Of a stretch of DNA of 64,000 bases, positions 1-64,000 are shown one piece after another. How positions within the stretch are numbered: position 1 is the stretch's first letter; the number at the start of each line of letters is the position of its first letter. The stretch comes from Neodothiora populina (Eukaryota): NCBI RefSeq assembly GCF_041146345.1, contig NW_027191402.1, positions 496,001-560,000 on the forward strand. The letters run 5' to 3'. The notes beneath the pieces were generated by a model that worked only from the letters and a program-made list of their open reading frames with translations, made no database searches and was not told the origin of the DNA. Position numbers and translations under genes: made by a program.

Positions 1-1387
1 TTCCTGCAGAATCCTTGACCGCTCGTTTTGAGCTTGCTGATGGTGCCATCAAACAACAACATGTGAGAATACTCAATGAGATCGATGCGGTCCAAGATCG
101 GCATGTGAGAATCGAGCATCAGATAAAGCGACTGAAGCACCAGATTGAGGAGGCGCGAACTGAGAGGGAATCTCGTAAATCCGCCCTTGAGAAATCTCGC
201 TCTGAGCTAGCATCGCAAATGGAGCAATTCGACTCTCGCTGTCCTCAAGTCCTTGGGCCTTTACAGGCCAACATTAAGCATTTGCATAGAAAACTAGACA
301 AGATCCACTTCAGGACGCGTGAGGGCAGAGTCAAGTTATGTCAAGAGACAGCTCGTCTCGCAGGCCTTCGACAACGCAGACAGAAGACGTCCGGTGGCCA
401 AGTGATTGAAGAATACTCGATAGGGGGCGTACAGATCCCCGACTTGCGACGTTTACACAGTGAGCAATTCTCAGGGTATTTACTACTGCTATCATCATAT
501 ATACTGACATTCTCACAGCTGCTAGACCAGAACAAATCACAGCTGCCCTGGCCAATACGTGTCGTCTCCTCAGCACGACATGTCACTATCTCTCTGTGCG
601 GCTGCCAGCCGAAATCACACAAGCGCACGCAAACTACCCCCATCCAACAATTTTCTCGATACAGTCATCGTACCAGGGCTTCACACTACAATTCCCGGGA
701 TCCGCCATCGCGCCGCCTGCCAGCAGCAGCGGCGGCAGCCCCACTAACTCACAACTTCTAGAGCATCGCTCACTGCCCAAGCTCCGCCTGCTCCATCTCG
801 ACAAGCCCCTGATCCGGCTCGCGAGAGAGGACACGACAAGCTACAAGCTCTTCGTCGAGGGCGTCGCTCTCCTCGCATGGGACGTCGCCTGGCTGTGCCG
901 GACCCAAGGCCTCAGCTCCGTCAACTCATGGGACGAAGTCTGCAACCTGGGCAAGAACCTCTGCCTGCTCTTCCGCTCGCACGCAGCAGCCAGCGATCAG
1001 CGAGCAGCGCAGCGAGCAGCGGGCCCTGACCGCGCCTCATCACTTGTTGCTCCTACGGCATTCGGAGAAATGTCCCATGCCGGCATCGTCGGTAATATAG
1101 AAGGCCCTGCGGGCATCGCCGTCATGCGCAGCTGGAGACTCTCGTCTCCTCACCGTGTCATCGACAAGCTCAAGTCTCATCTTCTTGCCGAGATGTCTGG
1201 CGCCGAGTGGGAATTGATTGCCGAGTCAGAGTGGGATGTTGAACGCGAGGATGAGAGAGCGGTCATGGTCGGTGGTATTCGTCCGGGTGATGTTGATGAC
1301 TCGGGCGCTGCTGTGAGGAGTGATGAGAGCAAGGCTGTCAGTGGCTGGACAAAGTTGAAGAGTCGGGGGACGGATGCAATTTTATGA
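1..1387 (+). CDS. ATG14: Atg14/Vps38 (UVRAG-like) family autophagy protein, 5'-truncated by window edge
   Basis: Coiled-coil ORF 15..459 joins via intron 460..518 (GTGAGC...ACTGAC...CAG) to the 596..1387 frame. Contains LHLDKPL..FVEGVALLAWDVAWLCRTQG and a terminal GWTKLK, typical of Pezizomycotina Atg14 proteins. Confidence 0.7.
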
Positions 1388-1615
1388 CCTATCACGAAAA
1401 CAATATTCATGAAAGAAGCTGTGTGTAGTTCTTAGCTTAGAATACATTGAGACGAAGAGCCTCGACGCTCTCTCGTCGGGGTTCTAGCTACACGCTCTAA
1501 TGGCTTTTTTTAAGCAAGACCAAGTTGCCACATAGATTGGACTGATCATTAAGTCATATGCAACATACATCCCCTGTCTCGCCTACTATAGTTCTCGCAG
1601 TTGTTCTCTCTGCAT

Positions 1616-2900
1616 CTAGAGGAATTTGCTCGCCAAAGACATGAGACCACCGCCAGAGCCTCCACTGCTGCCGCCCATCTCGGACTTCATGAACATCTTC
1701 AGGGCCATCTGAGCCGCAGTGCTGACCGCATCCTGCTTGTTGGCGCCTGACGAGACATTGCCCGATGCGCTCTGCTGGTCGAACAGCTTTGCTGCTTGGG
1801 ACATTGCCATGCCCAAGAACTCGTTCTGGGATGAGCCGCCCGATGAGCCGCCTGATGAGCCACCCTTGCCTCCGGTGAACATCTTCAAGGCCTGCATGGC
1901 GGCGGCACTATTTGATGGTGGGAGTAGTTAGTATAGCTGTTAAAGTTGCACTTTCGCTTAGAAGTGGTAGAGGGGTAATGGCTTACCTTCCCATGTCACC
2001 AGAGCTGGCTGACTGGCCACCTCCCTGGCCACCGTTTCCATATAGCTGCTGGTGGCTCTGGACGGCTTGCTGCTCGTTGAAATCATGGCTTTGCGACGAA
2101 GAAGAATGGCCGGAGAGCATGCCAATGGCGTTCTGGAAGAGGGACGAGTCTTGCCCGTCAGACTGTTGGGACGCGTGGTGGGCGGCCTGAGAGTAGTCGT
2201 TGTTGCTGCCACCGTGAGCACCGCCACCGCCGTAGGAAGTGCCGCTGCTGTGGCCGTAGCCGCTCTCGTGGTTGTCTCCGTAACCGCCGCCGCTGCCGCC
2301 ATGGTGGCCGGAAGAAGGACGGTCGTTGCCGTAACCTGAAGAGGGGCGATCGTTCCCATAACCGCCAGGTCCGTTCTCGGAGCTGCATCGTGGTCAGTCT
2401 CGAGCTTCTATGCCTCGGACAAGTATGCCTGTCTAGTCTTACCCGTAGCCAGTGTTTCCATGCTGTCTCATCTCATCTCTGCGTTGGCCATAGCCCTCCT
2501 CGTCATCTCTGCGGTGCTGCTGTCCGGAGTATTGGCCTTGGGAGTCACCACCGCCATATCCCTCCTGTCGGCGGCCACCGTACTCCTCACGACCGCCACC
2601 ATAGTTGTCTTGTCTTCCGCCTTGCTGACCGCCGTACTCCTCACGACCACCGCCGTAGCCGCCCTCTTCTCGACCTCCGCCGTACTCTTCACGGCCACCA
2701 CTACCACCACCGTGACGTCTGCCCTCTCCTGACGACCTACCGCCGTAGCTTTCGGATTGGCCTTCGTAGCCACCGCCGCCTGACTCTCTGCCGTATCCGT
2801 CTCCACGGCCGCGGCCGCCGCTGCTGTACTCGTTATCTCTGCCGTAGCCGCCTTCGTTACGACGTTCGCTGGAGCCGTAGTTATCGTCGTTGTAAGACAT
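1616..2900 (-). CDS. Glycine/tyrosine-rich protein with C-terminal beta-flanking-protein-like domain
   Basis: ATG at 2900 (MSYNDDNYG); introns 2383..2442 and 1908..1986 restore one frame. N-terminus has YGGGREE repeats; C-terminus reads AAAMQALKMF...GMAMSQAAKLFDQQ...KQDAVSTAAQMALKMFMKS...LMSLASKFL. Confidence 0.75.
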
Positions 2901-3232
2901 GGTGAAGAGAGTGTGAAAAAAGCTAAGGGTTCTTGTTGTTGTGAACACGAATGTTGATGTGGTGCACACTTGCTTGGAGCTGTTGTTGTTGTGGAAAGAT
3001 TGAAAGTGTTATTTTTGGAGATGAGAGGAAGAGCTCCGTTCAAAGATGAAATATATGAAGGCTAACAAGGGTTGCTTAAGTTCAGGATGCTCCGTGCTCC
3101 TTGTTCCTCCTCTTTTTCATTTCATCTCGCTCGACAAACAGGGCTCCGCCTGCCTGCACTTCCTGCTTGGCCTCTCGCCTGGTCTTGTTTAGCTTTGGGG
3201 GAGGCACATGCGAGATGAGGTGACGATGACAT

Positions 3233-3247
3233 TGACGTCAGGAGGGG
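3233..3247. promoter_or_regulatory. Adjacent CRE (TGACGTCA) and STRE (AGGGG) upstream of the glycine-rich gene
   Basis: Perfect palindrome TGACGTCA at 3233-3240 and AGGGG at 3243-3247, about 335 bp upstream of ATG 2900. Confidence 0.4.
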
Positions 3248-3752
3248 CGCAGTTGTCAGCCCCACACACCGCTTTCTATAGCAACTGTATCAAGTTGAAA
3301 TCGATGCACAACGAAACTTAGCTGAGCCACAAAAGTGTGGCCGGTCAACATTTATTGAGGCTGCGTAAACATGCATGGGGCAAACTGTTTGGCCTGCTCT
3401 GATTATTACTGTATGCGTATCTTCATGCGGTCCCAAGAATACCAACAATCCTGTAGTGCTGGTATCTGTGTATAATGCTGGTTCTACTTGATGGATATGT
3501 GAGTGCTGTACTGTTCAGTGAATCCGTCGACCCATGGTTCCTGCTATGTTTTATTACCCGAAAGAGAACCGTGGTAGAGCTCTACGTATGAATCATGTAG
3601 TTCCATCGTGGCTTTAACGACTCATCTCGAGTCACTGGGCTGACCAGCTAGCAAACGCATATCGGGAGGGCGTACCGGACAGGGTCGCCATCGATCACAC
3701 GACAGGATTAGTCTGAAGAGCACGCGCCTTGAACGAGGACAAACTTGCTGCA

Positions 3753-4584
3753 TCACATCTCGCCACACAGCGAGATAACGACGTCCTGCACCGGTCTCTC
3801 ATTGCTGGTCCTGACGTGCTCGATCTTGCGTATAACATCCATGCCATCGACGACCTTGCCGAAAACAACATGCTTGCCGTTCAGGTGAGGCGTTGGCGCA
3901 GTCGTGATGAAGAATTGAGAGCCGTTCGTGTTAGGTCCTGAGTTCTGACTTGCTTGTCAGTACAGCTCAAACCTTACATACTGCTAGGAAAGGTGTTGGA
4001 ATGGTGGTTTAGACAGTGTCTGCGTTGGTTATACACAAGACGAACAGCACAGAGCCAGACCCATAGTAGTACTGGAGGACAGGAAAATGATAGAGAAAAT
4101 AGAACTTACCGCCATCGACAAGAGACCCGCTGTGTCATGTCTTAATTCAAAGTTTTCATCGGCGAACGCCTTGGTGCCATAAATACAAGTCGAACCTAGC
4201 ATCGCGAATGTCAGCATCGGAGGATAAAACAACACCCACAACCGCTCTACTCACCAGTACCATCACCGTTCAGGAAATCACCTCCCTGAATCATGAAATC
4301 ACGAATCTGCCAATATGAATAAGCATTCTATCACAAACCTCCCCTCACTTTTCCAACACGAGAGATGAGGAAGCAAGTGATATAGAACCACATACCACCC
4401 GATGAAACCTGCAACCCTTGTAGCCCTGCGGTTTACCTAAGTGATTCTTCGTCTCACCCGTACAGAACTGCCTGAAGTTCTCTGCCGTCTTGGGCACGAT
4501 GTCGGAGAAGACTTCTATCTTGACTCGGCCGAGGGGTTCGCCTCCTAGTGTGACATCGAAGAAACAGACTGGATTTGCTGCCAT
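3753..4584 (-). CDS. PPIH: Peptidyl-prolyl isomerase H (U4/U6 snRNP cyclophilin)
   Basis: [54 protein letters not shown]..|..[25 protein letters not shown]. Introns 4307..4395, 4196..4254, 3945..4109. Confidence 0.9.
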
Positions 4585-5213
4585 TTTTTGTGGCTAGGAC
4601 TTGCGAAATTACGTGAATGAATGCCCTATAAAGGTGGATGGAATGTTTGTTGACTCGTCTCACGCTGTCGAGGTCTTCTTTGGATCGAAGTAGGTAAATG
4701 GAAGCGTTGTTGGGTTTAATTGGCAAGATAGCCGAGAGAGTATATAAAATGTTTGTCAAGACTTGTGATTTACAGCGTTGCACGGTGTTATGAATGTCAA
4801 TCGTCGAAACTCCACCACTTATAGAAGCAGTGTTCCTACAACAACATGGAACTCACCACGTCACTGGCAGGGAACATAAAAAAATCAAATCACAAGTCAC
4901 CGCTGCATTTTTGTAATTTACGCTGTACGTAAACAGGAAATGTCGTAATTATGAAATTCATGAGGATGAGATGCAGTGCGCCTACGTGTGGCCTGTGCCT
5001 ATGAAATGCCACCGAGAAGAAAAAAGGTATCTAGATCCATCGTGCAGATCAACCATCTGGAGATAAGGTATCAACCGACCTGCCAAACGCCCGGAGCCTT
5101 GATGCGTTCCTTCTGGTCTGAAGCTTGTAAAAAAAAGCAAATTCGTGTAACAAAACTGAAACCACAACGCCGAGTACGCCAAATCTCCCTATCTTTCACA
5201 AGACAGAAAGATG

Positions 5214-6465
5214 TCATCGAGATGTTCCAGACTCGAGAGCTGCAGGCGTGGCCTGCTGATCAGCACGCCGTCCCCCAAGGAAGCCAGGCACGCGTGGCAG
5301 TCTGCTGCGCCATCCCGTCGAATTATCGCCTGTTGGAGCGGACTCTGGCTGTCCGCGTCGAGATGAGCGAGGAGCGATGTCGGGCCCAGATTGAGCATAC
5401 ACCGAAGCAAAGCTGGAACCTAAAAAGTTGAGTCTAGTCCGCGCAGGTGCTCGACCTCCGCCAATCCACAGCGATGTGGGTGCTTGCGGCAGACGCTCTC
5501 TACCGCTGGACTCGATGTTTTCCTGTCCAGCAGGGCGAGGCTTTGGAATGTAGTAGTCAGCCTTACAAAGAGGGCAACAAGCGCGACGCGATGTAAGCCA
5601 CGGGTCCAAACAAGCGGCGTGAAACGCGTGACCGCACGTCAGACCACGGATATCGTCATCGTCTTCAAGCGTATCCAAGCAGATGGCGCAAGCATCACCT
5701 GGTGCCGACAGTAGTTCTGGGGGAGCAGCGGTGCGGATGGGATCGTCATCATCGGCATCCGAGTCTTCATTGCGCTCGTTGTCGTCCATGGTGGAAGTAG
5801 CTGTTTCTGTGCGCTCGAGGGGGATCTTCTCAGCTGAGATTGCTGTGACTGTGAAAGGCTGCTTGGAATTGCTAGCATCCTTGGTGGCTGGGGCGGTCGC
5901 ATGGTCCTGTTGCGCCATCTCTAGCGTTGTGATTTCGGGTTGGTTCCTCGGGCTGTCGTCTGAAGTTTTCGTGGTGCCCTCAGAGCCGCCCTTCACACTA
6001 GGAGCGCGGGAGTTCGTGCCTGTGATACCGCCAGCGGCAGGCAAACCCTCTGCCGCCCTAGAGGCAGTCCACACCTTGTATTTCTTGAGAGGGAAACGTT
6101 CGTTAACCTCCTCCATGGTCATCAACTTCTTCTCGCGACGGCGTCGGTGTTGACGTGGCATGGTGACAAGATCGATGGGGGCGCCCTCCAAGCCCATAGC
6201 GCGAGCGCGCTGGCGCTGGTTGTATCGGAAACAATATTTGACTCCCACGATGATCCTGGAAGACGGGTCAGTAATGCGCAGACGTGGCTAGAGTAAGCCA
6301 CTCGAGTTATGCTGACCAAAGGTTGGTAAAGACAACGCCGAATCCCAGGGCGACGAAGAAAAGCAACGGCGAATTGGGTGTCCCTCCGCCATTTCCGTGG
6401 CCAGTGGACGAAGGCGATGGCAGCGCCGTCCCTGAAGGGAGTAACGAAGAGGTGGTGGCGGACAT
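5214..6465 (-). CDS. Membrane-anchored RING-H2 E3 ubiquitin ligase (ATL-like)
   Basis: ATG 6465; TM segment PLLFFVALGFGVVFTNLW|IIVGVKYCFRY across intron 6256..6316; RING-H2 CAICLD..CGHAFHAACLDPWL..CCPLC. Confidence 0.85.
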
Positions 6466-8039
6466 GACGTGTAAGGGTATATAGAGAAATGGAGGCTAGA
6501 CAAAGGAACAAGGAGCAAATGTAGTTGGTGACTGTGCGCCTTTTGCTCGTGATGAAGTCGAGGAGCGAGAGTCGAAGTGATAGGAACAAATTACTGGTCC
6601 AGCTTGATGCGTGCTCGTGTCGCGATCGACGTAATTGATGAGCGCACTCTCCAGTCGCACACCGGATACGAAAGCGAAGTGCTGAATGATGTCGGTAACC
6701 CTTCCGTCCTGCGACAATGGAGGAAACGTAGGACGCCAATCTATCAAGATGATACAGCGCAGTGGTTCGGGAACATAAGGCCGAAAGTTGAGAGTTGAGA
6801 AAGGTGTCGTTACATGGAAATGGCCATTGACTCGTGATAGAGCGGCAATGAGGACTAGGATAAGGTAGCGCAAATCTCGAAGACTGTCGCAATGGTAGTC
6901 GTGATATGAGGGTGATGGACGTGAAAGTGGTTAAAGAGCCGTAGAGGTATTGATAATGCAGGCGGTCGTGGTGGCGGCGTGAGGCCGGAATTGGAAGGCG
7001 GACAAGAGCAGATGACACGCACAAGACGATGAAGCGCACTTTGTACCGCACTTGGTTCCGCACTTCCAGAATTGTAAAGTACCTTACTTGCGGTAACTAC
7101 TGCACTTCGTCTAGACGTTGGAGGAACCTCAGAACGTTGTGCAATCCGCCCCTTGACTGTAATTTCAGTGGAGATGAAGAGAAGAGAGGCTGGAGCCCGA
7201 GTAAGGATGTGAACAGGAGAACAAGCAGTGTTCTGCTATTCTTCTCTGCTATGGATGCGATGTGGCAAAGGAGCGGGATGAACAATGCGAATAAGCATAA
7301 CAGGAAGAAGATGCCTACTGCAGGTTTACCCCGACTCTCCTCGCAGAGTAGTGCAGGTGAGGCCAATCAGTTCCAGTACATCTTCGCCCGTATTGGCGCT
7401 CTCGAACTCTTTTTGATCTCTGGATGTGTCCCCCGAAGCCTTGGCACAGCGATCTGCGAACATGCGCTCTGCCCAGCCTTTGGTCTCTGTCTTGCATTTT
7501 GGGACTAGAGACAAAGCTTGGTCTCTCAAATCCGCAATGCACGGTTCGCTTGAGACATGATCGCCCACTTTATAAACATAGGGTAATCGGAACCAATGGC
7601 GTTGATCTGTCATCGACTCATAGGTTAAAGCAACGACTAAAGTGCGGATAGTATCAGAGCCAGAGAGTCATGCGCTACCAACGTGCCAGACACTGCTGTG
7701 TCCGAGCACAGAAGGAGCATATCCCACAGTGATTTGTCTCATACAGCAGTCAATTCATCAAAATCAGGACTTCTTGAGTGGCTGCATGGCCAAACCTGCT
7801 ATTCACGGCCGCGTGCACGTGGCCGTTTCTGACTTGCAAGGGAGTAAGTTGGGCAATCACATACCTCTGCCGAGATGCTCCAACGCCCGATAGATTGCAC
7901 TTCGCTCTGGGACGATGTCTCAGTATGGGCCGCCGCTGTCACACATGTCATGCAGTCACTACGAGGCGATCAGAGTATCATGCAATTTAGATGGAAGCAT
8001 TTGCAGGTTTTCTGACATTCCAGTGCTAAGCTGTTAATA

Positions 8040-9588
8040 TCAGGCCCATGCGCCTACCAATGCCATGAGGAATGCTCCTGCGATTACACTAGCACACGCT
8101 TGAAGTCTCTTTTGGCCCTTCAATGTCTCGTAGCTGTGGTCGCTAAGGAAGTCCTCCGCTAATAATTCTACCAAGCCTGCAAAGAGTAATAATCCACTGC
8201 TTATAGCATTCATCACTCCTACCATCAATAGGCCAACCTGGCTGTTAGGGTCGTACATGTTGTGAATAAGTAGTCCGATCGCCTGTCCGATCGGCGTTGT
8301 CGTGCCATATGCCAGCGCCATTAGCCATGGTTTTGGTGATCGTTTGGGAAACGAGGTGATTGCTGCTATCCGCGAACCCAGTGCGAGACCTTCGAATGTC
8401 TGATGAAATGAAATTGCCACGAGAAAGACAATGAACGCTGTTCCAGTGGCGACGGAGACAGCCATGCCAATAAATACGCTGTGGAAGAGGATGCCTGCTT
8501 CTAGCAGCATGCACTGCAACAACTGCTTCTTTTGCTGTTGAGCCTCCGTCAAGTTCGATGACGAGCCATTCGGTTTTGCACTCGTCTCCCCGTCCGCATC
8601 ATATGCATCTTCTGAAGTCCTTCCTCGGACGTGCTTTAAGAAGTGAGAAGAGTCGCTCCCAGGGTCCAATTCGTCCAGATCCACATCAGATTGTTCATCG
8701 AGCTCGTCTAGTTCGTGTTGTTTGACAGGCCGCGATGCTGAAGCCTTTCCAGCGTCGCCGTCCGTATGCCATGAGCTCGCCCCTTCCAGTCGCACCTCCT
8801 CTAATGAATCACCCGGCACTTCATCCCTATCTTGCATAAGAGGCCGGAAGCTCGAGGTCCGAGGATGACCGGGTCGCGCAATGCTTTCGCTAGAGTGATC
8901 ATGTCCATCTTCGAGACTGCCATATTCGCTTGCATGTGAGTGACCGGCGCCTTTGGTTGCGAAGAACATTTCGACGCCTACCACCACCATGACAGAGACC
9001 TGCACGTGGAACACCCCAGTCAGTCACACATCCACGGGCTACTTTAACGATGCATGACGTACCATGGCTATGAAGCCTGGCATGGCAGGATAACCCTCAT
9101 TCCAAAAAGCCGGAAGACACGGGTCTGTGAGGGATAGGAAAGCGGTCGGGAGAAGGTGTACAAAAGCTGTCGCGATGAGGACACCAGTGCCAAAGTGCCG
9201 CGAAAGAAAGAGGAAGCGATGCGGTACAGTCAATTGAGGCACTCGCCGCACAAGGATGGGAAAACCGCATGCTTGAGGGGGTTAGTTTTGTGAAGGTAGA
9301 TAGTTTCCAGTTCGACAAGGCGACGTACCCAATGTGCTGAGTGTTAGTATCAAGAAAAGTGCAAATACATGCAATGGCGTGTTATATTCTGCCTTTGCCC
9401 CTCGTGTGCCGCATGTCGGTCGTTCAGTCTCTTCTTGTCGTCTGGCTAGCTCGGCTCGAAGAAGCGCAGTCGGAATATCGGTCCATGACTTTGGCAGCTC
9501 TGTGTACACCAGGATGTTAGGTGGCTGTAGGCGACGGATTTGGTGTCCAAGCCAGGATATTCTTACCTTCTGCTACAGCATCTTGCAT
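8040..9588 (-). CDS. ZIP family zinc/iron permease (Zrt-like)
   Basis: ATG 9588 and three introns. Motifs RHFGTGVLIATAFVHLLP, His-rich loop (GHSH, HDH), LEAGILFHSVFIG, FHQTFEGLALG and terminal VGAWA. Confidence 0.92.
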
Positions 9589-10080
9589 GTTGTTTCGTCA
9601 CCAAGCAGTCTGACAGTGATCATGCTCTCATCTCACCTATTTCACTCAATTGACATCATATAGTGGAGGTTGAAAGGGGTTTGTGAGTTCGTTACAATAA
9701 TAATGTCAAAAGCGAAGCCCCTCGGTAGCGCAGCCGGTGCAGGCAGTGCAGTCGGTCATGTCGGTCACTATTCCGGTACGGGCCGAATGATGTCAAGCAG
9801 CGAACAGCCGCACCCGCGTCAGGCACCAGTGCACCTCAAACAAGGTACCTTAGCCGGTTGCCCTGTCTTCTGAAGTACCATATCTTTTCGAATGCTGAAG
9901 TACTTCATATTTCTAATTAATCGTCGCGAAACTGATGGAATGATGGAATGACATGGGAATGTCAACACAGTGACTCTGGTGCTGCGCATGTCTATGTCTA
10001 TGAACTTAGTACAGGTAGTCAAGCATTTATTCGGACATCCTCTTTGACAGTGATTCTTCCTTGCCATATCTAGCTGCGAT

Positions 10081-11034
10081 TCAGGCCGCAATTTTTGGTT
10101 GCATATATGACGCTCGGGTAGTCTCAGATGTGTTCCTTGCTTCAATCTCGCGACAACGCCGTGCAAGATCATGGATGTGCTCGTCGCTACTGTCTGGGCT
10201 CAGCTCCATGAGCGCTTGATCGAGCTGATATAGGTAATCCTGAAGCAGCACCATCAATATCATACCCTTGCAATCACAAGACAAAGCAATCACACGCACC
10301 TTGTTCTCGCCACTTGGTCCTTGACTGCGCACTATATGCTCCGCAAGAGCCTGGGGATCTTGAGGACCAAGGAATTGCGGGTTATCGGGTAGACCTATGT
10401 ACACCAGACAATTGATCTGTGAAGGAAGACCCCCTTCCTCGTAGTGTTCTGAAACGTGGAATGGGACGTATTGAATGCTGTAACCGTTGATCTCTCTCAG
10501 GTCAAGATATTCTCGAACCTCTGCCACTTTCGATGAAGGTATACGGTATGCAGCGCCCCAGGTCTTTAATGGTGCATTTGAGTGCTGGAAGGCGATCATC
10601 CCTCGTTAGCAACAGTCTCCAGAGCATGGTCGACTTCTGTATATGACGCACCTGATCGGTGAGCGTTTCCCATAGCGAACGGTCTATCAAAGTCGCAACT
10701 CTGCCGGGAGCCTCTGGAGTTCCTCGATGGTCTTCGCTAGAATGACATTGGCTATGAGGACAACAGGAAATACGGATACATTCTTGACCTACCTTGCCTA
10801 GATGGGAAAGCACACATCTTAGCAAATGTTACATCCAATGTATGAACAAGTGTACCTACCTGCCAGAAGCGGCGGACACACCCCAGAATATAACCAGGCA
10901 CCCTCTTATCTAAAGAAAGTTAATGATACCTTACTATGTGCATTGTTTGGTCATGCTGCATTACCAAAGTGTGGCGGTGGCTTCCAGATCAAACTTCCGT
11001 AGCCAAACAGCCACAGGTCAGCCGCGGATGTCAT
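10081..11034 (-). CDS. GCG1: ChaC-family glutathione-specific gamma-glutamylcyclotransferase
   Basis: WLFGYGSLIWKP..RRFWQ-AS-EDHRGTPEAPGRVATL..YLDLREINGY..GPSGENKDYL. Five introns (10910..10964, 10798..10859, 10737..10792, 10585..10651, 10240..10299), including a 5-nt exon. Confidence 0.93.
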
Positions 11035-11661
11035 GCTGCGTCCGCAGAGAAGGGAGGGCAACACTTCTATTTGGTTTCAACGTCTACTTAGTGGAGAAGA
11101 AATGCAGATGGAAGAATATAAACACAAGTAACTCGAAGAGAAATCGTAGGTGACGCATCCAGTACTCGAAGAGCAAACTGAATGCAAACAAGCACTCAGG
11201 CTCGTAGATATCTAAAGTAATACTACAAACATAAAAGCGATGATCTACTCATGCATAAGGCGGTCTGCTTTGTAGTGGACATTGCACGGGCAAGCATCGT
11301 TCTCAGTGTCTCCCGCTCCAATCCTTGAAGCCGTGCCGGCGTATGAAGCGATCATTGGTGGTGATACTGGGAGAGTCAGATGTCGACAGGATTGCTTCCT
11401 TCGTGGTATATGTTGGCCGCCATTAACGCTCAGCACGTGATCAAAGCTGCGCATTGGGGATAAGCGCATCAAGGATGAAGCGCATGCGTCGTACTGAGTG
11501 TGCCGGATATGCTGTGCCACTGCGCGGTAACAAGCCGTATTTTACGAGCTTTTGAGTCTTGTTGTCTTGGCTAAGGTCTTGTGAAGGACATAGTGCCTCA
11601 CACGTATATGCTGGTTCAGACCGGGTCGTCCTGTGGAGGTGACAACGCAACACCAAGTCTT

Positions 11662-12269
11662 TCATCCATAGCTGATCTTGCCCCTCTTCACAGACTTCGT
11701 GTCCTCGTCGTCATCGGCCACCACTTTCTTCTTCTTGTTCGTAGATTTGGATACAGCACTAGTCGGTGTTGCATGATTGCTGTCTCGCGATAGACCTGGG
11801 GGTACAGATGAAGACGGAGTAGGCGCGTGCGATGGAGTATTGGTGGCTGATGTGGGAACATCTGAGTCCTGCGACTAGAGGACGATTAGTACGTGACGCG
11901 TATCGAAATCGAGTTTGCAAGACCGTGTTTCGGGCGTACCTTCATCCATGACATCGAGCTGCGCGAGAAGATCCTGTCCTCATCTCTGATTCTTACTCTT
12001 GCTCTTCGTTCATCGACAGATCTCTTGTCTCCTCCGACTACCACTCCCTTGACCCAATTGTCGAATCCGCGCACGATGTTGCCCGCGCCATTTGTGTCTT
12101 CGAGATAGCTTCCTTCAAGCTTGAATATGTTGTCTTCCAGTGCAGCCAGTTGTTCGTCAAGCTGGCGTTTCTTAGCCAGGGTGCCGCGTAGATTGTTGCG
12201 CAGACTTTCGTAGTATGGCCGACCAGGTTGATCAGAGGCCGCAGCACTCGCTGTCGCGTTCTCCGTCAT
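11662..12269 (-). CDS. EAF6: NuA4 histone acetyltransferase subunit Eaf6
   Basis: KKRQLDEQLAALEDNIFKLEGSYLEDT..GNIVRGFD..DEDRIFSRSS; intron 11875..11939; stop at 11662. Confidence 0.9.
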
Positions 12270-12886
12270 GATGTGCAATGCGCTATCTTTTGCGCAATTC
12301 AAGGTGTGTCTCCTCAATTTTCCAATGCTTTATGTCGCGATCGATTAGTTCAGTGTATGCGTCGGTTGTGGAGATGTTGTGGAGTGAGTAGTAGTGGAAG
12401 TACCTTGGTGGCCGAAGCCACAGACGGAAATACACCGCGCCATGAATATATGGTTGCACTGCGACCTACAAATATGGTTATGAGAATGCAATGGGTAAAT
12501 TCACTTTCAGTCCTACGACCATCGATACAACACGAACATACATGCACTAGCTCAATCCGCATTATATTTTCTTTTCTCTTAATCAATCGCTACTACCTTT
12601 GTTATCGAATTGGCAAGCAGCTTGCACATAGCACGCACCACCTAGTGTTACAACCACGGGAAGAAAGCCAGTACTAATTCATGGTACAACTAAGCTTCCG
12701 GCGTAGCTCTGGAAGCTTAATCTAGGGTATGAGTGAATCTCATGTGCACAACGCTTTCCAAATTGACTAACACAGTGCTGTGTGTCTTGATAGACTGTAC
12801 TGGCTTTGCGTGTATTACTAGGGCAAACTTGACTTATGTGGAAGATGTCCTTTCGCTTGCCATGTACTTTCGTAGCTTAGATCTCC

Positions 12887-14337
12887 TCATGTTGCAGCAT
12901 CCGCTTTTGTATGGTCTGCCTCATCAGTTGCCAGACCTGGAGCCGCAGTATTTTCCGCCCTCTGCTTTGTGGCCACATCTGGGGAGGTCGGCTTTTCTGC
13001 AGATGGCTTGGGAGATGAGCGTCTTGCATCAGGAGAGACAGTGACAGATTGCCTTCTGTCTGCGCATGAAGGGCTCTGAAGAGCTTTGCCAACCGGAGCA
13101 CGGTCTTTGCTCTTGTCAATGCGTACGTCACGAGTACGGTCGAGCGACGATGAGGAACGTCGGCGACGAGGTCGAATAGCTCTATCTTCATCATCTAAGC
13201 CGCGGCGCGCAGAGCGAGACCTGGAGTGACGGCGACGATCGCGACGGGGCCTTTGGGTTCTTGACCTGGATCTCGATCGTGAGGACTCACGGTAGGGAGG
13301 TGAAGACCGTCTTCGTGGGCGTGGCGAGTAGTCATTCCTACGTTCAGCATCACGTCTTGAGCCTCGTGGGGGAGGCGAGTACGATGGGCTGCGTGAATTT
13401 ACGCGTCGTCTCTTGGGGCTAGGCTGATCATTACGACCCAAAGGAGGACGTCGAGGTGAGCGGGTTCTAGAGCGATAGCGCCTTTCTGCTCGTCGAGGAC
13501 TTTCCTGCCCAGGGACATATGTATCGGCATTTCTGGGTGCAGGAGGCATCATCCGGTGATGCCGAGGTGGAGGTGACCTAGAGTAATCTCTAGGAGGACG
13601 ACGATCGTAGTCGCGACGTGGTCCACCTCTCCCACGACCTCTGTCAGCGCGCTCTCTGTACCGTATATCTTCGAGCTCCCGCTCGCGGGCTCGTTCTTCT
13701 TCCCGGCGCCTTCTAGCATTCTCAGCAGCCCGCTCAGATTCGATCTTTGAATTGCGTTAGTTGAAGCCTTCTCAGGGCGAAGCACAAATGATAGTCAGCC
13801 TACCTTCTCCTGGATGAGTTCGGCCTTCTTAGCCTCCACTAGTTGTTTTGGAATACCTGTGTCGCTTTTCTGAGCATCGAGACACAACGTCCAAAGTTCC
13901 TTACAGAAAGGCGCTGCATCCTTCCCCAAGAAACCTGTGAGCTGTATCTGTAGTGACTTGATGTCGGGCTGAAGCAGAATCATTAGAAAACCTTTCACAT
14001 AGCATCATATGACAAGATAGACTTACATATTTTGACCCCTCCAATAGATCAAACAGTAAGCCGATCACAACATCGTCCTCATAGTTCAGGATCTTCGACA
14101 CTTCACCAGCAGCCCAGCTTAACCACGGATGTTACGTTAGACTACTACACGGAAAATAAAGACAAAAATCGCATGGTACTCTGTTTCAACGAAGATTGAC
14201 AAACGCTGGCGTGTGATGACTTACTTCTTGATGACTGGAATGTGAATCTTTGACGTATCAACCTTCTGACTGAACTCCACTGGGAATTTCGTGGTACGAA
14301 GCAGTTTCTGGTCTACATTCGTAGTTATTCGATTCAT
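12887..14337 (-). CDS. SRRM1: PWI-domain SR-related splicing coactivator (SRm160/SRRM1-like)
   Basis: TKFPVEFSQKVD..EDDVVIGLLFDLLE..PDIKSLQIQLTGFL..FCKELW (PWI domain) followed by an RS/SP-rich tail. Introns 14118..14224, 13969..14026, 13745..13803. Confidence 0.88.
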
Positions 14338-15010
14338 GGCTAATTTTCAAGAAGTTTAAGTCGAGATGTAGAGAACCGCTTGAATGAGAGAAGAGCTACG
14401 AGATGTTATTAAATCCTATAAATATTAGTCGTTGGCGAAGTTACGTCTTACATCTATGCGGCGTTAGCGTCAACCGGCCCCAGAGCTTGGCAGCGCGACT
14501 CAATCGCTTATAAGGTGCAACGACAGACCGTCTAATACAATTCGATAAACATTTTGTCCATCAGCCATTCAGGCAATAGCTGAGGTGATGATGGTATGCC
14601 TTCTGTTCTGACGCGTAAAAAGGGAACATAGCATATCAAGCACATTGATCTGCAAATGATTCTTGGGCAAGCTCAAGAACCGACTTCAATGTTCACGTCA
14701 CGCCCAATTACAGCATGCGGTAGTAGTTGAAGGAAGCAGCGATTGACATGGTCGCTTCCGTATTTCAGCCACAGATCGAGCATTCAAAGACGTAGACAAT
14801 TCATACGGTAGGTCACTGCCCACCTGGGCAGAAGGTAAGATGAAGAGAAGCAGTATAATTCATATTGCGCGACCAACTTTCTTGTATCTATCATTACACT
14901 TTTCGTTCATTCTCGTCTTCCCTTTGGGCGTCCGTCATTGGAGGGTACCCTTCCTCATAAATATTCTCATCTATTCTTTAAATATCCTTCTCTTTATACC
15001 TTGATTCGAC

Positions 15011-18000
15011 ATGGACTCGCCACCTGACTCACCACCTGAGCCATTACCCACTGTGTTGCCAGAGGCGGATCCACCTGCTGCAGACCCACCTGCCGCTGAT
15101 GAGCCCGCAGCTGATGCTCTAGCAACGGATGCTCCTGCGCCAGATGCCTCTGCACCTGATCCGCCTACAGACGCACCAGCCGCTGATCCACCAGCAGCAG
15201 AAGTGCCAGCATCAGATCCCTCTGCACCAGACCCACCTGCAGCAGATCCTCCGGCACCTGATGCTCCCGCTTCCGACTCGTCTGTAACAGATCCACCAGC
15301 GACAGATCCACCTGCTTCAGATCCACCTGCCACAGATCCACCTGCCACAGATCCACCAGCAACAGATCCACTAGCGACAGATCCACATGCGACAGACGAA
15401 CCTGCTGCAGATCAAGCTTCAGATCCAGCTTCAGATCCAGCTTCAGACCCTCCTGCGTCAGATCCCCCAGCGCCAGATCCCCCTGCGACGGACCCCCCCA
15501 TTACGGACACGCCAATTGTCCCTGCACCCGATCCTCCTGCACCGGCTGCGTCTGCTGTAGTAATACCAGCACCTATCCCAGCACCAGTGCCACCTGCTCC
15601 GACGCCAGACCCGCCGCCAGAACCTATTGTAGTGCCGGTATCACCTATACCTGCACCAGATCCACCTCCAGTTCCTCCAGCACCAATCCCAGTAACGGCA
15701 CCACTTTCTGACCCGCCTGTACCAGCTCCCCTAGTATTGGCACCACCGACGCCAGAGCCACCACCTTTGGTAATACAAGTTTCAGAACCCGCGCCAGCGG
15801 TTCCTCAAGTGCCAGAGGCATCGGTGCCTGTCGCGGTTACGATACCACCCGCTCCAGAGCCCCCAGTACAAGGATCCCCTCTGCCTGTTGTGGCCGTCGT
15901 ACCGCCGATTCCTGAACCTCCAGCCCCGATAGTAGCAAATATCGACCCACCGGCACCGGCGCCCCCCACGCCCCCCACGCCCATCGCTCCCCCAGCAATA
16001 CCAGTAGGTCCGCCAGCACCAATACCTGTGCCCCCTGCACCGATTCCACCTTCGGTAATGCCAGTAGACCCGCCAGCGCCAGATCCACCAGCACCAGTCA
16101 CAGTGTTATCGGTCCCTGAGGCGCCAGTGGCGATTGCAGCTCCGGTTGTTTTGGCACCTGTAATTCCAGTGAATATTTCACCAGCACCAGATCCACCGGC
16201 ACCTGCTCCTATCCCGGTGCTGGATGCTCTTCTGCCTGTTCTCCCAACGTCTCAACCCCTGGTGCCTGACCCTCCAGTGCCAAGTCCACAGGTTACAGTC
16301 CCCGTCAAAGTAGAACAGCCGGCGCCTGTTCAGCCAGTGCAGGAGCCGATAGTGCTAGCCGTTCCAATTCCCGAGCCGTCAGTGGTCATAGTCCCTGTAC
16401 AAGAGCCGCCAGTACCTCTTCCTCCCATTGCAGGTTTGCCGCCTACTTCACCAGGTCCCGACGTACCACCTCCAGCTCCTGTTGTTGTAGAACCGGTAGC
16501 CCTTGTACCAGCGGTAACAGAACCACAACCTGGACCGCTAGCGCCACCTGAAGTTGTCGTGTTAGTTGCGCCTCAGGCTCCACCAACTCTGCCAGTCATA
16601 GTCCAGGCACTTCTGCCCGAAGTACCAGCTGTCGTCCCATCGGTGACCGAGGCTCCGTCGACTGCAGCTGTGCTACAACCTGTCGCAGTGGTACCTCCAC
16701 CAGTGACGGACATAGAGATCGAACCGACAGTGGTAGTGATACCTGCACGAGATCCTGATCCTCCAGTGCTCGTTGTCCCACCTCCTGAAGTAGCTACTGC
16801 CATAGTACCATTACCCCAGGATGCCATTGTATCCCCTCCTCCTGTGACAAGAATCGCAACAGGTCAGTTTCAATCGAGCCTCGACGATTGTGCACATGCT
16901 GACATTGATTCAGTAGTTGTAACAAACCATGAGGGGGAAGCCGTAATTGTGGCGAAGCCAGAGACCCCTCCACCAGCACCAGCACTAGCACCAGCACTAG
17001 CACCAGCACCCCTCCCATCTGTGCCAACGGTGGCCACCCCTGCGACCGTCTTACTGCGCAGCAATGACCCCCCAGCTATTGTGCCTGCCCCAGTTGTGGC
17101 TGTTGCTCCAATTATAGTCGAACCGGTACCACCGGTGCTTCAGCCAACCTTGGTTCCTCAGAAACCGCCACCTCCGCCTATTGTTATAGCTCCTGCAAAG
17201 GTAACGGAAGTTGTGGTGCCAGTTCAGCCGCCTCCTGCTATAGAGCCTATCAAGCCACCGCCTGCAGCAACACACCCGCAACCGACTGTAGTGCAATACC
17301 ATGCCAAACCAGCGACGAAACCTCCACCGAAAAAGTCTGGGCTGAGCAAGCCATCACTGGCAAGCCTGAAAACGGCATTGAAACCCAAGCTGAAGCCATC
17401 TGTTGCAAGCTTGAAGGCAAAGTTGAAGCCAGCAGCAAAGCCAACAGTAAAGCCAGCAGCAAAGCCAAAACCAACACCAAAGCCAAAGCCTAAGCCAGAG
17501 GCAAAACCGAAACCAAAGCCAAAGCCAAAGCCGGAGGCAAAGCCCAAGCCAGAAGCAAAGCCCAAACCAAAGGTGATGCCCAAGCCTAAGCCAGCACCAA
17601 AGCCCAAACCCAAGCCGAAGCCGGCAGCGAAACCGAAGCCAAAGCCGAAGCCAGCACCAAAGCCAAAGCCAAAGCCCGATGCACCGAAGAAACCAGGTCT
17701 GACGGACAAGCTGAAGAAAGTAGTCAAAAAGGCGAGCCCAAAAGCCAAGGTTTCGAAGCCAGTGAAGAAGCCTGTTGTTGGAAAATCCAAAGAGAGATCC
17801 TTTCTGGTCGGCGCACGAGCGATGCCTCGTGGGAGACCTCGTGAAGTGAGTTGGCAGGTCAGACCCTCGCACAATATTGACGGAGACCGACCGAGGGAGC
17901 CCACACAACGCACGCCGCCGGCACGTGCTATGACGACCACTGCGGCATCAGGAGAACATAGTACCTGGAGAGAAGATCCTATAGTCATCATAGATCCAAT

Positions 18001-18139
18001 GATTGAAAAGTCTCGAGGAAGGCGTGTAAAGGATGAGTTGAGACGAACATTCATCCGAGTGGGAGGACATCAGGTTTTGCATTTCTTGGTTGGGACCCCG
18101 GGTGCAAACATTGCTACTGCCGTGGTCGGTCGGTATTGA
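15011..18139 (+). CDS. Very long proline-rich low-complexity hypothetical protein (DPPA repeats, PV/PA rod, PK repeats)
   Basis: 1042 open codons with varied synonymous Pro codons. Probable in-frame intron 16863..16913 (GTCAGT..GCTGAC..CAG). C-terminal exon structure is uncertain. Confidence 0.65.
15065..15500 (+). repeat. Coding minisatellite: 15-nt ACAGATCCACCTGCN (TDPPA) and 12-nt GCTTCAGATCCA (ASDP) units
   Basis: Degenerate tandem units are directly visible, near-perfect at about 15288-15450. Confidence 0.8.
17425..17680 (+). repeat. Coding hexamer repeat AARCCN (Lys-Pro)n
   Basis: Runs such as aagccaaagcctaagcca encode KPKPKP. Confidence 0.8.
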
Positions 18140-18425
18140 TGAACTGTATCCTAGATGAAACTGGTCAACTTTGCTAGATGGGTACCTTTTCCTATTATGC
18201 CTCTCTTTCTCGAAAAGCATTCCTAAGCCATTCAGGTTGGCATTTATTTCAGGCGGATCAATCAGTCAAAATAAACTAAGACCCAATATCTTATTATCGT
18301 TCTCGTAACCATCGTCATATTGACAAAGTGAATAAGCACCAAACAACACCCTCCGCTCCCTAACGCAAAGACTTAATCACCGAAAGGCGCTGAACAGGAC
18401 CAAGCGACCCATCCAGACTAACAAC

Positions 18426-18948
18426 TCAGACCAACCCGGTCACAACCGCCCGCACATCCTCTCGTGCCCGCAAAAGTGCATAATCCAAAGTGGTCCGCGT
18501 CGACGAAGAAGCACCAGAAGCGCGTTCGACGCTCTTATGTAAATCCAGTAAATCTCTCGCTCGGGCCAAGTCCACGTCTGCGTCGGTTTCGTTGTCGCTG
18601 AAAGTTCCCAGAGCAGCCGCTGTCGTTGCTCGCTGATCTAGTGATGGAGCATACTTTCCGTCGCTGGTTGACGAGGAAGGTCGGGCTGCTAGCAGGGCCA
18701 GTGCTGCGGCTGGATCCTATTTCTCTTGTTAAGATGAGGTGGGAGGGACTTTTCTTTTTTACGAGACAGCTGTCTTTTTCTTCTTGGGCAGGCATCTTTA
18801 TGCGCTCATGGCTGAAGGGTTCGAGAGAGAGGAGGAAATAGTGGAGTATGTACAGTATAGGAGGATGTATGGATAGTGTATAAAGCGTGGACAAACTTAC
18901 GCAGGCTCGTAGAGAGGTCAGGTCTGAGAGGATCTCCGCGATCCGCAT
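18426..18948 (-). CDS. Small fungal hypothetical protein (about 112 aa)
   Basis: Exon 18901..18948 (MRIAEILSDLTSLRAC), intron 18717..18900, then DPAAALALL..DVDLARARDLLDLH..LLRAREDVRAVVTGLV*. Confidence 0.7.
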
Positions 18949-19982
18949 TTAGTGGTCTTTTTTTGTTGGTTTTTCACAGGTGAGATCGATCAGGAGAGCT
19001 GTATTGATGGTTATGATGATGGGTATGTACAGGAGAGTAGGTATAGTGTTTTTGGAGCGGAGAATAAGATAGTTGGATTGATTGCTTTGCTATGAATGGC
19101 ATTATTAGCGACGACTTACTGTACATTAGTACCTTATGTTGCTTCCATCAAACGTCTGTGACGTCTCCGGAGTGCCAAGTTCAGCATCACTACAAGTACT
19201 GGTCACATTTACTGAGGTGTGTACCAAATTATAATACAGAAAAGTACCACCTGACAATTATTTGTTGTTTATTGGTTACTTGTTCACATAACGAGAGCAG
19301 GTAATGCAGATACATATGACAAGTTTATGAAGATGATTGACTTGATCTCATATCTATCGATTATCTGATATACATCTTGTGGACCTTCATTCATTCATGT
19401 GTTTTCTTGATTCTCCGCAAAGCGGCTAAAAGAAAAGCCTAGGCGCGCATCTCGTTTATGACGGACGAAAGCTCCAGGCTATTTGAGTATACTGTGCTAA
19501 GCTATGCCCCGTGGAAGATGGACATCTCGGTAGTAATTTTGATGTGCTTTAGAACATGCTCAGAGGCGCGAGTGCTGGGTCGCTCTCCGTACGCTGTAGC
19601 AACGAAGTGGGTCCACCTCGCAAACATGCGTTGAGATGCTGGTGTTCGGAGAGCTGGCAGCACCCCACGTGTGCAACGCTTGCTCATAGCCGGATTGGCA
19701 TGATGTGTCGGTCAGTATGTATCCAGTCTGTCTCGATTCAGGGGTGCTACCCAATACACCAATCTTTAGGGGAGTTTCCATTTCGGACTCAAGTTGGTTA
19801 TCTGTGTCTTCCGGGTCGCCGTCTGCTCAGACAAGGTGGTCTGACATTGCGGTCCTGGCAGCAAACAAGCGTAGCATTCGTCCTGCCATGCGCGACACTG
19901 GGTCGCACTGCGTGATGGTGTAATCAGTTACGACCAGTATTGTGGCGAAGTAAAGTATTACGAAGTTCCGGGCAAACGTGGA

Positions 19983-20831
19983 TCAAGCACCTCTGCGTTT
20001 CCAGTTGCCTCTTCTCCGCTTGCCCCAGCCACGGCCGGCGCCAGTCTCACCCCTCTCGAAGCGTTCACGTCGCTTGTCTTCCTCGGCGAAGAACTCTTCT
20101 TCGCGCTGTTCCTGCTCTCTTCTCAATTCCTCCTCCGGCTTGACCCTGCGAGCTTCGGGCTTTTTCAGATCCTTCTCTTCCGACCATTTAGGATGGGCTC
20201 CATATTCGCATGCCACGACATTGTCTCTGTCTGGAGGCCCGGCTCGGCCATTCGGACAGAAACCGGCAAGATAGAAAGGGCAAAGAGCGGCGTGTTTGAC
20301 GTGGCGGAGACTACAGTAAGGGCCGAGAGGGCAAAACCCGCGGGCGTAGTGAGGACAAGGCGCAAGGCGAAGAGGCGAAGTCGGGCCAATGTGTAAGTAG
20401 GTACCTAGTGATATGGTTAGCTCTGGATCGGCAAGGTCATTCATGGTGCATGTTGGCTTACATTCTTCGCCTTGAGGACAGATGCCCCATCGGCTGAACT
20501 CCTTGCACTCCCTCTCTCCTCGGAGGTCAAAGGTATGGGCGAACTCGCACTGGTCGCCCTTCTTGCATAGACCTCTCTGATAATGCTTGCAAATCAAATG
20601 GCCGATTCCAGAGCGCTCGTTCGGAGGCGTGTAATGCCTGTCTGGACAGGCCGGACCGAGAGGACAGTGACCGGCGCGATAGGCAGGACAGATGGGTCTG
20701 TTGACTTTTGACGGGTAGCCATACGGAGGATAGGTAGATTTGAGAAAGGGCAAGAACGACAGTTCGAGCGAAGGCGCGTTGGGAGCTGAGGGATTGAGGA
20801 TGGTCTCTGTGATGGTCGCAGAAGGCGCCAT
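19983..20831 (-). CDS. YTH1: mRNA 3'-end processing factor Yth1/CPSF30 (CCCH zinc fingers)
   Basis: ICKHYQRGLCKKGDQCEFAH, ECKEFSRWGICPQGEEC|TYLH, CPHYARGFCPLGPYCSLRH, CPFYLAGFCPNG; intron 20405..20461. Confidence 0.9.
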   Translation of the reverse strand: MAPSATITETILNPSAPNAPSLELSFLPFLKSTYPPYGYPSKVNRPICPAYRAGHCPLGPACPDRHYTPPNERSGIGHLICKHYQRGLCKKGDQCEFAHTFDLRGERECKEFSRWGICPQGEECKPTCTMNDLADPELTISLGTYLHIGPTSPLRLAPCPHYARGFCPLGPYCSLRHVKHAALCPFYLAGFCPNGRAGPPDRDNVVACEYGAHPKWSEEKDLKKPEARRVKPEEELRREQEQREEEFFAEEDKRRERFERGETGAGRGWGKRRRGNWKRRGA

Positions 20832-21995
20832 GGTTGTGTCGACGGAGGATGCGTAGTGGAATCGAGGCTGTCGGTGATAGAGAAATGGATCCACAGCTAT
20901 GAGAGCATTGTACGTCGAAGCTCAAAGACTGATTTGTCAGAGCTGGAAGGCCAGTAATATTGCGAGGTACAGAGCAGTACTTTAGTCTTCGTAAGCCATT
21001 GGATTATGGCAGTGGAAGTGGAAATAGAGATAGGAGAAGCTAACGGCACTTTGTACGGAAGGCGCAGTATTATTGTTACAGCATAACGGTCTGAGTGGAA
21101 GGTACGGTAGTGTACTCATGTAACCAACGCCTGGCCTGTGCAGTCCCGGCACAAGTACAGTCAAGTTTCAGCACGCTGGACAGACATAGACTGGATGAAG
21201 TACCTTTGTAGAGTGCATCAGTGATTGATTTTAGAGTCAAAGTACAGCACAGAAAGCAATGCATTGAAGGCTGAGGTGTATGCGTAGAGCTACGTCCTTT
21301 CTGGTATCAGACGGCAACTGTACATATGCCGAGGCCCCCAATATCCCATGGCCCAAGACAGTGACGGACGCATCTGGTGTTGCGACCACTGCTCACTCAC
21401 TGCGCAATACCTTTAGGGCTTGGGACAGCCTCGAGGGAGTTTCTTTCCTTGCAGTGGTTATGATCGTTATAACCATCATCATCGCTATCATCATCATCCC
21501 GTCTCGCCCATTTCCCCACAAATATCAACATCCATCCACAGCCAACGTGACTCGCTGCGCTATCCTTGATTCCCCCCCTTCTCTTGTTCTTGTTGCCTCT
21601 TTGGCTGCAGTGCTTCATTCTATCCTCGTGCACCACTTTCTGGGAGATCCGATTGCTCCGTCTCACTGCACTTGCTTCTCTGTCAGCATCGAGTTGCGCC
21701 GAGCCGAGAGCCAAGCTGCCTCCTCAGCCTTTGCCTGACCTCTCATTCTCTCGAGTGTCAGACCCATCTACATTATCTGCGTGCTTGCATTGACCTGCAG
21801 AGCACAGCGAATCACAGCTCAGCTCAGCTCAGAGCAGTGCAGCTAGCCAGCCAGCACTCACTCACAACTCAACGCACCGCGACGTTGCCCTGCGTCGTGA
21901 TAACTCGGCCTGAGTCTACACTCACCTCTGCCTTCCTCTCTACATGTGCACTCGGTGGCCAGGGCCAATAGCTATTCTAGCCTGTCGTATACAAC

Positions 21996-22085
21996 GTAGG
22001 TACTCCTGAGTACATTTCTAGTTCACTCGATTGCTTTGCGAGGCGGGAGCGCACTCACGCTGACCGGTCAGTCGTTGTCGTCTCA
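21996..22085 (+). other. Probable 5'UTR intron of the CCCH-Smr gene
   Basis: GTAGGT donor, GCTGAC branch point and CAG acceptor, ending about 157 nt upstream of ATG 22242. Confidence 0.5.
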
Positions 22086-22241
22086 GCTACACAGATACTC
22101 GTACAATAACTCGTACCATAACCCTTTCTTCTGCTGTATACCAGCTTCCGTCTCCACCTCGTCCTGTTGCCAACTTCCACCTGTTAATCCTTCTCTTGCT
22201 CCTCTAGACAACCGCCTCTCCACGCGACACCCCTTTGACAC

Positions 22242-24479
22242 ATGATGGTTTCCGACGCGATATATCAGCTGTGCTTGCCCGTGCTTCAGGATCCAGACAT
22301 CGCCGATGAGGACAAAACGGACAAAGTGGAAGATGTCTTGCGCAAGGAAACAAAATTAATAGGCAAGGAGCTCGAGGAGGCTGTGCTGGACATATTATGG
22401 CGCCATAGAGATTCGTCTCAGAGCAGCAGCACCTCTCCTCGTCCCGTTCGCGCGCGGCTGATCAGGAGCGCTTCTCCTGCTCCGTGGCAGAGGCAGTCCG
22501 CTTCTCCCTCGCCACGCATATCGAGCGCTTCTCTCGCAACCCCGCCGGCTTTCAATCGCACCAAGTCTTCCACCGCTTCTCCTTTTTCTTCGCCTCGGCC
22601 TTCGCCCCGCCTTGCATACGCCACCCCTGCTATACCCCACAGTCCCAGCCTGAGCGCATACCAGTTCAGCGAGTCTAGTCCTACCGTCGACAACTACGGT
22701 GACTACGGCAGTGATAATGTCGACTGGCTCGTCAACGACGATTCCGCTGCTCTGGGTACCCCTGCTTCCGAGTGGGTGCAACCTCACAATGTCGACATGA
22801 GTCCCTACGACATGCTGCGATCTATACTTCGAGACGACAAAACCGACGATGAGTTGGAGAAAATCCTCGAGAGCAATGGCTATGACTTGAGCCAGACACT
22901 GATTTCCCTCGTCGACACACATGACATGCACACCAGTCAAGCGTCGGAAGAACAGAACCGTACTTATCTCGTCGGCAAGTCGATGAACCCCGAATCAAGG
23001 CCGCTCACTCCTGCCACCAATCTAAAGACATCAGGCGTTGTGTGCAAGTATTGGCTGTCCAGTGGGCATTGCGCGAGAGCCGATTGCCGTTTCAGTCACG
23101 ACCTCAGTAATCATCTCTGCAAGTACTGGCTCATGGGCAGCTGCCTCGCTGGCGACTCTTGTATCTTCTCGCACGATCCTTCTGCGCTTGTCTCGAGACT
23201 TACAATGAGCGACGCTTCTCCGTCACAGCAAGCAGCCCAGCCGTCGTTCCAGGTGCAAGACTATCAGTCCTTTCCTGCATTGCAGCCGACCACTTCCAAT
23301 CCTTACGAACACTCCGCTTTTGACTCTTCACTGTTGAACTCGGCGCTCCCGCCGCAATCCAACCCTACTTCGCCGTCTACGTCCGTCCTTAACCCATTTG
23401 CCACTTTTGTGCCGACCGGGCCTCGCAGTCGCCCTTCTTCCCAACACACCAGTCGCCAGCAGTCGCGTGCAGCTACGCCATCAGCTCTTTCAGTCAACGA
23501 CGACGAGGCATTCCCTTCTCTGGGTTCCGCGGCCGCATCTCGATCCAGCAAACGGCACGGCAAGCGTGGTCACGGTCATGCAGCACTTCCACAGAAAGCA
23601 AGTCCTGTGCCTGGCCCAGCTTCTCTTGCCGAAGTGGTGCGAACCTCGGCATCATCACCTTCGCCCATTTCACAAGCACGCCGGGGTGTGAGGCCTACGA
23701 GACCATACAATGCTTCGCGCGAAGACAGTGCTGCGGCAATGGCCATACCTGCACCCGAGCAAATCCCATGGCTTGAGACGGGCGAGAACGCGAACAAGGC
23801 CTATCTGAAGGCTAGAGCTGAGGCGTTTAAGCATGGTGGACTGCGTAACAAGTTTCTCCAAAGTGCTGCACAGGCTTGGAACAGAAACGATGCACGAGGA
23901 GCGAAAGCATTGAGCTTGCGGGGTCAGAACGAAAACAACTTGATGAAGGAAGCCCACAGGGAGGCGGCGAGATGCCTCTACGAGGAGCGGAACAAGAGCA
24001 ACGGCCTAGCCAAGGAGTTGTTCGTAGATCTTCACGGTCAGTTCTATTCTCTTGTAACGCTTACTCTACGTTTCTCCATTACTGATAGCTGTTTAGGTCT
24101 ACACCCGGAAGAAGCGGTATCATATCTCACGGCCTGCTTACTGGACCACGCCACATCGAGTAGACCAGTGTACGCCATCTGCGGAACAGGCCACCACTCC
24201 AAGAATGGCAAGGACAAAGTCGGCAAAGCAGTGAGAGCCTACCTGAATGAGTGGCGGTATGCTTTCCGCGAGTTCAGTGTGCCTGGGGATAGAAACAACA
24301 TCGGTGGCATTCTAGGTGTTGATCCGAGCAGTTATGATCGAGACCTTGCACGAAAAGCTGGTGCGGACGGCATTGCGTCTTCGGCAGATAGCGGAGTGGG
24401 ATTTGCAGGGGCGGGTGAGGATAGCAAGATCAGGGCGCTGAAGCGTGATGATGCAGCAGGCCAGGCTAGTGCTAGCTAG
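22242..24479 (+). CDS. CUE-like/CCCH zinc finger/DUF1771/Smr-domain protein (putative RNA endonuclease)
   Basis: Two CCCH fingers (CKYWLSSGHCARADCRFSH, CKYWLMGSCLAGDSCIFSH). Smr motifs VDLHG|LHPEEAV across intron 24037..24096 and ICGTGHHS. Confidence 0.88.
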   Translation: MMVSDAIYQLCLPVLQDPDIADEDKTDKVEDVLRKETKLIGKELEEAVLDILWRHRDSSQSSSTSPRPVRARLIRSASPAPWQRQSASPSPRISSASLATPPAFNRTKSSTASPFSSPRPSPRLAYATPAIPHSPSLSAYQFSESSPTVDNYGDYGSDNVDWLVNDDSAALGTPASEWVQPHNVDMSPYDMLRSILRDDKTDDELEKILESNGYDLSQTLISLVDTHDMHTSQASEEQNRTYLVGKSMNPESRPLTPATNLKTSGVVCKYWLSSGHCARADCRFSHDLSNHLCKYWLMGSCLAGDSCIFSHDPSALVSRLTMSDASPSQQAAQPSFQVQDYQSFPALQPTTSNPYEHSAFDSSLLNSALPPQSNPTSPSTSVLNPFATFVPTGPRSRPSSQHTSRQQSRAATPSALSVNDDEAFPSLGSAAASRSSKRHGKRGHGHAALPQKASPVPGPASLAEVVRTSASSPSPISQARRGVRPTRPYNASREDSAAAMAIPAPEQIPWLETGENANKAYLKARAEAFKHGGLRNKFLQSAAQAWNRNDARGAKALSLRGQNENNLMKEAHREAARCLYEERNKSNGLAKELFVDLHGQFYSLVTLTLRFSITDSCLGLHPEEAVSYLTACLLDHATSSRPVYAICGTGHHSKNGKDKVGKAVRAYLNEWRYAFREFSVPGDRNNIGGILGVDPSSYDRDLARKAGADGIASSADSGVGFAGAGEDSKIRALKRDDAAGQASAS

Positions 24480-26606
24480 TGTTGGGTATTGGAAAGAAGA
24501 ACAAAAATTTACAAAAGATCGATCATATGGGTATACATCTTCATCTCATATTGGTGAAGGTCGTCTGGAATCACCGGATCGCCCCAGATAGGAAGAAGAA
24601 GCCTACCTGAGAATGTGACTTCGACAAACGAATTCGAAGGTACACTGGTATCCTCTAATAAACAGCCTCTTCACGCAGACGGTATGATATCCAACGCGCA
24701 AAAGCTTTGTCTAAACCATTACCCAGCCATGATGAACGAATCTAGCCCGAATAGGCTAGTCTGACAGCGGATCCTGGAATCATCCGATTACAAGATCACC
24801 TTGTCACAAGATCTCTGCTTGCGACGGATAGTCATCTCAGGCCTCGGGATTGCGATGACCATGAGTAAAAGAAGTAGAAATGGATCGCGCCGCTGTGCTG
24901 TTCCTCGTATCGGTGCCTCAAGTACATGCGAGCGAAGTCTACCTCACCTTACAAAGTATTCATGTTTTCAAACTTTTGGAACTCTTGGGAATCGAAGTAC
25001 GATTAATCTGGGATAGATTGCATGATGGTGGATCTAGCCCAAAAAGGTTAAAGCTGGCATGTGGTGCTTTGGAAGACCATCGCGCGAGCACATCTTACCT
25101 TATCTTTCAGTTCGTGTGCTCTGTACCGCTCGTGATAGCCCCCTAGAGTTGATGCTCTGTATGATGAAATATAGGGATAGTATGGTGGAATAAGGTGATT
25201 AATTTCTTGCTTACCCCCTACATTGTAGAGGGGGAAGGCCTCAACTATTTACATTGACTACTCGAGTCCCAGCCCCCTTGTAGGCTTGCATAGCTCGAAT
25301 GCCTCGAGTAATTGTCTTCTCAACACTGTGAGAAATTAATAGCAGGTAGAGTGACTTGACTGGATCTGCGAGATGGAGCTATCTTCGGCGCTACGACTAT
25401 AATCATATCTATCAAAGACCACCTAGTCCTGGATCGATGCAGGCGATGCAAGGGAGGAAAGTTGTCTCACCTGATGTAAAGAAAGGTAATGCCCTACCCG
25501 TCTTAGTCACAAGTCTTGCTGTACAAGATTCCCCAGCGGGCGGCACAGCCACATATCCAGTAAAAAGTCATGTCTCCTTGCGCATATTCCTTGACTGAGT
25601 CATCGATTTCGATACCACGCAGGAAGCCCACTCCAGATAGGTGACGCCTTCCATTTAGTTCCGTATAAAAGCTTAGACAAAGCTCCAACCGGAGTGATCT
25701 GGAGTAGCATCGCATACAGCGCACATGTACGTAGTCCGGCGGCTATCTGAGCAGCTTAAAACTTGGCTATGATAGGCTTGGCTGTGATAGACCTCTCCGC
25801 GCGTGAGCGAGTAGACCAGGGTAGGCATTGTTCTGATGTCCCGGCTGATTGATTGTCTGTCTCGGATAATCTATCTAATCTCAGATTTCGTCTCCTTCTC
25901 TCCTTGTTTGCAATAGTATGGAGTTGCATATTGCTCATGCTTGGTTGATTTATTTCTTTTTCTTGTTCTGGTGATAAGATCGTGACCTGGTCTTCACATG
26001 GACTAATCAGCACTGCGGGGTTTGAGAGACTAGCCACTATCATTTGTGTTTCCTGAAAATAAGTTTCATTTAAGATCTTGAGATGGAAGAAGGCCCGTCG
26101 TCTTAATCAATAGACCCCCCGCCTGACGAACGCAAGTAGGCATCGCCAATTGATCAGATAAGTTTAATAATGGCGCATCCCTTTCTCTCGCTCAACATAT
26201 CTCGTGCCATGCATGTACTTGTATATTATCTTATTGTACAGGTGAGACATTTTCCTCGTGACTTTCGTATCCTTGCACTGCAAAATGCAGCAAGGCTGAC
26301 CACCCGCCCTAATGTACTTCCAGCCAACTTGTATTCCCCCCTCTCGCCCAGTATACGCGCTGAGCGATACCGACGATTCCCCTGCGCTGGATGTCCTTCT
26401 TGACGGGGTCGATTCGAGAGTGGCGATGGCGTTGTGACAAAGCGGAGATGCCTACGCATGATTTGCTGTAGTGCCGGAGCCTGGTACAGTCGAGAAGTCT
26501 AGATATACTCCGGTCCGAATGCAGACAAGGCTATCCGGTCAGTGTTTGTCTGTCGCAATACACCAGTAACGTATGCATGTATCTTGTTGACAGATACACC
26601 ACCGCC

Positions 26607-27710
26607 TTAGTAGTCGCCACTGCCGCCATGACCAACACCCCCGTAGGGAAAATCTGATGTCGCTTCTTGCGGCTCCATTGCGCCACCGAGAACGCCATGT
26701 CCTCCAGCATCGTATGGCGGCGAAGTGCTGACCGTGTTGGCACCACCACCGGCGCCTGATTGACGTGGCTGTTCGCCTCTGGCAACGAGAGTCTGGTGGT
26801 ACTGTTAGTAAAAGCGTGTCTTTCGTTGTCATCACTCCTAGAGTTTCTTTACTTCTCTGTATCGCGCCAGGTAGATCTTCAGGGCTTCGGCATAATTCTC
26901 GAATCCGAGGGATGTCATGGCGAATAGAATGTCTTCGCCATTGACCGTCTTCCTTTTCTCCTGTTGACATTTCTCTGAGGCTGAAATCGTTGGAAAGAAC
27001 GAATTAGCCGCGTGGTCGTGACGCGATCAGTCAGCGCGTCGAGTCACTCCTCTCCTGGGCTTACCTTCACTTGTGATGAACGATATGAACTCGCTCACGC
27101 ATTCTTGCATGCATTCTTTGGCTTCTTTAGCGATTTTGGCATTGTCTGGCAGGGCGCCTTTCATAATCCTCGCCACTGGAGCAAAATTGCGAATATTAGC
27201 ATCGGAGGTTGATTCATTGCTCCCAGCGCGAGCGCGCTGCGGCTGTGGACGAGACGGTTGCGGGGACTCAGAGGAGGAGGACATTATTATCGCCAGCCGA
27301 CCTGTCAGGAATATGGCCGCAGATCGAGGGCTGGCAGGAGCTACTCTGATTCGACGAATGACAACAAGTGATACGCGCGGTTGAGCTGTATAAGTGGAGG
27401 TGAGGGCGATACCGGGGACGAAATTCGTCGACATGCATGTGGTCGCGCAAAGGGCGCACAACAAGGAAGCAATGGGGCATGGGTGACGGCCGCACCATGG
27501 GTCAATACAGCAAATGAAACATGCGATCCACATACCGTTTGCAATGGGTAACCACCGATCCTGTTCCTTGACTTCGAACTGGTCCCCAAGTTCGAGGTGA
27601 CCGGCGTTCATGTCTTGGAGTTCATTCTCGTCAGGCGACTGCTGAGCTTCTGCTGTTGAATTTGATGTCGCCGGCTCCTGAACTTCAGCTGCTCGAGGAC
27701 TTTCCGACAT
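26607..27710 (-). CDS. HAP3: CCAAT-binding complex subunit Hap3/HapC (NF-YB histone fold)
   Basis: [71 protein letters not shown]. Introns 27176..27535, 26981..27064, 26793..26852. Confidence 0.95.
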
Positions 27711-29278
27711 ATTGTATGCGGCGACTTGCAGTCCAAGAGCCCCACTCACGGCTCTGACTGCTATGCGCTGGCAATTGATTCGCTGGCCAGCCACGTCAGT
27801 ATTAAGATCCTGCAACCCAAGACGCAAGAGCGGGCCTTGTGCGACTATGCCGGGGACCACAGTCTGCAAGGCACGGGGATACTGACCGGATTTCCAAATG
27901 CTCAAGCGACAGTGTAACGCGTCACTCTGTCGCGTTCCTTGACTGACCAACTATCGGAGTCAGTAATGCGACAATATTTATGGTTCATACAACATTTCCC
28001 GCGGTATCGTGACGCGAGCTGTGTTGGCAAAGGTGGGCTGCGCCGCGACAGCCCATGGTTGAGTACCTACGGTGGATCTACTTTTGTGTGGAAGCTTGCC
28101 GAGTCCTGATGCGCAATGGCAAACCGCAGGGGTTCGGAGAGTATGCAGCAGTATGGTCGAAAACGATGATGCCCGATGACTCTGCGACGCAGCGCGATGC
28201 AATCAGTGACGACAGGATGGCACCTGGGACAGCAAGTGCTACACGATGGCGGCGTATATTCAGGGATCGCAAACCAACGCGAATGGACTGAACTCGTTAG
28301 TGATTGGGTATTGATGGATTGTTGCAGAGTCAAGGGCTCCCATCAAGGTACGGCTCAGCGCATATAAGTCGGACTAGGTACAGCAAGCAATACACCACGC
28401 TAAGCTTAATCGTGGTCGCCTTACTGAACCTACTGTAACGTGCAGTGCAGTGCGCTTTATACTGGAGGGTAGCACACTGACGCTGCACAGACCCTGATGA
28501 TCCAGGGACAGTCGCTGTGCGGCAACAAGCGGGGTACCAAGCCGCAGGGCAACAATTAAGCCGATACTGGACGGACGTGGAGAAGTGCCTTCATATGATA
28601 GGTACCTTTCGCTTCTCGACATATCAGATCATTTCCAGCAACCTCACTCTAACATCAGAGCGTTTCACTTCGCAGGAGTATGTCTTCGAGAAGTATGCGT
28701 AGCTGCAAGACCACATGCGTGACATGATCATGAGCCTTCGAAGAAGCTGTAGCATCCATGTTGCTGTGGAATGGCTGGGTGAGCATGACCAAGCAGGCTG
28801 TACATCCGACCCAGAAGAAATAAGAACAACGCCTCGTGCTGAGTTCACTATCTACCTAAATTTTCCAAGCAGCTCAGCAACATACGTATGCGCGTGTCTG
28901 CCTTCATCATGGATGTAGATAATATACACGTAGCTTCACCTACTATGGCCAGCGGGAAGCATATCATCCCTATTCATATAACTAGATTCCAATACGGGCC
29001 TCGGATGCAGCGCGAATCACTCCATGACTCTGGATGCCCGGTCAAGCTGCCAGCTGTGCATGTTCCGTGTTGGATTTCAGGCTTCCACTGAGCTATCGGG
29101 TTGGGTCACAGCGATAAGCGCTGGGACTGCTCTAGAGTAGCGCTTACACAATCACATGATTGAGGGTAGGCAATGTGAAATGCTTGAATCAATATCGTAA
29201 CTTTGGCAAGTTCTGTGGTCAAATTGAGTCCTAGAGACGCATGAAACTTCCAGGAATGGCCTGATATCGATTCATAGA

Positions 29279-29948
29279 TCATTGCTGTACCACTTGAATC
29301 TTGTTTTGTTTCTGCCGAGCAAAGATTAGCAAGAATTTGAACCTCTGACGGGTAAGATAGCCAACCTTCCACTTTTCGAGCTCCTCTTGTTTGGCAGTGT
29401 ACTGCTTGAGGAGGTCGTCTAGCACCTTCTTCAGGCCGTCGGCGTTGGTAGTGAGTTGAGGCATAACATCCTTGACCGTCCTTTCCACTAGAACGCCGTT
29501 GATCATGCGAAAACATTTCCTCTCGCCTGGTAACGGCGCTAATGTGTCTATCACCAACCTAGTAGAAAGTCAGTCTGGTGGACTGAAGCGCCGCATAGTT
29601 TCAAATCAGTGCATCGTATAAGTGTTCGACACCTCTAACACAGGAGAATGTAATGGGCGAAACCAAAGGAGGAATTGAAGAAGGACAACAGTACGACCTT
29701 CAGCATGATTCTATGTCATTGCTAAGGACATATTGGGAGACTAGCATTTGAGAAAGTACTTACTTGTGTTCTTCAGTCTCTTGTTCTACATCTCCAATCT
29801 TTTGTGCGATCGCTTGGAGAGTTTCCTTGTAATTTGTGTATTGCGCCTGCAGCTCTAATTTTTTTTTCGATCAGCAAAAGAATGTCCTAGGTGCACAAGA
29901 TACTGCGAGCATACCTTGCTGCTTTCTTGCAGATACTTGTGCCGTCAT
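29279..29948 (-). CDS. GIM4: Prefoldin subunit 2
   Basis: AQKIGDVEQETEEHK|LVIDTL..RKCFRMINGVLVERTVKDV. Introns 29855..29914, 29559..29763, 29312..29365. Confidence 0.92.
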
Positions 29949-30341
29949 GATGGTATTATTATAAGAGACGACGTATCTTGTTATCTATGGCTGTTCTGTA
30001 CTTCAAAGCACCACACACATGTGAAAGCCGTATTCTCAGGAAGGGGGGCGGACTCTCCATCAATCACGCTAAGATAAGATCGAGGTGCGAATCCAATCGC
30101 GCCCGGAAATCGCTTGATCCGGAGACTCGCCGCCAATTATCGTACAAACTGTATATACATTTGCCTCCGGCAGTCGGCTCACTAGAACATACACACCGCA
30201 ATAGAAGTGACTTCTCAAGACGCACACTGCAGCAACGGTCTGAATCCTGAGACCCATTCGACGACACCGAAAAGAACATCATCGTCCACTACCAAGCTCG
30301 ACTACATCTACCAAACCTACTATTCATAAAACCCGCCCATC

Positions 30342-30673
30342 ATGCATCCCCATCTACACACAAAAGACAACACAAGTCAGTCCGCTCTCTCCCCTTCCCT
30401 CTACCCTCTCCCCTCCTCCCACATCCGCTCAAAATCCACCTCTTTTCTAACACAAAACCCCCAGACTGCGAAGAAATCATGACAGCACTAGACGAATGCC
30501 ACGCGCGCGGCTTCCTGTGGAAATCAATGGGCATGTGCACAAACGTCAAGTACCAAGTTACGCTATGCCTGCGCGGCGAGCGTCTGGCGCGGACGCGAGA
30601 GAATCGCGAAAAGGCAAAGGAAAAGAGGGCTAAGGTCGAGCAGAAGTGGGCTGAGATTGAGGCCAATTCGTGA
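30342..30673 (+). CDS. CMC2: COX assembly mitochondrial protein 2 (twin CX9C)
   Basis: MHPHLHTKDN..CEEIMTALDECHARGFL..GMCTNVKYQVTLCLRGER; intron 30376..30464. Confidence 0.88.
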
Positions 30674-30990
30674 TTGGGGGTTCGTAGAGGGAGTCTTTGC
30701 TCAAGGAAAAAGAGATGAGATGGCGCTTCTGGATTGTATTTGGGATGGGAGCAAGGCGCAAGGCGTTGTTTTGGCGACGATCGAGTTTCAGGAAAGAAAA
30801 GAAGGGCATGATTTTCTCTGGCTCGTGAGAGCATCACTGGCTCTCAGACCGAGTTGATCAAGTCACAGAGATATATTCCTTCAGTATCAAATAATCTCCG
30901 CTCTTAATCGAGTGTAAGAGTACAAGTCTAAGGTTGCTTTCTCTACTTGCAGTATCCCTCGCTGGAACCAAGTTGACCAATTGGACTGGG

Positions 30991-32361
30991 TCATAATTCA
31001 GCACCACTTGCAGTGGCAGGCTGTCCTCCTTCGATTTGCCCTGTTGCAACAGGAACTTGACCATTGTCAACCTGCATGGCATTCCCATTCTGGTCCTCTC
31101 GGCGGAGTTGTACCTCCTGCCTGAGCTGCGCATACTTCTCTCCAGTCTCTTTGAGTGCTGCCTGAACCCGTACCTCCTGTTCCCCAATACTCGATTTCTC
31201 TGCTACCAATCGTTGCATCTCTTGTGCTTTGGCCTTATGTTGCATTTCCATCTCCTCTAGCCTTTTGCGTAAACGTTCGACGACAGTTTCCAAGCTCGAC
31301 AACGGGGCTATTCTCGGCGGCGTTTGTGGCCGAGCGGTATCTTGATCCTGGTCGTCCTTTGTCGCATAAGTTCCATGGCGAGTTTGAGCTATCTCAAATG
31401 CAGCGTTGCGCTCGGCCTCGCTATCATCGTCGTCTGTGGAGTCTTGTGCATTGTCACGCTCGGCGTCGGCTATCATCGCGGCCATCTCGGCCTTGCGACT
31501 TTTTGCTGCGTCCTTTTCTGCGGCTTTGCTGAAGGCCAGCTTGCCGTCGGTAGTGAAGTCGTCGAATCCCTCAAGCAGGTCCTCATCATCTCGTGTTAAT
31601 CGCGTCTCGGCGTATTTCTCTTTCGGTTTGAGGATGAGCCGACCCAGCTGGTCTCGGGTAACATTTTCGTCCAGGTCGTCTTCGTCATTGTCCTCTTGGG
31701 CACTGTCACCGTCCAGCGCCATGAAGTCTGGCTCCTTGGCCATCCGCGCCCTTCGCAATTTCTTCTCCAGAATCTCCGCATGGGTGGGAATTATAGTAGG
31801 TGGTTGGTAGTTTGATAGTGCCTGACTTGGATCGCGAATCTCCAAGGCAGAGCTCTGATCGAGATCCTGGACAGCACGGAACGAGGAATCCTTGGGTGTG
31901 CTCGGCGTACTTTGCTTCAGTTCGTTCAAGTAGTCTTTACTGTAGGTTCGTGGGCGGTCGCTAGCGACGGCGGGTGATGGCTCGACATTGCGTTGCAACG
32001 CTACTCGCGCATGAGCAAGTTTCCTGTGGAGAGAAGGAGTAGAGATGTCCCCGGCTTCCTCATTCGAGGAGGGAGCGAATGAAGTGCGCAGCGCAGTGGA
32101 TCTGCGACTCTTGTTTGCCGGACGCTTCACGGCCGAAGAAGGCTGGACTAATCAGAGTGTCAGCAGGCTGCAGGAGGGAAACGATTGTCAGAACAAAGAC
32201 TGCAAAAGTTCTGCGGGCAGTGAAAATTACTCACCTGGCGCAGGTTGTATATCTGACGCGATGGTGCTGTCTGATGGAGTTGGCGGGGCTCCCACTGCAT
32301 CATCATCGTCGTCTCGGCCAATCTTGCGCGGTATGCGCCGCGCCGCAAAAGACTTCTTCAT
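30991..32361 (-). CDS. NTR2: Nineteen complex-related protein 2 (spliceosome disassembly factor)
   Basis: YSKDYLNELKQSTPSTP, IPTHAEILEKKLRRARMA, ETRLTRDDEDLLEGFDDF and a C-terminal coiled coil; intron 32148..32234. Confidence 0.75.
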
Positions 32362-33085
32362 GACGGTTTATTAGATAGACGAGCACTTGAGTGAATGCTT
32401 CGTACAAAGAGGTGAGTTTCAAGCAGGCGTGAGTGGCGAGAAATCATGATATGTGGGTTGCAGAAAGGGTTACGATGCAGCACTCATCCATATGGAATGG
32501 TATCTAGGAGACCATATTTACGCGAAGTCTCATGTACGCATAAAATAGTCAGTCGAAAGGCCTTGATCATACGAAGACCAAGACTAGATGGAACTGCTCA
32601 GTCGTATGATGCAGCAATACATGAAGGCTTGGTATATTCACGCGAGATTAGCACCGACTAGAGGTGTGCGTGACTTCCTTCTTTAACAATAAAGGTATTG
32701 CGCTTGCTACACTAAGGTACTGTACAGTACTACACCCTTATATTTGGAAGGTGCTTCAAATGCTTATTCTGAGAGGGGTGACGTGTTGCACGAGTACATG
32801 AGAGACTTTAGCAGTAGTCTGAATCACAGCCATAGCCATTGTTGCGGTGAAGTCTTCCGAATAAGGTACTTGCCCTAATCAACTGCACCTTGCTGTAATT
32901 ATTACCCTAATCTGCGCTGGATCATCTAAAAGCTTCAAGCTGGGTCGACTTCGAGGTTAGACGCAACGCGCAGTTATTGATACAATCTCCCATCAAGTGC
33001 TTCGCAATACAAGTCGACACAGCACACTCTGTATTATACACGACCATTTCTCTCATCGAATCGACCCCGCGCAGACCTGTGCAAT

Positions 33086-33561
33086 ATGCCTCAAGCGCAA
33101 CCCGAGCTCAAGAAGGTCAGCTACGCCCGTCTTGTCACATATTGAAAGACATCGCAGCATTTGCGCATGACACGAGCTAGATCAAATCGCTGACATTAGG
33201 TCTATAGTATCTTGACCGCCGCCTTTTCGTGCAGCTGAATGGAAGCCGCAAAGTCATTGGTGTGCTGCGTGGATACGATGTGCGTGGAGCGCTTCCACTT
33301 GTGATGACCTTTCGCATTTTGGACTGACCGATACATATAGGTTTTCCTCAACATCGTGCTCGACGATGCCGTAGAGGAGAAGGCGAATGGCGAGAAGATC
33401 AGAATCGGTCAAATTGTACGACACTTTTCATTCTTTTGCGCGATCGACATTGGCAACCTGGAACATTTACTAATTGAACTCGTTCCCAGGTCATTCGAGG
33501 CAACTCTGTCGTGATGCTAGAAGCTCTGGAGCGCATGCACGATCCTGACAGGAACCGATGA
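33086..33561 (+). CDS. SMX2: Small nuclear ribonucleoprotein SmG
   Basis: Absent from the ORF track. MPQAQPELKK|YLDRRLFVQLNGSRKVIGVLRGYD|VFLNIVLDDAVEE..GQI|VIRGNSVVMLEALER. Introns 33116..33207, 33280..33340, 33416..33489. Confidence 0.93.
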
Positions 33562-33936
33562 AGCCTCTGAGCGCGCTTTCTTTTTCTGCAATACACACTC
33601 GTCGTTCGATGCATCGAATCATGGCTCACAGCCGGTAGCCAAGTCCACTGGATCTGGTCAACGAACAGCCCACAGACATGATACATCGGGCTCTTACATA
33701 TCTACAACCACACGCGCACACGGCTGACAGTCCTGGGAGGGCCGAAAGATGCCGGCGCAATAGGCGTTATTGGCGGTCAAAAAATGCTGGTGCGCATTGA
33801 ACAGAAGTCAGGCGATCCTCGTTACGATACCTCTATATATTTCTCTGCATCGGAAATGAAATACACAAAAAGCTTCATCTCAAGATTATCGAACCGCCTC
33901 GATCGGCAGCGACCGCTTCATGACTCATTATCAGAG

Positions 33937-35245
33937 CTACAACTTAGATTTTCCAGCATGCCGTTCTCGGCTTTGCCGCTGACAACTCTGGACTAGATCC
34001 CAAGCTACCGTTGCAAAGGGGCGCATCTGCACCGCGTAGTCCAGTGCCCGCTCGCTGCTTGCCTGCCTGAGTGCATACCTCGCTGCTATTCCCTGCATGA
34101 TTATGCTGCCACGGTAGATGCCGAATGCCTCTCCCCATGTGAATTCGGGTTTAGGATCCCAACCCGCCACATCACTGTACCATTGTAAGCATTGTTCTTT
34201 CGTTGGCAGCCCCGGGGTGCGCTCTGGCAAGAAATCTTCGCTGCCCCGTCCAATCGATCGTGCTGTGCTCGAGTTCGCTGTCGTGAAAGGTGTGAGAAGG
34301 TTAGAGAGGTCAGATAACGGATGACCTATGGTTGACATTTCCCAGCTTTTGTTCTTGTTAGTAGGTCGGAGAGGAGATGGTTTCATATTTTACTCACTCT
34401 AATATGCCAATCACTCTTGGCTCTGTCTTGTGGAATACAACATTGTCAATCTTGTAGTCGCCATGCACAAAAGTGCTGCGGTCCTTAGGCTGGCTCTGCT
34501 TGTCCCCGAAGAAGGCTACCATGTCGTCGTAATGGGGTATCTTTCCGACCGGCTCGTTCGTCTCGACGTCCACTGCGCTCGCTTGTGCGTTGGATATTGT
34601 CTTGAACGTCGCAAGCTGGCGATCATAGAAGTTCTTGTCCTTGCCGAAGGTCGCAAGATTGACCAAAGACGGGGAGATGCGATGGAACTTTGCGAGGGTT
34701 GTCACCGCGGAACGCCACCTTGAAACCAGTCAACATCTCCCATGAGTAGAGCGCTACCAGAGCCATAGACGTACATCTTGGTTCTATCCTCAGGGCTCAC
34801 TTCCGGCAACTTGGGGTCCTCGATGATCCTCCCATCGAGAAACTCCATGATGTAGAATGGCGTACCAACAACCGAGTCATCTTCACATAAGCCGTATGTC
34901 TTTGGCACCGGCACATCTGTACTCTGCAGCGCATGCAGGATGCGATACTCGCGATCAACTTTGTGCGCCGTCTTGGAGATCAATTTGCCTGGCGGCTTTT
35001 TACGCAGCACGTATCTCTGCTTGGTGGCAGAGGTCAAGAGGTACGTGGGATTCGATTGGCCATAGCCAAACTAAGGAAAAAGGGAAAGAATGCATCAGCC
35101 ATCACTATGTCATACAAAGTGAAACATTCTGTGGGCGAGTGCTCACCTGCTTCACGTCCAACGGAGTCTTGATTTCGGGCAAGTTCGTATCAATGTAGTG
35201 CTCCAGAGACTTAACATCTATCGGTTGTCGTACAGCGCCAGCCAT
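33937..35245 (-). CDS. APH/choline kinase-fold phosphotransferase (ACAD10/11 N-terminal-like) with C-terminal PTS1 SKL
   Basis: [57 protein letters not shown]; three introns; ends GKSKL*. Confidence 0.88.
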
Positions 35246-35497
35246 ATTCACGAGTGATTATCTACAATGCAGCGGCAGAGGATACACGATCAACGAAGGA
35301 GTCTTTTCGTATCCCAGTCCAGACATGCGTCCCAGGCAATATAACAGTACATGCGTTGGTGAGATACTAAATACCATATACCCGTAATACCGCTAACCCC
35401 ATGTTCGGAGGGTGTGGGGTAAGATGCCTCGGTCCCCTCTGCTCTTTCTGGGTAAGGCACTTTTACTTGCGCTGAGCCGCCGCCGAGGCATACTCAT

Positions 35498-35512
35498 GGG
35501 GGGGGGGGGGGG
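35498..35512 (+). repeat. Poly(G)15 tract
   Basis: Direct read, in the divergent intergenic region. Confidence 0.9.
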
Positions 35513-36050
35513 TGACTTGAGGTGCAGAACCGGAGGAGGAACTCAGTCGACATGTACGCTCCTTCCGCGTAAAGCCTGATACATTCATATACTGAACACA
35601 GACGCTGAGATGTCCAAATTTCATCGGGGAGCTGGTTCCGCAGTACTATCAAGTAGATAGAGTGGGATTCGAGCATCGGTCGGCCAGGCACAGATCAACT
35701 CAAAGTCGGGCTCTCCATGGCACGTGACACCAAGATGGCGATCAACAATAGCCCTCTTTATGCAGGTTTGTACAAGGGTAACAATTATGCGTGGTCTGTT
35801 TACCCTGCAACATTTGAGAATAACATTCAACGGGTATCTCGCCACAAGTTTTAGAAAAGTGGTGAACGAACGAGTCGTGCTGCCTTGCATCTATATCTCT
35901 CTCTATACAAGAAGTGCATCTGTGCAGATACGAGCATCTCTATATCCCACAGATTGGAATACTTGTACCCTTAATATACTGGACTTATACTGACAGGTCT
36001 TCGAGAAGCCCCGAGACCTGACGTACATGTTAATATAGTGGGCGGCAAGA

Positions 36051-38366
36051 ATGTCTGCACAAACACCGCGACAGGTGAGAGATGCGCGCAGGACGACCAA
36101 TGCGCTTTCGTCACCAAATCCCCGTCTGCCATTCGGTGCAACAACTTCGGCTTCAGTAAACAGAAGAGCATCATCCTTGATGCCTCAAGCTGGCAACAAG
36201 CCCATGACACCGCGAAGCAACATGATGGACTCTGATCTGGCTGTCGGCGACATCGTCGACGTGCCAGGCGATATGTATGGCACGGTCAAATTCATTGGCA
36301 GCGTGCGAGGGAAACAGGGCAGGTTTGTGGGTGTCGAGCTCAGCAGAGAGTTTGCGGCCAAAGGCAAGAACGACGGCGACGTGGATGGGTGAATCTGCTC
36401 TTTCCCTCTTACTGTCACCTGCACCTGCAGTATCTTGGGAAGCAGCGTCTGGCGCACAGAAGACTACGGACATATCGCTGACAAGACGCCTCCTTTTAGG
36501 ACGAGTTACTTTGACACTTCCATTCCCGGTGCTGGAATCTTCCTGCCAGTCCACAGAGCTGAGAGGCGCAGTTCGCCGGCGCTGAGCTTCGATGACTTCC
36601 CTGGCACGCCCACCACACCGTCATATGGCTCGTATAGGGGCAATCCCACCATCGTCGACGAGTATGCACCGCCTACTCCCGGCATACCCAAGTTTTCTCA
36701 GTCCATGGGGCCTGGAGCCCGACCTCCTAGCCCACAGTTCAAGCCCAAGTCACGCCCCTCGCTGCCTCGTCCCGAGTCGCCCCTGCGCAAGCAGCCAACA
36801 CTGGCTCCTACCCCTGCTCGCAACTTCTCTATGAGCCACCGTGGCTCCGTCCCTCCCAAGCTCTCAGCAAGCCCAGCCCCGCCAAGGTCTGTCACACCCA
36901 GAGCTGCGTCAACAACCCGTGGACCTGCTCCGTCTCGTCCCTACTCCCGCAATGGATCGCGCCTCGGTCACCGCGACGAGAATCCCTTAGGGAGAAGCGT
37001 TGCAGGAGGCGGTCCTCCGTCGTTTGCTGCTTCGCGCCGGTCTCCGTCGCGCCAGGTCAACACCGAACAAGATGATGAGATCAGACGACTGTATGAGCAG
37101 CTCCAAGACAAGGACAGACAACTCAAAGACCAGGCCGAGTCTCTCGCAGAGATGGACGCTAGTCTCAAGGAGATCCAATCGCTGATTCCCTCAGGGGAAG
37201 AGGCCGACGGTGAAGAGGCTAGCGGCGATGTCGCGGCGCTGCGCCAGGCCCTGCGCGAGAAGAACGACAAGATCCAGTCTCTCGTGGCAGAGTTTGATGC
37301 ACATCGCGCAGACTTCCGCAGCACAATCGACACGCTGGAGCTTGCTTCAGCCGAGACCGAGCGCGTCTACGAGGCAAGAGTGGGCGAGCTGCTCGCCGAG
37401 CTGCAAGAGCTGAGGGATCTCGGACATGGGCGCGAGGAAGTCGAACAGGTCGCTCAGCAGCTTAGGAGTCTCGAAGAGCTGGTCGCCGAGCTGGAGGACG
37501 GACTGGAAGACGCCAGACGAGGAGAGGCCGAAGCCCGGGGCGAGGTCGAGTTCCTGAGAGGAGAAGTCGAACGTGGCCGCAGCGAACTCAGACGCGAGCG
37601 AGAAAAGGCTGCCAAAGCTCTGCAGGGTGCCAAAGAGGTCGAGGGAATGCAGACCAGAGACAAAGACATGGAGACCAAGGACGATGAGATCCGTGGCCTC
37701 AAGGCCATCATCCACTCTCTGAGCTCAGGACCTGAAGCCGGAAGCCCCATAGGCCGCAACCTGCACACCCCCTCACAGTCCACCGACGTGGAAGAGCTAG
37801 GGCGCACACAAGCTGCCGTGCAACAGCTCGAGCGCGAGAAGTCCGAGCTACAAGGACTAGTGGAGCGAAAAGCGTTTCGAGAAGAGGAGCTCGAGCGCGC
37901 CATCGAGCAGCTACGGAGGGCAGCGGAAGAAGAGAAGAGCAGTCTTATGAACGACTCTTCCTTGCCTTCGTCTGGTATGCACCGCCGCATCAAGACAATG
38001 TCTCCTATAACGACCCGTCACCAGCCCCTGACCGCCCAAGCACCGCACCACGAGGACGACCACGACGATCTGGACGAGCATGTTGACGCCGCAACTGAAG
38101 AAGAAGACGACCACGACCACGACCACGAAGTCGACCAGAAGCTGCACGAGCTGGATCTCAACTCGGCTAATGGTGGAGGTCTTGACGAAAGCATGGAACC
38201 CTCTGATGAAGAAGATATGGATGAGCACATCCACCGAGAGCAAGCTAATGGCAGTCATGCAGCCGCGGCACCACCAGCGCTGGCAAACGACGTGGATGCG
38301 GACAAGTGGTGTGCGTTATGCGAAAAAGACGGACATTTGGCATTCGACTGTCCAGAGGAACTGTGA
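36051..38366 (+). CDS. CAP-Gly/coiled-coil/zinc-knuckle microtubule plus-end protein (CLIP-170/Bik1/Tip1-like)
   Basis: GTVKFIG..FVGVEL..GKNDGDVDG|TSYF across intron 36389..36499, long coiled coil, terminal WCALCEKDGHLAFDC. Start could instead be ATG 36222. Confidence 0.85.
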
Positions 38367-38583
38367 GCGTCAGGCGTGCACAGCAAAACCATGATCATGC
38401 ACATGTGGGCACTGTGTTGTCTATATGGGTCAGGCAAAGCAGACTTGAGGGGTTTCCGCCTTCTTCTTCGTGTGATATGCCCGACAGTCTTCTCTAATCA
38501 TCATGTCTATATCTATAATTACATATTCTTTTCCCCAGAACTCCCTTTTATGTATATATACATTTATGCTTGAAGATGCCATC

Positions 38584-40307
38584 TCACGGAACCTCAACAT
38601 CGTCATCATCAACATCATCGCCGCCACCAAACCCGAAATGGAACCCACTCTCCGCCTCATCAGCATCCTGCGGCTTGGTAAGCTCCTCCCATCTCGCCTT
38701 GGGTCCCTTGGCGAGCCTCTCGAGCTTCGGCAACGCTTCCTCGAGCAGATCAGGCATTTGCTCTCGCAGCCTGCTCACGAACAGCTCATAGGGGTTCTCG
38801 ACGTCCTTGGAGAAGCCGCTGATCTGATCGGGCTTGTCGCGCAGGAAGTGCAAGACCGAGGGTAGTCTTTGGCGGGGCACGAAGTTTTGGGTCAATCTGT
38901 ACGGATTGGACATGTCAGCCTTTTACCTTTTCGTAGTTCACTGCATGTGGGAAGAACACATGAAGAGGAACTTACGCGATCGACTCGTCGAGATTGAGCA
39001 CCAGGTGGTACCATCCCGCAGGCACATACAAGAGCTCGCCTTGGCCACAGATGCCCTCGACGCAGCCTTCTGTGCGCCTGGCTTCGGCATGAAAGGCCAG
39101 CAGCCACTCGGCGATACTCAGCGGCGAAGTGACTTCGCTCTGGTCCTCGGAGACAAAGACGCCAGGAGGCGGCGGGATGGACGCCGAAGACGGGAACATG
39201 ATCCAGTACTTGCGTCCTGTCAGCACGGCGTTCCACGCACAGGTCGCGTTGGGATCCTTGTGGAAGGTGCTCCCGCTGCGTGCTGGTCCCACGATCATCC
39301 AGCGATGATCCGGACGCTGGGCCCCGAGGACGCTGAATAGATCCGGTCCGAAGAATGATGGTGCCCAGTAGGCTGCCTTGCGCTCGTCGGGGGCAGATTC
39401 GCCACTGCTTTCGCAGGCTGATGCTTCCGAGCTGTCGGCCACGCGGAGGTTCATCTTCTCTGCGAATTGGCGATCGAAGAGATACAGCGGGCTCTCGTCA
39501 CTGTTGTTTAGCATGTAGTCGACATATACTGAGAAAGGCCAGTCGACGGCCTCGGCCCGAAATTTTACGTCTCGGTATTGCTTCAGTAAAGTCGCTGTTG
39601 ACCAAGTCTTGTAGACAGGCCATTGCGTCGTTGGCTTGGTGATGATGAAAGGCTTGTCAGTCCAGTGGTCGGAGAAGTCATCGAAAGTGAGGTCGTCCAG
39701 ACGCTTGATCTGGTTGCGAGGGGGGATATTGGCAACGAATGGATCTAAAGGTACATGGGCACAGAAGAAAGGCCTGTGCAGCACGTCCGAGAACAGATTG
39801 CTGCAGTCTACCTCAGGCTCTCTCGTCTTTGGCTGTCCCAGCAAGGTGGACCTCCATGTACCCCTCCATTCAAAATCAGAGGGCGAGGACCTGTGAGCGG
39901 ATCTCAGCGTCGTGCTAGGGAAGAGAAAACAATTTTACGAGACGGCTGACTTACTCTACAAACAAGGCTCTCCATAGTTCTTCAGACCTAGTAAAGGCAT
40001 GCAACGCTCGACATGTTCCACCGAGACGAAGCAAGTCTGCCGCCTCCAAATACTCTAATAATTGAGCCAGGAGTTCGTCCGGCAGCAGTGCATACACGCC
40101 CGACGCGGCTTTGAGATTTACAGAGGCCGTGAAAGCATTACCCGAAGGACGGACACCGAGTGGATGTCTCTTCACAGCGGTAGCCTGTTGGCCATGTTCT
40201 GAATCCTCGATTGACGATGATGCTTGAGTAGTCTTGACTCTCTTCGAAGGACGTAGAGACAAGTCTTCGGAGTCATAGTCATCTATTAATGCTGCTGGCG
40301 GCGTCAT
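38584..40307 (-). CDS. F-box plus JmjC-domain protein (JMJD6-like 2OG/Fe(II) oxygenase)
   Basis: F-box LLPDELLAQLLEYL; JmjC DESPLYLFD, GPARSGSTFHKDPN, VPAGWYHLVLNL..IA|LTQNF; two introns. Confidence 0.9.
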
Positions 40308-40969
40308 GACTGATTTATCTAGTCACTGGACAGGGCAGGTGCCAGATTGATGCGGGGCGTTGCGTCGGCTTGGCGGTGACCACCTGCAGAGCAAATGTGT
40401 AAGTAGCCAATTATGCGACGAGGAGAGCAATCCAGTGCCAAATCAGACGGTCCAGATGAATGTCTACAAAGACTGATGGGTCACAGACCGGGGCCAGGAT
40501 AGTGTGAGACGTGAGATCTCTGAATCATATGCACGCAACAAGCACTAACATTTGGAGAGGAATCGGAGAGGGCATTGGGGAAGCAAACGGCAAATAGGGC
40601 ATGGCGCGCAAATTGTTCTGATAGACTATCTCAAAGTTCCAAGGTCCCTCCCATTCACCATTTTTCGCCGCCGCTTAACATTGCGCACGGACCAGGCGCT
40701 CAAAATTCTGCTCTCGGTCAAGGCGATTAAAAGGGCCCCTCTTGTGCACCGTCTCAGCTGTCATCTTTTCTACATCTTTTTGACAACTTCATATATCACA
40801 TCACACCAACTAGTACCTTTTTGACTCTCATATCTGAGAGTTTGGTTACTGGTTTTTTCCCCCAAGACAAAAGGAAGATATCAGCGGCGGCATCCATCTA
40901 GGATAACCCCCGCCTCCACAGCGCACATTTCGCATCAAAAAGTGCAAATCGCAAGAAAAACTCGCAATC

Positions 40970-42229
40970 ATGGCTTCCGGTCTTGAAGAGGTTCCCGAGG
41001 GTACGTCTCGACGATGAGATGAATGTGGATGAAAGCGCGCGCAATTGCTTTCTCGGCGCCTGAAGCCTCTCCTAAAGAGGCCACGCGAGAAAAGACTGTC
41101 ACCGCTGCATGTAACAAACAGCATGGGCTAACATTTACCGCCTCGTGTCACACAGGACAAATCGAGTCCAACTACGATGAGACCACCGACTCCTTCGATG
41201 CCATGAACCTCAAGGCTGAGCTCCTCCGTGGTGTCTACGCCTACGGTTTCGAGCGTCCTTCTGCCATTCAGCAGCGCGCCATCATGCCCGTCATTAAGGG
41301 TAAGTTTCATCCGTTTTAGTGCGCAAACCCCACGCACGCCCAGACGCTCGACCCTCCCCCCTGTCAATACTTGATTATCATACCACATGAAGTCATGGTG
41401 GAGGCAGCGAAACACAAACACGAACCCGAAATCTCACACGAACTGTGCAGGTCACGATGTTATCGCCCAGGCTCAGTCCGGTACCGGAAAGACCGCCACT
41501 TTCTCCATCTCTGTCCTCCAGAAGCTCGACCCCAACGTCAAGGCTTGCCAGGCTCTGATCCTTGCTCCCACCCGTGAGCTTGCCCAGCAGATCCAGAAGG
41601 TCGTCGTCGCCATCGGTGACTTCATGAACGTCGAGTGCCACGCCTGTATCGGTGGTACCAGCGTCAGGGACGACATGAAGGCCCTCCAGGACGGTCCTCA
41701 GGTCGTCGTCGGCACTCCTGGCCGTGTCCACGACATGATCCAGCGTCGCGTCCTCAAGACCGACTCCATGAAGATGTTCGTCCTCGACGAGGCCGATGAG
41801 ATGTTGTCTCGCGGTTTCACTGAGCAGATCTACGACATCTTCCAGCTCCTTCCCCAGTCTACCCAGGTCGTCCTCCTCTCCGCCACCATGCCCCAGGACG
41901 TCCTCGAGGTCACCACCAAGTTCATGCGTGACCCCGTCCGTATCCTCGTCAAGAAGGACGAGCTCACCCTCGAAGGTATCAAGCAATTCTACATTGCCGT
42001 CGAGAAGGAGGAGTGGAAGCTTGACACCCTCTCCGATCTTTACGAGACCGTCACCATCACCCAAGCCGTCATCTTCTGCAACACCCGCAGAAAGGTCGAC
42101 TGGCTCACCGACAAGCTCACTGCCCGTGACTTCACCGTCTCCGCCATGCACGGTGACATGGACCAGGCTCAGCGTGATGTCATCATGAAGGAGTTCCGCT
42201 CTGGATCTTCCCGTGTCCTCATCGCCACT

Positions 42230-42267
<38 letters not shown>

Positions 42268-42522
42268 CCTGGTCATCAACTACGATCTCCCCGCCAACCG
42301 CGAGAACTACATCCATCGCATCGGTCGTGGTGGACGTTTCGGCAGGAAGGGTGTTGCCATTAACTTCGTTACGGCTGATGATGTACGAATGATGAGAGAG
42401 ATTGAGCAGTTCTACAGCACCCAGATCGAGGAGATGCCCATGAACGTTGCTGGTGAGTCGATTCCTGGACACACCTTTTCATTCTTGACAAATACTGACT
42501 TGTCGATACAGATCTCATCTAA
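40970..42522 (+). CDS. TIF1: Translation initiation factor eIF4A (DEAD-box helicase)
   Basis: [43 protein letters not shown]. Introns 41001..41155, 41300..41450, 42453..42511. Strong C-ending codon bias. Confidence 0.98.
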
Positions 42523-43093
42523 GCGCGAAAACCGATCGGTCTCTTTGATGGGCCACAGGATAGGCAGGACTTGCAGGCCGACGTGGCTGCGGGTCTTTTG
42601 ATACGACGAGACGAGGATCTATCTATCTATGGTGTCGTTAGGTTTATGATACCGGGGATCCTTCTACACATGCATCTCGGCGTTTGTGATCGACTTTCCC
42701 AAAATGCGTCCAGAAGTTTTCTTAGATTAGGCTGGGTTCAGTTGCTCTCTATGCTTTCTATTACCAAAATGTTCATGTTCCAACGTTTATTTATCAACCT
42801 TTCGATCTATCTATTTATGTGCCTTTGTGACTAGTCGGCGCTGCTGCTTATTGACTACGGGCAAGCTTCAGCACCTCACTTCCCGCAGACCTTCAACAGT
42901 GCCGTTCGCGCCTGCTGTTCAAGGTCGGTCATATACATGGTTGCTCTTTCCTGCTGAACAGCAAGACAATTACAGGAGGTATTCTGCAACTTCCGGTCGA
43001 GTGCAACCAGCACAACTATAATACACAACAGCCATCACCATAACTCGAAATACACCTTCGCGAACCTTGGTAAAGTCCTCGAGGCCCAACAAG

Positions 43094-43705
43094 ATGAACC
43101 ATCCATCGTACCCCAACGAACCGCGAGATCTACTCACTATGCATCAAATCAGGCGAGAACACAAAAGCCTGATGCAGTGGATGACGAGCCAGCAACAAGA
43201 CCAGACAAAAAGCATGAACGCTTTAGAAGCTCAACTCGAATCAACGACTGCAGACGTCACAAAAGCGGTCGAGCAGAGCATGCGCAGTGAGGTCAAAGAA
43301 GCGACGAGAGAAAGCGAGGAGAGGTTCCTGAGTCTGCTAGATGACATGAACAGGAAGCACAGGCGAGAATTGAGTGAGACCGACGAGAGGTACTCGCGTG
43401 CTTTGAGGGAGACAACGGCAAGCTTCGAACAGAAATTGACACAAGAGGCCGAACACCGCAAGCAACTGGTCGCTAAGGTGGAGACTCTAGAAGGACAGAT
43501 CCAAACCCATGATGCATATCGAGTCGACGACCGTACACGTCACCCAGGGACCGGCGTGTCACGTACTACGAATCAATCTACTTCTGCTCCACGAGCCACT
43601 GCAGCGACGACTACCCCTGTACAGACTATCCCTGTACATGTGGGGAAAATTATATCAAGGGGACGTGGCCGAAACACATTTCGACGGGACAGAAGATTAG
43701 CCTAG
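43094..43705 (+). CDS. Hypothetical coiled-coil protein (about 203 aa)
   Basis: Single ORF from ATG 43094 with an E/Q/K/R-rich heptad pattern and a T-rich basic tail; no recognised domain. Confidence 0.6.
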   Translation: MNHPSYPNEPRDLLTMHQIRREHKSLMQWMTSQQQDQTKSMNALEAQLESTTADVTKAVEQSMRSEVKEATRESEERFLSLLDDMNRKHRRELSETDERYSRALRETTASFEQKLTQEAEHRKQLVAKVETLEGQIQTHDAYRVDDRTRHPGTGVSRTTNQSTSAPRATAATTTPVQTIPVHVGKIISRGRGRNTFRRDRRLA

Positions 43706-43953
43706 GTAAGCGAAAGGTGTAACGACTTCAAGAAGTCGTTCGAGCAGGGGGTGGCCATCCTCGAGCTGTGGATGTGGTATGGTGAGTCTGCTGTTGCATG
43801 GGACTTGTGGAGATGATAGCAAAGAAAGAGACATGGACGTATAAAGAGGTCAAGCAACGGAACAGGCGAAGCATTCTAATTTCGGGGGTTGAGGGACGGT
43901 CCAAGTGAGCATCACGAGGTGACTTAGTTGAGGATTTGAACTGTTGCTTACGT

Positions 43954-44724
43954 CTAAGTCTCCGCGAATGCATATGGACCTTCCCGATCTGCCACCTTGA
44001 CCTCCAATTTTGCCTCTTCGAGCTCCTTGCCATTGACCGACAAGCCAGCGGTGATAACATCACCGGTTGTGACTGGACCCACACCCTTGGGAGTACCAGT
44101 CAGAACGATGTCGCCCTTCTCGAGTGTCATGACCTTGCTGATGTCGCTCAACTGTCTGGGGATGCGGAAAAGCATGAGCTCGGTGTTGTCGCTCTGCTTG
44201 AGTTCGCCATTGACACTGAGGTGCAACAGAACATTGTGCGGGTCTGGAATGGCGGACTTTGCGATAGGGCCAGCGATAGGCAAGAAAGTGTCAAAACCCT
44301 TGGCAATGCTCCAAGGCAAACCCTTCTTCTTGGCCTCATCTTGCACATTACGACCAGTCATGTCGATGGTGAGGAGATATGACTCAATGGCATCCATGGC
44401 TCCTTGGTGGTCTTCCGGGTCAAGATCGCGCACCGTCTTGCCAATGACGAGACCGAGCTCGACCTCATAGTGCAAGTTGACGCCTCTGGGTCTCAAGATA
44501 GGACCCTGACCAGGGAGGAGGATGGACGAAGAAGGCTTCAGGAAGAAGAAGGGCTGTTTGGGGCGCTGGTTGTTGAGTTCCTTGACATGGTCGGCGTAGT
44601 TGCGACCAATGCACATGACCTGGGAGAGCAGAGTGGTAAGTCGTGAGTGGTCGGACTTTTAGTATACTGAGCTCGCTGGGGTTACCTTGCGGCAGCTGGA
44701 CCTGATAGCGTTCAAGGAGGCCAT
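43954..44724 (-). CDS. FMP41: Fumarylacetoacetate hydrolase family protein (FAHD1/Fmp41-like)
   Basis: RK|VMCIGRNYADH, FFLKPSSS, LHYEVEL, PWSIAKGFDTF, GDIVLTGTPKGVG; intron 44620..44685. Confidence 0.9.
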
Positions 44725-45317
44725 GTTTACGACTGATGGGTATACTCGAGACAAGCAGGTATACAAAGCTGGACAGGTGGTTAAGACAGTAAATATGTCT
44801 GCTGCAGCAGATCCACACGTGCGGCTAAGGGCGGTCTTAGGTAGCGGCAAGTACAACCTCAGCTGCCACTGTGCCACACCTCTCCACGCCTATCAGGCCG
44901 TCAAGTCAATTCCATGTGGGGACGGGAAATTAGACCGAGTAGAGTGTAGCGGCATCCAATTGCGTGCGATTCAAGGACAAGAACGACAATATTTGTATAT
45001 GCAATTAGGCTATGCACACTCTGCAATTGCCTGCTATATGATTTGTAGACGCTGCAGACCGCCCGTCTCTGCTTCTGTTCTTGATGGTCTTCCATTTCCC
45101 ATAGACGAAGTAGGTAAGTTGACCATGTTTACAGCGCGTCGTTCGGGGGTTTATGGCGGCCGCCATTTGTTTATATAGACATGCATACATCCACTGTGCA
45201 GTAAGTCTAGCTCGACCTGTATCTTGCATAATATCAACGACCTTCCCACTTTTGTATCTTCAGCTCCAGCCTGTAGATTAGGTTGTCCTTGATTTCTCGG
45301 TGCTGGTCGCATGTCCG

Positions 45318-48041
45318 ATGGACACACACGTGTTAGACGCAGGTAAAACAGATAACCCCTCCATTCCCATCTCCATCTCCTATATTCACACCTGCCTCGA
45401 TGTATCGTTGTCTGACTATCTCTCTCGCACCTCATTAGTGGACTACGATCCTATCGACCACCTCAATGCAATCTTCTCGCATCCTTCCACACTCTCTTCT
45501 ACTCCACGGGTCTCGACCAGCCTCGCACGCTATCAGGGACAAGTAAATGATCATGTCGCCTCGCTGGTGTCACAGCAGACAGCCTCCGATGCCGACAGTG
45601 TCCGTCGCATCCAGGAGGCAAAAGCAGAGCTATCCGACCTCTTCGCTAAGATAGAAAGTGTGCGCGAAAGAGCACTCGAGACGGAGCGCTCTATAACAGA
45701 AATGACGGCCGACATCAAGCGCCTCGACGGCACCAAGCGCAATCTCACCCTGTCCATGACTGCACTCAAAAGACTCCAGATGCTCACGACGGCTTATGAT
45801 CAATTGCGCCTACTGTCAAAGACCCGCCAGTATCGCGACTGCGCTCATCTTCTCGAAGCTGTCATTCAGCTCATGGCACATTTCAAGAGTTACAGGAGCA
45901 TCGACCAAATCGCAACCCTCTCCAAGAACGTAGCAGACCTTCAGCGTCAACTTCTCGAACAGATATGTGAGGACTTTGAAGTCAGCTTCTCCAAGGGCAA
46001 TATGAACATTCCCGACAGCCGCGCGATGCTTTCTGATGCTTGTCATGTTATCGATGCCTTGGGAGAGCAAGCTCGGTCCCGCTTGATCAATTGGTACTGC
46101 AACACTCAATTGCGCGAGTATCGGAATGTCTTCCGCCCGACAGATGAGGCAGCATCCCTCGACAATATTGCAAGGCGCTACTCGTGGTTTCACCGCGCTC
46201 TCAAAACATATGATTCAGAGCACGCTCTCCTGTTCCCACCGCATTGGAGAGTCAACGAGATGCTTGCCAATGCCTTCTGTGAGAACACTCGCGAGGACTA
46301 CAAGGCCATACTGCAGCGCTCCATGCGCAGGACTGATGGCCAGCCCCCGGATGTCGAGCTCCTGCTGTCTTGTCTGCAAGAAACACTAGATTTCGAACAC
46401 TCCCTCGAGCGTCGTTTCGCTTCCGCAGAGGATCAACGCCTATCCATGGATACCGAGGTATCTTCAAAGGAAGAGAAGCAGCATGTTTTCAACCAATCCA
46501 TCTCTGAGGCTTTTGAGCCATATCTGAGCCTGTGGGTCGAATCGCAGGACAATCACTTGTCTTCGATCATCCCACGCTACCGACTGCAACCCATTCGAAA
46601 CCCCGACGACGAATTTCATCAGCAGATGGTCATCTCTTCCTCGACCGATTTGTTTCACTCATATCGCATCACCTTCGCACAGTGTGCAAAGCTATCTACA
46701 GGGACCCATCTCCTCGAGCTTGCCAAGATCTTTGCCAAATACCTGGATGTATATTGTCAGCAAGTACTGTACTATCTGTTGTGTGAGCGCAGTGGTCCCA
46801 GTGGCCCTTCGGTCGAGGATATCGTCATCATCTTGAACACAGCGGATTATTGCTATCAGACGACGACTCAGCTGGAAGAACGAATCAAGACTCGCATCGA
46901 CGCAAGCCTCCGGGACCGGATCGATCTACAGTCACAAGCCGACTCTTTCATGGGTATCGCGTCCACTTCGGTACGGACGCTGGTCAGGAAGGTGGAGATG
47001 GAGTGCGACGCCTCGTGGAGGGAGATGCGTAATGTGCCGTGGAGCAGAATGGAGAACGTCGGCGACCAGAGCCCCTACGTTTCCTCTTTGCTGACTGTCG
47101 TCAGAGAGCGGGCAGCAGAAATACTCAAGCATCTACACAAGCCACAATACGCTCGGGCGTTTTGCGATCACCTTGTCGATGCTCTGACCAACGCATACAT
47201 TACAACCCTCGTGGTATCCAGACCCGTATCAGAGACCGGCGCAGAGCAGATGCTGCTGGACTCGTACGTGCTGAAGAAGGGCTTCACCGAGCTTGCCACA
47301 ATCAACGCCGACCCCGGCACACCACCCAACTCACTCTTCGTCAAGCGCGTCAATCAAAGCATGGGCAAACTAGATCCCATCCTCAAAACACTACAAGTGC
47401 GCGCATCCCCTCCAGAGGGCCTAGTCCAAGCATACCTCATCCACCTGCGTGATCGCTCGGAAGCGAACTTCCGCAAAATCCTCGAGATCAAAGGCATAAC
47501 GCGAAAAGGCGACCAAGCGCACCTAGTTGAGCTCTTCAACGCGCACAAGTCCTCTCCGTCAAACCAAGGTCTCCAAGTCTCCAACCCCACCCTCGGCAAT
47601 CTCTCACTGCAAGCCACAGCCTCCTCCCTCGGCGGCGTCACGCCCGTCATCGGCTCGCTCCGAGACAGTAACAACAACAGCAGCGCAGCAGCAGCAGCCT
47701 CGCAGTCAACGCCGACTCTGACAGGCGGCACGCGCTTCGACCCGTCCACCTTCGGAACCGCTATCATCAATGCCGCGCGCGACGGCGTCGACCGCTTCGG
47801 CTCACCGGGCCACGCGGGCGGAGTGACATCTGCGTCTGCCGCCGTCAGCAGGACCACGAGTCCCCCGCCGCCTGGAGGAGGTGGTGCTGCATTGGGACTG
47901 GGACTCGGGGCTGAGACTGCTCATGCGAGTTTGAATGAGAATCTGAAGAAGATGGGGAATTTCTTTCGCAGAGATGTTAGTGGTGGGTTTGGAGGTTTTG
48001 GGAGGAGGGAGGAGGGGAGGAAGAGCTTTGAGCCGAGATGA
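45318..48041 (+). CDS. VPS53: GARP complex subunit Vps53
   Basis: MDTHVLDA|VDYDPIDHLN (intron 45343..45438), MTADIKRLDGTKRNLTLSMTALKRLQML, SLDNIARRYSWF, LNTADYC, GAEQMLLD. Confidence 0.93.
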   Translation: MDTHVLDAGKTDNPSIPISISYIHTCLDVSLSDYLSRTSLVDYDPIDHLNAIFSHPSTLSSTPRVSTSLARYQGQVNDHVASLVSQQTASDADSVRRIQEAKAELSDLFAKIESVRERALETERSITEMTADIKRLDGTKRNLTLSMTALKRLQMLTTAYDQLRLLSKTRQYRDCAHLLEAVIQLMAHFKSYRSIDQIATLSKNVADLQRQLLEQICEDFEVSFSKGNMNIPDSRAMLSDACHVIDALGEQARSRLINWYCNTQLREYRNVFRPTDEAASLDNIARRYSWFHRALKTYDSEHALLFPPHWRVNEMLANAFCENTREDYKAILQRSMRRTDGQPPDVELLLSCLQETLDFEHSLERRFASAEDQRLSMDTEVSSKEEKQHVFNQSISEAFEPYLSLWVESQDNHLSSIIPRYRLQPIRNPDDEFHQQMVISSSTDLFHSYRITFAQCAKLSTGTHLLELAKIFAKYLDVYCQQVLYYLLCERSGPSGPSVEDIVIILNTADYCYQTTTQLEERIKTRIDASLRDRIDLQSQADSFMGIASTSVRTLVRKVEMECDASWREMRNVPWSRMENVGDQSPYVSSLLTVVRERAAEILKHLHKPQYARAFCDHLVDALTNAYITTLVVSRPVSETGAEQMLLDSYVLKKGFTELATINADPGTPPNSLFVKRVNQSMGKLDPILKTLQVRASPPEGLVQAYLIHLRDRSEANFRKILEIKGITRKGDQAHLVELFNAHKSSPSNQGLQVSNPTLGNLSLQATASSLGGVTPVIGSLRDSNNNSSAAAAASQSTPTLTGGTRFDPSTFGTAIINAARDGVDRFGSPGHAGGVTSASAAVSRTTSPPPPGGGGAALGLGLGAETAHASLNENLKKMGNFFRRDVSGGFGGFGRREEGRKSFEPR

Positions 48042-48253
48042 GGGGTCGAGTCCTTTCTTTGACACTTTGGGGATATATCAAATGAACCAGCGAAGACCGA
48101 GGAGGTTCATATTCGTCAACATGGCATATAGCATGTGCGACGAGAGTTTCTCCAGGCGATCCCAAACCAGAGAGAGAGCTCATATATATGAACTACTATA
48201 ATAGCTATTTGCAACATTAATCCCGCAAAGGGCCGTTTTCCCTCTCCTTTGCA

Positions 48254-50578
48254 TCAAATAATCAGCTGCTCCATAACCAACCCGAGTCTCTTGGGCTGAT
48301 TCTCCCAATACGACTCCATGCCATCCGTATTCCTCTTCCTCGAAGCCCTCAACAAGCCATTCTGCGCCGCCGAGCTTCTTCTTCTATTCTGCTCAGCGAC
48401 GACGAACCCGTCCTCGTTCCTCTCAAACAACAATAGCCCGCCCACCGTCCTGTCTCCGACGCCGACGATCAATTCTCGACCGTTATCCACGGACGCAACG
48501 CCAGACACCGAGCCGAAGAAATTAATCGTTTGCTTCGTGGCCCAATCGCGCGTGTCGTAGACACTTACCACGTCGTAAGCCTCAGCGACGACAAGAGCCG
48601 GTGAGGAAGATGACGGCGACGGCGACTCCCTGGTGAAAAGCAACGACCTAGCGCAGCCGACATCGCAGTGCAGCGTGGCGAGCGGCGTCTTCCAATTCCT
48701 CGCGTCGCAGATGACGACTTTCCCATCCTGCGCGCCCGTCGCGACGTGCCATCCGTCGTCGGCCCAGGCGCACGCGAAGGCGTCGTCGGAGTGGTTCTGC
48801 AGGCTGATGAGCACGTCGCCGCGCTCGGCGTCTGTGATGAGCGTTTCGCGCGTGTCGCCTACGACGACTCGGAGGCGGCCATCGGGGGATGTGGCGGCGC
48901 AGTTTAATTGGTCGGGATAGGAGAATGAGGAGAGCCAGGTGTCGGTGCGCAGATCGAGGAGGCGCAGATGGCGGTCGTTGGAGCAGAAGGCGGCGGCTAG
49001 TGTGCCGCTTCGTCGGTTGCGCACTGCGTGGATGTGCGTTGTTATGCCGTCTGCAGCTTTGGTTACGTGGCCTTCTGTTGGGAGTTGACCGTAGCTGGAG
49101 TTGAGGTCTAGGTAGGAGTATTCGCCTTCGAAGCTTCCGGTTACGAGTACAGAGTCCGAGGTGTAGCCTGGAAATTCAGGGGCTGGGGACGCTGCGATGG
49201 TGGTGATGTGGCAGTCGACTGGCGAGCGATGACACCGGCGAGAAGAGCTGCTGAGGTCGATTATTGTGTCTGCGACTGTAGGACATGAAAGTGAGGCACG
49301 CTTGACTTTGCTGCAGGAAGCGTAAAAGACGTCGTTTCGGCTCGTTGCTGCAAGGGTGTGTCGTAGTTGGTAGTGAGTGAAGCGTACTTTATGGTCATGA
49401 AAGGCTCGTTTGAACGAATAAAAGTTCTCATGATCTGGTTTTGCAGATTCTGAAGGCTGCAATGGTCCTCCATATGAGACCTCGGGCGGGTAGAACATTG
49501 ATCTCACTCTGCTTGCTGACTTTCGGTCTGTTCCCAGACTTTCCCAGCCCAGGCCTTGAATGTCACGGAAGTCATGTGTCTCGTAGGCCGAGTCTTCACT
49601 CCGTGGTCGCCAGTTATTGATGCAGTCCGGACGGAGGTCAATCATACCGGCACCAGGGCCGTCCATGTGCATTTCCCATCTCTCCAGAAAGCTCATAACA
49701 TCCGGTACCTCATCCACTTGGCTTTCAATGAAATTGTCCGTGTGCTGATATCGCGCAGTGTCGTCGGCGATCCGCCGAGCGCTACTTGGACGAGGTTGTG
49801 GCAGCGAGCCGTCCCAGCGTGCAAAGTGCGCATCAGTAGCTGTATCAGGATGCGTTGATGGGTCATGCAGTACAGACGGCGGGAGATCAATTCTAGATGA
49901 CGTGGGCCTACTCATCTGATCCAGATATGATCCAGAGAGTGTAGAACCAAGAGATGGTGTCAAGTGACGTGCAGCCTCATCAAGTGTCTCCTCGGTAGCT
50001 ATGGCGTGGCTATCGACCGACACCGCGGGCGAAAGATATTGTGGAAATGTCTCATCAGTGCGACGGAGGTCATCGTCTGTGAAGAACGAATCTGGTATCC
50101 CTTGGGAATTACTCCTCCTATCGGCCTCATTTCCCTCGTTTGAACCAAAGGAATTAGCTGCTTCGGTTGTACTCATCACGCTGTTGAGAGGTTGCTCTTG
50201 ATCCTCATCTGCCATCCTCGCATTCGGCAAATTCAAAAGATATGCACTCTCGCGCAATTGGGACTTCATCGAGTTTCCTGTACTTTCAAGAAGAGGGACG
50301 CCGCCGCATATACTATCGTTGTCGTAGTCGTCTTCGTCGCCATTGCGATCCTCATGAAGGTCATTGTTCAAGAAATTGTTGGTCAACTCAGGTACGGGGA
50401 CATCTTCGCACTCATGCAGACCATCGTCATGAGTGGACAGTGGGAAAGTAAAGGGATGTCGTGCGTGCTGTAAATCAGAGGTCGATAAAGTATCCGAAGG
50501 ATGGTTCTCAAATGTATCGTACAGCGTTGGTGTCACCGCCGCGGCCCGAAAGATCCAGACGTCATGTGGAGCAGCCAT
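48254..50578 (-). CDS. WD40-repeat protein (DUF2415-type) with long disordered N-terminus
   Basis: HYQLRHTL, FCSNDRHLRLLD, NCAATSPDGRLRVVVGD, HSDDAFACAWADDGWHVATGAQDG; first ATG at 50578. Confidence 0.82.
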   Translation of the reverse strand: MAAPHDVWIFRAAAVTPTLYDTFENHPSDTLSTSDLQHARHPFTFPLSTHDDGLHECEDVPVPELTNNFLNNDLHEDRNGDEDDYDNDSICGGVPLLESTGNSMKSQLRESAYLLNLPNARMADEDQEQPLNSVMSTTEAANSFGSNEGNEADRRSNSQGIPDSFFTDDDLRRTDETFPQYLSPAVSVDSHAIATEETLDEAARHLTPSLGSTLSGSYLDQMSRPTSSRIDLPPSVLHDPSTHPDTATDAHFARWDGSLPQPRPSSARRIADDTARYQHTDNFIESQVDEVPDVMSFLERWEMHMDGPGAGMIDLRPDCINNWRPRSEDSAYETHDFRDIQGLGWESLGTDRKSASRVRSMFYPPEVSYGGPLQPSESAKPDHENFYSFKRAFHDHKVRFTHYQLRHTLAATSRNDVFYASCSKVKRASLSCPTVADTIIDLSSSSRRCHRSPVDCHITTIAASPAPEFPGYTSDSVLVTGSFEGEYSYLDLNSSYGQLPTEGHVTKAADGITTHIHAVRNRRSGTLAAAFCSNDRHLRLLDLRTDTWLSSFSYPDQLNCAATSPDGRLRVVVGDTRETLITDAERGDVLISLQNHSDDAFACAWADDGWHVATGAQDGKVVICDARNWKTPLATLHCDVGCARSLLFTRESPSPSSSSPALVVAEAYDVVSVYDTRDWATKQTINFFGSVSGVASVDNGRELIVGVGDRTVGGLLLFERNEDGFVVAEQNRRRSSAAQNGLLRASRKRNTDGMESYWENQPKRLGLVMEQLII

Positions 50579-51919
50579 AAGGACCGGTTTCCCTTCATTC
50601 CCTATCTCCCCAAATGAACGAGGATCAAGGAAACACAGAAGTCTAGAAAGCAAAAGCAGCAGCGTGAGACTGGCGTGGCGGTCACGTTCTGAGGCGCACT
50701 CGGGCGGATGTTAATTGCTATCCGATAAGCCACCACGTCGTTACCCTTCTTTTTTGACCACACTGTCCCTTTTCAGGCCCCTCTCACAAGACTAGAAGCG
50801 GGCTGACGTTTGAAGGTAGAACGAAGGTCTGCACGCGAGGCGGGAGCGGGGGTGGATCCTATCGTGGCTATATACTACATGGGTGGCGCTAACAGATTGT
50901 GATGAATCTCGTCGTACATACTCACTAAGCGCGAGGGGTGATGTAGTGGGGGAGAATGCGGGACCGCCAGGGGAAAAGGGATCAAGAGAGAAAGCACAGA
51001 TGCAAACAGGACATGAAAGTACCCGAACTCGATCGAGGCATGATGCTCTGCGCCGATTGAAAAAACACCTTAAGCGAGTGCTTGTGGTATGTGCCACCTG
51101 GAGAAAAAGTCGAGGGGCGAGATAGCTGTGTACCACCGAAGAACGTGGTATGGGACCGTTGCAGCAAGCGTGGCCGGAAGTGGCCTCCTACAGGTGTCAC
51201 ACGCGGTCCAAGCATGCGGGGGAGGGACTCCGGGACCCAGTCATTTTTGCTGTAGACACTCGCGAATATATTGCTCTATCTTGCATTGCCTCGTCTACAG
51301 GTATGACTTGCCCGATGCAAACATCAACCCCTGCTGGACATCCCTGTCATCAGCATATCGCAGAGCCCATTGCGGAAGCTTGAGAGTATGCAGCCGTGTG
51401 AGAGACAGAGACATTTGCCGCTGTCAAACAGATTGCAGATCCCGCCAGTTCGCTTGGGAAAGTCGAATCTGCCAATGAGTTGCATAGTTGCCGCATACAT
51501 AGGTATCACCTGATTCGCTTACATCCATGCCTGCAGTGCAGCGCCGATGATCAGCAAAGCTCCTCAGGCCCCGAAGACGAAGTGTTGCGCGCCCCGAACA
51601 CACACGATTGGGGCACACCGAGCTGCTGTGTCACGGACAAATTTCCTGTCGTCCATGTTGTGTCGATCGGGAAGATAAAATGTGCCATGCATGTTCGTAT
51701 ATATTATGAGATGCATCTCCTTCGTTTGTATGCGACCGACACCGCATGTAGATGTACAAGCTGTGAAATTTCATCGATATGAGATCAATATACACCTGAT
51801 CGATTCCCAAGTCGCGATACGACGGGCACCCACCCGTGCAGATGCATCAACCGCTTTATGAAAACCCTATATTATAACGCCGTGATGCTTCTCTTTGCCT
51901 CGTACAAACATGCCATTTC

Positions 51920-54900
51920 TCAGTAATCGTAGTGGGACTCGTACCCAAGGTTCGAGGGGCGCCGAGTGTGCTGAGCGGAGCCGCCCTGAGCCCAGCCTTG
52001 GCTGCCCTCCTTCATTCTCCTCTCGTGTTCAAAGTCCGCCCATCTCTTCATAGTAATCTTACTGCTGTCGAATTCACCTTCCGGATCACCATGGCCGCCG
52101 CCCTTGCCAGTCTCGCCCGCGGTCTTTCGCGTGTCACCCCACGAGAAGTCGTCAAACTTCCAGAAGGAGTATGTCGGAAGGACAAAATTCCATATTGGCA
52201 GTGATAGTAGGTAGATGAACATCCATCCCACATACGAAAGACGGCTGGCAGTCAAAACGATGAGACAGCCAGGCAGACCTAGAATCAGAGCGAGAAGGAC
52301 CAAGGAGACGACAGGCGCGGCGGTGTGTTCGACTGCGGCCTTGATAGAAATGGCAACTATGGGATTGGTCAATGTTTATATTCGCTGTAGAAATCATAAG
52401 GCAATGTGGCTTACCCAGATAAAATGTGAAAGCGATAGCCGCAGGAAGCGCCAGTGTGCCCACCAGATCGATGAAGACAACGAACTGCATACTGAAGCAG
52501 AAGGTACCACACAAATCTCTGACCAAGACAAGCTCCATGAGATTGTGCACGGTACTGTTGATCCATCTTCGTCTTTGCGACAGCAGAACCTTGAATTCAT
52601 CCGGAACAGTGGTTTTGCACACAGCTTGAGGCACGAAGATTTGTTTTCTCTTGGGAAACGTTCGCAGCATGAGAGTTGACAGGTATCGATCTTCTCCCAA
52701 GAGCAACAAATTCTTCTTGTGTAATGTATCAACAACATTCTCAGAGTAGTGCTCAACAATGTCCGGATTTGCCAGAATTGGGACCCAGTAGTTTTGGCCA
52801 CCCTTGGGCGACTTGATGCGGTACATACTGAAACAACCAGGAAGACAGGTGACACCACCAAAGACGGATTCGAAAGACTTGGCTTGGTGATGAGAAATGA
52901 AGTATCTGCAATATATTAGTAAGGCAAACAAGGTGTAGTAAGGACCAAGACCTACTCGAAGACCTGGATCATGGTAACCCAGCTCTGTCTCTTATTCGCG
53001 ATTTTAGTCTCGCCACAAAGACCCATGACCTCGGGGTCTTTGACCATGGCGCTGATCATATGTGTTACACTATCCGGAAAGACCTTGGTGTCGGCATCGA
53101 CCATCAAGCAGACTTCGTAAAAGTCTGCAGATATGCCAGTGACCTTCCAGATACCGTTGAACATCTCATACTCGAGCTCCGTCATACGTTCATCGAACAT
53201 GACCTTCTGAAGGAACGACATGAGAATGATCTGACTGTCTCTCTTGCCGCGGTTTCCGGGCTTGGAGACTGTAGCCTCATCAGGGGTACCGCACTTGACG
53301 ATGATCATCATGGGCACCCGCTGCTGCTTCTCGGCCGGGATTATCGAGTCATCACCATAGTCGTAGAAACCAGAGTAAATCTTTGCCATGTTGTGGCGCT
53401 TTGAACCACTTGCGACGGCGACATAAGAATGAGGTTGCACTTCGTCTGGCTGGATGGCGTGGTCTTTCATCATGCTCAAGCAAACTTCGGGGGTCGACAT
53501 GGTTTCACCCTTACCCTTGATCAAACCATCACAAATGACGAGAAGCAGCTTGTGGCTGTTGGGATACTCGGTCGTGGCAACAGAGTCCAAGGTGGTACGG
53601 ATACCCTCGGGACCTTCGGAATAACAAGTGACAAGGCAGATGGCGTGGGCGAGGGGGAAACCAAAAGGCTGCCATTCAGGGGGTGGCTGGGGGACAACAG
53701 ACTCGTGAATGAAGCCTTGCGGACCAGAAGAGTCGGTGTCAAGAGCGCTCGAGTATCTCTGTTCACTGTTGTTGGAAACCATGAGGCTGTTAGGTCTGTC
53801 ACCTTGTTTGTTCTGTGAGTCAAGGTAGGACGGCAGAGTTCCCTCGCTTCGATTGGAGCTGTGGTAAGCCTGAGAACCAGGGATCAGACGGGCTGTCGAA
53901 CTTTGACTGGCCATTGTTGTGGGAGCAGGCCTAGACTTCGCCATTGATCTCTCGATGGCATAAGGGCTTGTGAATCTCGAGGTGGCGGGCAAGAAACTGC
54001 TTCGCTTTCCAGGACGATCACTGAAACCACTGACCGGGTCGACAATCTTTGGTGGGGGGCGGTAGATATCGTCGGTCCAGTCTTCGATCTGCTGCGCCCG
54101 CTTCTTCTCGTCGCCGCCGTACGCAGAGCGATCTGCAGCGTACTTGCGCGAGAGGAACCATTGGAACAAGAGAGCCATGAAGAATCGAGCAACGACAATT
54201 GCCAGGATAAATACCAGCGAGGTGTAGAGGACGACCTTGGATGCGATACACCCGACGGTTTCGGTATCGATGGATCCGACCTTGATGATGTCTTGGAAGC
54301 ATTGTGCGATGCGCTTGTCCTCACCGGAGTTGAAGGCTATACTCATGTCGATGCCCTTGACGGAGGTGTTGTTCCGGATGTCGTCGAACTTTCTGGGATA
54401 GGCAACTTGAGAAGTGTTGAACCAGGCCAGAAGGTCAAGGTCGAGGACGTCTCCACTGTAAACCATCAGGTTGCGGGACGAATTCTTGATGTCGTTCCAG
54501 GTGAAGTATACATCTCCGGAACTCTTCAAGCCATAGAAGTCAGTGCGCGACTGCTTGGATGTGTGGCACGCATAACCCAAGTAGTCAGGGGTGGTGAGGT
54601 TAGGGGAGGTCGATCCATCCTGATTGAAGGTGTTGCAAGGAAAGTACCAGGCTAGATTGCCATCATTGTCGGTGACAACATCAGAGCCATTGGCAGCAGT
54701 GATGAGACCTTTGCAAGCACCGTTGACGTTCTGGAAAAGAAAGCTGCCGTCTTTGCCTCCTTGAGGTGTGTCGAGATCCCACAAGACATTCGCACCATCA
54801 CGGATGCCACGAGCAGCGGGGTGAGAGGAATAAACAAGGTTGTAGGCTTTTCCGTGAAAGATCATGTAGCCCGAATCGACATGGTTGCTGCGCAGCCTCA

Positions 54901-55672
54901 CAGTGCCGTTGGTTGAACAGACGGTGACAGTGAAACCGAAGGTCAAGTAACCGATGAAGGTCATGACGGCAAGGATGATGCCAATGAGACCCATCTTCTC
55001 TCTCCAAGCTTGCTGCTGTGGCTTCTCTCGGATGCCGAAGCAAGCCAGGATGGGTCCGGGACACCAGAAGGTGAGAAGGGCGCAGTAAGTTCGCCACAGA
55101 CTGGGTGCTCCAGCAACCTCTTTCTCCTTCTTGCGTCTTTTCTTCTCTTCAGCCAAGGCGGCAGTATCCTTGCGCTGTAACTTGCGGCTGGGCCCTCTTG
55201 ATAAAGTAGTGGCAGGACGCTTTGTCTCCATCTCTTCTGAACTCAGCGTGTCTTCATCAACAAGCTGCTCAGCTTCGTCTTCGTCCTCCAGCATGGGGTC
55301 CGCGCCGGTGGTCGACGGCATGACTTGCATGTCTCGGGCATGCTTCCTGTAATAGTATTGTGGATCGTCGGGGTCGTTTCGTCGCCGGTCCGGGCGAATC
55401 AGACTCCTCTTGCGCGCAAGATGATCGTTGTCGGGGGGATTGAGAGGCGCATAGTTGTTGCCTGAGGGAGCAACGGCGGGGAGATAGTCTTCCGAAGGAG
55501 CAGCGCGAGTATGACTAGCAGTGGGAAAAGGATGCGATCTTGATGCGCTGGATCTTCGTCGATGGTGATAAGTGGGAGACTCGAGGTCCGAGGGGTGGCG
55601 TCTGTGGGAGGATGAATCCCTGTACCTCCGCGAGCTCGAGTCTCGGCGCCTGGGAGAGGCAGGATTCGACAT
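51920..55672 (-). CDS. CHS3: Class IV chitin synthase (Chs3/ChsD-type)
   Basis: [54 protein letters not shown]; no myosin motor domain. Introns 52906..52955 and 52357..52414. Confidence 0.96.
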
Positions 55673-56079
55673 GGTTCAGTCGAGGGTGTTTACGATGCTG
55701 CTGTACAGTGCTGTGTCATGAATGTGTCTTTTCCTGGTCCTGTTGCAGACACTCGCACAGTGATGCGGTAACGACCGGAGGGGTGGTGGGTGATGATGAC
55801 AAACGCAGACACCCGGAGTAGACGGCAGCAACAATAACAATAACAATGAAAACAATTCAGTGAAATCGATAGAAGTGTGGACAGCAAGGGTCACAGGATT
55901 AAAGCTGGTGTATTGGTAGAAAGCGAAGGCAAACAACAGACACTCGGAACAAGGTGTGCAAAATACCGCAGGCGGATGGGTAATGTACAATAAATGCCGG
56001 GAGAAGGAAGGTGCAGACAAAGTGTTGCCGTACAGAAGTGTCTAGTGTCTGTGTGTGTCGCTGTGCTGAGGTCGTCTGT

Positions 56080-56095
56080 GGGGGGGGGGGGGGGG
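56080..56095 (+). repeat. Poly(G)16 tract
   Basis: Direct read, about 410 bp upstream of the chitin synthase ATG. Confidence 0.9.
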
Positions 56096-56859
56096 CGAAA
56101 GCAAAGTACGGGTAGACTAAAGGACTAAACTAAAGGAAAAGGCACTGGACTACCTTACGCAAGCTCTGGACAGACGCATGCAAAAGTATATTTATCGACT
56201 GTGGACTGCCTGCGCCTCGCCGCTCATCATTTGTGCATTCGTGCATCCGAACTCACTCTTCCGATCATTCGTCGTCGCTTCGAATATGTGGAAAGCAAGG
56301 GAAAGGGGTCCAGCATTCTCAGGGCGTGGAAAAGATTTCGGCGACAATTCTCAAGTAGAATTGCAGTACCTCTGTAGAGGTACTTTGTAGTGTATCTTGT
56401 GCTGGTTAAACAACACTAAATCACTTGCATATACAGTATAATCTCCTCTTCGTTCGTTCTATATAGGTCGAGTCCAAGTCTCTCACATTGATAATCCACT
56501 TATCGATTATGAAAATCTCCGTCATCGTTAGATACATCGAAGCGCAGAGCTCTTGCAGATCAAGTGTCTTGAATCGAGTCGAAAGATCATGGTGACCATC
56601 TGCGCATCCTAGTACGGTACGGCACAAGAACACCCCCGCAGGACGCGTGATCCGTTGAAGATCAGGAGGCTTCTTGGCCTTTGCTTGGTCGCAGGATTTG
56701 ACGCCCTCATACACAGCGCAGTTGTCAGAGTTCTATGATTCAGTTTACCAGGTCGTGGATGCCCAATTGTGGACGCAAAATCTGAGACTATAAGCCTTCG
56801 ACAATGCGGTGTAAAAAAAAGGTGGTGACGACAAATACGGGACATGGGCGACGAAAAGT

Positions 56860-56869
56860 CTAAAAATAA
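56860..56869. promoter_or_regulatory. Candidate Rlm1/MEF2 MADS-box site CTAAAAATAA
   Basis: Matches YTA(W)4TAR and lies mid-way between the divergent chitin synthase and activator genes. Confidence 0.35.
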
Positions 56870-57854
56870 TCCGTGGTTCACTCAGTCTAGTCCATCGATC
56901 CGTTTATAGATTGACGCCAAGTGGATATGCAGGTACTTTTGCTCTAAACCGTCAGCGTGGAAACAGCCATTTGCTGCCATGGGGCGCTCGGCATATCCCT
57001 CTTCTAGGAGACCTACACGCGGTACGCTTTTACACTTTCTCGCTTCTTTCTTTGTTCATGCTTCCGCTTTACGAACCGCAGCGCCCCCGCCGTGTGCTGT
57101 ACTGTTTTGTTCGTCTTCCTCTCTGACATGGGCGGTCTTGTCTCATAGTCCCTGCATGAGCTAAGGTGGACACGGACATGACATGGAGGTGTCATGCAAA
57201 GTAAATCATGCCGTGCTCCTATTCATCATCCCTTTTATTTTTTTTGAACATTGCCGAGCTAAACGACTTTTGCAACGTTCGTAACCAATGGAGCCAAACC
57301 TCCCACGTGCGTTTATGTAACATCTTTCGAATACATTCTGCACATTGTGTTGTCATGCCCCTCTTCTCGCTCGCCCGCCCTCGTTATCTTTACCTGTGAA
57401 TGATCGAGTCTTATACAACTTCTGTCCCTGTATTCGGCACATCTCTTCTCACTTCCACCTAGCTCCTGTGTGCTCGGTCGCTTCCCGGATACACGGAACG
57501 CTTCCGCTTTATAATCAGAATAGAAGGGGAGGTTACACCGTCCAAGTGGTGTTAGACAGCACTGTAGTCCATTTTCTGCACTGGATTACCCCTTAGATCG
57601 AGTCTCTAAACGAGTCACAGCGTCATCTGCGGCGGATCCAGGATTTCCCTACGCTAATCGAGCACGAGACGATCCCGTCTTCTGTCTACTATCACATATA
57701 GTGCCATAGTGCCACCCTTGGTGTCGGCACTACGCACAAGGCATCTCGCCAGGAGCACGTCACGCTCGAGAGGACTTGCGTGCTGCCAGAGGTCCTTGTC
57801 CATTTCGTAATAATCTATCGTCTATACAGTTCACACTAGGCAGCAGGCGATCCG

Positions 57855-59946
57855 ATGGCGAATCATCTCCATACACCCACCGCATCGCCCAAGCGCTCAC
57901 CTCACCCTCATCCGCTAGACGAATACAATGACTACAGCACGGAGCACATGTTCACCCCGAGGGGCAGTTCTTTACAAATGCACATGCAGATGCAAATGCA
58001 CAATAAGCCGAGTATCCGCATGCAAGAGGCCCCATCTTCTCCCGTCAGTATAAGTCCTCCTCGACAGAACATATGCGAGCCTTCGACTGCCCAATTATCC
58101 ACACACTCTCCGCCGCGGTTGAGGGCGCTGTCTCGGGCTTCTCAAGCGTCAAGTGCCTCTCGTGCCTCCCAGGGCTCGCGTGCAACCCACAATTCCATCC
58201 GCCCTGTCTACACTCCGGATTCGACGACACAACTGGACAAGTCCGTCAGAACCCTGTCCTTGCATGACTCTGGAGCGATGACATCCGAGGCACCGGATGC
58301 CCAGGCGGAATCTCCTGTGCAACTGCACTACCACCACAACGGGCCTTTCGATGATTCGCCTCAGAAGAAAGACCATCGCGCCTCGCGCATGACGGCTCAT
58401 AGCCGTGGCTCTTCCAACAGCGTCGGAGGCGAGCAGCCTGCGCTCCTGACTCTACCCCCACATGCTCTCACGCGCCCATCGTCACAATACACCATGTCCT
58501 CCGAGATGAGAGCCAACGCACATTCGCCACTGTCTGCGGACGACAGGTTATCTGTCAATGGCTCGCCGAGGCCTTATGCAAGGACAGCTTCCGCCAGCAG
58601 GCGTTCTCCTGACTACAGGCCCATGTCCTACATTGATCTGCTCAATGAGGTCCCTTACTCGCAACAGATCGCCCCTGCGCCGAACATGAACAACTCCTCG
58701 CTACAGATGGCGGTTGGAAACAATGCTTCCCTTCTCGACGCCAACAAGACATTGGAGATGTACCGCGCGAATGTCAAGAAGACAAACGACCCTGCTATTC
58801 AGTACGAGTTTGCCATTTTCATGGTCAACGCTGCAAGAGAGGCCATGGCCCAGGAAGGATATTCCGCTGCACACCAGAACTCAAAAGCAGATCCCGCTGC
58901 CGAGATGATCAAGGAAGCGCGAACCATCCTGCAGCGCCTTGCCGATCGCGCCTATCCCTTTGCGCAATACTATCTCGCCGATGGCTACTTTTCCGGCCTG
59001 TTCAACAAAGGCAAGTCGGATTATGGCGCCGCGTTCCCTCTTTTCGTCGCTGCGAGCAAGCACGGCCATGCCGAAGCAGGTTATCGTGCGGCGTTATGCT
59101 ACGAGTTTGGCTGGGGCTGTAGCCAGAGCTTCCCAAAAGCCGTGCAATTCTTCCGTAATGCAGCCTCGAAAGGTCACCCAGGTGCTGCGGTGAGACTCGG
59201 CAAGGCGTGTCTAACGGGCGACATGGGATTGGTGAACAAGCAAAGAGAGGGAATCAAATGGCTGAAGCGAGCGTCCGAGTCAGCCGACACTCAATACAAC
59301 AGCGGCCCTTACGAGCTGGGCATACTGCACATCACAGGATTCGGCGACGACATCTTCAAGGATGAAGCCTACGCCGCACAATTACTCACGCAAGCTGCAG
59401 AATTGGGACATCCAGAGGCAAACTTTAGAATGGGCGAAGCCTACGAGAACGGCACCCTTGGTTGTCCCCGCGATGCTGCACTAAGTGTACATTTCTACAA
59501 CGGCGCTGCTACGCGAGGTATGCCTGAAGCCATGATGGCGCTGTGCGCGTGGTACATGGTGGGCGCGGAGCCTGTCTTGGAGAAAGACGAAGTCGAGGCT
59601 TTCGAGTGGGCCAAGAAAGCAGCGGAAAGTGGTGTGTCTCGGTTTTCCCCATACCGGCAGAATGGTATATACTGACGCAAAAACAACAGGTCTTCCCAAA
59701 GCAGAATACGCAGTCGGCTACTTTACAGAAATGGGCATCGGCTGCCGCAGAGACCCCCTCGAGGCCAACATGTGGTATGTACGGGCCGCAGACAAGGGCA
59801 ACGTCACCGCCAGACAACGACTCGACATCATCAGAAACGCCGCGTCGGGAAACTCGGGCGCAGCAGCAGCAGTTCCTATGGCCAAAGGCGCTGCCAAAGC
59901 CAAAGAGCTCGGAGGCGGCAAAGAAAAGGAATGTGTCGTCATGTAA
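57855..59946 (+). CDS. SKT5: Chitin synthase activator Skt5/Chs4 (Sel1-like repeats, C-terminal CaaX)
   Basis: KTLEMYRANVKK, YPFAQYYLAD, HGHAEAGYRAALCYEFG, AMMALCAWYMVG, G|LPKAEYAVGYF across intron 59632..59689; ends KEKECVVM*. Confidence 0.93.
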
Positions 59947-60262
59947 AATGGAAGCGCAAGCATATTATCAGAGACGATGCTTTACTTTCGGATATCGAAA
60001 TACCACCAAAGGTCACATACAACGGGGCCGAGACAGGGGTTGGGAAAGAGGCAGAGAAAGCCGAACCGCTTCGACACGACCTCTTTGCATTTCATTTCTT
60101 TTACTTCATGCACATCAGCGGATAACATCTCAGGAGGCCCACTAGCATAACTCCGGGCTTCCTGAGCATAGGGACTGGCGGAACCGGAGGGCAGGAAAGG
60201 AGAAGGAAAAGGGAGCATCAAGCATTCTCGCTTTCACAAACATTCAAGCAGAGACGAAGATG

Positions 60263-60418
60263 CAACAACAACAACAACTACTACTACTACTACTACTACT
60301 ACTACATGTATCACCTCTGCTGGCAGGACAAGGAACAAGGAACGGGAATGGGAACGGGAACGGGAACGAACACGAACGGATATAGATGAGAGCAAAGCAT
60401 AGCATAGCATAGCATAGC
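60263..60418 (+). repeat. Compound microsatellite: (CAA)5(CTA)9, GGAAC(A/G)-type hexamers, (AGCAT)4
   Basis: Direct read, downstream of SKT5. Confidence 0.85.
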
Positions 60419-61567
60419 GACGAAAGGGGGGGAAAGAGGAGAAGAAAGATGAAGACGACGGAGATGAAGCCCCTTTTTGCTTTTCTCTTATTCTGTACGA
60501 TATACAATTAGAACGAACCTTTACTTGCCTCTTTTGTCCATATCATCAGACGTACGTGTACAAAGGATGCTTGGGAGGTGTAACAGCAATGAGACGAGAA
60601 GAGAAAAAACACCCAAGGAAGCCAGAGACGAGAGAAACTAACCAAGACAGCCAGAGACGAGACGAGACGAGATGTAAGATGGTGTCAACGAAGGCACCTT
60701 AGTCCAGGAGTCGTAACGCACACAAGAGAGAGAGAGAGCGATGTATAGCGCGAAAAGAGAGACGCGACACGCTCCAGGAACCACAGTAGCATTCCCCGCT
60801 CCACCCCCTTCCAGCTACCTGTCTGTCATAAGTTACGAATGACTGAACCGAGTGCGTATATACTATTCACCATACACCATCGTCGTGAAACTCTCTTACC
60901 CTACTCCCTAGTCTCCGACTCCGTCCCTCTCCTTTCGTCCTGCTCTCTTATCTCCCTCTTGTCCCGACCTACTTTCCCGTGCAAACGTCCATCTATACCG
61001 ATGTTGTCCCCCCCGCAGGCAAGGGCGTCGACACGGTGACTAAAACCAATATTCCAACAGGCCGAGAGCCGAGAAGAGCCGAGAAGAGCTGAAGATGTTG
61101 TTTGAAAGTCGATCAGAACGAGATTTATATGTGTTTGTATATGCGCGTTCTTACAAGTCCCTGATGCAATCCAGGTCGCAGAAAATAAAGTAAAAGAGAG
61201 AGAGGAAGAGGAAGAAATCGAAGAAACCTCCTCTGGAGAGAATGAAGCGCCGAGCGTGCGAAGGAATGGAAAAAGCAGTATATACAAGCAACCCAACGAA
61301 TGAAACCGACGAACAAACGGACCAACAAACCAGCAGTAGCCATAGCAAAATCCCCAATCCCATTTCCGATTATCTGTGTTATTACTTCTTTTTCTCTGCC
61401 GGTTGCTCGTTCTCTGCAGTGTCTCTTTCTCCACTATTTGCGAGGTTCGATACACTCTTTTACTATTTGCAGGGTGTCGTGAGACAAACATGAGTGACGC
61501 ACGAGGTACTCGATCGAACGTGAAGCCCCCATCTTACGGACAGGGTCACTCCTTTTTCTCTTGACTG

Positions 61568-64000
61568 TTACTCAAACGTCATGGACATCTCCTTCTCCCT
61601 CCCGAACTCATCGTCGTCATAATCATCAGCCCACGCATTCCGTTCCAGCGGCGCCGCATTGGCCGTCGATGCAGGCATCGTGCTCGAAGAGAGTAACGGT
61701 GGTCTCGAGCCTGTTGAGGAAATGTATGATGGCAGAGCAGAGGACGATACACCCATGGGTGCTGCGTTGCTGCCGAGAGATTGCGTGCTGCCGCCGCCAC
61801 TGGTAGAGGCGCGAGATGGCCGCGAGGGAGGCGGGTCGTCGTCGAAGGTCATTGATATCTGGGAGTCGTCGTGGTGGTTGTAGCTGTCGTAATCGTATTC
61901 GTTGTAGCCTGTGGGTGGGGAGAGGGGGCTCTTGCCCCATATACCGTTGGATGAGGAGCGGTTGTTCGCGTAGGTGTTGCTGCTGCTTGATGAGGATGCT
62001 GGTCGGCTGTCTGTGAGGCCGCTGTAGCTCTTTGTCTGACGCAGATTGAAGGCCCGCGGGCTGTCGGGTCCATTACTCATCGAGTCCCTGCTGTTGTCGA
62101 GATTGAGTTTCATTGGCGGCAGCGTGGTTTGGATCTCCTTGACCTCGATGCCTTCTTTTGCAATCTCGACCAACTCGGCGCGGATGGCGTCAATGTCGAA
62201 GAGCACGCTCTTGTTTATATCGCCTCCGTTGTCACCCGGTGATTCGGCCTTGGATGCGGCCGCCTTTGCTTGCTGCTCGTCGTAGACCTCCCACGATTTG
62301 CGCTCGGCGTTCTTCTTGCTTCGAGTGAACAACGCCTTGAGGCCCTTTCTCTCAGGCTTCTTTTCGAGTGCGCGTCGAGCCTCTTCGATCTCGTTGATCA
62401 GCTCTCTTTGTCTCTCCTGGTGGTTCTCTGGGTCTGGGTCCTCGATTTCCGCAAAGTCGTCGCTGTCGACCATCCACCCGACCTCGCGCAGAAGTCGCGG
62501 CATTGCCTTACGGTAGGCCATGTGTCCCGGAACCAGTTTTGTCACGTCGTAGTTCTCGATGCCTGGGATTTCGACTGGCGCTAGACCGGCGACACGCATG
62601 ATGCCGCCTGATGTTGCTCGAAACAAATACCCAAGAATCCAGTCGTTGTGCGCGTAACCGTTGACGAAGCGACCAGGCACAACACTTTTGGCGCGCAAGT
62701 ATTCATCTTTCTTCACTACCATCGGACTACCGAAAAGGTAAACATTCTGCACGAGACCGTAGGCGCCTCTTGCAGCAAGCTCTTTGAGACAAGTAAAAAT
62801 AACTCTGGCTCCGATGGAGAATCCGACCAAGGTGATTGGACGTATGCCCAGGTTGCGGTCTATCAGAGAGTCTGCGAGGATGAGTCCGGCAGAGTCTGCG
62901 CGCGCCAACGAAACAGACCACGGGTTATCGATTAAATAAGACAGTTTCGTCAGGACCAGAGGTAATTGCATGGCTGACATGAGCGCGATCAGGATAGTGC
63001 TACCAAGAATTTGTTGCAGGCCTTGCGTGAGTGCCTATTGCTGCTGGTCAGACGAATTCAGGAAAAGAGTTGTTAGACGACACACCTCTGTTGCTAGGAT
63101 GTTTATAGTGTCACCCATGCTTCTAAGCATCTCCGGCTCCCACCAGATACTGTACATGTCTCCCATGATAGGATCAACAGTACTGAATGGCAGTCGAACA
63201 TCATCGACTTTTCCTGTCATCCAGCCTGCGACTGTGACTATCAGGTTCACTCGCTTGTTGTTGAACAGTGGACGATACTCGAATGTCTTGACAGCGCCCA
63301 TTCTCCTGTTGCTAGCCCTAACTGCAATTGTGCCTCCCGCCAAAGCGCCGGTAGAGGTAATGATGGCAGCTCCTCCAGCACCAGCGAGGAAACCACTGGT
63401 ACCCGCAACGCCGATTGTCGTGAAGCCAGCGGCCAATCCAGCACCGATGACAGGCGCGAGAAGGCCTGCGCTGAGTCCGATGACAAGACCACCGCCCACT
63501 GTGGCAAGACCCATCATGACAAGTCTGCGGTTGCGGGCCGACTTCTTGCGCTGAGCCATGTGCTCGTCTTCATTCCAGTTTTCCTTGTCGGCAGCTTCTT
63601 GCATCTCGAGCGCGTCAGTGACACGCTTCTCGAAGCGGCAGATGTCAACCCAAGGGACGGAAAGATTGGATCCGACAAGTTCCAGCAGCGTCCGAGAGCG
63701 CGCATCGTAGACACTGTCTGCGATCAGAACAAGGAACAGATCGCAAAGGACGGTCCAACGAAGATCGAGGTCGATGTTCTTGTCGTGGGCAAGCTCTGAC
63801 GGATCTTTCAGCGTGAGATATTCGGGAGGGTTTTCTTCCTGGTAAGCAGGTGGAAGACCTGGAGTGCCAGGCTGGCTCGATTCTGCCGGGGATGCAAATC
63901 CTGAAGGCAAGTTGGGAGTAGATGGATGTGATGACTTTCCAGATGCAAGACCTGGCGTTCCTGGCAGGGACGAGGATGGCGCGCGTCTTTCGGACGTGGT
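61568..64000 (-). CDS. DUF726 / TMCO4-Mil1 family alpha/beta-hydrolase-like protein, 5'-truncated by window edge
   Basis: DLRWTVLCDLFL, YDARSR, GLATVGGGLVIGLSAGLLAP, LIDNPW, RPITLVGFSIGAR (GxSxG), DWILGYLFR, GHMAYR; intron 63035..63085. Confidence 0.9.

What the first reader, a model, noticed from the sequence alone, without database searches (positions are those of the whole stretch)
27176..27535. HAP3/HapC intron 1 is a 360-nt, in-frame, stop-free intron carrying its own ATG and an alternative N-terminus
Seen: this intron splits LPIAN|VARIMK at the start of the histone fold and is about six times the typical local intron length. It is exactly 120 codons with no in-frame stop; (61/64)^120 is about 0.3% under uniform codons, somewhat more at this GC. 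It contains an in-frame ATG at 27284 with A at -3, giving [14 protein letters not shown]...[15 protein letters not shown], which echoes the SESP of the canonical start MSESP. The branch point and acceptor (GCTAATATTCGCAATTTTGCTCCAG) double as codons. Inference: up to three NF-YB isoforms (spliced, +120 aa retained, internally initiated lacking DRWLPIAN). The latter two could alter DNA binding or act as dominant-negative regulators of the CCAAT complex, which controls respiration and, with HapX, iron homeostasis. I recall similar ANIRNFAP text in other Pezizomycotina Hap3 gene models but cannot verify it here.
Basis: partly seen in the sequence, partly recalled or inferred. Interest (0 to 1): 0.7.

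Follow-up and report, generated by a model that had tools for sequence, protein, structure and literature searches.

The report
Hidden alternative start exon in HapC
The long first intron of this fungal CCAAT-factor gene hides a second protein-coding start, kept in many filamentous fungi but apparently missing in Aspergillus and Penicillium, that replaces the beginning of the subunit's DNA-gripping helix and may yield a regulatory version of a master transcription factor.

Summary
The +120-aa retained form is chance: 22 orthologous introns are 7/7/8 by length mod 3 and none is both 3n and stop-free. The last 36 codons are a real coding exon: 25 of 26 orthologous genomic loci have an in-frame ATG 31-48 codons before the acceptor, and DANIRNFAP varies almost only synonymously (pN/pS 0.02; 0.45 for the Ser/Pro-rich part). 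Six contig-derived proteins start at this ATG with both later introns removed, which points to RNA. All 15 intron-less fungal contigs show the canonical splice, so the form is minor. It is absent from 75 Eurotiales-type HapC proteins. Most likely an intronic promoter makes a 177-aa HapC-B that still binds HapE (model 0.85 vs control 0.02) but lacks DRWLPIAN, weakening DNA binding; promoter and function are inferred. Nine literature searches found no description. The scan noted the same exon earlier in another genome (e1-7559320).

The parts
27536..27710 (-). hapC/HAP3 exon 1 coding part (ATG1; 58 codons + 1 nt, ends DRWLPIAN-G)
   Evidence: spliced product matches P0002
27176..27535 (-). intron 1 of the canonical transcript, 360 nt, phase 1
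   Evidence: same junction spliced in 15 of 15 intron-less Pezizomycotina-type contigs L001-L015
27285..27535 (-). non-coding 5' part of the intron; candidate internal promoter and 5' UTR; open frame here is chance
   Evidence: frame not conserved in relatives; 10% chance of being stop-free
27386..27396 (-). TATA-like box CACTTATACAG (CATATAA at -98 to -113 in L018, L021, L035)
   Evidence: function inferred
27344..27355 (-). conserved GTCGAATCAGAG box: CSAAT-type CCAAT-complex site or initiator-like element, 69 nt before ATG2
   Evidence: TCGAATCA in 7 of 25 introns, at offsets that do not keep frame; CGAAT binding shown in PMC4954732; function here inferred
27176..27284 (-). hidden alternative first coding exon: ATG2 + 36 codons, Ser/Pro-rich then DANIRNFAP, continuous with exon 2
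27195..27200 (-). branch-point motif GCTAAT doubling as Ala-Asn codons; acceptor CCAG doubles as Pro
   Evidence: third positions of these Ala and Pro codons are invariant in 24 of 24 loci while the other seven codons vary
27065..27175 (-). exon 2 (VARIMK...ITSE), shared
26853..26980 (-). exon 3, shared
26607..26792 (-). exon 4 coding part to TAA, shared

Best explanation
The 3' third of hapC intron 1 is a dual-use sequence: intron for the main mRNA, and first coding exon for a minor second mRNA. Step 1 (shown by comparative evidence): the 36 codons from ATG 27284 are under protein-level purifying selection across Pezizomycotina. Step 2 (indirectly shown in relatives, not in this species): RNAs holding this exon with the later introns spliced exist. 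Step 3 (inferred, about 0.65): they start at a promoter inside the intron, roughly 60-110 nt before ATG2, which carries a CGAAT-type site and so may be controlled by the CCAAT complex itself. Step 4 (modelled): the 177-aa HapC-B keeps the histone-fold core and its three cysteines and still pairs with HapE. Step 5 (inferred, about 0.5): swapping W-L-P-I-A-N for I-R-N-F-A-P removes the proline that opens helix alpha1 and puts a proline one turn later, weakening DNA backbone grip and bending, so HapC-B titrates HapE/HapB into weakly binding complexes and damps CCAAT-complex activity. The stop-free 3n state of the whole intron in this species is incidental.
For: In-frame ATG 31-48 codons upstream with open frame in 25 of 26 genomic orthologues found with a query lacking intron sequence; the second frame is closed by a stop within 3-8 codons in all, the third has a Met in that range in 4 of 26. 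Last nine codons, 24 loci: summed entropy 0.66 bits at codon positions 1+2 against 7.38 at position 3; 12 synonymous against 2 non-synonymous codon types; control intron 2 ends 16.5/15.6/14.8 bits. pN/pS 0.02 and 0.45 over 12 pairs, some loci used twice. Purine at -3 in 20 of 26. 9 of 70 contig-only proteins with this N-terminus have intron 2 removed, six also intron 3; two share their N-terminus with unspliced entries. For a separate start site: in 5 of 22 orthologues the exon-1 frame runs past ATG2 out of frame without a stop, which rules out reinitiation there; ATGs are scarce in the 65 nt before ATG2 (7 vs 15.8 expected) but not further up (44 vs 30); conserved non-coding boxes. HapE binding: score 0.85, best control 0.02, three runs agree in at least 94% of contacts, partner pLDDT at least 83; mark reached by 51 of 78 solved and 2 of 108 mismatched microbial pairs, 71 of 105 solved and 2 of 126 unrelated eukaryote pairs; a like complex is solved (4g91), so the pass may be from memory, and the HapC-B used was an Aureobasidium gene model. 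Structural analogy: in HapE the proline at the loop/alpha1 boundary is followed by residues that bind the backbone, and P88L blocks DNA bending (PMC7266990 passages).
Against: No start site, read depth, ribosome or peptide evidence was obtained; 15 of 15 intron-less Pezizomycotina-type contigs show only the canonical form. The spliced contig proteins cannot tell an intronic start from intron retention, their DNA could not be read, and one of the nine (P0125, 36.5-kb contig) suggests that some are splice-aware gene models. TCGAATCA is in only 7 of 25 introns, all Dothideomycete-like by my reading, and shuffles ignore kinship. The near-invariant DANIRNFAP, with hydrophobic residues kept at the W and I positions, is more constraint than a mere loss of DNA binding would need. 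Effects on DNA binding were not modelled. 7 of 25 introns' worth of upstream ATGs within 65 nt (6 loci) would hinder scanning.
Confidence: 0.5

Rival explanations
1. Same alternative first exon, but HapC-B is an active variant subunit: it still binds DNA and changes affinity, site preference, partners (HapX, remodellers) or phospho-control through its Ser/Pro-rich tail, doing by isoform what Candida albicans does with paralogues Hap31 and Hap32.
For: Extreme conservation of DANIRNFAP (I 229 of 229, A 229 of 229, N 228, F 227, R 208; query-biased set); Arg and Asn could give new phosphate contacts (inference); 27% Ser and 12% Pro in the tail; single HAP3 in this genome; Hap31/Hap32 form complexes under different iron conditions (PMC6652802 passage).
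Against: E-Q-D-x-x-L-P-I-A-N is invariant in the 23 canonical sequences aligned, including non-Pezizomycotina ones, and a change at the matching HapE proline abolishes bending.
Confidence: 0.3
2. HapC-B is made from the normal promoter when intron 1 is retained, by reinitiation or leaky scanning to ATG2.
For: Retention is the commonest alternative splicing event in Fusarium graminearum (61.9%, 10.1101/2021.11.08.467853 passages); in 17 of 23 introns the exon-1 frame stops 33-342 nt before ATG2; several donors are non-consensus (GTTGGT 5 of 22).
Against: In 5 of 22 orthologues the exon-1 frame overlaps ATG2; ATG1 has A at -3 and the upstream frame would be 60 or more codons with several further ATGs in the way.
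Confidence: 0.12
3. The segment is a cassette joined to exon 1 by an alternative acceptor just upstream of the Met, giving LPIAN-insert-VARIMK as many public gene models draw it.
For: Most models have this form; some loci have an in-phase CAG 2-17 nt before the ATG.
Against: YAG sites upstream are not phase-biased (28 in phase, 27 and 18 out) and lack branch points; model insert starts are inconsistent while the Met is constant; no contig-only protein combines exon 1, insert and a true intron-2 splice (0 of 23).
Confidence: 0.04
4. The whole 120-codon intron is translated as a functional retained insert.
For: Open here and in one close relative, P0001 (115-aa insert).
Against: 0 of 22 orthologues are 3n and open; P0001, P0003 and P0009 read the upstream intron DNA in a different frame from the window.
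Confidence: 0.02
5. The conservation is nucleotide-level (branch point, acceptor or an RNA structure) and gene callers misread it as protein.
For: The motif overlaps GCTAAY and CCAG.
Against: Three-base periodicity of change, including CGN/AGA Arg; pN below pS also far from the splice signals; no Rfam match in the intron at E up to 10; folding z-score -1.41; Eurotiales introns keep only an ANI echo of the branch point.
Confidence: 0.02

Closest known systems
Canonical HapC/Hap3/NF-YB subunit of the CCAAT-binding complex (Aspergillus HapC, PDB 4g91 chain B)
   Same: The spliced product matches 4g91_B over residues 47-138, E 8.5e-53; HapC-B keeps everything from VARIMK on, including the three redox cysteines described in PMC2831313 (passages).
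   Different: HapC-B lacks exon 1 and the [10 protein letters not shown] start of the fold; Eurotiales HapC, the studied form, shows no sign of the exon (0 of 75).
HapE P88L mutant complex of Aspergillus (PMC7266990)
   Same: Change at the proline opening helix alpha1 of a histone-fold subunit; trimer forms but DNA binding and bending fall (passages).
   Different: A point mutation in the partner subunit; equivalence of the HapC proline is my inference from the LP-IAN / LP-LAR pattern, and here the change is a conserved natural isoform.
Candida albicans Hap31/Hap32 paralogues
   Same: Two alternative Hap3 subunits competing for Hap2/Hap5 (PMC6652802 passage).
   Different: Two genes with intact folds, not one gene with a swapped helix start.
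Alternative-start and micro-exon switches in fungal regulators (Metarhizium Mr-OPY2, PMC5691130; Trichoderma Xlr2, PMC11121469) and NF-YA splice variants (PMC6896337)
   Same: Isoform choice changes a regulator's output or DNA-binding domain (search listings and abstract starts only).
   Different: Other genes and mechanisms; none of these listings concerns NF-YB or a coding exon laid over its own intron's branch point.

Membership tests
NF-YB/Hap3/HapC (canonical isoform) | Histone-fold core homologous to solved NF-YB/HapC | tested here: met
   PF00808 on P0002
NF-YB/Hap3/HapC (isoform B) | Intact N-terminal EQDRxLPIAN segment opening helix alpha1 | tested here: not met
   replaced by DANIRNFAP
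NF-YB/Hap3/HapC (isoform B) | Heterodimer with NF-YC/HapE | tested here: inconclusive
   model supports it, 0.85 vs best control 0.02, but a like complex is solved and the pair is cross-species
NF-YB/Hap3/HapC (isoform B) | CCAAT binding and bending as a trimer with HapB | not testable with these tools
   no protein-DNA modelling or assay available
Alternative first coding exon (internal promoter) | Conserved in-frame start and coding-type selection | tested here: met
Alternative first coding exon (internal promoter) | Mature RNA containing the exon | tested here: inconclusive
   indirect: spliced contig-derived proteins in relatives; contigs not readable; none for this species
Alternative first coding exon (internal promoter) | Capped 5' ends within the intron | not testable with these tools
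   no RNA holder listed; only sequence hints
Conserved in-frame retained intron (exitron-like) | Length 3n and stop-free across orthologues | tested here: not met
   0 of 22; frame shift in close relatives
Intron-encoded structured RNA (snoRNA, riboswitch) | Rfam match or unusual folding stability | tested here: not met
CBC:HapX target site (CSAAT-N12-RWT) | RWT 12 nt after CSAAT (PMC7144946) | tested here: not met
   window reads CGAAT-N12-TGC at 27353; only the CSAAT half is present

The most novel reading that the evidence does not exclude
Most filamentous ascomycetes carry a built-in negative feedback loop for the CCAAT complex: the complex binds CGAAT-type sites in the first intron of its own hapC gene and drives a second transcript whose product is a natural DNA-binding-deficient NF-YB that sequesters HapE/HapB, so tuning respiration, iron, redox and sterol genes; Aspergillus and Penicillium, where the complex is studied, lost the loop.
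Probability: 0.2. Interest if true: 0.85.

Novelty: new variant of a known kind. Interest (0 to 1): 0.68.

Why it matters
The fungal CCAAT complex is treated as a fixed trimer regulated by HapX and redox state. A second HapC form conserved across several fungal classes, changing exactly the start of the DNA-contacting helix, would add an unrecognised layer of control over a master regulator of respiration, iron, sterol and cellulase genes. It is directly testable with one peptide (NFAPVAR), one ATG mutation and one binding assay. It also explains a widespread annotation oddity: many public hapC models carry an insert in the histone fold that is probably this exon wrongly fused to exon 1. Its apparent loss in Eurotiales would explain why work on Aspergillus missed it.

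Tried and rejected
Sequencing runs: no RNA holder listed for window 26300-28000, so no reads were laid; this is no evidence either way. Cluster membership of the spliced contig proteins could not be looked up. Rfam: two chance-level hits, both outside the intron. Folding z -1.41. AlphaFold2 monomers of isoform B (P0123; pTM 0.25) and the canonical form (P0002; pTM 0.41) were too poor to compare helix starts. ESM Atlas gave only NF-YB clusters. Viral and prokaryote collections gave no useful orthologues. The sigma-70 scan does not apply to a fungus. Unbiased 8-mer search: best motifs in 16-17 of 25 introns against 12-15 in shuffles, so only marginal; the CCAAT-like patterns were chosen after seeing the data. 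Intron 2 being 3n in all loci is a selection effect of the tblastn ranking and was rejected as a finding. The echo between MSESP and MSSSSESP was not tested (low complexity). Rows left out: loci L053-L080 and L083-L086 were not examined; L029 (same as L028 over the region) was dropped; L016 (divergent, DHFIGNFAP); L033 (no motif, truncated). Literature: nine full-text searches and passage searches in PMC6652802, PMC4954732, PMC7144946, PMC13221647, PMC7078317 and 10.1101/2021.11.08.467853 found no mention of a HapC/Hap3 isoform; subscription papers, including the original hapC/hap3 cloning papers, are not in the library, and supplements (bioRxiv ones closed, others not opened) may list such isoforms.

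Full report
Observation. The gene is on the minus strand: exon 1 27710-27536, intron 1 27535-27176 (360 nt, phase 1), exon 2 27175-27065, intron 2 of 84 nt, exon 3 26980-26853, intron 3 of 60 nt, exon 4 26792-26607. The spliced product has the length, ends and sequence stretches of P0002, named by its source as a Neodothiora populina protein, and matches solved Aspergillus HapC at E 8.5e-53. It is the only HAP3 found in the genome. The intron is stop-free in frame, holds ATG 27284 with A at -3, and ends in codons for DANIRNFAP that overlap the branch point and acceptor.

Orthologues. A metagenome search with exons 2-3 only, so blind to intron 1, gave 461 relatives, of which the best 80 were kept; I examined L001-L052 and L081-L082. 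Twenty-six are genomic Pezizomycotina-type loci, 23 with a whole intron 1, 22 distinct. Lengths run 184-556 nt (median 296), 7/7/8 by length mod 3, and none is both 3n and stop-free. One close relative from the protein search, P0001, is open throughout, but it and two others read the upstream intron DNA in a different frame from the window. The +120-aa retained isoform is therefore not conserved.

The hidden exon. In 25 of the 26 loci an in-frame ATG lies 31-48 codons before the acceptor with no stop between; the exception, L033, is truncated and Penicillium-like. In 24 sequences (window plus 23; L016, L029, L033 left out) the last nine codons vary almost only at third positions (0.66 bits at positions 1+2, 7.38 at position 3; 12 synonymous, 2 non-synonymous codon types), while intron 2 ends vary evenly. 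The only frozen third positions are those splicing needs (GCT of GCTAAY, CCA of CCAG). pN/pS is 0.02 there and 0.45 in the Ser/Pro-rich part over 12 pairs, some loci reused. Named protein models with the motif come from Aureobasidium, Hortaea, Botrytis, Fusarium, Trichoderma, Xylaria, Cladophialophora, Xylographa, Sphaerosporella and others (these sets are biased by the query; class assignments are recalled). In contrast, 0 of 75 core-containing proteins found with the L033 C-terminus, nearly all Eurotiales by name, carry it: 70 are canonical and 5 read unrelated residues, two with only an ANI echo of the branch point; 19 further hits had no usable core start. Loss in Eurotiales rests on gene models and one partial intron.

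Expression. No RNA run was listed for this locus. Fifteen fungal contigs without introns 1 and 2 (L001-L015, read as transcripts) all show the canonical junction, so the canonical form dominates. Of 74 contig-only proteins, 70 begin with the alternative N-terminus; 61 read through intron 2 like genomic DNA, and 9 have it removed, six of them intron 3 too; P0137 and P0148 share their N-terminus with unspliced entries. That points to mature RNAs holding the exon, with two limits: the contigs could not be read, and P0125 on a 36.5-kb contig shows that some entries may be splice-aware models.

How the RNA arises. An alternative acceptor is unlikely (YAG phases 28/27/18, no branch points). Retention with reinitiation is possible in 17 of 23 introns but impossible in 5 orthologues where the exon-1 frame runs past ATG2. 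An internal promoter fits best: ATGs are depleted just before ATG2 (7 vs 15.8) but not further up (44 vs 30); a TATA-like box and TCGAATCA recur at -98 to -113 and -48 to -115, offsets that do not keep frame. TCGAATCA is in 7 of 25 introns (shuffle mean 1.25; kinship not corrected). CGAAT is a shown binding site of the complex (PMC4954732, PMC7144946; passages), which suggests feedback, but the box could equally be an initiator. This step is inference.

What the protein would do. HapC-B (177 aa) keeps the core from VARIMK on. A model of an Aureobasidium HapC-B with this genome's HapE scored 0.85 against a best control of 0.02, with runs agreeing in at least 94% of contacts and partner pLDDT at least 83; the mark was reached by 51 of 78 solved and 2 of 108 mismatched microbial pairs; confident contacts begin at the Pro of NFAP. 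A like complex is solved, so this shows likeness, not binding. The swap turns W-L-P-I-A-N into I-R-N-F-A-P. Helix alpha1 is among the main DNA-binding parts of the dimer (PMC3422339 passage); a 7-residue Hap3 stretch is reported as needed for DNA binding (PMC6652802 passage; that it is this stretch is my recall); and at the matching HapE proline, P88L lengthens the helix and blocks DNA bending (PMC7266990 passages). I therefore favour a weakly binding, titrating isoform (0.5 overall) over an active variant with altered properties (0.3). Monomer folds were too poor to decide.

Known or new. Nine full-text searches and passage searches in ten papers (no whole text read, no supplements) found no description of such an isoform; subscription literature is not covered. 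Public gene models contain it without comment, either starting at the internal Met or fused to exon 1. Verdict: a real, conserved alternative first coding exon of fungal NF-YB; new variant of a known kind; interest 0.68.

Noticed in passing
P0247, P0251, P0255, P0267, P0289, P0310: Several Eurotiales-type HapC entries start at the Met of VARIMK; one is on a 1008-nt contig with later introns spliced. Could be truncated contigs, or a degenerate remnant of the internal start.
   Followed up: no
L016:215-551, P0172, P0197, P0216, P0218: Divergent versions of the exon (DHFIGNFAP, DTDIRHFAS, DSHIHNTAP, KLIGNFAT, AQIHNKAI) keep the Met, Ile and Ala but not the branch-point codons; P0218 is held both as an NCBI model and in Logan.
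   Followed up: partly
intron 1 upstream of ATG2 in L024-L050: Recurrent non-coding boxes TGATTYGCG and TGACTGGCRTCGC, each one mismatch from reverse CCAAT-box consensus, across Leotiomycete- and Sordariomycete-like loci.
   Followed up: partly
window 27285-27356, minus strand: The 24 codons before ATG2 ([24 protein letters not shown]) are kept in frame in three close relatives but not in more distant loci; 5' UTR conservation or a lineage-specific non-AUG extension.
   Followed up: partly
window 27782 and 28307, minus strand: CGAATCA 72 nt before ATG1 and CCAATCA about 600 nt upstream: the main promoter also has CCAAT-type sites.
   Followed up: no
L049, L051: Basidiomycete-like loci (my reading) have an intron at a different place, between LP and IAN, with no such exon.
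   Followed up: no
L091, L092, L093: Own genome: single matches read as NC2-beta, HapE and HapB; one HAP3 gene only.
   Followed up: partly
L081, L082: NF-YB-like genes with an intron inside contigs labelled as bacterial and archaeal MAGs; probably eukaryotic contamination.
   Followed up: no
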